Source: Octopus vulgaris
Lineage: Eukaryota
DNA length: 64,000 nucleotides
Reading direction: 5' to 3'
Assembly (NCBI GenBank): GCA_951406725.2
Contig: OX597816.1
Span: forward strand, 156,612,001-156,676,000
A program made the translations under genes and the position numbers. This document shows positions 1 to 64,000 of the stretch, piece after piece. The notes below the pieces were generated by a model. It saw only the letters and a list, made by a program, of their open reading frames with translations, had not been told where the DNA came from and did no database searches. Within the stretch, counting starts at the first letter, position 1; each line of letters begins with the position of its first letter.

Positions 1-27
1 ATGCATACATTTATAATCACACGCACG

Positions 28-73
<46 letters not shown>

Positions 74-212
74 CATATATATATATATACATATATACAT
101 ACACATCTCCTACATATTTATCAATATTCCCAGAAACATACGTATGCATAGGTATCTCTCTCTCTCGCTCTCTCTCGCTCTCTCTCTCTCTCTCGCTCTC
201 TCTCGCTCTCTG

Positions 213-243
<31 letters not shown>

Positions 244-244
244 G

Positions 245-330
<86 letters not shown>

Positions 331-390
331 TATATATGCATGTATATAAATATATATATATATATATATACATGCATATATATATACACG
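1..390. repeat. Compound microsatellite (CA)n/(CT)n/(TA)n
   Basis: Directly visible dinucleotide runs; source of spurious YIYI ORFs. Confidence 0.97.
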
Positions 391-792
391 TACCCGCCCA
401 CAAGCAAATTTGCAGATTCTCTAACGCAACGGACAGGAGGCTACGCAGTATTGCTTCCGATCCTCTGTGCTTCCGAATCTATGTGAATGCAATTCTTGCT
501 GCATTCCGATTTCGTTTTTATCCTTTCGGATTCGATAATAATGTATGAAAGCAAGATAATAGATTCGTAAACCGCACGTTTGCCTTGTGGTGTTTGCTCC
601 ATCCGTCTGCTGTTGAGTTCAAATCTATATAGATTCAACCGGTTCTTTTCTTAAATGCCATTATCTATTTTAGAGACACTATAGCAGAGATTATTCTTCT
701 GCAATTATGCAAGCTAGTTTTCAGGTTTGAAAATAACTTGCTTACTTTCTCGCACTAGTTACACAAACGCTGACCTGTGGAGTAAGTTACTG

Positions 793-1076
793 GGATCTTT
801 TCGCTTTGACCGGCAGATTTTTAAAATAATTTCTTTGTAACTAAACACTTGTTGTTGACAAAGATCCGGAGATATTGTATTCACCTCAATAGACTTCATT
901 TATTGGTTGAAATTGCCGAAATGCAAGAAATTAAACAACAAATATCTTACAAACTACAGAATTCCTTCAAGAAAGCCAAGAGAAAAAGATGTTTTATAAA
1001 CACATTCTACGAAGTTTAAAAGTGTTTAGTTACAAAGAAATTATTAAAAACATCTGCCGGTCAAAGCGAAAGATCC
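793..1076. mobile_element. MITE, Merlin-like (GG...CC ends, 8-bp TSD)
   Basis: ~58-bp TIRs GGATCTTTTCGCTTTGACCGGCAGAT.../...ATCTGCCGGTCAAAGCGAAAGATCC; identical flanks AGTTACTG at 785-792 and 1077-1084. Confidence 0.85.
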
Positions 1077-1864
1077 AGTTACTGAGTGTTTAAATAAGAC
1101 TAAGGAACTAAACCTCTGCAGAAACTAAATGCGCAAACCTAAATGCAGATATCTACGACTATATCTAACCAAAATCTAGCAACACCTGCATTTCCATGGG
1201 ACCTGCTAAATTATTGATTATATTTCTTTTGTTGCTTATCTGTGAGTGAAGAGGTGATTAGTGTATTTGCTGCTAGGCACCGGCTTCTAGAGATAGCAAC
1301 AACACAGAGATGTAATGAAGCTGCTGTCTCTGCAATATCGATGACCAACTACGAAAAAAGGAAAACCTGTATAAAATGCTTGCAATGCATTTTTGATTCC
1401 TTTAGGAAGTGCACCGCCATTATGCGTATAATTAGTGTATTGAGAATAGATGGTTGCAGTTAGTATCTATAATTCGATATTTTGACATAGTGGTCGAACA
1501 GAACTGAATTTGCTTGACCTTAGGTACCAAAATATGTGCACTGGCACACCGCAGAAACTATAAATGGTGATCTTACCAGGAAATTTATGTATTGATATTT
1601 TAGGCAAAGTATATGGAAAAGATTAAGCTCAATAGATGAGATTTGTACACTGTCCAAGTTACCGCACAGAGCAAATAGTTACGCAAGATGATATTGGCGT
1701 CAATTTAAAATTCGAGCTATCTTATCTTCAACGAATCTATGTCGTAGTTTCCGAAAGCTACACTCGCGTTGCATGAGAGCACGTTGGCAATAATATAGGC
1801 AAATGAGAATACTGTACTCCTAGAATATTCTGAATTATCCCAACTTATATCTCCTTAATCACAT

Positions 1865-1968
1865 TTAGGTAAAGTTAATTTCGGCAGAATTTGATCTCAG
1901 GACGTAAAGAAGAACAATATACCCCAAAGCATTTTGCCTGGTCTGCTAACGATTCTAACATCTCACCG
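1865..1968 (-). mobile_element. Degraded 5' part of tRNA-derived SINE family 2
   Basis: Reverse complement resembles the head of the SINE at 32221. Confidence 0.6.
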
Positions 1969-4129
1969 GCTCTTTTTTATATATATGATTGTCTCCTATC
2001 AAGTGTAAAAATGAACCTTCGTTGTCTTTCAGTGACTTGTGTTCCAATACTATTGCACAAAGGTGATTGATTTATATCCAAGACAAATGTTCGTCGAAAC
2101 GCTTTGACATTGCATTGCAGACAATGCAAAATCAGTAAGAAATGCCGTTTAATAGCATTAGTATTTATAACAATGATATTCCGGCCTACGATTAAGTAAG
2201 TTAAATAAGCCTAAATATTTTATTCTGATAGAGTATTTCCTACAATTGTTGCATTTGTAGGAAATGTAAACGAGCAAAGCATTGCGGCAGTCTTGCTTCT
2301 TACACTTTTGCCTCTTTACTTAACCTGTTTCTCCCACTCAAATTTCCTGAATTAATATCCTATCGCGGCCTTTTCTGGCTTTGTCCTTCATCTCCTGCTG
2401 ATCAATGAAATGTCATTGAAATATTCGATGAAATGTCCTGTAGTTAATCAATATTGACCCATCATGCTTGGCGTTTTGTAGGTAGATGTATGATCACTTC
2501 TCCAATAACGATGTCAAGCAATTCGAACGTAGTACTGTTAGTCGATGAATGAAACACACGCCACTCAGTCAATATCAAAGGTCTTCGGATGTTCTAATTT
2601 GCTTCATCATTGCATCCATTTTATAACATGGTGGATTGAACTTGCTTAGAGGTGAAGCCCACTGCTTTCCATGGAAGAAAACATGGTTGACAGAATAAGA
2701 AAATATTGCTTCTGCAACTCACAAGCCAATACACAGGCGTACACCCGCAAACTCATGTCCTCCCTTTCTTTTTTCTTTTTCTTACACTCTCCATAGCCAT
2801 TGTCATACCGAGACCAATTGAATCTAATGTAGCTTCACCTCCAACGAAAAGGCATTATTCCAAAATAAAAGAAATATAATTAACGTTTATTATTCTCTTC
2901 AAAATGAGCAGTCAATAAATTCAATGCGAAAGTAATGCAAGATTGAACTGGAATGATTTCTTATCCAATGAATCTTAATCACTATATCGAATATTAAGTG
3001 GGTCAACAGAAATATGATCGGTTCACTTCGATCTCCCGCTAACTGCCTCATTGATAAAAGAGAATTTTATTTGTGATCGAATATTGTGCAAGTTGAGTAA
3101 AACAGCTTAAGTGAAATGTGGAAGATATTTTGGTGGTTAACATTTATAATGGCAATAAAGGAAGAAAAATGTTTGCGAATATTATTCTTTTGTATAATAT
3201 TCTGAGTTATGGAACCCTCGTTTCAAACTTGATACACGAAACAAAAGCGAAGTGTTCAAGCAATAGCCATACAAATAATGAGTTATGGGATTCACAGTAA
3301 TATTAGAGATAAAGAGTTTTCATAATTAACTTGTAAGATTTTGGCATCTATATGAATACATGTAAATAAATTGATGTATATGTTTAAATGTGTCAGTAGA
3401 TGGATATTACATGGAAAGCATCACCTTTAAGCTTTCGTCAAAATTCAAACGGGGATATTTTTGGAATATTCCCCACTAATGTCATATTCGTAGTGAATAA
3501 CAAATGAGTCGAAAATCAACGTTTACATTCTTTAGGTGACAAATAGTTTCAATATAAATTTTTCATCTTCGATTTCTTTCATGATTAATTGCCTATTTCT
3601 TATAAATATTGATTGTTCAGTAATTCTTTATCATTTATTACTTCAATTTATTTCTTTCATGTGAAGCTTCGGGGTGAAAGTTTCCAATATTCAGGTCGAA
3701 ATGTCGAATTCCCGTCTTCTGTCTTTGTCAAATGGAAATAATAGAATTGCCATTGAAGCACACTAACCCGAAACATCGCCTTTGCATGAATATTCATAAA
3801 ACATCAAAGCTGTCTGCGAGCAGATCTAAACTAAAAGGTGAAGAAAATGGCTGAATGCTGACCATTGATTAAAAAAAGTAATGATAAATGATTTAGTATT
3901 TCCCCTTATATATCGTTAACCAGCTCGGTGAATAAATCATTAACTATATTTCTTTGATAGAAGAAATATTTCATAATTCAACAAACATTGCTTTTAATAA
4001 ACTTTTGTTCGTGATCTGTAGTGATGGCTGTTGTGTTAGTTTAGAATTTATTATAATGTTAAATTTATGTTTCGTTTCCACGTAATATAACAACGACTCA
4101 TTTATTTTGTATTATAAGAGATTGACAGA

Positions 4130-5195
4130 GCAGGTTTCATTATAAAAATGCAAATGACATTGACGTGAAACTCAAAAGATTTATGTCCAAAATGCGAGCC
4201 TTATCACTTAAGTTTGTCCCAGACAAAAAAAACAATACACGCGAAAACATTATACCTCGACATAGCAGAATCATATTTAGACAAAAAATAAAGGTCTCAC
4301 ATCACTTAAATAAGAACTTAATGACAACTAGAAGTCCAACCATAAAAAAGACAATTTTATAAATGAAAAATACAACCCAGCTGCTTCCCGGAAAATAGAA
4401 AAGGAAGCCAGGCAGTTGCAAAAATAAAACCGAAACCTAAGGCCGTTTACAAATTTGCAAGAGAATCTGCTTCTGTACGCTACAAGGTAGGGCACTGTTT
4501 CAAAAACGATGTTGACCCCATGAAGTTAAGCGAACTTTTCAGTAAACATTTCTAAAATGTTTTCACTTCTCCACTTAGAAGTATACAAATAAGCAAGCCA
4601 GTTGAGTTCTTCAACTTCGCAAATCTACACAGGGAAGAGACAGCCCTCGATTACATCGGTATAAAAGAAAATGTAATATTGGCCATTTGAGTTTAATTCA
4701 TACTCAGCGGCGTGCCTAGCGGTTTTCCAGCTGTTCTTTTACAAATATGCAAAACAGCTCTTATAAACGACTGCAGAAACTTTACCACAGTGGCCTAGGC
4801 TTCGACAACAACTATCATAGTTGACATATCGCAATTTGCGTGATCGTTGTATCGTCAGAGAAGAAGTGGAATGGTGCATAACTTTTTGTTTTTGGAAGAT
4901 ATATAAGATATACCAAGTAGTCGCATCCAGCTAATGTTGGTGGTGGCTTTCTCAGATATACGTTCAGTCATTCAGAGAGTCGGTCTCAATGGGTATGCAG
5001 ATAATACAAAGGTATCTCAATCAGTCAAGGACCTGGAAATGAGCTGAAGTAGGCAACATACAATTCAATGATGTGACGTTTCAAGTATTCTTATGTACAT
5101 CCACGAGCAGATGGCAGTCAGAATTACAAAGGACCAGGGTGCATTTTGTGTCTGCATCACTACATGTCTTGGGAATATTCATGAGTGATGCTATT
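4130..5195 (+). pseudogene. Heavily degraded CR1-group LINE ORF2 remnant
   Basis: Broken translation parallels the LINE at 22630-25345 (KLSELFSKHF..VFTSPL; GFPAVLL; GYADNTKVSQ ~ SYADDTKVSQ). Confidence 0.7.
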
Positions 5196-5214
5196 CGTTC
5201 CTTTTTCGAGGGAC

Positions 5215-5606
5215 AAACACGGCGCCTAATAATTAACGTATCATGAAAGAAAGGGAAAAGGACGGCAGATATAGTGACCTGAAATTTGAGATCTTTTAAG
5301 ATGTGGTAGTTGCGAGGATCAAATATAAAATTTGTTCCTGTTGTCATTGGAGCACTGAGTGCAATGTCTCCCAACCTGAAGACACATCTGGGCACTTGAG
5401 AAATACCCTCCAATCTCGGTGTATTGCAAAAAGTAGGATTTACTTGGAACTGTATGCATACTTCATAAAGTACGGTTCATCTGAAGTCCTTGTTGTGACT
5501 TGGCAGAAAGTACAATCCCCCGGTAAATACAATATCTTCAATCAACATCACAATATTGAATACTATGCGACATCTTAAACAACAACAACAATAATAATTA
5601 TAATAA
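5215..5606 (+). mobile_element. 3' end of RLE-type LINE (R4/Dong-like) with (AAC/AAT)n tail
   Basis: EREKDGRYSDLKFEI...VPVVIGAL...LQK..LLGT motif typical of a restriction-like endonuclease C-terminus. Confidence 0.7.
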
Positions 5607-5688
5607 GACAGTTACTGTCAGGAGGAACTGTATACATTTCCCGATTGTGGGATTTTCCAGTTCTAACAAATAAAAAGTTAGATATAAT

Positions 5689-6210
5689 AACAAGAGCACT
5701 CAGAGAGCGCAAAACGCAGCCAAGGCAACACCAACGTCCTCTCAATGATTAGCCAGTGATTAATTTAAAAATGAATATATATTAAATAAACTCGACTGCT
5801 CTCACAAAAATAAGCCCGACCGTTCTCAAAAATCAAGTAAAAAACAACAGGGAAAATAATCCAGAATCCTTGTCCGGTACCTTATCAGTTCGTGCCAGTC
5901 ACAAGGCTAAACATCTCTGAACGTTTCATCCGAATCCATCCTGCGGTTCTTGAGGCATCTTGTCCATGGACAAACAAACAAACACGGCTGCACATTGATC
6001 TGCTGCATATTGTTGCATCAGACGTATACTTTTTATTATGCCATTGAACCTGTCCTTTCTTATCTGAAGCCGATAAGAATAAAAGTCACATTCGGTGATG
6101 TTTTGCTTCGGTCATTGTCTTTCAAGAGCACATTCTAGCTATCTTTGCCATAGCGAAACAGAAGTACATAATGCAACAATATGCAGTAGATCCGCCAAGG
6201 CGGAGGTAAT
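5689..6210 (-). mobile_element. Non-autonomous Helentron/HINE-like element
   Basis: Minus strand starts TTATTACCTCCGCC, has a (GTTT)n tract and ends with stem-loop GCGCTC-TCT-GAGTGC then TCTTGTT; the same 3' end recurs at 34656-34708. Confidence 0.6.
5997..6192. mobile_element. Small MITE-like insertion with 22-bp TIRs
   Basis: GATCTGCTGCATATTGTTGCAT ... ATGCAACAATATGCAGTAGATC (1 mismatch); no clear TSD. Confidence 0.6.
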
Positions 6211-6269
6211 AAACAAAGAAACACAAATAGGATTACTAATCCTTCATATCTGTATGATTCCAGGATTCT

Positions 6270-6570
6270 GAAGAAAGATGAAAAATTAAAATATAACTTA
6301 CAATCCTTTAAAATGGCAAGTATTTGGAATATGCGAGGGTAAAGGTTGTACCTGCAATAATTCATGTAGTAGGGGCTATGAGTAAATATATAGACAGATG
6401 GTTAAAGGCAAGTGGAATATGATGTCCTGCAGACCTTTTACAGAAAATTTACTTATTACAGCAGAACAGGAAAAAACCAACAGAAGGCTTTTGAGCACTT
6501 GAAGGCTTCTAGGATTCATGTTGATATCCAGGGTTACAGGGTTACCCACTACCTACATACAAGAAATAAA
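6270..6570 (+). mobile_element. Degraded RLE-type LINE 3' fragment
   Basis: VKVVPAII..VGAMSKYIDRWL..LLQK-like C-terminal motif. Confidence 0.5.
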
Positions 6571-6949
6571 CATTTGTGAGTTAAGTAAAAAAGATAATAG
6601 TAATGATGAGGAGGAGGACGACGACGTAAACGACTACGGTCATGACGATGATCATAATCGGGATAATTATTGCAAAGCTGATGAATTTGTTATAATTGTA
6701 GCGTGATAATATATTTCTTTTACTACGCAATTCCCCGAGAGAGGACATATTATATACTTAGTACACTAGCAATTCAGATTAGCCAAGTTGATAATTAACT
6801 GACTATTAGTAATTTGGCAAACGTGGTATACCAAATTGTACGTTATAGTTGCATGAGTGTATGTGCGTTTTTGCGTATACACATATACACAGGTACTGAA
6901 ATATATATGTTTGTGCATGAGCGCGCGCGTGTGTGTATTGGTATCTATA

Positions 6950-8173
6950 AAGGGTTTGGACAAAATAATGGAAACAACTTAAACTTTCAAACAAATTTAT
7001 TTTAATATGGGCTACGCACCACTTTTGGCAGTAATTACACCTTGAATTCTATGAGGTATGGACTCGTACAAAGTTTGAATTGTTTCCAAAGGAATTTTTG
7101 TCCATTCTTCAGCTAAAACAATCTTCAGTTCTTGTAGTGATGATGGTGGAGGATATCGACTCCTTACTTGTTTTTCTAAAATACACCATAAACGTTCAAT
7201 AATATTAAGATTTGGGGACTGTGGTGACCAGATAAGATGTTCAAATTCACTAGAATATTCCTCGTGCCATTCAGTAACAATTTTAGCTGTTTGAATTGTT
7301 GCATTATCATCCTGAAAGATTGCCTTTTGCTCCGGAAACAGTTCCACAAACATAGGATAAATTTGATCAGATAAAATGCATAAATAGTCTTGACTATTAA
7401 TCCTGACATGAAGGGAAACCATAGGGCCTGCGGATTTGTAAGATATAGCCCCCCCCCGCTTCCGATCATCACAGATCCTCCTCCATATTTAACAGTTGGA
7501 AGAAGGCAGTCTGGATCAAATGCTTATTTTGGATATCTCCACACGTATTCTCGGCCGGTGGTCCGAAATAACTCGTCCGAGAAAATAACATTCTTCTACC
7601 CTAGGAACCAATTCGCTAGGTTTTACTCCACTCAAAAAGCTTTGCAACGTTTTTTGTAAAGTAATGGTTTTCTGATTGTACATCTCCCCCGTGAAATCCG
7701 GCTTTGTACAGCTCTGTGAAAACTGGTTTCTCGCGGTGGTCATTAAGCTTTGCAGTAATTTTGGGAGCAGTATTTTTGTGATCTTTTCTAACAATTCGCG
7801 TAAGAGTCCGGCGGTCCCTATCTGAAAGTTTTGGTTTACTTCCAGAGTTTTGTTTCGGCGAGGAGGTTTTTTCCATCTTTCTCAAAGGCTATCATTACTT
7901 TCGAGACAGTACTTCTTGATACAGCAAACATTTCGGCTGTTTTCCTTACGCTAGCGCCTGCCACACGAGCACGAACGATTTGACCACTTTAAAGGTCCGA
8001 TAAATCTGTCATTTTAATGAATTTTAATTACCTTTTTTCAGATGATATATATCTGAAACTAAACAGTAATTTTGGCAAAAAATATTAAGCAATATTAATA
8101 ATAAATAAAAACAAAACATAAAAATAAACAAGCTTCTGGCGCTAGGTGTCTCCATTATTTTGTCCAACCCCTG
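6950..8173 (-). mobile_element. Tc1-family DNA transposon with frameshifted DD34E transposase
   Basis: ~30-bp TIRs (CAGGGGTTGGACAAAATAATGGAAACACCT-like), TA on the left; ATG at 8012; HTH region KLSDRDRRTL; IFQDDNA...WSPQSPNLNIIERLW in ORF 7012..7422. Confidence 0.92.
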
Positions 8174-8640
8174 TGTGTATCTTGAGGCCTGCTGATGTCT
8201 TACAAACCTTTTCGTAAATAGAACATGTTGAGGATTCACTTTGCTCGAGTGTATGTAATTTATTTATAAATTTCTGCACCGTATCACAAAATCACAATAA
8301 CCAAGGGTTTATGGAAAGATACAAGGATGCACTTTGTGATGACAAAAAAAGGCAAAGCCACGTAGGAAAACCAACAGAATTCCTTTACAACGAGGTCCTG
8401 CTTTCCATCAAAGTAAGATTGGCCAGAGAAATCGCAATTGCAAATCTTGGTCTTCAGAGCCAGATTTGGAAAGTAAACTAGATGTTGTGCCAATCATTCT
8501 GCAGGAAGATTTTGATAAAGCTGCACTCCAACGCCAAATGCTGAACCTGCCTTTAACCATGTTGTTTGATCAGTTATAAACAAGGAGCAAAAAATATTTT
8601 GCTTGAACGCGAATGGTGGCTCAGAGAAAACTTACACAAT

Positions 8641-8967
8641 CAATCGACCCCAGGACTTATTCTTTGTAAGCCTAGTACTTATTCTATCGGTTCTTTTGCC
8701 GAACCGCTAAGTTACGGGGACGTAAACACACCAGCATCGGGTGTCAAGCGATGTTGGAGGTCAACCATAGACACACAAACACACACACACACACATATAT
8801 ATATACATACACATATATACGATGCGCTTCTTTTAGTTTCCGTCTATTAAATCCACTGACAAGGCTTTGGTCGGCCTGAGGCTATAGTAGGTGCCACGCA
8901 GTAGGACTGGACCCGGTACCATGTGGTTGGTAAGCAAGCTACTTACCACACAGCCATTCCTGCGCCT
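8641..8967 (-). mobile_element. tRNA-derived SINE family 1 (CORE-like; resembles octopus OR SINEs)
   Basis: Reverse complement of the copies at 18124 and 41477; A/B-box-like head and internal (TA/TG)n. Confidence 0.85.
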
Positions 8968-9160
8968 ATATATAATTTTTCGAAATTATTCAATACAGCA
9001 ATAGAAAAATACTCTCCTAAAAATCACAACTATCGTGGAATTTTTAACAAACACAAAATCCGTTTGGTTTATTTTAATAGTCGAAACATTGAACAAATAA
9101 TAAAGGACCACAACGAAAACATAATCTCGAAAGTCTGCAAGAAACTATTCTAACCAAAGT
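8968..9160 (+). mobile_element. Penelope-like element RT thumb fragment
   Basis: FNTAIEKYSPKNHNYRGIFNKHKIRLVY..RNIEQIIKDHN resembles the PLE motif IDKHFP..H.L.KIFN...K.SYS..N...II..HN. Confidence 0.6.
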
Positions 9161-9228
9161 GGAAAAGTGAATATTCAGGATAATAATAGTAATATAAACG
9201 ATGTCAAACTGAATATAAAAGCTGATAT

Positions 9229-10100
9229 ATTGGGTTGGCAACTAAGTTCCCGCCGTTTTTAAAATTTTGGAATTTATTGCGTTTTTAAATTTGGAATCTA
9301 TTTTTTTTCGAGAATTCTATTTTTGAATCAATTTGGAATTTGTTTGTTTTTTCTTTTCTAGTTCATTTTATTTTTTTATTTTTTTTCAGATCATTAAAAT
9401 GGAATGTGAATTTAAGAAAAACGAGCATTTTCGACACCGCCTTCTCTTTGCTTTTAATCTAGGTTCTAAGGTTGCAAAAGCTGCTTCCGACATTTGTGTT
9501 GTGTATGGAGAGGGTGCCATAGCTGAAAGAACTGCTCATGATTGATATGCCAAGTTAAAAAATGAAAACTTTGACCTCAAATTCGCATCTGGTTCTGACA
9601 TCAAGTTGAGTTCTTTGAAGAGCGATTAAACCAACTTTTGCACGAAAATTCTCGTCAAACGACAAGGGAACTGGCAGGGGAAATGGAATGCTCCCACACT
9701 GCTAAAGGGAAACATCTTCACTCGATGGGAGAGGTTCATAAGTATGGAGCGTGACTTCCGCATGCTTAAAGTGACAACAGCAAAAATCAACGAGCCAGAA
9801 TCTCCGCTGGTTTGCTTGTTCGTCACCGCTCAACTCATGGACACAAGTAACGATTTCTTTACTGAATCGTTACTGGCGATGAAAAATGATGCCTGTACAT
9901 TAATATGAAGCAATGTAAGGAATGGCTTAGCCTCGATAAAAAAACCGACACCTCGCGTGAAACAAGAGATTCATCCTCGTAAAACGATGTTGTGCGGGAT
10001 GGGATTATCCATTACGAATTGCTTGAACAGAACCAAACGGTCAATGCGGAACTCTAAGTTCAACAGATGAAACGACTCAACACGGCTATTCAAGACAAAA
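9229..10100 (+). mobile_element. mariner transposon, 3'-truncated, degraded transposase
   Basis: Left TIR TTGGGTTGGCAACTAAGTTCC; EHFRHRLLFAF..ICVVYGEGAIAERT (HTH); IVTGDEK first catalytic D; IIHYELL. Confidence 0.88.
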
Positions 10101-10925
10101 GTTTTACAAGTTTTTGCAGTTCCAGTGATGGCTTGGTTCAGTAGTCTTCAAATTAGCTTCTTCCTTTCTGCTTTTGAGAAGCCTAATTTCTCAAAATTGT
10201 TATTTAAGTAATGTATTACATATCGCAGTGCACCAATAATTACCTGAACTTGTAATCTAGATAGAGTAACTTCAGATTTCTCAATAGTTCATTCATCTTC
10301 AGCTTTATGTTAACATCCGCTGGGCAGCTGATTTCCACAGCTGTATACAATTTCTTTTCTATTTCCAAAATTAATACATCAGCTTTCATGTGTTTACATT
10401 TTATTGAGGTTTTCACTGGGACATTCAAGCGGTACACATATTTATTAAGAGTGACTATGGCTTCTTCCATACTGTGAGTTCTTATTTCTTTGTTTTCGAG
10501 ATTATTCTTCCTACAGATTTCATTATAGAGTGTCCTAGCTACAACACTATGTCTCATCGGTAGATGATACTGTGATGACATCTTCAGACTACTGCTTATG
10601 ATGTAGGTGATATCTTTGGTGTTAGCTCCAAAAAGTCTGCATCGTTTGTCACATTTTACTGCTTTTCCTTCATCTCTTTTCTACATCAGGTATTCGGTTG
10701 ATATTTCCTGTTTCTGGATAGCAAACTCATACATATCAAAGTGGAAGGTAGTAAGTAATTCGTTTCTTGGTCCATGATAGACTACTATGATGATCAATAT
10801 TACTGCCATCTTGGAGTTTTCTACTAACATTTGCATACATGGTCTTCCACTGATATGTGCTCATCCTTTTATCTGCTGATATGTTGTGGTAGCGTCGTGC
10901 TACTTGCTTGAGCACGTATTTAATG
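10101..10925 (-). mobile_element. RLE-type LINE (R4/Dong-like) fragment
   Basis: AIQ.QEI..CRL...MRHSVVARTLY...EISCPADVN..L.YLDYKF: zinc knuckle plus RLE. Confidence 0.75.
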
Positions 10926-11008
10926 TTATCAGATAAGTAATGCTGCCTTCTAAGTCTTATGATGTTATCAGCTGCCTGTATGCAAACTTGGCCAAGGGAT
11001 GCACTTTG

Positions 11009-11009
<1 letters not shown>

Positions 11010-11042
<33 letters not shown>

Positions 11043-11102
11043 TGTATGTATGTATGTATGTATGTATGTATGTATGTATGTATGCATGCATGTATGTATG
11101 TA
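11010..11102. repeat. (GTAT)n microsatellite
   Basis: Visible tetranucleotide run. Confidence 0.95.
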
Positions 11103-11569
11103 TTCTAAATATGCGAGCAATGAGAAAATTATTGCGATTAATTGTTATGAATCTCGTCGGATGTAATAAAGCATTTATCATTTGATTCTGGACGCAACAC
11201 ACATCAACAGTGACCTGGTAGGACGAGTGTATCAAAACGAGGCATTCAGCCACTTCATTTATAGAAGGCAACAGGTGTTATGAAAACAAACATGTAAACT
11301 AGGCGGTCAAATTTGAACGGACCTAAATACATTAATATTATACATACCCACCCGACTTAAAAGGTGAAGTAAGTACTAATTATAGGAGTTTATCCGCACA
11401 TTAGTTTTTACGAACTTCTGAAGTATGGATTCGCTTATATGATAAGAGGAATAATCAACATGTTATACATGATTAAACCAGTACCTGTTGACTGTGAACA
11501 TTGTAAGATTAGTGAAAATATGAATTTGTGAACAAGGTAGTAAAAATTGTATCTCGAATTCCATTATCA

Positions 11570-11675
11570 CACACAACAACACAGACCACTCCACACACAC
11601 ATACACATAAACGCACACTCAGTGACACACACACGTATGTATGTGTGTATGTATGTATGTATGTATGTATGTATG

Positions 11676-11706
<31 letters not shown>

Positions 11707-11977
11707 GTATGTATTATATTAATTCTTCACGGCATAGACATCATTCTTAATTCTCGGCGAATATCTAATTGTTGGCACTTTATGAAATAATGTATTTCCG
11801 AGTGCATCCCCAGCAGTGCCATATACCTTTCTGCCACCTTGGTGTCTCACTCTATCCACTTTCTCCCCCTCCCGCTCTCTCCCCCTCTCTCTGTGTCTTT
11901 CTCTCTGACTTCCTCTCTCGTTCTCTCTCTATACACATTTATATATATATGTATATTTGTATATTTATATGTATGTA

Positions 11978-12047
<70 letters not shown>

Positions 12048-12221
12048 TACATATATATGTATATATATAATATACATGTATGTGTTTATGTATATATATA
12101 TACACGTATATATGTATGTACATATATATATATATATGTACATATGTGTTTATGTATATATATATATATATATATATACATAAACTCATACATGTATATT
12201 ATATATATACATATATATGTA

Positions 12222-12278
<57 letters not shown>

Positions 12279-12300
12279 ATATGAATATATATGTGTATGT
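11570..12300. repeat. Compound microsatellites (CA, GTAT, CT, TA) with an internal ~56-bp inverted duplication
   Basis: Visible runs; ~12041-12096 is the reverse complement of ~12173-12228 with 1 mismatch. Confidence 0.9.
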
Positions 12301-15202
12301 ATAACACTCTTTCACTTTCCTTTTCTCTCAGTTCTAAATACTATAACGCATCAAATGAAGTTAGATAGACGGCTAATAATATTACACTGCTAAAGCGTTC
12401 AGTACAGTTGACTGAAGGAATTTAGTATGCTACTTTGTTACGTGTCTGTTGGGAAACGATTAATGTAGTTTGATTTAATAATTTCTTTGCAAATCAATCA
12501 TTTTGGGATTATGTAAAGTTAATTATGAGTATTTTTGTTGTGTTCTTTCTTTTTTGTTTGTTTTTGGGAACTTATCATGTTGTCGAGTAATGGTGCGTAA
12601 AATGCCTTTGTTGTGTTGGATAAAGCTTAGATGGGAATACATTCTTGCATCGGTTAGAGTAGTAATGGCGATATTGGCGGAAGAGTATAAAGAAAACATG
12701 TACAAAATCAATTCGATTCCGTTAGGATGTTCTTGAAGACTAGCTAATTGCTAAAGTGGCTATTGAAATAGATCAGCGTAAACAGGAAGTCTTAGTTCCC
12801 CATTGTTTTTTTAACAATAGCTTGATGAAATGAAACAAAATTATGAAAGTAATTGAATATTCAAAGAAAAATAATTGCTTAGTCTAACTATCTGACTATT
12901 AAACCAGTTAGACTATTATATACGGGTAATTTTGTCGTTTTTATAATATTCTGCTTTGCAGTCTCTTCAGAGTCGTGTCCTACTGATCAAAGCTATCGTC
13001 ATAATATACATTGATATATTGCTGAAGTCAATCGGACCGAAAAATTTTTCAAAATTATACAAGGGAAGACGTTTGAAATGAGAATATAGTGAACAGAATA
13101 TTTATTAGATATACGGTAACTTTGTTACAACAGCGAAGATAATTTGCATGAGCAAGACCAAAAGGCTTACAACGACCTAAACCACTTAATTTCCCTCACT
13201 GCCCGTTTAAAAGAAAAGCAAATCCCCGAAACTTCATATTCGCAAAACTTCAGCAATTGAAATTATCGACCTTTTTGATTATCCCTCTTCTGAACCATTA
13301 AGCTTTTGTCATACTGATGGTAAATAAATCCGATTACTTTTATCTCCTTCCTTAATTATTCTTGAGTTCATTGGAGTAGAAACACAGCTTTGAATTCTAT
13401 ATGCTGGTCTATCAACAGAAAACTGCGAATGAAAGTTGACAGCTATCAGGATTGGATTGGCGATGTATTTCGAATAGTATAACTTATAAAGGGGTTCAAA
13501 ACAGCTTTACAGTTGGCCTGTCGGAGTGTCCACTTTGATTTGCATCACTTCTCATACAGCTACCTACGTGAAGGTCATAGGAGTTTGTATCATAATTTTC
13601 TCCCATCATATAAGGGTAAATGTAATTATACGGATACGTTAGTGATTACGTGAGTATGGAGAATGAGATTGTGTAGTAGGAGTTATTTGTTCCCGGGAAG
13701 AAACGTATCTACAATCAAACTGTTCATTATTATGTCCAAATATAATGCTTTGACCTGTTTTAAGGTCAACGAGAGATTATAAAGCAAACTGAATTGGCGG
13801 AACTCATATTCTGAAATTCGAAGATACGTGATTTAGAGTATTATAATGTTTTTTTTTTTATTCATTTCGGTTATTAAAACTTCTTGATCTATACAGAATA
13901 CTGAGGCACGAAATCAGCTCTGTCATACTTACTAGTCTTTGAGGCGCTGTATAGGTGATATCTTCTCCATACACCACGAATACAAATATACCACAAGCTT
14001 GGTCTTTGCTATGCGTAATATAATATATAGTAATACATCGCAATAAATCATTTTGAAATAATGAAACACAAGTCTTTGTATATTTTCAAGCATGCAAAGA
14101 ATTCAAGATTTTATGAGCTAAAGACGTGCTATGGTTCAGGCAGAAATCAAATATTCGTTGCAATAGCTTCACATGAGGTATCTTCCTCTTTGACTATACA
14201 AAGAGTTAATGCATAAAATATATGTACACACTGTTCGTGCAATGATTTATAAGGAGCAAAACTATCTTTAGTTTAACAGAGCTATATGAATATTAATTTT
14301 ATATTATTTTTGTTTTCATACAAGGACACACCATTTGAAACATTTCCTCGGGCCATTGCATGCCTCACGTCTTTTACACAACGCAGTCAAGGATAATCAC
14401 GCCGAAAACTGCATTGCCCCAGATAACAATCAAATGCAGTATAACAGTGATTTCATGCTGTGATTCAATTCGTGACATGGATGATGATGCCTCGCTATTA
14501 AAAAAAAGTTGAATGAGATGGTTTTATATAAAATCATACTCTAATTAATAGTGTTATCGTACAAATAAACATCTTTCATAAACCACCGGAGACTCCCGAT
14601 TACTGGTGCGTAACCAACGTTCTATGCTGTAATAAGCCTCACTGCACATAACCAGCTATTTAAATAAGAAATATAAAAGCATGCAAAGACATATATTAAA
14701 ATATTCGAGTAGTACTTTAAAATTTTTAATCGTATGATGTAGGGAATACTGCATATTTTTTTCATGTTTGCGAGTGTCCTTTCACACTGTAGACGGAGAG
14801 GCGGACAGCGTGACATCATGGAGTGAAGTATGAATATCACAGAATGTAATTGCTCACTCTTATAAATATTGTGGCCATATCCTCAAGAACGAAAACAAAA
14901 TACAGTGCAGTGTTCGGCGGAATTCTGCAAACCGTACCCTCTTTCTAGTGAAATTTAGCTATTAAATAAAATAAATTCACATAAATTTCATAGTAATAAC
15001 ACTGAGAAGCTATTTCATATAATAAAATTTCAGCATTGCGTGTTATGGCGGCTATATGATTTTTTCTTTTACCTCTACTCTAGCAACCACTATAAAGCTT
15101 TGCTTGTACTTATTCAGAAAGCAAATACTGAAGGATATATATTCAAAGATTGATAATAATCACAGCGGTCAATGTAAATGTTTCTGTTAATAATACTGTA
15201 CT

Positions 15203-15531
<329 letters not shown>

Positions 15532-15758
15532 ATTTTCTATTTAATACTTTTAATCAACCCTGAAACACTGTCAAGTGGTCCTTAACCTACACACTGAATA
15601 AAAATATTTACTATTGAGTAGAACAATTTCCAAGAAAGGAAAATAGTGAATTTTACGTTTTAAAATATATGAAGCAATCTCTAGTGATGTTGTGTTGTCA
15701 TTCCAAACAATTCCACTTTAACCGGATCTACGTGAATTTTAATTTTCTATATAATCTA

Positions 15759-15960
15759 AGGTGGCGAGCTGCTAAATTTGTTATCACGGCGGACAAAATA
15801 TCTAGTGGCATTTCTTTCGGTTCTGCTAAGTTGAGATTTTGCCGAGGTCGACTTTGCCGTTCATTATTTCGGTGTCAGTAAAATAACAAATAGTTGAATA
15901 GTGGGATCGATGTCATCGCCTAGGCCATTCCCCCAATATTTCAGGACTTGCGTCAAGATT
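15759..15960 (+). mobile_element. tRNA-derived SINE family 2 followed by (GAAA)n
   Basis: GGTGGCGAGCTG head; GCCGAGGTCGACTTTGCC-TTCAT central motif shared with 32221 and 49911. Confidence 0.75.
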
Positions 15961-18123
15961 AGGAAGAAAAAAAAGAAAGAAAGAAAGAAAGACACAAAGA
16001 CAGAAAGAAAGGAAGGAAGAAGAAAAGAAAGAAAGGAAGAAAGGAAGAAAGAAAGAAAGAGGCGCAAGTACATCAGAGTATAAGACTCGTATTGCAAACC
16101 TGCACAAAAAATGCCATTCACTGTTCTATAAAAGCACAGTAGCTTCATGAGTTTTAATTAATCTTGATGACAAAAAATATCATGACATCGATGATAACTA
16201 GAATAGCATGTAATAAGTTTGATACTATTGTCATCAATATTTGCTTAGCTTCTAGTCGCAGAGCCTACGACACATCTAAGAAGGAAGTTTATTCAAACAA
16301 GAAATTTGTTCCACGTGTTAGTACTAAATTGGAAGACAGTTTATTTTTACTATTGAAATAGGTGAAGGTAATATTTGAACTTAGATTCCTGGGAGCTTTG
16401 AACAATCACCTGAATTCATCCAGACAGGCAGTCTTATAGCTTTTAATCTAAAGCCTTGAATTATTACGCTTTTCATACGTTGAAGCAACAACATGTGAAA
16501 GGAGGACATTAAATACGCGTATACAAAATATATTGATAGACGGGTGACTATTACTCGTGGTATGGGAGTGTTGCCATCAAGGTCAATTCAATGAACCACA
16601 CAGATTCTGCATCAATCTGATCAAAGATGTACGAACCCTCACCACACTATTTTTGTTCAATAACCAACTCCATAATTTGAGCAGTTCTCTTCATTCTGAC
16701 CATTTTAGCCACATCTCCATTCTTCACAAAATCACTTCTCTCTCTCTCCCCCTCTCTTTCTCTCTCTCGTTCTGTATATATTCGTCTCTTATTGCTATCG
16801 GTTATAAGTCATACACGTAGCTCTCAGCACTCGTGTTACTTTGCACCTTCTACCGATTGAAAAGTATTGAAAAACACTGATTATTACCGTCTAATTGACA
16901 AGCCTTGTTCCCGAAAACATTAACTGTTATCAGCATATAGATTCCTATTACTGAGTTCCATATTAAAAACATTACACAAAATAGCATTTAAATTTTTGTA
17001 ATACCCTGTTGTCAAAGAAAAATGGCCATTGTTATTACTGGTCAATATGAAAACGACAACTCAATAGAATTTTTTTAGATTAATCTGTATTTATATATTA
17101 AATCTCTCTCTAAAATGATGGCTTTGTAATTATATTACGTAGCATGAATAACAAACAAAGCAAAAGATTTAAGAAAAAAATCTTAAGTGGTTTAAAGATT
17201 GAAACTTGACAATTCACAGTGAACAGTACCTTTAAAATAGTAATTTTCTAGAAACAAGATTAAATTTCGAGACTTGTCAATACCATATCTACACAGAATC
17301 TACTGATCTTCTACAGTATATCCTTAGGATTTCATTGTACACATCAGCTGTCGGAAAAGAATTATCTTCAAATATTACTCGCAATCTCATGACTAAAAAT
17401 AAATTACCAACGTAAGAGATTGCTCTAATGAAGTATTATCTTAGAACAGTTAGGTAAAAGAAGATAATGTACGTCAGAAATACAATTACACAAGAGGAAA
17501 AAATACACTAAATATATTGACGCATATTCTTTCTTGCAATATTAAAGTAATTATATCGCGAGAATGTTACCAAGACCTGTACTTACATACCTTCCAAATC
17601 GTCACAGATAAATTAGTATTCTCAAATATAACAATATTATGATTAGCTATTGTAAATGTTGTAAATAATATAGCAGAGTCCTTTTTTCGAACTTTATCAT
17701 GGCAAATATTTGCCTTTCCCTCATCGCTAATACTTTTCAATTATGCAGTTGAATAAACACCGTACTCATTCCTGATAGCAGATGTGTCACAAGCTTTATA
17801 ATCTTTTATGCTAAAACGTGATCAGGGAATGTATCAATTACGAAAGAATAAACATTCCATGTTGTCATCAATATGCAGATGTAATTTGCAGAAATTCTGG
17901 CAGACACTACTTTGTTAAAATATATTAAGGAACTGAAAAATAAAGCTTCAGTTTCGAAATTTGTGTGAGCAATTTGAATGTTTCTAAAGTATAGATCCTA
18001 ATTACATATTGTCAATTTTGTTTCATTTCTCAGTTGAGTGAAATCTTCTAACGCGGCAACCTAATGAGACAATTATGACACTTAGAAAAATAAAGTAATT
18101 TTTTATGTGAGAAGTTATATAAT

Positions 18124-18434
18124 AGGCGTAGGAACGGCTGTGTGGTAAGTAGGTTGCTTTCGAACTACATGTTTCCGGGTTCAGTCCTACTGCGTGGTAT
18201 CTTGGGCAAGTGTCTTCTACTATAGCCTCGGCCCGACCAAAACCTTGTGGGTCGAATTGGTAGACGGAAACTGAAAGAAGCCCGTCGTATATGTGTATAT
18301 ATGTATGTGTGTGTATATATTTTTGTGTCTGTGTTTGTACCCCCAACATCGCTTGAGAACCGATGCTGGTGTGTTTGCGTCCCCGTAAACTAGCGGTTCG
18401 GCAAAACAGTCCGATAGAATAAGTACTAGGCTTA
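18124..18434 (+). mobile_element. SINE family 1 (CORE-like)
   Basis: GGCGTAGGAACGGCTGTGTGGTAAG head, GGTTCAGTCC B-box-like, CTTGGGCAAGTGTCTTC core. Confidence 0.88.
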
Positions 18435-19292
18435 GGTAAATTTCCAACTCAAATCCCTACTTACAATATTTTGTATAATTTTGTTATCGGCCATATAATA
18501 CTTGACATTTATGATTCAATCAGCATTTTTATCCCTACACTTCTCCTATTTCATGTTCTTTGTTTCTTCTCTTTTTCTCCGTTACTGAAATCCATCCTCT
18601 TTTCTTTTCCTTCTAAGGGCCTTTTTGTAAATAATATGATTTATATACCTCCTACTTTTTTTCATTTAAGCACACATCTCTTTCCATCTTCAAATACCAA
18701 ACATCATTCATGTAGCGATTTTTTAAAAAATGTATAGCAATTTTAAACTTTACTATTCTTAAATTATTCTCCATTCATATTTAACAACTAAACCTTCCAT
18801 TTCGTAAATTCATTCCATTGTTTAAACATTCATCCTCGTTGTCGTTTGTCTTGATATCATCCTGTGTTTTCTCATTTTATCACTTTTTTATCTTCTAATT
18901 TATCATTCTCTATTTTTGTTTCTACTTTCTTTTCATCAACGTTTGGCTTTTTACCTCTGTTGTCTAGTATATTCTTTACCAGCTCTTATATCATTGCTTC
19001 TTCGTAATCAATCAAATTATTTATTTTCAAATGAAAGTCCTTAAAAAAGCCAAGTTACTTCCACATAGATGCCAGTTTTCTGCTGAATTACAACTAAGTG
19101 ACGATGCAAAATCTAAAGCTGAGATATAGAGACACATCGTGCTTATATGCATTAAATTATAGTTGAACATTTGCATATATCGGTGAAATAGCAGTGCTTG
19201 CATGTATGTATGTATGTATTTATGTATGTATGTATGTATGCATGTGTGCATGTATGTATGTGTGCATGCGTGTGTGTATGTATGTGCGTATG

Positions 19293-19345
19293 AGGTGCCG
19301 AGCTGGGAGAATCGTTAGCACGCCGGACACGCTGGCTCTAAATTC
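19293..19345 (+). mobile_element. SINE family 2 head fragment
   Basis: AGGTGCCGAGCTGGGAGAATCGTTAGCACGCCGGAC matches the family head. Confidence 0.6.
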
Positions 19346-20815
19346 AATAGAAAATCTGGTGACATATATTACAAGTGATTGTCTCGCACTACTAACACAC
19401 GTAGGATACGGTATTGATTCATAAACCGCTAATATACTTGATAGTACCTTACGGTCACAAAATGGAATACAGTATTCCTACCAGGAATTAATATGTCCTT
19501 ACCAGTTGTTAGTGTTACATCGCTTAACTTACTGGATATTTAGGCACTGTGTTCGTGGATAGTTAATGGTTTGGATGTGGTGCTGAAGAAGGAATGACTT
19601 CTGAAGTATGCATTTTCACCCATTACCAATTTTTCTATCTTCGATCGCATTGTTTATGAAGACGTATTCGTATACTAAACGTCGTAACTTTCAGTGCAGG
19701 CTCTATATTCCATAGAAAACTTATAGAGATAAATTGAATGCGACTTTATCACACTGATAACACAAAAGAAGGACACAATATTGAATGTGTGTACGTATAA
19801 AATTTGATGAACTACTAATTGTCCAGAATCGGATAAAGAATTCAAGATGTTGATAAATGTCAACAATGAATTTATACGAGATAAATGCACGGTATTTTGT
19901 TTACAATGCATTAGACAAATGAATAATAACAACAGTTATTACAAGATATAAAATCGCAAACGAAGTATGCATGGCTTTCTCTTCACACATAAGGACCGCT
20001 AATATAAACGGGTAATATTGCACTAATTTTAAAACTGTTATTAACATTCCTCTAAGATTTAGTTGACTTATTCAATTAAGCACTTCCTTTGAAAAACATC
20101 CATACATCAAATTATGACCTCACAGATTCGAATCCACTCCACATATTTCTGATGTACGATTACTTTCACACACATTTTTCGTATCATTTTACAATAATAT
20201 TTGTCTTTCGTTTGACAGTAACAGGAACATCCGGCCAATTGTAACGAAACATTTTCTTGCATGTATACTGACGTATAAGAGCGTATGTTTATCGATCTAA
20301 GTAAATTTATACAAATATTGACATGGTTAACAAGCTCAGGTTAATTACACGATTTCTACTTCTGAAGTATAATAATCCTGCTCGTTTGTTAGAAGCGTCT
20401 ATTTTTATTTGATTCATATCCTTATTTGCTTAATGAATGTGTTGCTATGTAGAAATGCAAGGTCTCCAAATGTCTGCCGAGGGGCTTTTGCAGTAAAGAA
20501 ATCATGAAACTGAAAATAATAAGCTGCGCATAAAATAGATTAATTTCTGATAAAGCTTTTGTCGCTAATTAAGAATTCGAATTAATATTATCACAATTCC
20601 ATTAGTTAGAAATGGATATACTTCTAATTAGCTGTCGATATAGGCATAAGCAATAGAAATGATGTACAATTTAAAGAAAATAATTCAAATGAAACTCAGT
20701 AAGTAAGGAATTAAGTAAAACGAAAGGCAAATTAAAACTTTATGTTCAATATTATGCAAATATATGTTATTTTTTGCATGTTAAAGAATATCCGAGCTAG
20801 AAACATAATAATAAT

Positions 20816-20837
20816 GATACATACATACATACATACA

Positions 20838-20871
<34 letters not shown>

Positions 20872-21111
20872 CATACATACATACATACATACATACATAC
20901 GTACGTACATACATACATACATACATATATACATATATACATACACACATACATACATACACACAAACATCACACACTTACTTAAGGCAAAAAAGTAAGA
21001 ATAACAATAACAACAACAATAATAATAATATGAAAAATAATAATAGTATGAGTAATACTACTAATAACGGCAACAAAAACAGCAGCAGCAATGCAACAAT
21101 AACCATAACAG

Positions 21112-21161
<50 letters not shown>

Positions 21162-21196
21162 ATGATGATGATGATGATGATGACGATGATGATGCA
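20816..21196. repeat. Compound microsatellite (ATAC)n, (AAC/AAT)n, (GAT/GGT)n
   Basis: Visible runs. Confidence 0.95.
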
Positions 21197-22589
21197 GTTT
21201 ACATTGAAGAATTATATAATCCTAATAACATTAACGATAATGCTTTACGTTGCGAGACGTAAACGCCGGCAGGAAATAATATTTTTCTCTGAGAAACTTA
21301 TATCATTAATCATTCGAGAACATTATTATTATTATGAACGCAATACGAAAAAAAAAAATGACGAATCTAATATTCTAAGCAATCTTTTAAATCTAAATTT
21401 GGAGTCTAATACTAATAAAAACAAACAAATGAGGAGCAGAATTCGAAAAGGTCATTTCTATGTTATGAGAAAGCAAAATCTACATCTTCACAATAATTAC
21501 CCTAACTGCAATAAATTGTGAAAGAAGGAAACAGTATTGATTAGTAAGCATAAACATGTGTTTGATAATGGCCAATATACGCATACACAAAATAAGATGG
21601 TTCAAAATACTGTGTGATAGTTAAATAGTAGATTGTTTTATTTAAGGTACGTGGATTTTTTTTTCACTGACTAGAATATGCGATTGAAATATGCGCAGTG
21701 TGCTTGATGATCTGTAATAAATATAAGAAAGATTTGGTTAGGCAGAAGTTTCAGAGTGGAACATAAAATGGATTGCCGCCCCTTTTCATTATATTTCGGC
21801 ATTAGAAATTGAGAAATCACTCTCACTAAAATACGGGAATCGATGAAATCGATTGTATCTTTCCCCTGATTTCTGGACTGTTGTATAACTTAGAGATCAT
21901 TTTTATTCATGGAAGACAAAAGAAAGAAGAAACAGATATCAACAGAAACCTGACATTATAGGAAAGATATGTCGGCTAAAACATAGACACACCGAGAGAG
22001 AGATAGAAAGAGAGAGACAGAGACAGACAGACAGAGACAGATATACGTACAGACAGAGACAGACAGAGACAAGGAGAAAGAAAATGAATGAGATTGAGAG
22101 AGAATAAAACAGGCAGACAGACATCAGATAGGGACAGATTTCAGAGCTAGGGCAAAGATTAAATTAAGGTTGGCAAAGCAAGAAAATGTTGAACAAAGAA
22201 AAAATTATTCATTTAAAATTTCACTCACTGGACAGCACCTACATGTGTGCATTCATATATACGTATATATGAATACGTACATATCAATATTTCGCTTTTG
22301 GGGCTGAGGAGGATATAACACCTCTGAAATACATGCATCCACTAGTGTGGTTAGGGTACGCTTCAAAATGCCTCAATGTGTTTACATTTATTCATCCACA
22401 ATAAGAAAATTTCTCCTTGACAAAATACACTGAATAGCATGTTTACGCGTTCCAATATGCCTCAAGTATATTTGAACTGGTATCAACTTTATATAATACT
22501 TAATTACTTAATATATATATATATATATATAAGTTCAGTAAAATTTAGATTCAGATGAATATGGTAGGCTTATTTTGATTGTGCATGTA

Positions 22590-22629
<40 letters not shown>

Positions 22630-22633
<4 letters not shown>

Positions 22634-25345
22634 TCTGATTTTGATTTTGATTTTTCCAGTTTCAGCTAATGAGCTGTGGCCATGCTGGGGCACCGCCATT
22701 TGGTTTGCGGTTTGCTACACGGTTTTACCTCACGGATGCTTTTTAGCAAACGCCATCTGATGCATGAGAGAGTTCGATGCAGCTGCCCTCATCTGCACCT
22801 CCTGCCGTGAAGTTGGTTCATCCGGGACACCTGACAGGAAGAGATCCAGTCCTACTTTAAAGACATCCGCATCTACACCATGCAGGTCCCTCAGGTTCTT
22901 CGGGAGGATATTGAAGAGCCGTGGGCCTCTGAAGCCCAGGCTATCACAATATCTTGTCCTACATCTTGATGGCAAATTTGGAGTCCTTGGTACTACGCAG
23001 TGGCGTCCGGTTCTGGCATTTGTGTGACTCTCGATGCCAAAGTCTGGGACAAGACCTTCCAGGATCTTCCAGATATATATTATGGCATATCTTTCTCGCC
23101 TACGCTCCAGGGAATAGAGCTTTAATCTCTTGAGTCTCTCCCAGTAGCTCATATGCTGCACAGAGGCTATCTTCTTCGTGTAGCTTCATTGGATCGCCTC
23201 AAGTTCTGTGATCAACTTGACACTGGATGGTGACCATAGCTGAGAGCAATAGTCAAAGTGGCTTAGGACAAGTGTCTTCCAGAGGACCATCATGGTTTCT
23301 TGTTCTCTTGTTCTAAAGGTTCTAAGAATCCATCCAGCCAGCCGTCTACATTTCATTGTCAGTTTAGCAACATGTACATGAAAGGTCGCGTCATCACTCA
23401 TGTGAATACCCAGGTCACGCACTAATTGTGCCTCTGGGATTGCAATCCCTCCGGGTCCAGTGTATTCATTGGGTATTGCATTCAGTTTTGCATGCTGATA
23501 GTATAAAGCTTGAAACTTTTCAGCATTGAACTGCATGCTATTCTTTTCAGCCCACTTGTATATTTCGTCCAGCTCACATTGCAGGTGCTTAGTGTATTCA
23601 GGGTTCTGTATTGCCTGTGAAACTTTTGTATCATCTGCATAACTTGTGATCGTGGCTCTCTGCGTGGCTGAGGGCATGTCTGAGAGGGCCATTATGAACA
23701 GTAGTGGTCCCAAAACAGTGCCCTGCGGAACACCGCTCACTATTTGCTACCACCTGACTTCTATTCTTCAGAAAGTCATGAAGCCATTCTCCTAGTTTTC
23801 CAACTATGCCAAGATCACGCAGCTTGTGACATATCATTCCATGATCGACTTTATCGAAGGCCTTTGCGAAGTCGAGATATATGACTTCCACATTTGAGTG
23901 GTTGAGCAGTTGTTTCAGCACCCAGTCATAGTGCTGCAGGAGCTGAGTTAAGCAGCTTCTTCTTGGTCGGAAACCATGTTGGGTGTCAGGCAGCAAGTCA
24001 TTTTCTTCAAGGAAGATGATTAGTTTCCTCCTGACTATTCGTTCCATGACCTTGCTGATGTGTGAGGTCAGAGAGATAGGTCTGTAGTTCTTGGCCTCCG
24101 CTCTGCTACCTCCTTTATGAATAGGGCATATTTTACCTTCCTTCAGTTTTCTTGGAAGTTTGCCAGCTGCAAGGAAGCTCTGAAAGAGGAACTGCAGTGG
24201 TCTTGCTAGGACTCTCTTACATACTTTTAGGAGGATTGCCGGGAATCCATCGGGGCCAATAGCTGAGTCTGTTTTCATTTCATCTATAGCCTTTATTACA
24301 TCGTCTTCCTTTATATCGATGTAATTTATCGTCGCCGCCTCTGATTCTATATCTGCAGTGGTAAAGAAGTCAGTTGGATTGCTGATTTGGAAATGCCCAA
24401 GGGGTGGAGTGAAAACACTCTTGAAGTGTTCATTCAGTATTTCACTTACCCTCATTGGTTTTCCTGTGAGTGTGCCATCCTTTTCAAGGAGTGGCCCTAT
24501 CCTACAGTGCACTGTAGCTGTTTCTTTGGCATACCTGTGGAAAGCTCTGGGGTTAGTTTTTATGTTGTCTATAGCCAAGGCTTCTTTGTCTGCTCTTTCC
24601 TTCTCATGGGAGAGTTGCAGACAATTTTCAATTTCCAACAGTTTTATTTTCACTGCTTTCAATTTGTTTGTTTAGGCGATTTGAAATTTTTGTACGCCGT
24701 CTCATTAAAATTTTCCTCTCTCTGGGGATTTTGTTCTTGTGTACAGTGGCCTTTCTCTCTGGGACACATTTGTAGCATATGGCTTGCATTACAGACATGA
24801 ATTGTTGAAGTATCATGTCGATGTCCGGCGAGGAGAGACATTCAGGCCAGTTTTGTTTGAGGATCTCTTTCTCAATTTGTTTCCAGTTTGCCTTATTGAA
24901 GTTCAAGCTGGAAAGATTCTGAGGGTTTCTTGTAGGCTGCATGTCCGTGCTCTCTTTTGGCCCGTACATGGTCAGCTCTACCATGTTGTGATCCGAGAGT
25001 AGTGTCGGTGTCACTTTCACATTATGGATGAGATCCATATTATTTGTGAAGCAGAGATCCAGTGTGTTACCTGCTCTGGTTGGTTGGAGTATTACTTGCT
25101 CCATGTACAGGGTGTTGATGAGGTTCAGGAGGGACCTCGCCTGTCCTCGTTCACATCTTGTCATTCCTGGGAGAGAAAGGCCCTCGGGCCATCTGACATT
25201 GGGTAGATTGAAGTCTCCCATGAGAAGTACACTTATGTGTTGTTCTAATGTGGTTAGAACTTCTTCTATTTTTAAAAGGCAGTCCTCAAACTTGCCCATA
25301 TGACTTGGGGAATCTGGAGGACGATATGTAGCACACACAACTACA
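22630..25345 (-). mobile_element. CR1-group LINE, 5'-truncated, disrupted APE-EN + RT ORF2, (AAAATC)n tail
   Basis: EN motifs YRPPDS, GDFN, LDLCF, SDH (ORF 24628..25338); RT NYRPISL, QHGFR, DFAKAFDKV, GVPQGTVLGP, YADDTK; frameshifts near 24660 and 23746, stop at 23186. Confidence 0.95.
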
Positions 25346-25356
25346 TCAAGTTGCCT

Positions 25357-25457
<101 letters not shown>

Positions 25458-25483
25458 CACATATACATATATATTTATATATT

Positions 25484-25602
25484 GCTCACGGCAGGAAATA
25501 CAGATGAGGGCAGCAGCATCAAACTTCCCCATTCACCAAATGCCACATATCAGAAGGGACATTAGACAATGGTGTAACAGAGGCAACGGTGGTGCCCCAT
25601 CA
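25484..25602 (+). mobile_element. 3' end fragment of a related CR1-group LINE
   Basis: [19 protein letters not shown] vs [19 protein letters not shown] in the adjacent LINE; GGTGCCCCA 3' motif. Confidence 0.8.
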
Positions 25603-25620
25603 TTGTATATACATATATAT

Positions 25621-25674
<54 letters not shown>

Positions 25675-25778
25675 CTTTATTCTAGAAAATAATAGAAAGC
25701 ATGGAAGTGCTCGAGTTAAACCAGAGACGATAGATAGATTCAAGAAATACAAGGAAGAAATTCAACTCAGCCAGACTA

Positions 25779-26324
25779 CGATTGGTGTATACATATACGG
25801 ATTTAATAAAAAGAATTGTCTAAAACATATAGTAGTACATTCAAAACATAGAGTTATAGAAATATAAAAGTATATATGAATGTTAAAAATATACAAGGAC
25901 AAATAAATATATAAATATATAAATATAATGGAGGATAGGTAAAAATATAGATGTGGATAATAAAATATAGAAAGATATTTCGTTTAAAAATTATGGAATG
26001 TGGGGAGTAATAAATGTTTCTGGTACTATACGTAAATGAAAAGGAATACTTTTCATTTAAGTATGGTACGAAAAACCCTTTCTAAACATTTATTACTCAC
26101 TGTATTCCATTACTTTTAAACGAAATGTCTTTCCATATTTTATCATCCTCATCTATATTTTTACCTATACTTCATTATATTTTTAAATATGAATATATTT
26201 ATTTGTCCTTGCATATTTTCAACATTCACATATACATTAATATTTCTATAACTCTATCTTTTGAATGCATTAATATGTTTTAGACAATTCGTTTTCTTCA
26301 AACTGTATATGTACACTCCAATTG
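25779..26324. repeat. ~545-bp imperfect palindrome (fold-back)
   Basis: ~270-bp arms align as reverse complements; centre AAATGAAAAG-GAATA-CTTTTCATTT. Confidence 0.9.
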
Positions 26325-26356
26325 CATACACACACTCACATAGGTATATGTATGTA

Positions 26357-26416
<60 letters not shown>

Positions 26417-26429
26417 CATATATATATAC

Positions 26430-26625
26430 AAAGAATGAAGAACGAACACAAAAAATACAACAATGCGAGGACGTGGTACATGTAAGGTATTAGCAGACGC
26501 TCAGGGAAGGAAAGAAAAAATGGTTTAAAGTTTCGAGCAAGGCTCTTCTTCAGAATCAGCGGAGTCCAATAGAAAGGTAGACGGAGGAAAAAAATCGCAA
26601 ACGATTCACGTGGTTACATTTTGAA
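26430..26625 (-). mobile_element. Penelope-like pseudo-LTR fragment with degenerate minimal hammerhead
   Basis: Minus strand CTGAAGA-A-GAGC-CTT-GCTC-GAAAC at ~26530-26553. Confidence 0.6.
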
Positions 26626-27689
26626 AAATATGAACATATATATATATACTTATATATACATACATACACACACATACACATACGCATATACATATCTAAG
26701 TCATAATATATGGATTCAACTATGCCAACTGTACTCATAAATATGAAGCCCTATATTTCGTAAATATTGTCTCTAAAATCTCTTGTTTAGTTGCAGTTTC
26801 TTAGTATTTCTCTTTGTATTTTTGCGATCTTTATCTCTTACTCTGTTAATAATAATTATATCACTTTTCTTTTATTATACCAATAATATTTTACTCGTTA
26901 TGGTCGTAGGAAAATCTACTAGGTACTTTACAATTACATTACTAAAATCCCATTCTCTCTGTTAGAAAATAGTCGTAATATCTTTTTATTAATTTTATAA
27001 TTATTGTCTTCCGCAACTTTTAAGGTTCTATTGAGTTCGCATTCTTGAAACGTTAAGTTGAGACATTATTATTTAAGACATTTTTTCTCTCACCTGAACT
27101 TCTCAGCATTAAAATCTGATATGTAAGATCTTCGCTACCCTGATAAGACGAGGGCACGTCTTATCGAATGTTGATGACATCTATAACAGCTGTATATTCT
27201 GGTGATCTACATCCACCAACATTGTCATGTGTCTCCGAGACCCCAGAAACAGCTGTTGAACATATAATTCCTTTCTTCCACCCCATTTAATTTTCTCTGT
27301 CCTTTGTATTCTCATCTATTAATATAAATATCTATATATTTATATTTAAATATTCATAGTATGAAAGTCTTCAGCTATTGCTTTCTCTCGTTTTTCATAT
27401 GTACATATATGCACATTTTGTATTTCGTACCCAAATTATTATATTTAATATAATTAACTTGTTTATCCGCATAATTAATTCTATATCCGGTCAACTTGGA
27501 ATCAATCCTCTCTAAATACTTCGGATTTTAAGTATGAATACTTCGAGCACTAATAGGTATCTTCTATACCGACAATCTCTGGATCCCATCTGTGGAATAT
27601 GTGTGTGTGTGTGCGTGCGTGTGTGTGTGTGCGTGTGTTTGTGTGTGCGTGCGTGCGTGTGTTTATATATATATGTATATATATATATA

Positions 27690-27831
27690 GCAAATATGTA
27701 ACAAGGATGTCGAGGTATTAAATACAATGCGACCGTTTCAAATTGAGTAATGTTTGAATTATTCGATTAAATGGAGACGCCTGAAACGGCAGTATTGCAT
27801 TGATACCTTAACAACCTTGTTACTTGTTTGC
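27690..27831. repeat. Hairpin with ~50-bp arms
   Basis: GCAAATATGTAACAAGGATGTCGAGGTATT...CCGTTTCA vs TGAAACGG...ATACCTTAACAACCTTGTTACTTGTTTGC. Confidence 0.85.
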
Positions 27832-28229
27832 TTTTCATTCACCTTACTTTGAGCCTTGCGGATAATACCGGACTGGATTGGTGCATCAACTTAAGTACCT
27901 TATTCAACTGGATTTTAATTATTTCTTATATATGTGTATGTGTATTTGTGTGAGTGTGCGTGCGTATGTGTTCGAGAGTGTGGGTTCGTGAGTGTGTGTT
28001 CGTGTGTATCTATGCATTTGTGTGAGCGTATGTAAGTGTGAAACCCATATCGATCTCAAGAAGCGTCATTGATGAAGTGTGCAGGGGCATCAGAGAATGA
28101 TGTGTAAAAAATGGTTTGTCTTGAATGGCCAGATGGTTCCAGGAAAAGGTTGGACGTCGACTAAGAATAGTGTGATGACGGCTGGAAATACAACGAATAG
28201 CCAAGGGTGATAACAAATGGGCTGTGAGG

Positions 28230-29130
28230 GTTAACAGACCTTATATCTTTTGTGAAGGATTCGGGAAGAGCTGTGACTAGTCTTAAGGATATATTCCTCC
28301 ATATGTTCCTGAGCGGCGAGTAGCATTCGAATCCACAACGGATGGAACAGTTGGATAAGAAATCAACTACGGATTCGGAATGCGTTTGCGAGATTTTAAA
28401 GAATCTGCATTGCTTGAGGTTTCACAATGCCAAAATGCAACGTACTGAGAAGATGCATGTACCACAACTTACAGGAAATATATCTTAATAAGACGCAGAA
28501 GGTGCCAGGACCGAAGTCAAGCCACAGTTCCGGAACCTCCTAAATATATAACATCGTAGGGTAAAATGACATTAAGTTAACAAGAAAGAATGGTGCCAGT
28601 TTCATATGGATGTCGAACACATCTTGCAAGTAACAAAGCAGATACTGAGGTCAGAACAAGACAAAAGTGTAAATCAATGTAAGCTTTCAAAGTTGTAGAC
28701 TAAGACACAGATCGTTGTGGGCATTGTATCTCCAGAAAGATCTAACCTGTTTATCAAGTCAACACCTCAATATAACAAGTTGGAAGGAAAAGACTCGAGG
28801 CTTCTGAGGTGCGAGCCTTGACTGAAAAGGAACGAAACATCAAATGTTTTAGGATAAGGCGTCAGGATACCCAGTTAAGATGGGAGAAATTGGAGCCCAA
28901 CATGATAAAATTCCTAATTCAGGTAATTAATATCTTAGCAAGCCTTACCAACTCGTTTCACTGAAAAAAAATTGAGTCTCTATTCTTCCCCAGTGCATTT
29001 CGGGATGAACCATGCAGCACATCCTCAGTAGCTGCTTAAAAAACCAAAATCTACCTTTGGAGGCATGACAAGGATTTTCAAGGTCATAGTAGACACCATA
29101 CAAGGTGGGGTTGGTCATTGCAAGCACTTC
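28230..29130 (+). mobile_element. Degraded NeSL/HERO-like RLE LINE fragment
   Basis: EPNMIKFLIQ...TMQHILSSC...YLWRHDK zinc-knuckle region. Confidence 0.55.
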
Positions 29131-29801
29131 AAGTTCTCGTTAGCTTCGTCAGAGCTACCGAGATTTCCCAAAATTTGTTTTCTTGATTGCCATTTCTCAA
29201 ACATAATTATACGTCGTGTAATATTCTGCATAATGTAGGATAATGTAACACATTATCTCTGCCTTGTTTAGCTATCTCATAATTCATTAATAATAATTAC
29301 TATGAAAACCTGCTAATCACTTCTAAAGCATTCTTTCTCGATTCTTTCCTATCTAATACGTCTACCGCCTCACATCAGTATAACTTATGTCATTTAATAC
29401 ATAACTAATATTAATATAGAAATAATTCAATCAATATCCCCATCTATTACATTAAGCTTTATATATACTTAATAAGCGAAAGCCTCAAGTCCTCTAATTA
29501 TGATATTTATTTCACCTCTACGTTAAATAGCTACTAACAGTCAACAAATGTCTTCACAGGATAAAAGGATTCAACTACTTTCGCTCCTTCCCATCTTCAC
29601 TTGAATTATCCCCCTTCCTCTTATATATTAATATAAAGGTTTTCTCTCTATTTTCTATGTCTTGTTCATACATTTTGCAAATTCTATTGCATTTTCGTAC
29701 ATTAATCTATGTCCACTATCCACGTGTGTGTATGCTATATATGTAAGTATATATGTACGTGAGTGTCTATCTCTTTCAGTGATTTATATATATATGTGTG
29801 T

Positions 29802-29876
<75 letters not shown>

Positions 29877-30180
29877 TAACATGGTACAATGATAAACAGG
29901 GCAACTTGGAGGCATTTCTCCGCACACTGAGAAAAATGTCAACCTTAGTCGATTTTCAAACCATATTGGTTTCTATTCAGAGACGTCCACATCATTCTGA
30001 TATTCTCCAGAGAAACCAGCAGCCAAACTGTTTATAAACTCAACAAATACTGTAGTTACTCTATGAAATAGTTCCTAATTTGCACACCGAAACTGTTTAA
30101 AACTGTATTAATACCAGCGGCCTGACAACGGGGATCTTAGTCCACACAGTATGAAGGTATAATAAATGTGTAACATATGG

Positions 30181-30278
<98 letters not shown>

Positions 30279-30482
30279 TGTGCGTGTGTGTTTGTGTGTG
30301 TGTATTTAAAGAGCTAAAAAACCACTAAGTGTTCAGCCGTATGCTAGAAGTAGATCACCAACGATCAAACTACAAAGAAAAGAATATTCTCTAGAGAAAA
30401 ATTCAGCGGACACCAGAACAATATGCGGGCAAGACAGATGAAAATTATATAAAAACAAGAATTACTCGCAGACCGAGTATAT

Positions 30483-30627
30483 AGGAAGAGTTTACGAAAA
30501 AAACAAAAGACGAAGACAGGTGGTGTACAAAACAAGCAGATGTATTAGTATAACCATCAGGAATAGAAAAAGTCTTTTACGTTTCGAGCCTACGCTCTTT
30601 TCTAGAAGAGCGTAGGCTCGAAACGTA
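30483..30627 (-). mobile_element. PLE pseudo-LTR ending in a perfect 22-bp hairpin
   Basis: Matches 45391-45470 in reverse; TACGTTTCGAGCCTACGCTCTT-TTCTAG-AAGAGCGTAGGCTCGAAACGTA. Confidence 0.75.
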
Positions 30628-30644
30628 TATATATATATATATAT

Positions 30645-31330
30645 TTGTAGATAAAGGAAACAGTCATCGCGATATAAACCACCGAGGATACATGGGAATT
30701 GGTCAGCCATTTCTAATGGAATATAAATACCGACCAAATCAGCTAATTCATCTGAGTCAGAAAACCCCATCAGCATATCAAAGCAGTCAGGTCTACCTTT
30801 ACGAACACAAAGTTTGTTATCAAATTTAATAATAGATTTTCCAGCTGTGAAAACAACATCAATTTCATCCCAGGGGAGTCAGCTTTATTGTGCACGAACC
30901 ATAGGGCTTTATGAAGGATGGTGGTGTTGACAGAGGAATAATAACTATAGATGTCAAGCTGGATAAATTTAGTGTTTAGTTTATTACCGATAGAGTTGAA
31001 ACCTTCCACAACTTATATTAAGTTTAAATTTTTTTTGTCATCGACGGAATGTACTTATCAAGAATATTTTTGCTAAGTATACCGATATCAGAGGGGCAGA
31101 TAAGATTGCAAGTTGGGTGATTGAAGAAGTTAGGTTTGTGGTCCTTTAAGACAAAATGGGTTTGCTTTGGGCTTATTAGCTTCTAGGTTAGCCTTTCTGA
31201 AGGCATTTTACTAGTAGTCTTTAAGTGATACAGATTAACAGTTTTATCCGATTGAACACGTAGGCCTTCCATGCTGTTCATTTCTTTGCTAATATTATGT
31301 ACATATCTTAGATGTTTTTTTGTTAAGGGT
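30645..31330 (-). mobile_element. Penelope-like element RT fragment (possibly Naiad-type), frameshifted
   Basis: VLKDHKPNFFNHPTCNLICPS..IG.LSKNILD; FIQLDIYSYYSS; MGFSDSDELADLVGIYI; GLYRDD. Confidence 0.85.
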
Positions 31331-31359
31331 AAATATACGTGTATATGTATGCAGGTGTG

Positions 31360-31360
31360 C

Positions 31361-31415
<55 letters not shown>

Positions 31416-31582
31416 CATATATACACATATATATACATATATGTATATATACATATATACATATATATATACATATATATGTATATATATATATGTATGT
31501 CCATATGTATATATATGTATATAAATATATACGTACATATAAATAAATATATAAATATATATATGCATATATATGTATACAG

Positions 31583-31634
<52 letters not shown>

Positions 31635-31655
31635 AGAGAGAGAGAGAGAAGAGAG
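31360..31655. repeat. (TA)n-rich and (GA)n microsatellite
   Basis: Visible runs. Confidence 0.95.
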
Positions 31656-32220
31656 AAATACACTAAGACAGAGGGTGGGATATTGAAAGGGACATTTGTA
31701 AGAGAACTTGTGAAACATACCGGTAGAGGAAGACATATTGGTTTAGAAAATTGATAAAAAATAGGTCGCTATTTCCCTAATTATTGTAAAGTAGAGCATC
31801 ACTGACATCTCTTTCTAATTGTCATCTGTGTAGAACCCGCAGTTAATAAATATGGATATCGGAAGTCACTCAAGCCAGTAAGTTTAGTGCCTCGGTGATA
31901 GCTGCATAATGATAGTAATGTTAATAGATCTTTGAAGCTGACCCATATTTTAATATTGTAAACGATCATTTCCATATACTTATAAAAAAAATTAACACTC
32001 ATACGTAAATACAGAGATGTATAAGCAAGCGTGCATAGCCTTCAATGCATTTGCAGAATGACATATGTGGATATGTATTTGTGTGTCTTTTAGTAGTCTT
32101 TGAACTATCCAGTATCACTTTGCCATCTCCTAGCTATGTATGCACTTGTGTGTTCAGAGGACCTTGTCCAAGTATGCGATTGTGATGGATGTATATAAGT
32201 ATATATATGTATAGGCGAAA

Positions 32221-32453
32221 AAGGCGGCGAGCTGACAGAAACGTTAGCGCCCCGGGCGAAATGCTTAGCGGTATTTCGTCTGACGTTACGTTCTGGGTTC
32301 AAATTCTGCCGAGGTAGACTTTGCCTTTCATCCTTTCGGGGTCGATAAATAAAGTACCAATTTCGCACTGGGGTCGATGTAATCGACTTAATCCATTTGT
32401 CTGCCCTTGTTTGTCCCCTCTATATTTAGCCCCTTGTGGGTAGTAAAGAAATA
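32221..32453 (+). mobile_element. Full-length tRNA-derived SINE family 2 (Meta-domain-like centre)
   Basis: GGCGGCGAGCTG head, GGTTCAAATTC B-box, GCCTTTCATCCTTTCGGGGTCGATAAATAAAGTACC centre, TAGCCCCTTGTGGGTAGTAAAG 3' end. Confidence 0.88.
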
Positions 32454-32926
32454 TATATATATATATACATATATTATATATATATGTGTATGTGTGACAG
32501 AGTGTGTGTGAGTATACATATACATATATATACCTATACACACACGCACATATATATGTCAACATTTGCATAATTATGCATACATATGTTATACATATAC
32601 GCAATATATATATATATGTACGCGTGTATGTGTGACGTTGTGTGCGGGCACTTTATGTGTGTGTGCGCGTGTGTATCTTTGTTTGTGTACGCATTTGTAT
32701 TTAATTCGTGCAAAGGAGAGAAAAGCAGTCAATAGTGACGCTTCATTTTTTGTTCTTCTAAGTGAGGTCTAAGAAATAATCACATAATTAATAATGTATA
32801 GAGAATGCATTATATAAACGATTACATGACGGGAATTATGTATGATGTATATATATATATATACACACACACACATACACGCACAGACACTCACAGACGC
32901 GCGCGCTCGGGCACACACACATACAC

Positions 32927-32971
<45 letters not shown>

Positions 32972-33044
32972 GAGAGAGAGAGAGAGAGAGAGAAACTCGA
33001 GAGTACGAACACTGAAAGTATCAATTTATTTATATAATAGTCAA

Positions 33045-34653
33045 TTTCATGTTTCCTACGCACGTTTCAATTCCTCACCAAGTCCGTTTTTCATGGAGAG
33101 CTACGGAAAAGCCACAGCAGTAGGAGTAGCTCGGCTGTTGGATCTGAAACAGATAAATGTAAATATGGAGGAGATACTAAGAAGAGAACTGTATATATGG
33201 AAGGAAGGAGACGCAGTGACTTGGCCTCTCCGGAAGAGACGGTCGAGGATAAGAGTGATAGGACGGTGGTATACCGCACGCAAGATGTGGCCGCCACTAA
33301 AATTGAAATCCTATCGGAAAATAACGTGGAGGAGTGTTTGGGACTCATAAAAATGACAACTTTGGTTAACCGAGGAAAGAAATATGGTACGGTGGCGGTA
33401 TGGTTTGCCACAAAAGAAGAGGCAGCCTCACAATCCACCACTATTTTACGCAGTGAAAAAGTATCGCTGTTGCCGACGTGTACACATTCGCATTGGAACG
33501 GTGCCACCAGAAATAAAACCAGGGTGGTTGGTAACAGCTGTTATGGTTACCACCGAGGATGGTCTCAAATTAGGGACAGTTAGAAAAAAGAGCTAATTAA
33601 CCGGCTTAGTGTACGGCGTCGAGATATGGGTTTTTTACCACATTCAAGGACATTGAAAGTATCTCCTACCAGATAGGGATTTGGGGAGAGAGTTCCCTCA
33701 ATGTGATTGTTGAGGGACGTAGACTAAATTATTATGAGTGTGGAATATGAGGCCACATGAAGACGCAGTGCCCCAAGCACCACCCTCCTCAGAGTGAGAA
33801 GGCTGTGGAGAAGGACCAAAAAGCAGTGGAGTTTGGAGTAACAAATGATGCGATAACAGAAGGAGACAGCAGAAGTGATATGGAGTGCGCCCAGAGATAC
33901 GGAAGAGGTGGAGTCGAAGAAAGACAGAACGAAAGCGGCAAGTGAGGAGAGTGACGGGTTTGTCAGCCCCAAAAGGAGGAAAAAGTCGAAAACAAGAGAA
34001 GACTCTGAAAGACCAGCAACATAACCAGATAGGACACCCAAAGAAGATAAGGAACCACCTATATACAAACATATGCATACAATAGAAACAGAACCAAAAG
34101 TGCGAGAGTCAATAGAAGGACGGAACAGCACGGTTTTAAAAATAAGGTATTTGTAGTGTACTACAAAAAGAATGTAGACGTGGAAAGGAGGATTTCGAAT
34201 TGGAAAGGAATAACAAGGGTGAAAATAAACAGGGAGGATTTCAAGGAAGAACGAAAGTGTGTACTATTGAATGAGAATAGATACGACACGTTTATAAAAA
34301 CATATAGAAAGTATATAATTTCACTTTGTGGGCCGGTGTATTTTGATGCCCTACCACCCGTAATTCAATATAAAGAGTTGAAAATTGAAAAAAAAATATG
34401 AGCAATTATAAAACATGATGAAGATATGAATTTAAAAAGACAACTGTTCAAAATAATGTCTAAATGTAACCACTCAACTTCGGGGATCGAGTAGTCGTTG
34501 CGCTTCATTTTAACATTTTCATATTTTCATTCGTTCTTTTTTGTTTTTCTTCTGTACTCAATTTCTTTCTGTATTTTTACTTCCCCGATTATGTGGCCTG
34601 TATTGTTTTGTATGTCCAATCTCTATTTATAGCCCCTTGTAGGTAATAAAAAA
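33045..34653 (+). mobile_element. ORF1-only L1/Tx1-like retroelement remnant (half-L1-like)
   Basis: ATG at 33093; RRVHIRIGTVPPEIKPGWL; VIVEGR..YYECGI*GHMKTQCP (degenerate CCHC knuckle); no RT seen; T-rich 3' UTR and AATAAAAAAA end. Confidence 0.65.
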
Positions 34654-34655
34654 TT

Positions 34656-34708
34656 GAGGACGTTGGTGTTGCCTTGGCGGAGGTTTGCGATCTCTGAGTG
34701 CACTTGTT
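34656..34708 (+). mobile_element. 3' end of the Helentron-like family
   Basis: Reverse complement of 5689-5742. Confidence 0.7.
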
Positions 34709-35481
34709 AGATACTGGTTTTACTGTTTACGAGCGGCAAACATTGCAATGAGATTGTGTAATATCTGGTTGATACAATTCATATACTCTAGCTGTCAACC
34801 GGAATTAGTCTCTCTAAAGGCACACAACATAACCAAGCTAGCAATTTTATGAATATTAGCAAACTCATTGCCAGTTGACTTTCCTTCCATGTTGCTCTTC
34901 AATTCAAGTTGGTGGAATATCACTAAATTATTCTACTTGTCTAAGTATATTCTATATACCCATGAAAATGAACAGTAAAAATATAGTAGTCGACGAAGAA
35001 GTGGCATGAAACCAGGGCGTAAATATAGATAACACGTAACTGAAATGTACTTTGTTAGTCACACGACAATATATACAAATCTTTGACGAATTACAGACAT
35101 ATATTCATACAATATTTATGCCATCAAAAATAACATGATCAGAATAAACAATACGCGACAAGTAATTGAAGACAAAAATGATAGATTGGCAGACTAGTCG
35201 TTTTGCATTATTTATTGCGGTATATTGTCACTTTGTGATAAAACTCCTTGGGGATCGAATTTTCTTTAGAATAAATTGGAAGTACATCCTAGGGCAGTAT
35301 ACAAACTGCTGACCAAATTGTGGCTCTGTCCCAATGAGGAATATTAGTTTAAACTGTGATATGATATATACTATATCTGTCAGTTTTACGTACATTGTAT
35401 AGTAAACAAACTCTCACTGGAACACTATTTCACGCAGATTTATCTATCTTTGTAATTATCAATCTCACTCTTCCCACTCTT

Positions 35482-35493
35482 CTATCTATCTAC

Positions 35494-35544
<51 letters not shown>

Positions 35545-35655
35545 CCTATCTATCTATCTATCTATCTATTTATCTACCGACCTCTATATATCTCGCTAGC
35601 TACCTATTTACCTACCTACCTACTTATCCACTTCCCAAACTACCTACCTACCTAA
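35482..35655. repeat. (CTAT)n/(CTAC)n microsatellite
   Basis: Visible runs. Confidence 0.95.
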
Positions 35656-36126
35656 ATATGAATCAATCTGTACTCTTTATTTATATAGATTCTTTCGGTG
35701 GGAAATCTGATATTACGTTTCGATCTGATTTGGTCTCATCAGGTACAAAAATCTCAGTCATTCAAATTTGAGCCGGTATATCAAGTTACAATACAGAAAT
35801 CGGTGACAATAATATGTACTGATTCTTGGTTTGTTGTATGTCCCATCTTTTATAACATATCAACTATAGATCTAATCATGATATAATATTTTATGGATCT
35901 TGATGGTATATAGTATTTTATGGCATATTTCTTAATAATATATTTCAGAATTATATCTAACTTTTACAAGAAGAGGAGTTACTATGTCTTGGTAGACTTA
36001 CCAGGCCCAAACATGGAAGATTTTGACATCGATCCTGTTGACCTTTATGAAATATGTAGCTTACAAGAAGATTCTGAGCATTCTTGGAGTAATATTAATA
36101 TGTTTTTATATAACTTGACATAAAAA

Positions 36127-36159
<33 letters not shown>

Positions 36160-36161
<2 letters not shown>

Positions 36162-36418
36162 AGGGCAGCGGACTCGCGTTCGTAGGATCGCGGTTTCGAT
36201 TCCCAGACCAGGCGTTGTGAGTGTTTATTGAGCGAAAACACCTAAAAGCTCCACAAGGCTCCGGCAGGGGGTGGTGATTCTGTCACCACTCTTTCTTCTG
36301 TTGGCCTGCTCGCTTAGCCAGCGGGGTGGCGTCATTCGAAGGCTAAAACAATGCGAACGCATTGTGACCAGCGATGTGTAGCTACATCTGATGGACTGGT
36401 CGGTCACGTGATCACGTG

Positions 36419-36445
<27 letters not shown>
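36160..36445 (+). mobile_element. tRNA-derived SINE family 3 with (ACAT)n tail
   Basis: GGTTTCGATTCCC B-box, TTGAGCGAAAACACCTAA CORE-like segment, GTCACGTGATCACGTGA end. Confidence 0.7.
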
Positions 36446-36449
<4 letters not shown>

Positions 36450-36661
36450 GATGTAGCTAAATAATTTTATAAGCATAAGGTAGATTGCTACTTCCAGTTT
36501 CACAAACATTCAGCCTTGTTCAAAGAGTTAAGAGCAAGTCATTGCAGCGGGAAAATTCCATATTGTCAATATGCATATATACATACACACTGACGCCCAC
36601 ACATACACTCACATACACAAATACATTTGCACCCCACTCCACCCCACATTATTGATATATA

Positions 36662-37145
36662 TATAAGATGACGATATTGCAGATTTGTTAGCGCTACGAG
36701 CAAATTGCTTAGCGGCATTTCGTCCGTCTTCACGTTCTCAGTTCAAATTCCACCGAGTTCCACTATGCCTTTCATCTCTTTTGTGGAGACGCGTGGCTCC
36801 AGATTGTCAGCATCATGATCGTAAGATTGTGGTTTCGATTTCTGGACCGGGCGACGCGTTCTATTCTTGAGCAAAACACTTCATTTCAAGTTGCAGCAGT
36901 CCACTCACCTGGCAAAAATGCGTAACGTTGCGATGGACTGGCGTCCCGTCCAGCTGGGAAGCACATACGCTATTGCAACCGGGAAACCGGGCCCATGAGC
37001 CTCGCTAGGCTTTAAAAGGGATCATTTATTTATTTATTTATTCATCTCTTTTGGAATCGATAAACTAAGTACCAGTCGAGCACTACAATCGATGTAATCG
37101 GCTAGTCCTCTCTCCGAAATTTCAGGCTTTGTTCCTTGATTATTA
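36662..37145 (+). mobile_element. SINE family 2 interrupted by another SINE
   Basis: Head and centre up to TTCATCTCTTTTG (36771-36783); resumes after the duplicated TTCATCTCTTTTG (37041-37053). Confidence 0.75.
36784..37040 (+). mobile_element. tRNA-derived SINE family 4 (V-domain-like), 13-bp TSD, (ATTT)n tail
   Basis: GGTTTCGATTTC B-box; TGCGATGGACTGGCGTCCCGTCCAG motif; perfect TSD. Confidence 0.82.
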
Positions 37146-37156
37146 CTTATAAATAT

Positions 37157-37360
37157 AAGGCAGTGAGCTGGCAAAACAATTAACACGCTGGACAAAATGC
37201 TTAGCGCCATTTCTTCTGGTCCCACGTTCTGAGTCGATGTAGATTTTGAATTTCATTCATCGGTGTCATTGACATAAGTACCTGTTGAGCACTGGTATCT
37301 ATTTAATTAATTATTCCCATTCCTTCAACCTTCAAGTTTTTGCTTATAGTAGTAATGATT
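37157..37360 (+). mobile_element. SINE family 2, degraded
   Basis: AAGGCAGTGAGCTGGCAAAAC head; ATAAGTACC centre. Confidence 0.7.
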
Positions 37361-38113
37361 GTGAATGATGGAAATATGTAACTAAAAATATGATTCCTAT
37401 ACAACAATTAGAACGATGAAGAAAACGTAAAAAATAAATCGACTTTTTGACTAATGTATATTGCAGTTTTAGGTCGTTGAGTACATTAGACGTTAATGGA
37501 GCACTTATAATTATATGGGTGGGTGTGGTGTAGGAAGCATCTTCTTTAACTGAAAGGTTGATGGTAGTAAGAGTCTGTGTGTGTCAGAGGGATGTCAGTG
37601 GCTTCCTACAAATGAACTTTGATAAGACTGAAATTATGAAAAAAAAAATCACAGAATAACGCGGATAAAAAGAGGCATATAGGTACACACGCACAAACAC
37701 ACACGCTCACATACACGAGCGCACACACACAAGTATACACGCACATTCTTACACACACACACACAAACATATACATGTTTGCAGGCTTCTCCATAATGAT
37801 ATTCCAGCAGATATGTGTGTGTGTGTGTGTGTGTGTGTGATTCAAGATGTGTTTAAATCTTTTTTTGTCTTATTAGGATTTTATTATGATCTTCGTGAAA
37901 TCCATACAACGGTTTTACCCTTGTGAAAACTAGATTTTCCACACCTGAAGAAATTCGATATTAGACTGAAATACGCCTGTGTGGGTTGCCTAAAGCTCAG
38001 GTTGAGCGCTGCATTGGAAACACTTCATCCTTCTACCCTCCCAGGACCTTATATATATATATATATATTTATATACAAAGAAAGAGAGAGACAAAGAGGG
38101 ACATACATATATC

Positions 38114-38144
<31 letters not shown>

Positions 38145-38378
38145 ACAAATATATATGTGTGTGTATACACGCACAGACGTCTTTGCGTACATACGCAGTT
38201 GTACATGCGTATACTTACAATTACATGTAGAATATATATGATGGACTCTCCCGTCGGTTTCCACGTATATCTATATGTTTATTTTCGTAAAATTTCCCTT
38301 TGTCCTGTTTTTCATTTTATTTCATTTGATACATATATATATATATAATATAAGAAACCAAAAGTGTACGTACGCCGC

Positions 38379-38422
<44 letters not shown>

Positions 38423-38469
38423 CGTGTGTATGAATACGTGTGTGTATGTGTGTGTGTGCGTGTGTATAA

Positions 38470-38642
38470 GGCAACATGTGGAACGAGGACGGCCAGATTG
38501 GAGGAGTATTAAGAAACTGCAGAACTTCACTGATGATAGAAACCTCTGAATGAACCGTCCTTGTTTTTTTTTCCTGTCCTTCTATGTATCGTTTTACTGT
38601 CCGGATGTTTTGTTGTCGCCCGTTACGTTCTTGTTCCTTTTT
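38470..38642 (+). mobile_element. PLE-like repeat family B, internally deleted copy
   Basis: GGCCAGATTGGAG...CTGATGATAGAAA...GAATGAACCGTCCTTG...TGTCCGGATGTTTTG matches the reverse complement of 38850-39030. Confidence 0.7.
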
Positions 38643-38844
38643 TATATATACATATAGCGGCGTACGTACACATTTAGTCTCCCGTATATCACTATATATA
38701 TATATATACAATATTTTATAATTATGAGTATAATTATAATTAGGGTTCATCAAAAATTTGCTTTACCAAATACTGAACTTTAGAAATAGCAGCCAAAGTA
38801 CCTTAGTTATTTCTTCTACTATAAGAAGAAACTCAAGAAGAAAA

Positions 38845-39300
38845 TACAAAATGGGACAAGAATGCAAAACATCCGGACAGCTAGGTGATAAAATAAGGGA
38901 CAACAAAACATCCAGATAGACGATACAAAAAACAATGATGGGTCATTCGAAGCTTTCTATCCTCAGTCAAGAACCGGATCATCCTCGCAATTTCGGCTGA
39001 TTAATCTTGAGATTGTTCCCATCTGGCCAGCGCCAAGGAAAAACTAAGCTAAGAGCATTAGATTCCTTGGAAGAAAGCAGCGAATGTATACAAAAAAAAG
39101 GACAGAAAAAGCAGACGATGTTACACAAATATAAATACAAATTACAATAAAAATTATAATGATAATAATAATAATAACAACAGGACATAACAACAGTTGT
39201 CTTTCGACTGGGGACGAACCGAATTCAGCTGGCGTGTGTGGATATGAATCCTTACGACAGAGATACAGAACTTTCGCAAGCACAGGGAAGAATATCTATG
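38845..39300 (-). mobile_element. PLE-like repeat family B with permuted hammerhead motif
   Basis: Homologous to 54570-54912 (AAGCTAAGAGCATTAGATT, AACAACAG.TGTCTTTCGACT); hammerhead core strands at 38960-39013. Confidence 0.7.
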
Positions 39301-39442
39301 TGGCAGTGACCACGGTCAGACGCAAAAAGAGGCCTAGCAGTCTGGTCTGTCGGTCACGCGAGAAGAGAGAGAGAGAGAGAGAGAGAGAGTTGTAGAAGCA
39401 GATGAATAGAAAAACTAATGAATGGCCATAAAAAATGACAGG

Positions 39443-39490
<48 letters not shown>

Positions 39491-39496
<6 letters not shown>

Positions 39497-39827
39497 CGAA
39501 ACACGCATGTAGTCGAGCCGGGGACAGCTGATGAAGGGGAACGTTCCGTGTGTTGTTTGTCCTGCGTTCTGTTTTTTCGTTGTCAAAAAAAGTCCGTTCC
39601 CTTGTTTTTATGTTTTCGTTTCTCGTTGAGTTCTACGTCTATTTGTGGTTTCCTGTACTCACATAAATATATTTATATATGCATGTATATATACATGTAG
39701 ATGTAGGTACGTACATATATGTATGTATGTATGCATATATTTTATTTATTACATTATTGTATGACTGAGCACCCTCGCGTCGTTTCGTTTCGCTTCTTTC
39801 CTTTCTCCCAGTATGCTTTTATATATA
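39491..39827 (+). repeat. Repeat family C, copy 1 (PLE pseudo-LTR-like)
   Basis: Near-identical direct repeat of 40661-41000. Confidence 0.9.
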
Positions 39828-39828
39828 A

Positions 39829-40222
39829 CTAGCAGTATCGCCCGGCGTTGCTCGGGTTTGTAAGGGAAATAACCATATAGGCATTTTTAGAGAGTTATAG
39901 CCAAAAAATAGCAAAACAATGCATTAAAATGGAAAAAAAAATGATGGTAATTTTGTTTTAATCGTTGACTCATCGTAGACATTTTTAGAGAGTTACTTCC
40001 CTTATATAATAGCGAAAAAATCCATTAAAATGGAAAAAAATTATGGTAATTTTTTTAAAATCGTAGACTCATCGTAGACGCGCGCTAATACCCAGAAGGG
40101 CTCGATATGAATCACGACTATAAGATACCCGGCTTTGGTTAAACTGCACCGCAAAATGTGGGAGTAGTTAGGAATCTAAATCGTAGGAGACAGACACACA
40201 ACTTCACTTTTATATATAAAGA
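39829..40222 (-). mobile_element. Non-autonomous Helitron (394 bp)
   Basis: Minus strand 5'-TC...CCCGAGCAACGCCGGG hairpin...CTAG-3', inserted between A and T with no TSD; internal ~98-bp tandem duplication. Confidence 0.9.
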
Positions 40223-40224
40223 TT

Positions 40225-40310
40225 ATGACGCGAAACTCTGTAACCCTTTGCTTGACCTTTCCTTCCTTCCTGTCTGTCTCTCTCTTTACTTTTCCCTCTT
40301 TCTGGTTTCC

Positions 40311-40351
<41 letters not shown>

Positions 40352-41000
40352 ACTCCTCTTCATCTCCATCTCCCTCACGGCTGAGTCGACTTTACTTCCT
40401 TTTCACTCCAGCCTGCTTCAAGTCAAGACGACTTATTCCTGCGCTCTGAATTTTTTTTCCTCGTTTTGTCCTGTTTTTATTCTTTATGTGTACTGTATTT
40501 TTCATATTTGCATTTTTATTTTGTATTCGTATTTTTATTTGTATTGCTTTTACGTCGTGTTCTTGTCACATTTTTTCTTTCCTTGTTTTTAGCCCTCTGC
40601 AAGGGAATTTTATTTAATTCCCTTGCAGGAAGGACCGGTCCAACGAGCGTGTCCAGTCCTTACCTTCGAAACACGCATGGAGTTGAGCCGGGGACAGCTG
40701 ATGAAGGGGAATGTTTCGTGTGTTGTTTGTCCTGCGTTCTGTTTTTTCGTTGTCAAAAAAAGTCCGTTCCCTTGTTTTTATGTTTTCGTTTCTCGTTGAG
40801 TTCTACGTCTATTTGTGGTGTCCTGTACTCACATATATATATTTATATATGCATGTATATATACATGTAGATGTAGGTACTTACATATATGTATGTATGT
40901 ATGCATATATTTTATTTATTACATTATTGTATGAATAAGCGCCCTCGCGTCGTTTCGTTTCGTTTCGTTTCTTTCCTTTCTCCCAGTATGCTTTTATATA
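40225..41000 (+). repeat. Repeat family C, copy 2, including the upstream hairpin and complete permuted hammerhead motif
   Basis: Direct repeat with 39491-39827; 13-bp hairpin at 40597-40628. Confidence 0.75.
40635..40710 (+). ncRNA. Candidate hammerhead ribozyme with non-circularly permuted strand order (GUC -> GAAA -> CUGAUGA)
   Basis: Stem III GCGTGT/ACACGC (6 bp); GUC 40651-40653; stem I CAGTCCTT/GGGGACAG (1 mismatch, 2 G-U); GAAA 40668-40671; CTGATGA 40698-40704; weak stem II GGGG/CCTT. Confidence 0.55.
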
Positions 41001-41476
41001 TATATATACATATATATATAATCTGTACGACTCATTTACACTTTTACTCTTTCTTTTAGCTCCCTACACGCTTTCTTCTTTCTTTCCACTTTTCCCTCCT
41101 CTCGCTGCCCCTCTCCCACATATCTTGCCCTTTCTTTCATTCTCATCACTTTCCCTCTTTTATCACCCTTGTACCTTTCTTTACGTTCCTTTCCTTTCTT
41201 TTCCTCTCCTTCTCGTCCTTCACTAATTCTTCAATCCCTCTGTCCTCTACCTCTCTCCTCTCCTTCAACTTGCCTAGTGTTCCGCCAAGCCTGACCTTTC
41301 TTTCGTGGTTCGACTTCCTTCTGTGTAGCATCTCTTATATTCATTCTCATGCCTGCCATGCCTTTGTCCCTGCCGTAAGGCTTCACTCCACACAAGCGAG
41401 CATAATTTAATTCGCTTTTAGTCGAAAGTCACCTGTTGTTAATGTCTTGTTGTTTGTATTTGTAATATATATATAT

Positions 41477-41813
41477 GACACCTTGGGCAAGTGTCTTCTA
41501 CTATAGCCTTGGGCCGACCAAAGCCTTGTGAGTGGATTTGGTAGACGGAAACTGAAAGAAGCCCGTCGTATATATGTATATATATATATATATGCGTATG
41601 TGTTTGTGTGTCTGTGTTTGTCCCCCTAACATTGCTTGACAACCGATGCTGGTGTGTTTATGTCCCCGTTACTTAGCGGTTCGGCAAAAGAGACCGATAG
41701 AATAAGTACTGGGCCTACAAAAGAATAAGTCCCAGGGGCCGAGTTGCTCGATTAAAGGCGGTGCTCCAGCATGGCCGCAGTCAAATGATTGAAACAAGTA
41801 AAAGAGTAAAAGA
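41477..41813 (+). mobile_element. SINE family 1, 5'-truncated
   Basis: CACCTTGGGCAAGTGTCTTCTACTATAGCC...GGTGCTCCAGCATGGCCGCAGTC...GAAACAAGTAAAAGAG. Confidence 0.9.
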
Positions 41814-43171
41814 ATATATATATATATATATATACACATAGATGTAAACAGATATAAGCATACATTTTCTTATATAAATATAAATCCCTGTATCTATAGA
41901 CACGCAAAAATATACATACGAACTCTTGTGTTAGTCTGCGTGTACCTATGTGCGTTCTCGCATTACATATGAATCACTGAGTGAGAGAGTGGCTATTGTT
42001 CAGATGATCTGTGTATTTTATCTTTCGCCATAGTTCCTCAAAGATGTATATCCTACCTGCGTATTCTCTGGTTTCTGCAACATGCTGCGCTATTACAAGT
42101 TTCAATAAATAATGTTGCAGAGTTGAAGCTAATTATGTATTAGAAGTATGTTTTCTTTACTTCACAGTGTCGTTCATCTTTCCTCTCATAAACTAACATA
42201 AGTGTTCTGGAAAAGAAAGCACTTTCTACGCACAAACTGAAGCTGTCCGTTACTCTTTCATTGTCAGGTCATTGCTTCATTATTACTGTTCTAGATATGC
42301 TTTCTTGTTTGTTTTTCAGTCTTATTCTGTTAGATACATTTTTTCTCTTGTATCTCGAAAGTTATTCGTTATTCTACCAATTCTCATTCTTTCAATCTTT
42401 CCGTCCTGTGTTCAAATACGTGTTTATATTTCAGTGGGTTCTTTTCCACAAAAATCTGTCATATGGAACTTTCTGTCCCCTTATTTCTCTGATAAATACA
42501 TTCTTAATTCTCGTAAATCCTGTATTGATTGCTTTATGATGATTACGACTGTTTTACATTAGACTTTTTTTCTTTCCTTTCCTTTCTCCACTCCCTACAT
42601 AATAAGTGTTTGTTTGAAGCCTGTTCTTCTTTTATTCACTGCTTGCTGACATATTAGGAGTGACTCCCAATATAAAATCCGTGATTGCTATAATTCTTTT
42701 TTTTACATATCTCCATCAACGTATTTACTTATTTCTCAGTCACATTCTTGGATGTTTCTCGTCGTTTCATTTACATTTCTTTATTGTCAATAAAAACTAA
42801 GACAGAGGATTAATTTCTAATTAGTATTTGAGTGTTTACCAACTCAGTTCGAAAGAAAATACATTTTGATGGCAAATATCCTACTTTGGCCATTTCATTT
42901 TTCCATTGTCATCCACAAGACTTAGAAAATATTTAAGTTGCTAATTATCTACTGAAACGTTTCATGATGTAAGTATCGATTTTCGTTCACGTCTCAACTA
43001 TAAACGCTTCCAATTTGCTATCATTGATTTAGTCTTCCTTCAGTTATAATTATTTGTTCACTCATCACCGAGAGGACATGCAGACCTTTGGATTCGTCTG
43101 GAAATCAGAAATATGCAACATATTTCATAATGCAATGAATTCCGTCCGCCAGCTTACTGCCTCAACACTTC

Positions 43172-43174
43172 TTC

Positions 43175-43209
<35 letters not shown>

Positions 43210-43233
43210 AATCATCATCATAATCATCATCAT

Positions 43234-43312
<79 letters not shown>

Positions 43313-43315
43313 GTC

Positions 43316-43358
<43 letters not shown>

Positions 43359-43395
43359 TATTATTATTATTATTATTATTATTGTTGTTGTTGTT
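43172..43395. repeat. (CAT)n(TAT)n(TGT)n microsatellite
   Basis: Visible runs. Confidence 0.97.
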
Positions 43396-44085
43396 CTTTT
43401 CTGTTGTAGCGAGTGCGCGAACTCTTCCCAGTACTGTATTGTGTTTTTTTTTTTTCCAGAGGTATGGTGATTTCTTTTGTGTCATGGAAAGTATTGTGTG
43501 TTAAGTGTGTAATGCTTTGTTTTTTCTGGTTTACTGGTGGAAGTTTTTTTCACTGGGTGAATGTTGTATAGTGTGACTTGTATTTGTGTGTTATTTTGTT
43601 TAGGCTGTATTATTGGATTGATAGTGTCTTGCGTAGGAGGTGGGCTATTTCTAGTACGGCAATGTTTGGGACACTGTGTAGTGCTGAAAACCCAAGAATA
43701 GATTTAACCTATTTGTTCACGTTTGTTATCATGCCCAATGCTCCAATTATTATTCGTATTGTTTTTTTCCGGTATGCTTCACGCTTTGAAATCTTCAATT
43801 TCGAGGTCTTTGTACTTTGACAATTTCTCTACCTTTATTTTTTTGACAATATTTTGACTGCAATATCTATCATGTACTTCTCAAGAATTTTAGTCACTTT
43901 TCCCAGGGCTCCGACAATTATCTATGATCCAGCATAGTTTGCTTCTTTCTAAATTAACACTGTATCTGGTTTCCTATTCTTTATCTCATGGTCGCACTGA
44001 ATCATAAAATCCCATAGGATCTTTGCATTATCATTTTCGATGATGCATTCGGGTTTAAGTTCATACCATTTATTTGCTCCGTCTT
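43396..44085 (-). mobile_element. Two adjacent R4/Dong-like RLE LINE 3' fragments
   Basis: KWYELKPECIIENDNAKILWDFMIQCDHEIKNRKPD; EKLSKYKDLEIE..IIIGALG..AHLLRKTLSI; ends at an (AAT)n run. Confidence 0.8.
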
Positions 44086-44280
44086 GTACATATATATTTA
44101 CTGATATTTGATAAGCGAGATTCATCTGAATAGTTAATATTTTCATTATATAATTTTAAAAATCATTTTTATTAAATTCCCTCTTAAATTGAAATGTTTT
44201 AGACTTACTTCGGCGCTATTTCCACCTCCATATTTTATATATAAAATTTTTGATTTGTATGAATCCCCCAACTTTTTTCA

Positions 44281-44323
<43 letters not shown>

Positions 44324-44534
44324 AGGTTATTAGAGGTAATGGTGTCAAGAAGACTCAAAGGTGTCAGGTAATGCTGAGTAAGTGGTATGGACATACTGTA
44401 GCTAAGCTCCAGGTGATTATGCGAATGAGGAGTCCAACATAGGTCATATATCAGCATGCGTATATATATATAAAGGTTAACAGAATGAGATAAAAATCCA
44501 CGGCTGTGAAAGATTTTAGAACATTTATAAAGAG

Positions 44535-44582
44535 GTCTTACAGCTGTTTCCGGGATATTTTATATAGCCCTTCATCGGAGAT
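44535..44582 (-). ncRNA. Minimal type I hammerhead motif of PLE type (U4C variant)
   Basis: TCT-CCGATGA-A-GGGCTAT-ATAAA-ATATCCC-G-GAAAC-AGCT-GTA-AGA. Confidence 0.65.
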
Positions 44583-44654
44583 GGTGTGAGAACATGGTTA
44601 AGCAATAGTTATTCTAGATAAGATATGAAATAGAGAGTGAAGTGAAGGAATAAA

Positions 44655-44700
<46 letters not shown>

Positions 44701-45154
44701 CGATTAGTATTTGCTTGGGTAGGTCATCGCATTCATCTCTAGCATGTAAGATGTCCTGTTAAATTCACCTCTGTTGTGTGTAACTACGTACACTATTTTA
44801 TATATATACATATATAATTATATATATGTACATACACACATACACGCACACACAGACGCACATATATGTATGTATTTATAAATATATATATGTATCTAAA
44901 TTACAGTATACGGTTTCAAGTAATCTGGTGGTACACATGATAAAAGCTTCATAATGAAACATTCTACATAGTACGATACAAGAGAAAATGGTAAGAAATT
45001 TAACTTAACATTAAGAAAATTCAAAAATCATGACAAATATTTTTGTAACGTAAAATTATGTTAGTATATTTATTACTTAAAGACAATAATACAAAATGTT
45101 TAAATGCATTTAAGTTACGAAACATTTTGTTGTGATATTAGAATTTAGTGAATG

Positions 45155-45345
45155 TGTGTGTGTGTGTCTATATTTCCCCTCCCACCGCCGACAACCGGTG
45201 TTGATGTGTTTGTGTCCACAAAAAACAGCGTTTCGGCCAAAGAGATTGATAGAATTAGTACCAGTCTTTCAAAAAATAAACATTGAGGTCGATTTCTTCG
45301 ACTAAAATTCAAGGTGGTGCCCCAGGGTGTCCACAATCTAATGAG
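45155..45345 (+). mobile_element. SINE family 1, 3' part, degraded
   Basis: GACAACCGGTGTTGATGTGTTT...GCGTTTCGGCCAAAGAGATTGATAGAATTAGTACC. Confidence 0.7.
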
Positions 45346-45390
45346 AGAGACAATTAACAGAATATAAAAATAATAGTGTTTATAAATATA

Positions 45391-45468
45391 TTCCCGAGCG
45401 TTATACTAATACATCTGTTTGTTTTCTACACCACTTGTCTTCGTCTTTTAGTTTTTCGTGAATTCTCC

Positions 45469-45470
<2 letters not shown>
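45391..45470 (+). mobile_element. PLE pseudo-LTR 3' fragment
   Basis: Reverse complement of 30485-30560. Confidence 0.7.
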
Positions 45471-45536
<66 letters not shown>

Positions 45537-46160
45537 CTTCACTGCAAATGGTCCTGCACTTTTCAATGTTAAAAAGTAGAAAAGGACCCCACAACTTTCG
45601 AATGTTACTTGAAAAATTTCCCCCATGAAATACCGGTTAAACCACCTACATGTGGATACGTCTCTATCAACAACACTTCTCTGTTTGAGTGTTCCATGGT
45701 GTCCCGAAATAATGAATTAAAAGATTTTTGCATGCGACACGAAAAATAACAGTTCTGGACGATGAATACTGAATAAAATAACACAGCACTTACACTCTCA
45801 GATGACTGAAACTGTATCATACCACGCAAAATGAACATTGCATATTCTACATTAAATCCAGATATTGAAATATATAAAAACAATCTCAAAGCACATTCGA
45901 ATCACAAATATCAGGTAACAAAATTAAGCAATACATATTGAATATAATTTATCCAATGAGCAGCTATAAATGAATCGAATATCACACATTCTCATACAAC
46001 ACGGGAAACAGTAAATTATCGCCAGAAAAAGAAACAGTATCTCATAACGAAGCAACGTTTATACACTATAAAAACACAATTCTACAATCACAGAGTGCAA
46101 TATTTCACACTCTTTATAAATATCAAGTTTCACATCGTGGTGCTATAAGAACACGTAAGA

Positions 46161-46189
46161 TAATGATGATGATGATGATGATGATGGTG

Positions 46190-46252
<63 letters not shown>

Positions 46253-46317
46253 GTAATAATAATAATAATAATAACAATAATAATAATAATAATAATAACA
46301 ATAACAATAACAACAAC

Positions 46318-46415
<98 letters not shown>
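46161..46415. repeat. (GAT)n(AAT)n microsatellite
   Basis: Visible runs. Confidence 0.97.
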
Positions 46416-46489
46416 CACAGAACCACTCTTATTCGAACTTAGACGGTGAGGCTTGCGTAGGATGGGAGATTGCAACGATAAAACACTAT

Positions 46490-46735
46490 ACAAGAACTTG
46501 AGAATGAATGAAACTGAAAATAGCTGGATAAAAGAAAAAATGCATGGACAATTTTTAACGAATGTTGAACATAAGACAGAGAAAATAGATGGATGACTAA
46601 AAGTGATTTAAAGCAGGAAACGGATGCTCTCATCTGTGCAGAGCTAGGGCAAGCATTAAGAACCATTTAAACCAAATACAAAATAGACAGCATGTCAGAA
46701 TATTATAAGTGCAGAATCTGTGGAGAAAATGGACA
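46490..46735 (+). mobile_element. R4/Dong-like LINE fragment
   Basis: KMHGQFL..WMTKSDLKQETDALICA..QALRT..KYKID...KCRICGENG. Confidence 0.8.
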
Positions 46736-46829
46736 ATGAATTACAAGGACATAAATAAACCAACAGCAAATGCCAAACAGACATAAAGACATACATATAC
46801 ATGTTTATATTCCAGGTTTTTTTCTCATC

Positions 46830-46978
46830 AGTTTCCATTTACCAGGTCTACACAGAAGACCGTGGCCTGCCGAAGGGTATATTGGAAGCCATTTGCTCAA
46901 ATTGACATGCAGTAGGACTGAACCCGGAACCATGCAGTTGGGATGAAAATCACTTACCACACAGCTACATCTGCACCT
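46830..46978 (-). mobile_element. SINE family 1 head, degraded
   Basis: GCAGTAGGACTGAACCCGGAACCATG...CTTACCACACAGC. Confidence 0.65.
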
Positions 46979-48054
46979 TGTCTGGGTGTATGAATAATAG
47001 CTTTTTATCAAGATAAAAAGATGTAGGGCGATAGAAATGTGACATTCATTCGAAAATTGGGAGTCGACAAAATATGTACCAAACTGTATTAAGTAATGGA
47101 GTCGATAAGACTTGCCAAAATATCTTCTGCAGTAGCCGCCACAACATGACAACATTTCTTAGACAGAGCACAACTTTCAATCTAAAAATCAATTATTGAT
47201 AATAAATCCTTGACTGAAGATGGTGCGATCATAAAGAAGAGTCTTGTGTTATCATAGATTGATTACCAAACAGCTGTTGAAGTTGTTCCCCTCTGGTGGT
47301 TTATGGAAATATTATACATGCGTAAATACAGAGGTATTACTAAACAGAGACATGAAATACAACATAAATGGATGACAGCTGTACGAACCCCCAAATTAAT
47401 GCAAACGTAATAGTCATGGTAACACATTTCAGCAGAGATAGTCCAAAGTATTATCACTTTCTCTTTCTCTTCCTCTCCCTCTCTCCATCTTTCTCTCTCC
47501 CCATTTCTCTCTCATCCCCTTTCTCTCTCTCTCCCTCCCCTCTCTGTCTCTGTGTATTTTAACAAACATTTAAAGCAAACTGAGTTGAATAAATGAGAGA
47601 TGTTTTTAAACAATTCCCTGTATATGTGTGGTCTCAAACTGTACTGTGCAGATAACAAACAGGTTGAAGCCATTTTGCTTGGGTCCGGGGATTATGTAGG
47701 GAAACTAAATGAAGTTGCGTTTAGGAAGGACCACTTCCGATACATTAAAGATAGGAAAATAAATAATTATGTTAGTAAATATCAGGTTAGACACAGAAAT
47801 ATAAATAAGGCTATTGGGCAAAGTCAGACTTAGACATACTTTATAGTTAATGAATTGGACAAAATACAACAGTCGATAATGAAACAAAAAGATAGGAATG
47901 AATATAATAGATGTATTAGATTAATAAATAAAGCAGAGATACATAATAAAACATAAGGTAGCGATCGATACTCCTGTTGTTTCAGTAAATAGCAAATTAT
48001 AACTTACTGAAGTTAAGTGAAGTAGGATGACTAGATAAGAATACAAAAACATAT

Positions 48055-48090
<36 letters not shown>

Positions 48091-48091
<1 letters not shown>

Positions 48092-48302
48092 CTCTTACTT
48101 GTTTCAGTCATTAGACTGCGGCCATGCTGGAGCACCGCCTCTAGTCGAGCAAATCGAACCCGGGACTTATTCTTTGTAAGCCCAGTACTTATTCTATCGG
48201 TCTCTTTTTCCGAACCGCTAAGTGACGAGGACGTAAACACACCAGCATCGGTTGTCAAGCATTGCTAGGGGGACAAACACAGACTCACAAACACATACAC
48301 AC

Positions 48303-48343
<41 letters not shown>

Positions 48344-48509
48344 TACGGCAGGCTTCTTTCAGTTTCCGTCTACCAAATCCACTCACAAGGCATTGGTCGG
48401 GCCTGGGTTATAGCAGAAGACACTTGCCCAAGATGCCACGCAGTGGGACTGAATCCGGAACCATGTGGTTGATTAGCAAGCTACTTACCACACAGCCGCT
48501 CCTGCGCCT
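48091..48509 (-). mobile_element. Full-length SINE family 1 with (GA)n tail
   Basis: Complete reverse complement of the family (head at 48509, tail into (CT)n at 48057-48090). Confidence 0.92.
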
Positions 48510-49910
48510 ATTGAATATATTTCGAATACATCTTTCTTGATATTTGAAATATCATATATGCCACGCCTATAGGAGTGAAGGAAATCTCCTGCAACTAGAA
48601 AAGTGTTATTAAATATCTATTGTAATACTAAGTAGGAGTCCAGTGAAGATTAAAGGGACTCTAATAGAAATATCTAAAAGGTATAGACAAAAGATTATAT
48701 AAAAAGATGACTTCATGGAGATTTGAAGATATGAACGAATTGAGATCTATGATATTTGGGTAAACATATGAGATGTAATACAAACGTCAAAACTGAATTA
48801 TAAACAAGTATATTCATTGTGCCTATAAGCTGATAATTAAAGCAGCTGCTGTAGCAAATCTGGCAAGACTAGAGAAAATGAAAGTTTATGAAAATAAACT
48901 AAAAATTACAACACATGCAGAGAAAGCGAGAATACAGACTTCAGCCCGGGGTTGTTTATGTTGTGAGACCGATCATAATTTTGTTCAACATAATTTTGTT
49001 GAAAAATATTGACGTAGAACAGGGAATATAAATGAATAATATATGTTGGTTACGAAACAATAACAATGATAATTCCTGTCCAGCCTTTGATAAAATGAAG
49101 TAGTTATCGAAAGATATTAAATAGGCAAAATTTCTTATGTTGGGAAAGCGAATGTAAGATCAAATATGGAGTAAAAATGTAAAAAATAATATCAATACTT
49201 GACTGATTTTGTATTAACATCACTGAAAAGAAGAAAATAAATCTGGTAGACGTTTCACACTTATTTCTACTTTTCTGCCCAGGAATGTTTGAAACGATGA
49301 AAATTGTGCCAGATCTATGGAGTACATGAGCAAGTGAAATAGCGCAAATGGATATCAACAAATATCTGGCTATATTCTGTAAATGCCTATTCACACCAGA
49401 TGAAGCAAATCGTGCAAAAGTTATCAAAGACTCCCAAGCTACAAAGGTGACTACCCGCCACCTACCAACGTCGTAGACAACAATCGCCCGGTCACAATCA
49501 CACCACATAGTTATTCTTGAATTGCAAAATGATAGCTTGCAACATAGAACATCTGTCCTTTTTCTATCTACGCGTAAATAAGTAAATACACGCTCAACTT
49601 CAAACACACAGCTGAATAGACATATACATAATCGTTTGTGTGTGCGTGTGTGTTTTGTATGTATATTTATGTAATTAGGTAAAGGTGTTATTTTGGGAAT
49701 TGAGATAAATTTGGAGCAGCATATGAACGAAGATTTTCTGCATGGAATTTACTTACCTATTCGTCGTACAAAGGTTGTTAATGTAGCCAGTAGGCAGAAG
49801 CTGAAATAATTACTCTCTTTAGAAAATGAAACCACGTATCTGTCAACTGGTACTGGAGGTACACTGGCAAATGACCAATTTGGTTGACCTAACTAGGATG
49901 ATGTTGTGCA

Positions 49911-50120
49911 AAGGCGGCGAGTTGGCATAATCGTTAGCACGCCGGAAGAGATGCTTAGCGATATTTCGCCAGTCGCTACGTTCTGAGTTCAAATTTGCCG
50001 AGGTCTACTTTGCCTTTCATCCTTTCGGGATCGATAAATTAAGTACCAGTCGAGTACTGGGGTCGATGTGATCAACTGTCTCCCTCCCCATAAAATCCAG
50101 GTCGTATGCCTATAGTACAA
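49911..50120 (+). mobile_element. SINE family 2 with 16-bp TSD
   Basis: AGGATGATGTTGTGCA (49895-49910) / AGGATGATGTTATGCA (50121-50136). Confidence 0.9.
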
Positions 50121-50407
50121 AGGATGATGTTATGCATAGAAGCATCACTATACTTTAAATGATAACACAAAGTTAATGCTGGTTGTAATTAGTCTCTAGA
50201 ATATTATGAGCTGAAAAATACTTGATATCTAATGAAAAAAATCTTTCAGTTTTAATTCGATTTCACCTACTCTGTCGCTGTGTGGCATCATTAAATATGT
50301 GTGAATAAGGGTGATGATAGAGAAGTAAAATTTATGAAAACGGGGTAAGATGAAAGAAGAAAGAAATAACACACGTAGATAGTTAAGACGAAGCATGTAT
50401 TACATTT

Positions 50408-50457
<50 letters not shown>

Positions 50458-50459
<2 letters not shown>

Positions 50460-50590
50460 GACTAAACTAAACGCAAAAGAAATAGACAAAGAAAAATCCC
50501 AGCAATGGTTGAGAAGCTCAGGACTACACAGAGCTGTGCTCGGTAGTGAAGTGAAAGCACGCTATAAAAATAAAAATAAAACTACTGAAT
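50458..50590 (+). mobile_element. Internally deleted Dong-like fragment inside (TAA)n
   Basis: WTKLNAKEIDKEKSQQWLRSSGL joined to a 3'-end-like tract; (AAT)n on both sides. Confidence 0.65.
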
Positions 50591-53500
50591 AATAATAATA
50601 ATAATAATACACCTATGACGATTCTTTTTCCTGTTTTAGCATCGGTAAAACTATATTAGCTGTACACAGTCACATCCTTTCTGACTATATATCTCGGACT
50701 ATATTAAGTGAATTTTCCATTTTGTATTAAAGACAGTAGAGTGCAATTTGAGAAAGATTTGGTTGCTACTTCCAGCAAGTCATATGATACTGTGTTGAGG
50801 GTATTGGTCTTGTGAACGACAGCGTAAATGATATTGAAGCTGATAATAATGATGATAATCACGTTAATTATAATTAATAACAGCGTTCCTTGTAGTTGTT
50901 TTATTATTAGTGATGAGTGAGAAATAATGTATGTTTCTAAACTACTTGTCTTCATAATGACTTATTGCGAAAAGAGAGGAAAAATACAGACGAAAAATAA
51001 AAATATAAAAGACAATACAAAGCAAAAACGAACGAGAAAAACTAAAGGATCCACTAGAGACATAAATTATTCATAGAAATTCTCAGTAAACATGGCAATT
51101 TCTCTGACTTCATGTCACTTTTCATGAACATCATAAATTTTGAACAGAGAAGCTAGCACCACCTGCTACCACACAATAGAAGCTTGTTGAAATCCAAGCA
51201 ACGCTTAGTATCTCCTACTTGATCGATAAAACCTGGTATTTTATTCTTGTGCATAGTTTGCGTAGAGCATTGTGGTAAAATTATATTCATGTAACAGTAT
51301 GTAGATATATCACTATTCGTTCGTAGGAGTATTATACTATAAATCACACTCGCATGCAAAGAGGTAATTCTTTCTATAGAGTACTTTAGACATAAAATAA
51401 ACATAAACGAAATCAACATGTAAAGTTTTCAATAACCCCAGATATAATCTGGCGTCACAACTACACCAAATTCAAATTATGGTTACCTATAAGTGGTACT
51501 TTATGATAACGTCTTATAATTGAAATTTAAAAATAAAGTTCGATTTCTCCAAACAGACATTCACACTAATTTTTTATGTTAATATTCTTAGATAAATCTT
51601 CACACTTCTGATGTTTCCGCGTCAGTTACATGTCGTATTATACACTCATACTATCCCATCTGGTTCTGAATAAGGTGCGATACGACAGTAAGCCAGTTAA
51701 CTGTGTAGGTTCAACACAAAACGACGTTGTGCACCGGGTTGCTTCATAGATAAAAGGATTAAAACTAAAAATGCTTACTTCAATCAATTTGGAGAAAAGT
51801 CACATTGTAGACAGTAACCTTGAGAGATTACATTTCCGTATTTGGTGAAATCGGTTAATGAGTTTTTTCTTAATGAAACATTAGCAGAGTAAATGAGCTC
51901 GTGTTATCTACTCTACAAATATATTTATTGACCATATAAAGCGTATTAATAATATATTCTGTCCAAATTTATAGTTTAATTTTTAAAATATCCCACTTCT
52001 CATATGACGAACATTATAAGAAGGCATGTATCCAACACCAGAGCTGAAGGCATCCCCGAAAGTAGGGGCCGAAACCGGACGTAGTTCCTCCTGATGATGT
52101 CATGAGCTAACTGGATCCTATAAAGGAGCTGTTGTGGTAGTAGACCACGAAACAGGGTTGAAATTCCTCATGGTTTGATGATTGTTTATCTTATTAGATA
52201 TTGGATTGCGGTGGGTTTGCTGAAGACATTATAGTTCGCATGTAATTCTTAGTAGAAACACATTGCTTTAGGTTCCCCTCGTCTCTCTTCTGTTGAACAG
52301 GAGGAAGACGTCTCAGTAGGATTCGTTATCTTTTTCAGGTTTTTTGATAAATAGTGCAGAACGATATAGAACAACTGGCACGTAGTTGGACTCAAGCGTT
52401 TGAGAGCACAGTAACTATCCGTAAAGGGTAAAAAGGTTTGATATTAAATCCTAAATTGCACTGATATATTGATATTATATATTAAATATGAAATAATACT
52501 GATATTAAATAGCACTGAGCACTATTTAAATATTTGCGACGTGATTAAAATGTAATTTAGACCCAGTGTGAAGAGACAACTTTTGCCACCTGCTCTTTAC
52601 TGTATATGCTATACACTCTTCCTGACATAAATTCAGATCAAATTCGATAGAAACTCCTAATTATACACACTGTATTTTCTATTTACAGTTAAAGAAACCA
52701 TTTGAAACTTTCAAATTCTATAAAAACAAATTAGCATAGTGGGTTTCATCTTTCTCAACTGAATACTTGTAGGATAAATATTGTGTCAATACGCGTAAAT
52801 CATTAATGTCGGTCAGGGATTTAGTTTTCCTAGCCATGGATATTACACAACATCAGTGAAGCAATGACATCTGCAATCGTTTGTGTTAAATTTCTCACGA
52901 TGTAAAGGAGTGTTCTTAGAATATTAATAAGTTCGCTTGATGTAATGTGTGAAACGACTAAATTTCCGCGCCTGTGCTCTTCAATAGGTTACTTATTTTA
53001 AAAATAATACTTACTGCCCAGAAACACATTGATTTTAATCTATGCAGTACGTATCACAGAGACATACAATCATTTCCATCTATGCACATTAGTACATTCA
53101 TTGAAAATTGTTATTGCAAGTTCTATTTCTTATATTCGCTTCACAGTTTCCTAAAAAAATATATCATGTGTATTTCAAATCGATCTCCTTAGACAATCTT
53201 ATCATCGAATATGATGTGCATTTATATAACATGTTGTTTCCATTCTGATGTTGACTTGCATATTAACAATGAGCAGGCGGTATTATAAAGAAGTGTTCTC
53301 AGTCATGACTATGCCATTGCTTTTCATGTATGGACAACAGTGATCGAATGTATAATTCCATTTCTTAAATAAAAATTGGAGTTATTGCTACCAGTTTGAA
53401 TGACGAGACAGAAGTTCCCTCCTTGGCTCAGAATTCAAGTTTTATTGGTCCTCGATATATTTCAATATCAAAGCACATACACAAGTAAGCGGTCTTAAAC

Positions 53501-53910
53501 AATTATTTATTAAAATCCTTGTGAACAATCGTTAGTGGTATTACGAAAGTATATTGCTCTCAGAGCAGGTTTCATTACATCAGTTGAAATATCCTCCTTC
53601 ATTTATTACTTTCACTATAAATGCAACGATTGATTTATCAAGTGAGATCACACATTTCCTCCTTACATAATACATTAGCATATTTGCAGTGTGCAGATGT
53701 TCTAACATTTAACTCGTATACTCGGAGACGAATATGCCCACATATACATTTTATGAGCTGTGAATAAATCACATTTAATACAGCCAATTAAACTGCTATT
53801 GCTTAAATGAAACATGCTACATTTATTCAATGGTTTTGTTGGCTTTTGTTATAAAGCAGCGGGTGTGTGTATACGTGTACACATACACTCACATATCTAT
53901 ATCTATATAC

Positions 53911-53981
<71 letters not shown>

Positions 53982-54506
53982 TGTATGTGAGTATGTCAAG
54001 GTAGGAGAAAGAGAAGCTGCATTTAACCAATAAAAGCAGCCTGTACTTATGTCTACACACAAAACATACAGTGCAGAAGAAATAATAAATGCATTATATA
54101 AATTCGCAAATTAAAAGCAAAGAATTGGTAAAAAGACAGACGTTCATCTAAAAAGCAAAATAAGTATATGAAGCAAATATAAATGAAAATATACTTTCAG
54201 CAAAAAATAAATAAATAAATGATATTCCTGACGTAAAAGAAAGATTGAAACACCTGATCCTAGAAAGCATATAAGTATTTAAACAAATGCAAATATACTG
54301 CAATCGAACTATAGAACCTAACATACTGCAGGAATATTTAAAAGGAAAATGTACAGTAACATATTAAAACACACGATAGATTAGACAAAAGACAGACGAA
54401 CATACTGCAGAGCGCAGTATGACAAATTTAATAATACAATCATAGTTGATTGAAATTTGAGGACTCCAAGTAAGAATGAGGTCCTTCAGTATAGTTCATA
54501 TATAAA

Positions 54507-54537
<31 letters not shown>

Positions 54538-54569
54538 CGAAAAAAATTCTGTCAATGACCAGCATATTA

Positions 54570-54912
54570 AAAAATACAAGAACGCAATAGAGGAAAATAA
54601 CGCATTCCGACGGATAGACGATACAAAAGCGGACAGGAGAAACAGTAATTAGGAGGAAAGGAAAAAAGAAAGACGGGTCTTTCGTGGACTTCTTTCCTCA
54701 GTCAAGTTTAGCAGAAGTCCATACAGCTTCGAGCAGTTAGACTTGAGACAGTTCGATCTGGTTGCCCTCCAAAATGTTTAAGCTAAGAGCATTAGATTTT
54801 TTATGTAAGAAGGCTAGCGAATGTGCGCTGCAGCAAAGATAAAACTCGGAGAACATAGTGCACAATTACAAATACAATGAACAAGAAAATAACAACAGGT
54901 GTCTTTCGACTG
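54570..54912 (-). mobile_element. PLE-like repeat family B, diverged copy
   Basis: Homologous to 38845-39212; permuted hammerhead strands at 54695-54749. Confidence 0.7.
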
Positions 54913-54924
54913 AATATATATATA

Positions 54925-55217
54925 TTGATTGATTGATTGATTGATTGATTCTAGTTTCAGCCCATGAGCTGTGGCCATGCTGGGGCACCGCCATTTGGTG
55001 TTGCTACTTGGTTTTGAGGGCATGTCTGAGAGGGCCATTATGAACAGTAGTGGTCCCAAAACAGTGCCCTGCGGAACACCGCTCACTATTTGTGTGTTAA
55101 TGGAAGTGGCCCAATTGGCTACTACCACCTGCTCTGCTACCACCTTTATGAATAGGGCATATTTTACCTTCCTTCAGTTTTTTGGAAGTTTGCCAGCTGC
55201 AAGGAAGCTCTGAAAGA

Positions 55218-55269
<52 letters not shown>

Positions 55270-55555
55270 GCAGTGGTAAAGAAGTCAGTTGGATTGGTGA
55301 TTTGGAAATCCGAGGGTGGAGTGAAAACACTCTTGAATTGCTCATTCAGTATTTCACTTACCCTCATTGGTTTTCCTGTGAGTGTGCCATCCTTTTCAAG
55401 GAGTGGCCCTATCCTACAGTGCACCGTAGCTGTTTCTTTGGCATACCTGTAGAAAGCTCTGGGGTTAGATTTTATGTTGTCTATAGCCAGGCTTCTTTGT
55501 TTGCTCTTTCCTTTTCATGGAGAGTTGCAGACATTTTTCAATTTCAACAGTTTTA
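54925..55555 (-). mobile_element. Multiply internally deleted copy of the CR1-group LINE, (AATC)n tail
   Basis: Four blocks matching ~22655-22726, ~23669-23756, ~24100-24191 and ~24350-24645. Confidence 0.9.
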
Positions 55556-55627
55556 TATATATATATAAGCATGAGTTAGTAATAAAATCTCAAGAAGCGA
55601 TAGAGTAGTAACGTATCTTAAACATTG

Positions 55628-55892
55628 GAGCGAGTTATCACATCAAAGTGGCAGGTGAATGTTACTACTAGTTTAACCGCAGGCAGATTCTCTGCCAGCT
55701 GGATTTTGATGCAACGTTCTGAATCCTTTATATACAATACGTCGCTAGCATAGGGAGCGAATTCCTACTAACCTCCATAAGCGTGTATATGCAGGATGCA
55801 GAACGTTGCATGAAAAACCAGTTGGCCGAGAAAATGCTTGGGGTTAAACTAGTAGTCAAATTCAGCTGCCACTTTGATTTAGCAACTCGCTC
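55628..55892. mobile_element. Fold-back/MITE-like element with ~100-bp imperfect TIRs
   Basis: GAGCGAGTT..ATCAAAGTGGCAG..ACTACTAGTTTAACC..ATGCAACGTTCTG is mirrored on the right. Confidence 0.75.
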
Positions 55893-56252
55893 TACTATAT
55901 ATGTATATATATAGTTGAGAGAGTTGGTATGGGAAAGCACGTTGCTGGATGTATAAAAAACAAAAATACTACAGAAGATTTCTATTATGTGGTTAAAAAA
56001 TATATCAAAATTGTTACGTTAAGAAAACGATACAAAATTTTGTGTATAGTGCCATTGCTTTTGGAGAAATAACCGGTTTCGCATTTTCTTTCCAAATTTG
56101 TCAAATATCTTTACCAATATTGAGTCATCTATTCGTTATGGTGCGACTTAGGAGCGTTCGATACACGGGGGGTCAACAGTGATTTTTCGATATAAGGGAC
56201 ATAATCAAATATGTTGGAAATGTTTAGGTTTTGTTAATTTAACAAGATTTGG

Positions 56253-56295
<43 letters not shown>

Positions 56296-56297
<2 letters not shown>

Positions 56298-56440
56298 AAT
56301 GAACCGAACGTCCGGCTAAGGTGCCCTACGCTTCGTCCATTAGAACCCCGAAAGGGTGTCGGTCGATATAGACAACAGGACGATGGTCACGGAAGTCGAA
56401 ATCCGCTCAGGAGTGTGTAACAACTTACCTGCCGAATCGA
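56296..56440 (+). pseudogene. 28S (LSU) rRNA fragment
   Basis: ATGAACCGAACG..AAGGTGCCC..GGTGTCGGTCGATATAGACAACAGGACGATGGTCACGGAAGTCGAAATCCGCTCAGGAGTGTGTAACAACTTACCTGCCGAATC matches the conserved eukaryotic LSU core with scattered substitutions. Confidence 0.92.
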
Positions 56441-56444
56441 TTTG

Positions 56445-57325
56445 ATTTTTAAAAGTTACCAGATCTTTCGTCTACAATGTTTGTAAGGAGCTAGAGACTA
56501 TAGATGAGAATGTATCATCAGTATCAAAGCATAAAAAGCATTCTAAACACTCTCGAATCATCAGAACACCTGGAGGTATCCAGCAAGTTCAACAGACCAT
56601 TGATTACAATCCCAGAAATTCCATGAGGTCAATTGTAAAAGATCTCCATGTGTCAGAAGGAACAGTCAGATATTTTGTTCACGAAGACAACAGATATAAG
56701 TCTTATATGATGAGGAAAGATCAATTTGTCAGAAAAAGCAAAAGAAAATCGCTACCTCAGATCTAAATGGTTCTTAAACAAACTGAAAAATCCAGCAGAA
56801 GAAAATTTGTTTTGGTTTTTCTCAAACGAGACAAACTTCGACTAATATCAAAACGTTAACTGAAGAATTGACAGATGATTATGTACAGACCCTTCTGAAG
56901 TTGCAAGTATTATGCATACAAAATTCCCTGCAACTGTCATGAAGGACATTTGATTCCTGCTTACCCCTTTCCATAAGGTCTTATAGTTAACTCTACCGCC
57001 TACATTGTGGCCCTGCAAATAATTGTTAAGCTCCGGATAGGTAGTGCATGCAATGGAGAGCCATATGTGTTTCAGTAAGATTGTGCACTATCACACATGA
57101 CTCTAGTAACACAGGAATGGATGGCTTAAAATATTCATGATCACATAACCCCTACATTTGGCCTCCTAATTCTCCAGATCTCAATCGACTGGACTATCAT
57201 ATGTGGAGCGTTGTTGAGAGAGAAGTCAATGAACATGCCCATAACACCAAAGATTCTTTGAAAGCTGCCATAATCAAAGTAATGTCTAAAATGAACCAGA
57301 ACCACTTGATTCGAGCATGTAGAGA
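56445..57325 (+). mobile_element. Tc1/mariner DD37D (maT-like) transposase remnant
   Basis: NPRNSMRSIVKDLHVSEGTV; WFFSNETNF; YVFQ*DCALSH; WPPNSPDLNRLDYHMWS (third catalytic residue D). Confidence 0.85.
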
Positions 57326-60169
57326 AACTGAAATTTACAGAAATCTAATTTTACAAAGAATTTTTTTTAAATAGTTTCGAAATATCCTTAAAATCCTTTA
57401 AAATGTTTCAGGCCGAAGGCTGTGGCCATGCTGAGGCACCACAAATTTTGTGATAAAATAAGAGAATTACAGCCACTGAGGAGAAAAGAAAAGTCATGAA
57501 TGAATTGGCCACCTTCCTGATTCAATATATAAATAAGTGCAAATGATATGAACAAGCTATGACATGAACAAAACAAACCTCTCAAATACAAATGATTGAA
57601 GTACATACAATCAACAACCTGAATCTATTATTAACACACGCAATACGATTGTTGGTATATAGACGCTAAGTACCGTTTTCATAATGTGTATATTGAATAT
57701 ATTAACCTGGAATTTAAGTAATTTGAAGATAGGGTTAGAGAGAACGTGAGAAGCACTAATTTCATTCTGTTACCATTTAACATGCACAGTTCCAGGAAGG
57801 AGTTTGTTGTAGATACTCTATTGAATACAGTCTATAATGGCAGTCTACAAAAAGCACTCATCATCAATTAAGTTTGCGATAAAATATTTGCCTATCTCTA
57901 GAAATATATTGAAGTTGCTAAGTTGATGACAGAAGCTAATTATGATGTATACATAACTTTAAAACAAGGGAATAGGGAAACCAAAACAAAAGCAGAATTT
58001 CCAAAAATGTTACACAAACAAGAACATTTTCCTTGTTCAAATGAGAATTAAATGCCAAAAAAAAATGTAAGTGATAAATTCCATTGTGTTCTCTGTGTTG
58101 TTTATTAACATAGAAAAATGAAGGATGCTTGAGATCCAAAATTGGATACTTATACAAGGAAATTGATTACAACATACAGAACATATTACCACAAAACACA
58201 TTTCTACCGGGTTTGCATGAATAGAGAATTAGAAGACAATGATTAACGTAGGTGGAATCCAATTACAAACCAATTACATTTATGCAGTAAATACACTTCA
58301 AAGAGAGCAATGAATATAACTATGGAAAAAGAAAGATTCTATATTTTTTCTGCAAAGATACCACAATATTCATTACTCAGGTAAAGTGAGGAAAATGTAC
58401 GATAGAATCAAGAATTCAAAGGACAGGAACGAAGCAGCAACAGTCATTAAATATACCGTTTGCATCAACACTTTTTCTCTTTGCCAGCCCGAATTATTTT
58501 CATAAGATTGTCCTATATATCTATGCTTGTTTTCTGACTTTTAGTTAATTTTCGCTTCATATGTTCTCTGAAATATGTAGCTTCCCTTAGATTAGCCTTA
58601 AGTTACTGCATCGTACATGATGCATAGACACGAGGAAATTATGTCCTATGCATCACATATGATACGTAGGACAGAGAAACGGTTGAATGAAGAGGAAAGT
58701 AAATGTGTTATGTCGCACGTTCGGATGCCTTATATTCAACTCTACTCTTCTCTCTGACATTCTGTTCAGTTCTACTACGACTGCTACGGAACTCTACTCT
58801 TCCACGGCATCTAGACTTCTCCTTCTATATCTCCGTATTGGGCTAGTCTACTTCGTCGTCTGTGGGCATCGACACAGCAAAATGATTCTGTGGGAAGTAT
58901 AAACATAGATATTCTTTCCCAAACGTGTCATGAAATAATCAGAAACCGCAATAGAAGCATTTGGCGTTTAAGGCCGTTAAAGCGAGATAGGTTCGAAAAG
59001 AGCAGCTTAAAATTGTGTAATCCATCTATACCGAGCACGGGAGAAATTTCATTAAATAAATCGTCTCATACCCATCTTGCTCAATATTTGCCATTGTAAT
59101 AACTACGTGTACCAACTGCACCGGATAAAGGAGTATCTTCATTAAAATTTGCCCAAACATTGTAAATTGAATAGTGCAAAGAATAGTATGAATATTGACG
59201 CAATAATGTTGCGGAAAATAATTAAATAGGAATAACATAAGTCAAGTTAGTGCACACTTATTCGAGCATGAATCGATTTGATAACCAATTACAACGCATA
59301 TACATTATAACTGGTAACACATCACGAAGACAGACACGCATGGATAAAGTAAATAAAGGAAATCGAAATGCAAATGTGTTCAGGGAAAATTACTAAGAAG
59401 GCGGGCGAGGTATAATACGGTAGAATCTATTATAGTATGGGCTTGTAGGAATATATTCTAAGCACCAAATACCTTATCCAAATACTGTTCGTTCCCCCAA
59501 AACGCATTACCTGTTTCTTATTTTGAGTTTTTACAAAGTTTTATTGTTTTTATAGCTTTCTCACAAGAAATTAAAAAGTGAGTTGTTTAAATGTATTCAT
59601 TGCATTGTTCGTAATTTGTTCTATTCTCTCCTCTCATGAAATTTATACGCTTCAAAAATAAATATTACAGGAAAATAATATATGATGCGTTCTAGGCAGA
59701 AGATATTAACATCTAGCGATAAATGACAATAGTTTCCCTACCAAAGAAATGATATATATATAATGACTTGATCAGCTGGAATAGTAGCTAAATCAATTTA
59801 CACATTAGCCATTAAAAAGTGTGTGTGTTGAGCAACAAATTCAATGCATTTGAATATAAAGCAGTATAAAACAGTACTGGAATGACTCTGATCACAAACC
59901 TGTCTAGCGCTGCTTTGAGGATGAATAACGACAAGAATGGGGTTTCGATATGGTAGCTGAACTTGTTTGAAATAGCAGTGACATCTCTTCCAAATCTCAT
60001 GCAAGGACACAACAGATTAAACGATCGTCGATATCACAAACGGAAATGCTACTGGATTACTGGAATGTATTTCATTTCAGATCAACTGAGGTAGGAATGA
60101 TGTGAGGTTAAACATCAACAATACACTCAGTTTCACCAGTCGCACGTATAGACACACCTGCAAACACAT

Positions 60170-60211
<42 letters not shown>

Positions 60212-60270
60212 CCTGTTCCACTAGTCCTTGTGAAGAAAATGCAAATTGCTAATCATGCTGAAGTTAATAA

Positions 60271-62338
60271 TATTGGGGAACACATTATATGAAACGATAT
60301 CTAACACTTGATTCTAAGTGATTTGGGTGCGCTAAATACGAATTCCATCTCGATTTAGCTCTATCAAGTTTTGATACCTGTCAACATCGTGTGTGCTATT
60401 TTCCAGATTTTTCAATTTAGGATGAAAAAATTAAATCATGTATTCAAATTTATTTTCAAGTTTCATGAATATAAGCGGTTCAAAGTAATGTAAAATTTCA
60501 TTATAACAATAGTAAGGGCTTAACATATAAGAAAGTAATGAGATATGAAGTTTTCACTCTGAGAAAGATTTTCTTTTATAAGATTTTCGAGTATTTGCTT
60601 GTTGATGACCGGTTTCGTTTCAAACACCAAGAGTAAACAGCCATCATATGGGAATCCCAGCGTCCTTGGTACCTTTCCTCCATAATTTTGTTATCTTACA
60701 GTATCTAAATTTCTTGGAAATTGGTCACGATGGTTATTCAAAATATGCATTTTTATGCTCATATTAAGGGACACTGTAGTCCCTGAAAAGTATTTCTATG
60801 ATTTCTTCGTAGTCATCTGCTCTATAATTGCCTAAAATGTTTTCTGTCATGTCCACGAATGAGATCCAGGTATTTTTGTCGTATTCATTCAGGACATAAG
60901 GAAAATCGCAGGCTTTAACTAATGTTCTTGATAGTGGACCGTAGAATATTCCTGCTTTCATCTTTTCATAACTTAAACTTGTAAATTTTGAAGTTATTTA
61001 TTTGAAACACATGCCGTTCGTATATAAAGCTTTTACATATTGTTTAATAAATCTTAGACTGATATGTAGAGAAGGAAATATGATTTTATCTCTGCTCACT
61101 AAAGGTGGATTAATTACGTTTTTCTCCGGCCAGATTTGTTTGAAATAATGTAATTCCTCGATTCTGCTGTCCCCTAAGCAAAAAAGGTCGAAATATTTAG
61201 TATACTCTGGTTGTTGTCCTAGCAGAAAATTAACCACTTTTTAGTCAACACATGTAGCCCACTTGTGCTCCCTATATTTGATAAGATTTAAAACCTTCTC
61301 TATTTGTTCATACTTTTCTTTAAATTTTGTTGGGTCCCCAGTCGGTAACGAGCCGTTTAGCTTGCCATTATGCAACAACATACACTTAAAATTTCTTTTC
61401 AAAATGTCGAAAACAAGCGCCAGTCATCTGCATTGTAAGACTCAAACTCAATCTCCTGGAACAAACCAAGTATGTTGCAACAACATACCAAAATTCCTCT
61501 GTTATAAAATATTTCAGAAGTTCTCATTTTCCGTAAAATATAATGTATGTTTGAAGTAAACAATTTTTGCACTCTAGGTCTTGAAGTTAAAATTTTCACA
61601 GACTTTTTTTGAAAATTTAGAACCTTTACAAGATCATTCAACTAGGCCATGTTAAACTGTTGCGGATCATTTTAACTTTCAAATGCGCTGGGATCAAAAT
61701 TAGTGTCAAACTCCTGAGAGTGCATAACAATATTTTATGAAACATCTTCAACTAATTCTTGAAGTGGCTGACTCTTAAATGTTGGAATGAAGATTTCATT
61801 CGAAAGTTAAACAGGTGGTATCGCGGTGTGGAAATTTGGGTACTCGATAAAATGTTTATTTTTCTTAGTGAAGCTCGAAGTTTTGAAAAAAGAAAAGTAG
61901 CAATTGATCTCGTGGTTAGTTCGCTCTCGCCACAACTAAATGGACAAAATCATGCTAAAAGTCATTTTTTACATGAATAAAAATCGTTCTCCTAAGGAAA
62001 TTAAGTTAAGTTCAGTTAAAGCATTCTTCTTGGACTCCCATACGATTAAAGTCATCTTCCTTATCCCTATTCAAAGTTATTCAAATGTACATGTACATGA
62101 GTACATAGGTAAGAATGCACAAAGCAGATGTGTCAAGAGCCTGTTTGTCGGCGTTTAGAAAAATGTTAACAAAAGCGAGAGAGACTTGCTTTTATGGATT
62201 ATATCAAACGTTATCGCTCTAAAAACCAGTACCTGATAGAGCAAAATCGAGTAAAAATTCGTTCTCATCGCACCCAAAACAGAAATAACTATCAAATCTA
62301 ATTCCATAGACAAAAATATTGAAATTTGTTCCCCACTG
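60271..62338 (-). mobile_element. Chapaev3-like (CMC) DNA transposon, degraded
   Basis: LGQQPEYTKY..CLGDSR; PPLVSRDKIIFPSLHISL.FIKQYVKAL; KAGIF.GP; ERYQGRWDSHMMA; ends TGGGGAACA/TGTTCCCCA plus subterminal IRs TTTGGGTGCG..CTCGATTTAGCTCTATCA. Confidence 0.75.
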
Positions 62339-63569
62339 TTATATATGTATAAGATATACATACTATATAATTCATTTCTCACAACTTGAAAGCAAAGGGA
62401 AAAAGAAGGAATATAGAAAAATGAAGATGAATATATTATTGTGCGAAATGTAGGAAGAAATTAGAAGTGGGCGAGGAACAGAATAGGAAGTCGTTTTAAG
62501 AGGTTTAGAGAAATAGTCTACAAATTTTAAATATTTGTGGATATAAGACAAGTGTACACATTCTTCCACTCCACCGTAGCATACATTTTGCATTTTCCCT
62601 ATATATTGCTATGTCACTTCTATTTCCTAGTTTCCTTTGGATATTTCTTTCAATTCATTTCTACGACTTTATGTACAGGAAATTTAAATTTTATTCCTGA
62701 ATTTAATAACGAAAATTGATTGCAATAATTTTCCTATGTGCACATAGAGAAAATAGATCGCGATATATCTCACCATATCAGAAAGCAACAGCAATTCCTC
62801 AGTTTCAGAATATTTGTTAAATATAGAAATCAAACAGGGAAATTTCTAGATATTCATCTGTAATAGCTTACATGAATGCGCTTATGAAAATGTCCATCAA
62901 TAAATCAATTAGATAATTTATGCTGTAGAAATGCTATGGAAAATCTACATATATATTTTCATGTTTTCGTGTCAATGGGATTCATCATGTTGTAAAATTA
63001 AATATGAGCAAACAGATAATGAATATCTTACGGAGAACACAAACAGTTAGACGTAAACATATTTGTTGTGGAAATTCTGTGTATAATATGATGAGGTAAA
63101 TAGTAGCTTCTTTCATGTTAGAGATATATGTGATGCATAATAGCTGTCAGAATAAAGAGTTAAGATCAGAGAGAGATTTACTTGTGTGGAGCAAAGAGAG
63201 CTAACCGATAGTTCAATTGAGAAGTTCAAACCGGTTCTGAATGGAGAGCAATGATGATTTAAATTTGGTTTGATTTGAAAGTAAAGATTCATAAAGAAAT
63301 ATTATGTAATACACTATCATCTCCTTTCAAATACGTAAGAGCCTCACTGTTGCTAGGTACAGTTAAATACAAATATCCCTTTTCTTTTTTAATTACCCCA
63401 ACTCCAACATAGCTGCTATGTAAATATTTACTTAGATACTTAGAGTACATTTTGGGGGATTATATGAAATTAACTGTAATATTGGTTTTTAAATGATCTA
63501 AAAGGGGAGGTAAATCTAGAAATAATAACTTGCTATAATCCGCAGTATTGCATTTTAATATATACTGTA

Positions 63570-63640
63570 TAGAGAGAGAGGTGGGGAGAGGAAGGAAGAG
63601 AGAGCGGGAGTGAATAAGAGAGGGAGGGAGGGAGAGAGAG
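63570..63640. repeat. GA-rich low-complexity tract
   Basis: Visible. Confidence 0.85.
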
Positions 63641-64000
63641 CAGCGCGAAGCACCGATTATGATTAAATGAACTATTGGTTAGCTAAAATATAAAGGTCGA
63701 AGTTTTGACAGAACAAAAGTAGCAATCGATCTCATGGTTATTTGGCTCTCGCCACAACTGAATGGACATATTTTAACTTCTGAAAGCAAATTCACTGCAG
63801 CGACCATGAATGACATATTCTCCCTTATGGCAAAAGGTCTAAATAAATAAAAAAGACATATTTTCCAAGTGCTTCCCTCTAGCGGATCCTAGACGCGTGA
63901 TTCTCGTTCTTGGTTCTTTAACCTTCCTCAATGATAAAGAGAGAAGAGACGTAACCCGTAGACAAATTGAAACCAGTTGTTTTAACCAAGACAGTAAACA

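Follow-up and report, generated by a model that had tools for sequence, protein, structure and literature searches.

The question raised by this locus is whether a set of hammerhead motifs in an unusual order can form a ribozyme and, if so, where its stem II lies. The locus is on the minus strand of a 64,000-nucleotide stretch of the Octopus vulgaris genome, the whole of which is here called the window. The initial annotation read it as a non-circularly permuted hammerhead with the cleavage site, GAAA and CUGAGGA in that order, and saw no convincing stem II. In the sections of Eckert et al. 2023 (PMC10085705) considered here, a hammerhead consists of three blocks that are assumed to be uninterruptible: S holds the cleavage site, G the GAAA, and C the CUGANGA together with the strands on either side of it. 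The same sections describe types SGC and CSG validated from metatranscriptomes and metagenomes, and mention permuted types in the genomes of known organisms only as one GCS candidate.

The comparison of repeat families described below points to a predicted hammerhead similar to types SGC and CSG, in which a four-way junction separates A9 from G10.1. This split-core form is none of the six orders in Eckert 2023. We consider it quite probable that the window contains a mutated copy of such a predicted hammerhead near the 3' end of a non-coding, likely Naiad-type repeat, and that the RNA of the repeat would cut itself after AUC.

The repeat copy and its helices

The permuted hammerhead of the 64-kb window is one copy of a dispersed repeat, family B, with 3156 first-look candidates in this microsatellite-rich animal genome of 2.8 Gb. 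The best 39 other copies are 91-95% identical to the window copy. The 3' end of the family is fixed, homology stopping at 38838-38844 in 26 of 29 other loci, while the 5' ends of these loci are variable and reach up to 39448. A (TA)n run (39446-39492) precedes the window copy, the 3' ends are nearly always next to (TA)n or another microsatellite, and some copies have a short tail of 30-40 bp beyond the (TA)n. A second core, tandem or inverted, is found in 20 of 102 loci and a single core in the other 82; tandem copies are spaced by about 710-830 bp. The described marks of Naiad Penelope-like elements include (TA)n targets, partial tandems, inverted 5'-truncated copies and a 30-40 bp tail (PMC8557442, in the portion consulted). 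Family B has the (TA)n targeting, the tail, and the tandem and inverted 5'-truncated copies, and is likely a non-autonomous Penelope-like element of the Naiad type. The window contains this copy and copies of two other families, C and D:

38841..39448, minus strand: family B repeat copy, non-coding, 5'-truncated, with a fixed 3' end (comparison of family B loci)
40597..40710, plus strand: family C copy sharing the six-helix layout, with stems of other sequence (alignment and family comparison)
39491..39827, plus strand: family C copy that breaks off a few bases 3' of the cut, where (TA)n adjoins it; 95% identical to 40661-41002
54662..54824, minus strand: decayed family D copy with the same layout and compensatory changes in stems I, II and III (alignment)

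Two other relics were observed. The region 38480-38710 (plus strand) is related to family B and decayed: CTGATGA and the 3' tail persist, no GAAA block is readable, and the region is arranged tail to tail with the family B copy. The region 41367-41468, oppositely oriented, has 75% identity to 39162-39263; it is a 5' fragment akin to family B or D and contains no ribozyme.

The strands of the family B copy, all on the minus strand and given in the order in which they are read, are as follows:

39072..39085, minus strand: 5' strand of the closing helix (IV), pairing with 38958-38945; present in the minimum free energy (MFE) and centroid folds
39033..39070, minus strand: hairpin (V), CCAAGGAA/TTCCTTGG, flush with the stem II 5' strand (sequence and folds)
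39028..39032, minus strand: stem II 5' strand (10.x), GGCTG in the family, with G10.1 changed to C here
39021..39027, minus strand: 5' strand of the stem I-II interaction helix, pairing with 38979-38973
39011..39016, minus strand: stem III 3' strand and the U16.1-C17 site (AUC); predicted cut 39011/39010
39005..39010, minus strand: stem I 5' strand (1.x), TCAAGA, pairing with TCTTGA at 38972-38967
38987..38999, minus strand: stem II 3' strand CAGCC, GAAA (G12-A15.1) and stem III 5' strand TTGC (sequence and pairing)
38973..38979, minus strand: 3' strand of the interaction helix, pairing with 39027-39021
38960..38972, minus strand: stem I 3' strand and CUGAGGA (C3-A9) (core conservation among BLAST-collected copies)
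38945..38958, minus strand: 3' strand of the closing helix, one base past A9, pairing with 39072-39085

All motifs named by the initial annotation were located on the minus strand where it had placed them, including the AUC triplet with the predicted cut between 39011 and 39010; GAAA is at 38994-38991 and CTGAGGA at 38966-38960. The elements of a hammerhead core (C3UGANGA9, G12AAA and U16.1-H17) are present. The stems cross, and an Rfam scan of the whole window returned no family above threshold; the fold is thus neither the nested three-way junction of types I, II and III nor a circular permutation of it.

In the first half of the element, the 5' strand of the closing helix, the hairpin, the 5' strand of stem II, the interaction helix and the cleavage block follow one another; the second half consists of the GAAA block, the interaction helix, stem I with CUGANGA, and the 3' strand of the closing helix. 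By this order A9 and G10.1 are not joined. The bases past CUGAGGA pair with the far 5' flank, directly 5' of the hairpin, forming the closing helix. A9 and G10.1 would meet at a four-way junction, with possible stacking between the closing helix and the hairpin, and between stem II and the A9-G12 pair.

Two helices had been noticed before in another role. The distal pairing is real (39027-39021/38979-38973), and forms the stem I-II interaction helix; it does not extend stem III. The upstream hairpin is present at 39070-39033; it was incompletely described, and belongs to the four-way junction at A9/G10.1. The closing helix that joins the two flanks, like the link to Naiads, was absent from the earlier reading. 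Stem II was said to be unconvincing; its partner strand is 39032-39028, upstream of the cleavage site, and it was overlooked because it had been sought 3' of CUGANGA. It is also hidden in this copy by the change of G10.1 to C.

The window copy is the only one of 30 family B copies with C at position 10.1 (26 G, 3 A, 1 C), and it has a second substitution, G to A, at the outer stem III pair (39016). Contigs from four other runs that cover this stretch have the family letters at 10.1 and 39016. Upstream stem II is not formed in the MFE structure of the window copy, and the plus strand of this copy folds as well as the minus strand (z of -2.7 vs -2.5). A near-consensus copy folds unaided into the closing helix, the hairpin and upstream stem II (z of -3.5). 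The C10.1-C11.1 mismatch probably impairs the window copy as a predicted ribozyme.

Conservation of the fold within and between families

Covariation, for which the initial annotation had called, was assessed in a MAFFT alignment of 24 B-like copies picked for diversity. The six-helix structure is paired in 86.2% of cells, and 25 of 39 pairs are changed on both sides. None of 500 shuffles reached its score, a count that is not a probability because the copies are related; controls with slid strands were paired in 29-53% of cells. Pairing is strongest in stem III (97.5% of cells, two-sided change in 4 of 5 pairs), stem I (93.8%, 4 of 6) and stem II (91.7%, 4 of 5). Hairpin V is paired in about 85% of cells, with five pairs counted. 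The interaction helix is paired in 79% of cells, and in the family comparison has a mean energy of -8.0 kcal/mol with its own strands and -4.8 kcal/mol with swapped ones. The closing helix is also paired in 79% of cells, with two-sided change in 6 of 12 pairs and two columns paired in less than half of the copies; its swap control is weak (13 of 19 own pairs vs 121 of 342 cross pairs), since 35% of the cross pairs pass. The S-G-C order proposed initially is right, and stems I and III were correctly identified. The hairpin interior (39040-39062, minus strand) has five columns that are invariant in the 24 copies. This conservation exceeds the need of a plain stem and possibly reflects a protein-binding or tertiary motif.

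The location of stem II was compared between families using alignments of 30 copies each of families B, C and D, together with 30 loci of a further family, N. In all four, the partner of the five bases preceding GAAA is not the sequence past CUGANGA; it is a strand on the upstream side of the cleavage site, beginning directly behind the hairpin. The pairing strands differ: GGCUG/CAGCC in B, GGGCA/UGCCC in D, GAAGG/CCUUC in C and GACAC/GUGUC in N. In a wider set, 168 hits less 19 truncated by microsatellites gave 149, which formed 40 clusters; 19 of the 40 have a cleavage block by a criterion blind to stem II, and the other 21 were dropped for want of one (truncated or decayed copies, or chance hits). 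An upstream stem II partner matching in at least 4.5 of 5 positions is found in 14 of these 19 families and in 23 of 322 between-family swaps, and a flush downstream partner of that quality in none of the 19. With the upstream strand, stem II starts with G10.1-C11.1 in 17 of 19 families and 21 of 24 aligned copies, a pair that the window copy has lost. In automatic folds, no nucleotide separates the hairpin from stem II in 9 of 19 families. The similarity of order to the locus at 40597-40710, pointed out in the initial annotation, is borne out: that locus belongs to another family, C, whose stems differ in sequence while the six-helix layout is shared.

The fixed core positions are kept in 26-30 of 30 copies in the three BLAST-collected families, and N7 varies. 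In family D, for example, N7 is G in 19 copies, A in 7, T in 3 and C in 1, and the neighbouring positions are kept in 28-30 of 30. Position 17 is C or U, and never G in 90 copies. Two family D loci (L072 and L086) show a compensatory change in stem III, ACAG/CTGT vs ACTG/CAGT. Two nearly identical family C copies (L032/L037, C1 about 76.309 Mb) are inverted and about 930 bp apart, an arrangement typical of Penelope-like insertions. Taken together, these comparisons indicate a real and covarying hammerhead fold of undescribed topology, present in the window in a decayed copy.

A strict descriptor of the fold gave no hits in 400 kb sampled irrespective of the motif (0.1 in shuffles), and misses all window copies because each carries a stem mismatch; a relaxed descriptor found one clear copy in a motif-blind genome sample. 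A GCS order, called by the strict descriptor in 17 family C hits, was taken as a low-complexity GU-rich alternative.

Junctions at the predicted cut and other readings of the fold

Self-cutting of the RNA would be expected to leave some cDNA copies that start at the cut. We considered 29 family B loci with (TA)n at most 30 bases before the core, 28 of which are readable. By hand count among the matches listed, 24 of the 28 junctions are at or 3' of the predicted cut, and four are 10-14 bases upstream of it; there are none in the nearest nine upstream bases. Genome-wide, (TA)3 is cleanly joined to the first base after the predicted cut in 106 copies (+1 and +2 being indistinguishable), while positions -1 to -8 total 45 loci by hand count, and the best single upstream position has 10 loci, helped by a two-base microhomology. 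Four of six family D junctions are at the predicted cut. The junctions 3' of the cut sit in AT-rich sequence, where microhomology helps. Cleavage cannot be complete, because many copies extend 5' past the cut site; it may be partial, or the templates may be tandem or re-ligated. We speculate that cleavage of read-through or tandem transcripts releases unit RNAs, that the 3' product is primed at (TA)n to give copies that start at the cut, and that longer copies and tandem ones stem from templates that are uncut or re-ligated.

The read-through copies would also suit a six-helix fold that is real, has lost or never had catalytic activity, and serves as a recognition or priming structure for a Penelope-like reverse transcriptase (RT), the step in the junctions reflecting RT stalling. 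The break inside a block that Eckert 2023, in the sections considered, assumed to be uninterruptible fits this explanation as well. We regard it as rather unlikely: the pattern of conservation is that of a catalytic RNA, with a free N7, no G at position 17 in 90 copies, a fixed core and covarying stems, and the junction step is at the scissile bond and not at the 3' edge of the fold.

It is quite improbable that the element is an ordinary type SGC, with stem II formed 3' of CUGANGA after an insertion of 1-5 nt and the upstream pairing representing an 'off' fold. GGCU located five bases past A9 pairs with AGCC in families B and D (72.9% of cells in the +5 register) with some covariation, its score being reached by 4-6 of 500 shuffles, and GGGG of family C can pair with CUUC. 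However, this register breaks the 10.1-11.1 pair in 12 of 24 copies, the flush register is paired in 7% of cells, and the best downstream partner is no better than swaps (3.45 vs 3.50). The downstream pairing signal arises because the same bases pair in the closing helix.

Slightly less probable still is an active form assembled in trans or between tandem units. Tandem copies about 710-830 bp apart do exist, and minimal Penelope-like hammerheads are thought to act as dimers (PMC4209133, in the part considered), but here a single unit accommodates all six helices in about 145 nt, and 82 of 102 loci have a single core. A chance resemblance in an AT-rich repeat, to which the scarcity of descriptor hits in the genome samples and an uneven density might point, has a negligible probability and is largely refuted by the 8-fold genome enrichment of CGAAA-N22-27-CTGANGA (35,480 hits vs 4,228 for the reversed pattern), the cross-family covariation, and the same fold, read by eye in published sequence excerpts, in other phyla.

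Relation to known hammerheads and to Naiad elements

Among the known systems close to the predicted split-core hammerhead is type SGC (HRIMA-1 and variants), as far as the latter is described in the parts of Eckert 2023 considered here. Both have the order of cleavage site, GAAA and CUGANGA, the same core, a short linker between stems I and II, and a helix joining the other ends of these stems. In type SGC the 5' strand of stem II follows CUGANGA, whereas in the split form it is at the 5' end and two helices lie between A9 and G10.1; an intact block C is found in 0 of 19 families, and the flush register that it requires is paired in 7% of cells. Type SGC comes from metatranscriptomes, while the split form is a high-copy animal genomic repeat. 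Type CSG, represented in the same source by two metagenomic sequences, has the cyclic strand order of the split form, but its block C is whole and the molecule opens after stem III, whereas the split form opens inside block C.

Mobile elements carry hammerheads too. The type I or minimal ones known from Penelope-like elements (Cervera and de la Pena 2014, PMC4209133) and those of non-LTR retrozymes (bioRxiv 10.64898/2026.07.22.740005) are, in the portions consulted, of the circular-permutation type I with a weak helix III. The split form, with multiple pseudoknots and a full helix III, escapes the type I descriptors of Penelope-like elements and retrozymes, the only ones used in the consulted portion of the retrozyme preprint. 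Family B is non-coding and sometimes tandem, as non-LTR retrozymes are, but its ribozyme is not of type I. The PK hammerhead (PMC11300833) has an added helix and a pseudoknot like the split form; its extra stem is on helix I, and no break at A9/G10.1 is described in the text considered. The parts of Perreault 2011 covered here contain no comparable form, nor do those of two papers cited for 'additional helices'. Within the open-access literature searched, no SGC, CSG or split-core hammerheads were found in Penelope-like elements. Excerpts of two reports indicate that CChMVd tolerates an extra A between A9 and G10.1 (PMC3705267) and that hammerheads of Penelope-like elements keep an extra base there (PMC4209133). 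The A9/G10.1 position could tolerate two helices as well.

The consulted part of Craig et al. 2021 (PMC8557442) reports no canonical hammerhead in Naiads, noting 'HHR_core' or 'HHR_half_core' strings. Family N matches by eye the 3' end of the published Naiad_Ovul consensus and of the preceding entry, within the displayed sequence. It is located within 1.5 kb downstream of the C-termini of Naiad RTs in 15 of 30 loci, and the RT remnants upstream of it match Naiad_Ovul by eye; Pfam recognised neither of two Naiad RT fragments. The motifs found on the sense strand behind 20 divergent Naiad RT loci are N-like; 30 GIY-YIG loci have no motif downstream on the sense strand. Family B differs from Naiads in having no open reading frame (ORF): one with an N-terminal GIY-YIG and a C-terminal RT was not found upstream of it, no RT or endonuclease remnants were found beside copies of families B, C and D, and Naiad RT peptides compared with the loci of these families matched only an unrelated short repeat among the matches listed. 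Since no ORF lies alongside, it is the fold and the insertion habits in common with Naiads that suggest a Naiad origin for families B, C and D.

An abundant young Penelope-like family (e.g. L137 and L142) has an intact ORF of 781 aa with a C-terminal GIY-YIG, and CUGANGA occurs downstream of the endonuclease on the sense strand in almost none of its loci. It is a possible mobiliser of the non-coding families.

Published Naiad tails of four phyla show the same fold by eye, in the displayed portions of the PMC8557442 supplement. The split layout can be read at the 3' ends of Naiad_Amil (coral) and Naiad_Plae (acanthocephalan), in Naiad_Bfor (ctenophore; short stem I) and in the entry before Naiad_Plae, which the order of the table assigns to a box jellyfish. 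Type CSG with block C whole is read by eye in Naiad_Smim (spider) and in three nematode-region entries, Naiad_Smim having an extra U between A9 and G10.1. A count by eye of 12 Naiad tails gave four split (one in part), one CSG, one unclear, and six without a hammerhead in the displayed part. The displayed tails of Naiad_CGi, Naiad-1_Skow and Naiad-2_Chem share a GC-rich motif, GGGTG...GCTYACTC...CACCTGA, and no hammerhead; this motif may be another ribozyme or structured RNA.

We lean towards the view that the split core is a seventh natural topology, ancestral to many animal Naiads (ctenophore, cnidarians, acanthocephalan and cephalopods) and to tens of thousands of non-autonomous copies in this genome. 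If so, non-circularly permuted ribozymes would be known not only from environmental RNA but also, in high copy number, from animal genomes, in a topology that the six-order scheme left out by assumption. This topology would be the reason why the Naiad clade was scored as hammerhead-free, a view that would be overturned, and the CSG Naiads of nematodes and spiders would mark an evolutionary route between permutations. The four-way entry at A9/G10.1 would offer RNA engineering a new place for the attachment of sensors. The role of the ribozyme in the transposition of Penelope-like elements would become approachable through genomic junctions.

Follow-up and report, generated by a model that had tools for sequence, protein, structure and literature searches.

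Comparison of the copies of a non-coding repeat of Octopus vulgaris, here called family B, provides good support for a hammerhead ribozyme wiring that is apparently undescribed. Intact family-B copies are predicted from a model of their fold to form a split-core hammerhead that would cut its own RNA right after GUC. The copy considered here lies in the window, the whole stretch of 64,000 nucleotides analysed, and belongs to subfamily S4. We consider it quite probable that this S4 copy is the decayed remnant of a non-coding retroelement, intact copies of which carry the self-cutting, split-core hammerhead. The structure in this explanation is better supported than catalysis, and the replication route is the least supported part.

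Blastn matches of relatives cover the minus strand from 54913 down to 54576–54564, which defines the S4 copy; an (ATTG)n/(TA)n run precedes it. Immediately upstream, at 54914–55568, are pieces of an endonuclease/RT LINE that match a longer copy at 22617–25485 on the minus strand. The S4 copy shares 88% identity with the consensus built from its 30 nearest loci, compared with 91–95% for the other loci, and its best match elsewhere in the genome is only 84%, indicating that it has no close sister. In the 2.8 Gb genome searched, first-look searches gave 1,943 and 4,184 candidates for the family-B repeat, and the family-B core pattern has 5,462 exact matches and the reversed control pattern none. 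From 217 profile hits, 172 were near full length and 160 distinct copies were kept; 154 of these could be parsed and 6 could not. The 160 copies clustered into 11 groups, and the 9 groups with at least two members (158 copies) gave the subfamily consensuses. An alignment of 48 copies consists of 46 random picks, one S5 copy and the S4 copy.

The strands of the family-B core are arranged in the order of the stem II 5′ strand, the cleavage block, the GAAA block and the stem I 3′ strand joined to CUGAnGA. A preliminary description of the S4 copy had proposed a permuted hammerhead, with the cleavage block, the GAAA block and CUGAnGA in this order, and the family comparison bears out this order, which is permuted in a non-circular way. 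The five bases preceding GAAA have their partner strand, GGGCA at 54767–54763 in the S4 copy, upstream of the cleavage block, and so the wiring differs from that of type SGC hammerheads. The bases directly after CUGAnGA can form only 0–2 of 5 stem II pairs in all 9 consensuses and pair instead 60–70 nt upstream, suggesting that the backbone is open between the positions that we take to be A9 and G10.1 of the hammerhead core. Because the partner strand of stem II is placed before the cleavage block, the CUGAnGA strand would be cut off from stem II and held by the outer helices. The upstream stem II is 87.5% paired across the 48 sequences, with 15–20 two-sided changes in each of three columns. 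Its subfamily versions include GGGCA/TGCCC, GGCTG/CAGCC and GGCCT/AGGCC, S6 pairs 4 of 5 positions, and the G10.1–C11.1 pair is retained in all 9 consensuses. Stem III is 92.8% paired, with two-sided changes in 4 of its 5 pairs across the 48 copies. The distal pair of stem I occurs as U-A, A-U or U-G and is the only one of the six that varies; the other five are invariant, partly because the search patterns fixed them. The UC at the cleavage block, present in 150 of 155 copies, was likewise partly selected by these patterns. Position N7 of CUGAnGA is free to vary (G in 64, A in 42, T in 37 and C in 11 of 154 copies), and the linker from stem I to stem II is 5 nt long.

The core is surrounded by two outer helices, X and Y, an interaction helix and a putative kink-turn. 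The outer part of helix X has 92.4% of its cells paired and keeps 5 of 6 pairs in the S4 copy, and the inner part shows 6–7 of 7 pairs in the 8 consensuses scored and is present in the MFE structure of the second family-B copy in the window, the 38953 copy. Hairpin Y shows 2 double changes in 4 bp and is decayed in the S4 copy; its register is less certain. In the interaction helix, CCAGA, which follows the stem II 5′ strand directly, is paired with TCTGG, which immediately precedes the stem I 3′ strand; this helix forms 4–5 of 5 pairs in all 9 consensuses and is 84.5% paired on 3 columns. A kink-turn-like element is placed between the interaction helix and stem III. The kink-turn consensus is a 3-nt bulge followed by tandem G-A/A-G pairs. 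Family B has GA on both strands together with a 3-nt bulge, and a bend is predicted there; subfamily S5 has TA instead of GA on one of the two strands.

Table. Coordinates of the family-B copies, of the strands of the predicted fold in the S4 copy and of the family A repeat in the window.
Feature	Position	Strand	Basis or remark
Family-B non-coding repeat, 5′-truncated solo copy, subfamily S4	54564..54913	minus	blastn against relatives
Second family-B copy (38953 copy), subfamily S1	38830..39210 (ends approximate)	minus	GAAA intact, predicted cut 39011/39010
Outer closing helix X, 5′ strand CATTCG	54818..54823	minus	pairs with the 54679–54684 columns
Inner helix X, 5′ strand, pairs with the bases that directly follow CUGAGGA	54807..54814	minus	consensus pairing
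Hairpin Y between X and stem II	54770..54805	minus	covarying A/T-rich arms
Stem II, 5′ strand GGGCA, upstream of the cleavage block; G10.1 at 54767	54763..54767	minus	covariation
Interaction helix, 5′ strand CCAGA	54757..54761	minus	consensus pairing
GA of predicted kink-turn, non-bulged strand	54753..54754	minus	134/155 copies, 8/9 consensuses
Stem III, 5′ strand ACTGT, and C17; predicted cut between 54747 and 54746	54747..54752	minus	covariation
Stem I, 5′ strand TCAAGT	54741..54746	minus	6/6 in all 9 consensuses
Stem II, 3′ strand TGCTC (consensus TGCCC; one G-U in the S4 copy)	54731..54735	minus	alignment
Core GAA and stem III 3′ strand; private lesions A15.1>G at 54727 and A15.3>T at 54725	54723..54730	minus	
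3-nt bulge and GA of predicted kink-turn	54718..54722	minus	GA in 141/155 copies, bulge variable
Interaction helix, 3′ strand TCTGC (consensus TCTGG)	54711..54715	minus	one pair lost through G>C at 54711
Stem I, 3′ strand ACTTGA, and core CUGAGGA	54695..54707	minus	CTGAGGA at 54701–54695
Helix X, 3′ strands: inner 54694–54687, outer 54684–54679	54679..54694	minus	one private mismatch each
9-bp helix, 54721–54713 with 54693–54685	54685..54721	minus	private to the S4 copy, would block the fold
Family A repeat, unrelated in sequence, same wiring	40609..40715	plus	descriptor and consensus

The minus-strand letters at 54761–54685 are as the preliminary description gave them, its gapped blocks reading ACTGTC and GAAGCTGT when closed up, and the homology to the 38953 copy from which it argued extends over 169 nt at 70% identity (E 7e-9). 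The stem I strands TCAAGT/ACTTGA pair in 6 of 6 positions, and the 16.2–15.2 pair is G-C in place of A-U. Both had been read as changes of this copy, whereas both belong to its subfamily consensus. Since they separate subfamily consensuses, they are real compensatory changes rather than events in the S4 copy. The compensatory changes in the predicted stems I and III thus arose between source subfamilies. The description had anticipated ACAGTC/GAAACTGT as the consensus; three other subfamilies have this form, and the nearest one has ACTGTC/GAAACAGT. It did not include the U-U mismatch at 16.3–15.3 or the upstream half of the fold at 54763–54823. The G at position 15.1 is indeed present and is private to the S4 copy: the subfamily consensus restores GAAA rather than retaining GAAG, 46 of the 47 genome matches to the closest core pattern contain GAAA, the S4 copy being the sole GAAG, and A occupies 15.1 in 59 of 61 family-B copies from blast-picked loci. 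The loss of A15.1 supports the suggestion already made that the S4 copy is probably inactive, and the copy is likely to be decayed and inactive as a ribozyme. Natural hammerheads altered at 15.1–16.1 can still cleave, and so inactivity is a probable rather than a proven state.

In a de novo scan of the 9 subfamily consensuses, the first-ranked of 29 helices was stem III, in which double changes occur in 4 of 5 pairs, and the second was the upstream stem II (3 of 5). When the columns were shuffled, one such helix appeared in 30 of 2000 trials and two in 2 of 2000. The full model fitted to the 48 copies has 92.2% of its cells paired and 128 cells with two-sided changes, compared with 20–41% and 7–18 cells for slid registers. 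Since the subfamilies are related to each other, these double changes count as about 8–10 events, not hundreds. RNAalifold recovers stem I only, and single-sequence folding finds helix X in the 38953 copy and the competing 9-bp helix in the S4 copy, and the core in neither; neither method can draw pseudoknots. An Rfam scan, whose models assume circular permutations, returned no hammerhead among 129 hits at E<=1. A minimal type I reading, with CUGAGGA...CGAA followed by the downstream GUC, was rejected because the consensus is CGAAT instead of CGAAA, and a type III reading with the same downstream GAA was ruled out by the same CGAAT.

The same wiring recurs in repeats of unrelated sequence. Family A at 40.6 kb, with 2,451 genome candidates, contains X, Y, the upstream stem II, the interaction helix, GA/GA and stems III and I of 6 bp each, all in the family-B order. 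Its copies in the window lie at 40560–41002 and 39491–39827 on the plus strand, the latter starting at a (TA)n run 7–8 nt after its predicted cut. A relaxed descriptor gives 3 matches in the window, all in families A and B, and 3 in 30 shuffles. The published 3′ ends of Naiad_Obim and Naiad_Ovul, in the portion available, show the same helix order by eye. The Naiad-type tail of the octopus genome is near-identical to the published Octopus Naiad sequences and has 278 genome matches; the consensus of 30 loci fetched from these has the same layout and a weak helix X. Blastn detects no similarity of either family A or the Naiad tail to family B. The kink-turn GA pairs are also found in family A and the Naiad tail, and in all three unrelated families the core bases and the variable N7 fit the hammerhead pattern. 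The available part of the supplement of Craig et al. (2021, PMC8557442) flags Naiad_Ovul as 'HHR_half_core', and the paper, in the parts available, describes Naiads as having no canonical hammerhead and cephalopod Naiads as long inactive. Naiads, as described there, resemble family B in having (TA)n targets and tandem and inverted insertions. Family B differs in encoding no protein, and, unlike the cephalopod Naiads so described, it has near-identical young units. In view of the missing sequence similarity, the link between them is structural only.

The anatomy of family B is that of a putative non-autonomous Penelope-like element (PLE) or retrozyme. Copies are inserted at (TA)n, inverted pairs occur, and the 3′ ends are nearly fixed while the 5′ ends vary. 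Locus L178, the one array examined in full, consists of 2.9 units of 843 bp arranged head to tail, which are 99.8% identical and bounded by (TA)n runs, and its unit contains no ATG ORF above 62 codons. Subfamily S5 (L065, L088, L178) is the youngest, with about 900 matches, many of them tandem at 840–865 bp; its stem III has an additional compensatory pair, and there is a partial duplication within its hairpin Y. In four contig sets, whose status as RNA is a guess, one contig joins the unit end to the unit start, as a circle and a genomic tandem alike would. Genome-wide, 235 matches fit a 5′ end at the predicted cut; 28 of the 30 inspected truly start there, and the remaining 2 are full copies with a C17 change. 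Among the matches listed, 24 loci from the first 63 Mb of one contig are flanked by (TA)n; 1 of them starts no more than 14 nt upstream of the cut, 4 start at the cut and 19 start at +2 to +15 (p about 6e-6 under a naive uniform null that ignores microhomology). Since +2 and +9, where there is AT microhomology, have as many 5′ starts as the cut itself, the distribution is a step and not a peak. With a control pattern for the cut site, S5 accounts for 94 of the 100 matches listed, leaving 6 candidates to set against 37 cut-site matches over the same span. The step in the 5′ starts hints at cleavage in vivo and is the trace that would be expected of a linear RNA whose 5′ end lies at C17/U1.1, and stalling of the reverse transcriptase (RT) at the structure could contribute to it.

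A mobilising partner was sought among the PLEs of the genome. The Hydra-type PLEs that were fetched, which are active and young, have no family-B motif, and their UTRs show no similarity to the unit. The PLE beside L043 was rejected as a partner, being a separate, very young C-terminal GIY-YIG element that has no 3′ CUGAnGA and no similarity to the unit. Among 18 long PLE loci, family-B copies are found only nested, in 3 of the 18. The genome also contains a very young 717-aa Hydra-like PLE (L211–L240, L288) with 22,329 first-look candidates, 98–99% identity and a 2.59-kb tandem period; CUGAnGA is absent from its 3′ region, although canonical hammerheads have been reported for Hydra elements. 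A Penelope-like RT fragment lies at 30492–30878 on the minus strand of the window, and its relatives include young 899-aa and 778-aa C-terminal GIY-YIG elements that are often tandem.

Four other explanations must be weighed against the self-cutting, split-core hammerhead. The preliminary description implied a type SGC hammerhead, its block order S, G and CUGAnGA being that of SGC, with AGAAGT/ACTGCT as stem II and a 9-bp helix as an on/off switch. Both helices can be drawn in the S4 copy, the stem with 5 of 6 pairs, and the 9-bp helix appears in its MFE and centroid folds. Conservation fails for both, whereas stems I and III are kept among copies. This stem II reaches 5 of 6 pairs in only 1 of 154 copies and 0–3 of 6 in the 9 consensuses, and across the 48 copies 32.6% of its cells are paired, three of the six pairs being formed in 1–5 copies. 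The 9-bp helix is complete in 1 of 154 copies, the S4 copy, and has 8 of 9 pairs in two more; it is 58.8% paired in the 48-copy alignment, and its 4 cells with two-sided changes are no excess over shuffles, so that covariation for a regulatory switch is lacking. The two rest on substitutions private to this copy, at 54732 and 54688 in the stem and at 54721 and 54688 in the 9-bp helix, and no sister subfamily that fixes both is seen among the 47 closest core matches. The shortage of stem II pairs directly after CUGAnGA in every consensus also speaks against SGC, and this explanation is highly improbable. Both helices are accidents of the S4 copy, and the dominance of the 9-bp helix in its predicted fold adds to the case that the copy is dead rather than switched. 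Still less credible is the idea that no structure is conserved and that co-inherited, subfamily-diagnostic changes are complementary by chance: the independent events are few, and 129 single column pairs likewise combine a double change with pairing in all 9 consensuses, but stacked helices with so many double changes arise in only 2 of 2000 shuffles and the design is repeated in unrelated families.

It is also conceivable, although unlikely, that the fold is conserved without being a free-standing catalyst, cutting only when bound to protein or serving mainly as a recognition handle for an RT. The PLE hammerhead of the anole, a lizard, requires protein for cleavage, shows no read ends at its cut and need not cleave for insertion in vitro; kink-turns are protein-binding motifs, and thermodynamic folds of family B do not reach the core. 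Against this, three unrelated families match the hammerhead pattern in all core bases and in the variable N7, and genomic 5′ ends step up at the predicted cut. The helices might instead form between two RNAs or two tandem units, so that no single chain would be knotted. The element is tandem, covariation is blind to cis and trans, and small PLE hammerheads are known to act as dimers; but the stem III of family B is not palindromic, cis cleavage is seen in SGC ribozymes that have the same crossings, and the A9/G10.1 break would remain even in a dimer, making this a very unlikely account.

A plausible mechanism can be outlined for the split-core hammerhead. Outer helix X and hairpin Y would bring A9 and G10.1 together without the backbone joining them, and the helix linking the distal ends of stems I and II would run through the kink-turn into stem III. 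Self-cleavage may trim tandem read-through transcripts to unit length, about 840 nt, and a Penelope-like RT supplied in trans may copy this RNA into (TA)n. Linear cleaved RNA would give copies that start at or after the cut, and re-ligated circular or uncleaved RNA would give tandem arrays and copies that run through the cut, such as the S4 copy. After insertion, the S4 copy would have lost A15.1 together with single pairs in stem III and in each of three peripheral helices, and would have gained by chance the 9-bp helix that competes with the fold. We lean slightly towards the wider proposal that this is a seventh hammerhead wiring, open at A9/G10.1, clamped by the outer helices and the kink-turn and self-cleaving in vivo, that it is the ribozyme that Naiads reportedly lacked, and that it drives a still-active, non-coding, retrozyme-like family by way of an RNA circle and the RT of another element.

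Among known ribozymes, types SGC and CSG come closest to family B. In the available part of their description (Eckert et al. 2023, PMC10085705), the cleavage block and the GAAA block precede the stem I 3′ strand and CUGAnGA, there are two pseudoknots, and a helix joins the distal ends of stems I and II. This interaction helix, whose place the family-B interaction helix occupies, was validated in SGC ribozymes, including SGC-2 oligos. The stem I-to-II linker is short in both systems, typically 3 nt in type SGC. Family B differs in that its stem II 5′ strand lies upstream instead of 0–2 nt after CUGAnGA, so that 'block C' is split, in its extra helices X and Y, in its two-stranded, kink-turn-like link to stem III, and in residing in an animal genome, the SGC hammerheads having been found only in metatranscriptomes according to that part of the paper. 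The same text counts six permutations on the assumption that the A9/G10.1 block is uninterruptible and notes never more than 1–2 inserted bases there in known alignments. Types I, II and III with a stem I–II pseudoknot (Perreault et al. 2011, PMC3088659) share the core bases and the base-paired stem I–II contact with family B, but form a planar three-way junction with a continuous CUGAnGA–stem II strand; the core insertions reported in the available part of that paper are single bases or short. In a literature search made mostly without subscription papers, no hammerhead split between A9 and G10.1 and no permuted hammerhead in cephalopod repeats was found, and the available portions of the literature contain no tested precedent for such a break. 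In the passages available, the main text of a 2026 octopus repeat annotation makes no reference to ribozymes. The non-LTR retrozymes, as far as the available part of the preprint goes (bioRxiv 10.64898/2026.07.22.740005), resemble family B in their non-coding tandem units with one hammerhead each, their solo copies and a proposed dependence on PLEs, and the family-B unit length falls in their reported range of 51–972 bp. Their hammerheads are of type I, found by type I descriptors that are unable to match the family-B wiring, and family B has no such type I hammerhead.

If intact copies cleave, the count of six permutations would be incomplete, since one of the three 'unbreakable' blocks would be broken in nature; non-circular hammerheads would extend beyond metatranscriptomes and rank with the most abundant ribozymes in an animal genome; and the absence of hammerheads reported for Naiads would be an artefact of the descriptors. 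The family-B subfamilies are ready-made natural compensatory variants, and the S4 copy matters only as a decayed data point.

Several other features are seen in the window. A family-B-related copy at 38480–38710 on the plus strand lacks the cleavage and GAAA blocks and stands tail to tail with the 38953 copy. CUGAnGA...CGAAAC motifs at 35715–35760 and 26525–26570, both on the minus strand, resemble the minimal type I hammerheads of ordinary Penelope-like elements. Fragments at 5081–5476 and 10240–10680 on the minus strand resemble a C-terminal restriction-like endonuclease region and presumably belong to R2/Hero-type LINEs. Self-complementary, foldback stretches occupy 25781–26322 (540 bp) and 55628–55892 (265 bp).
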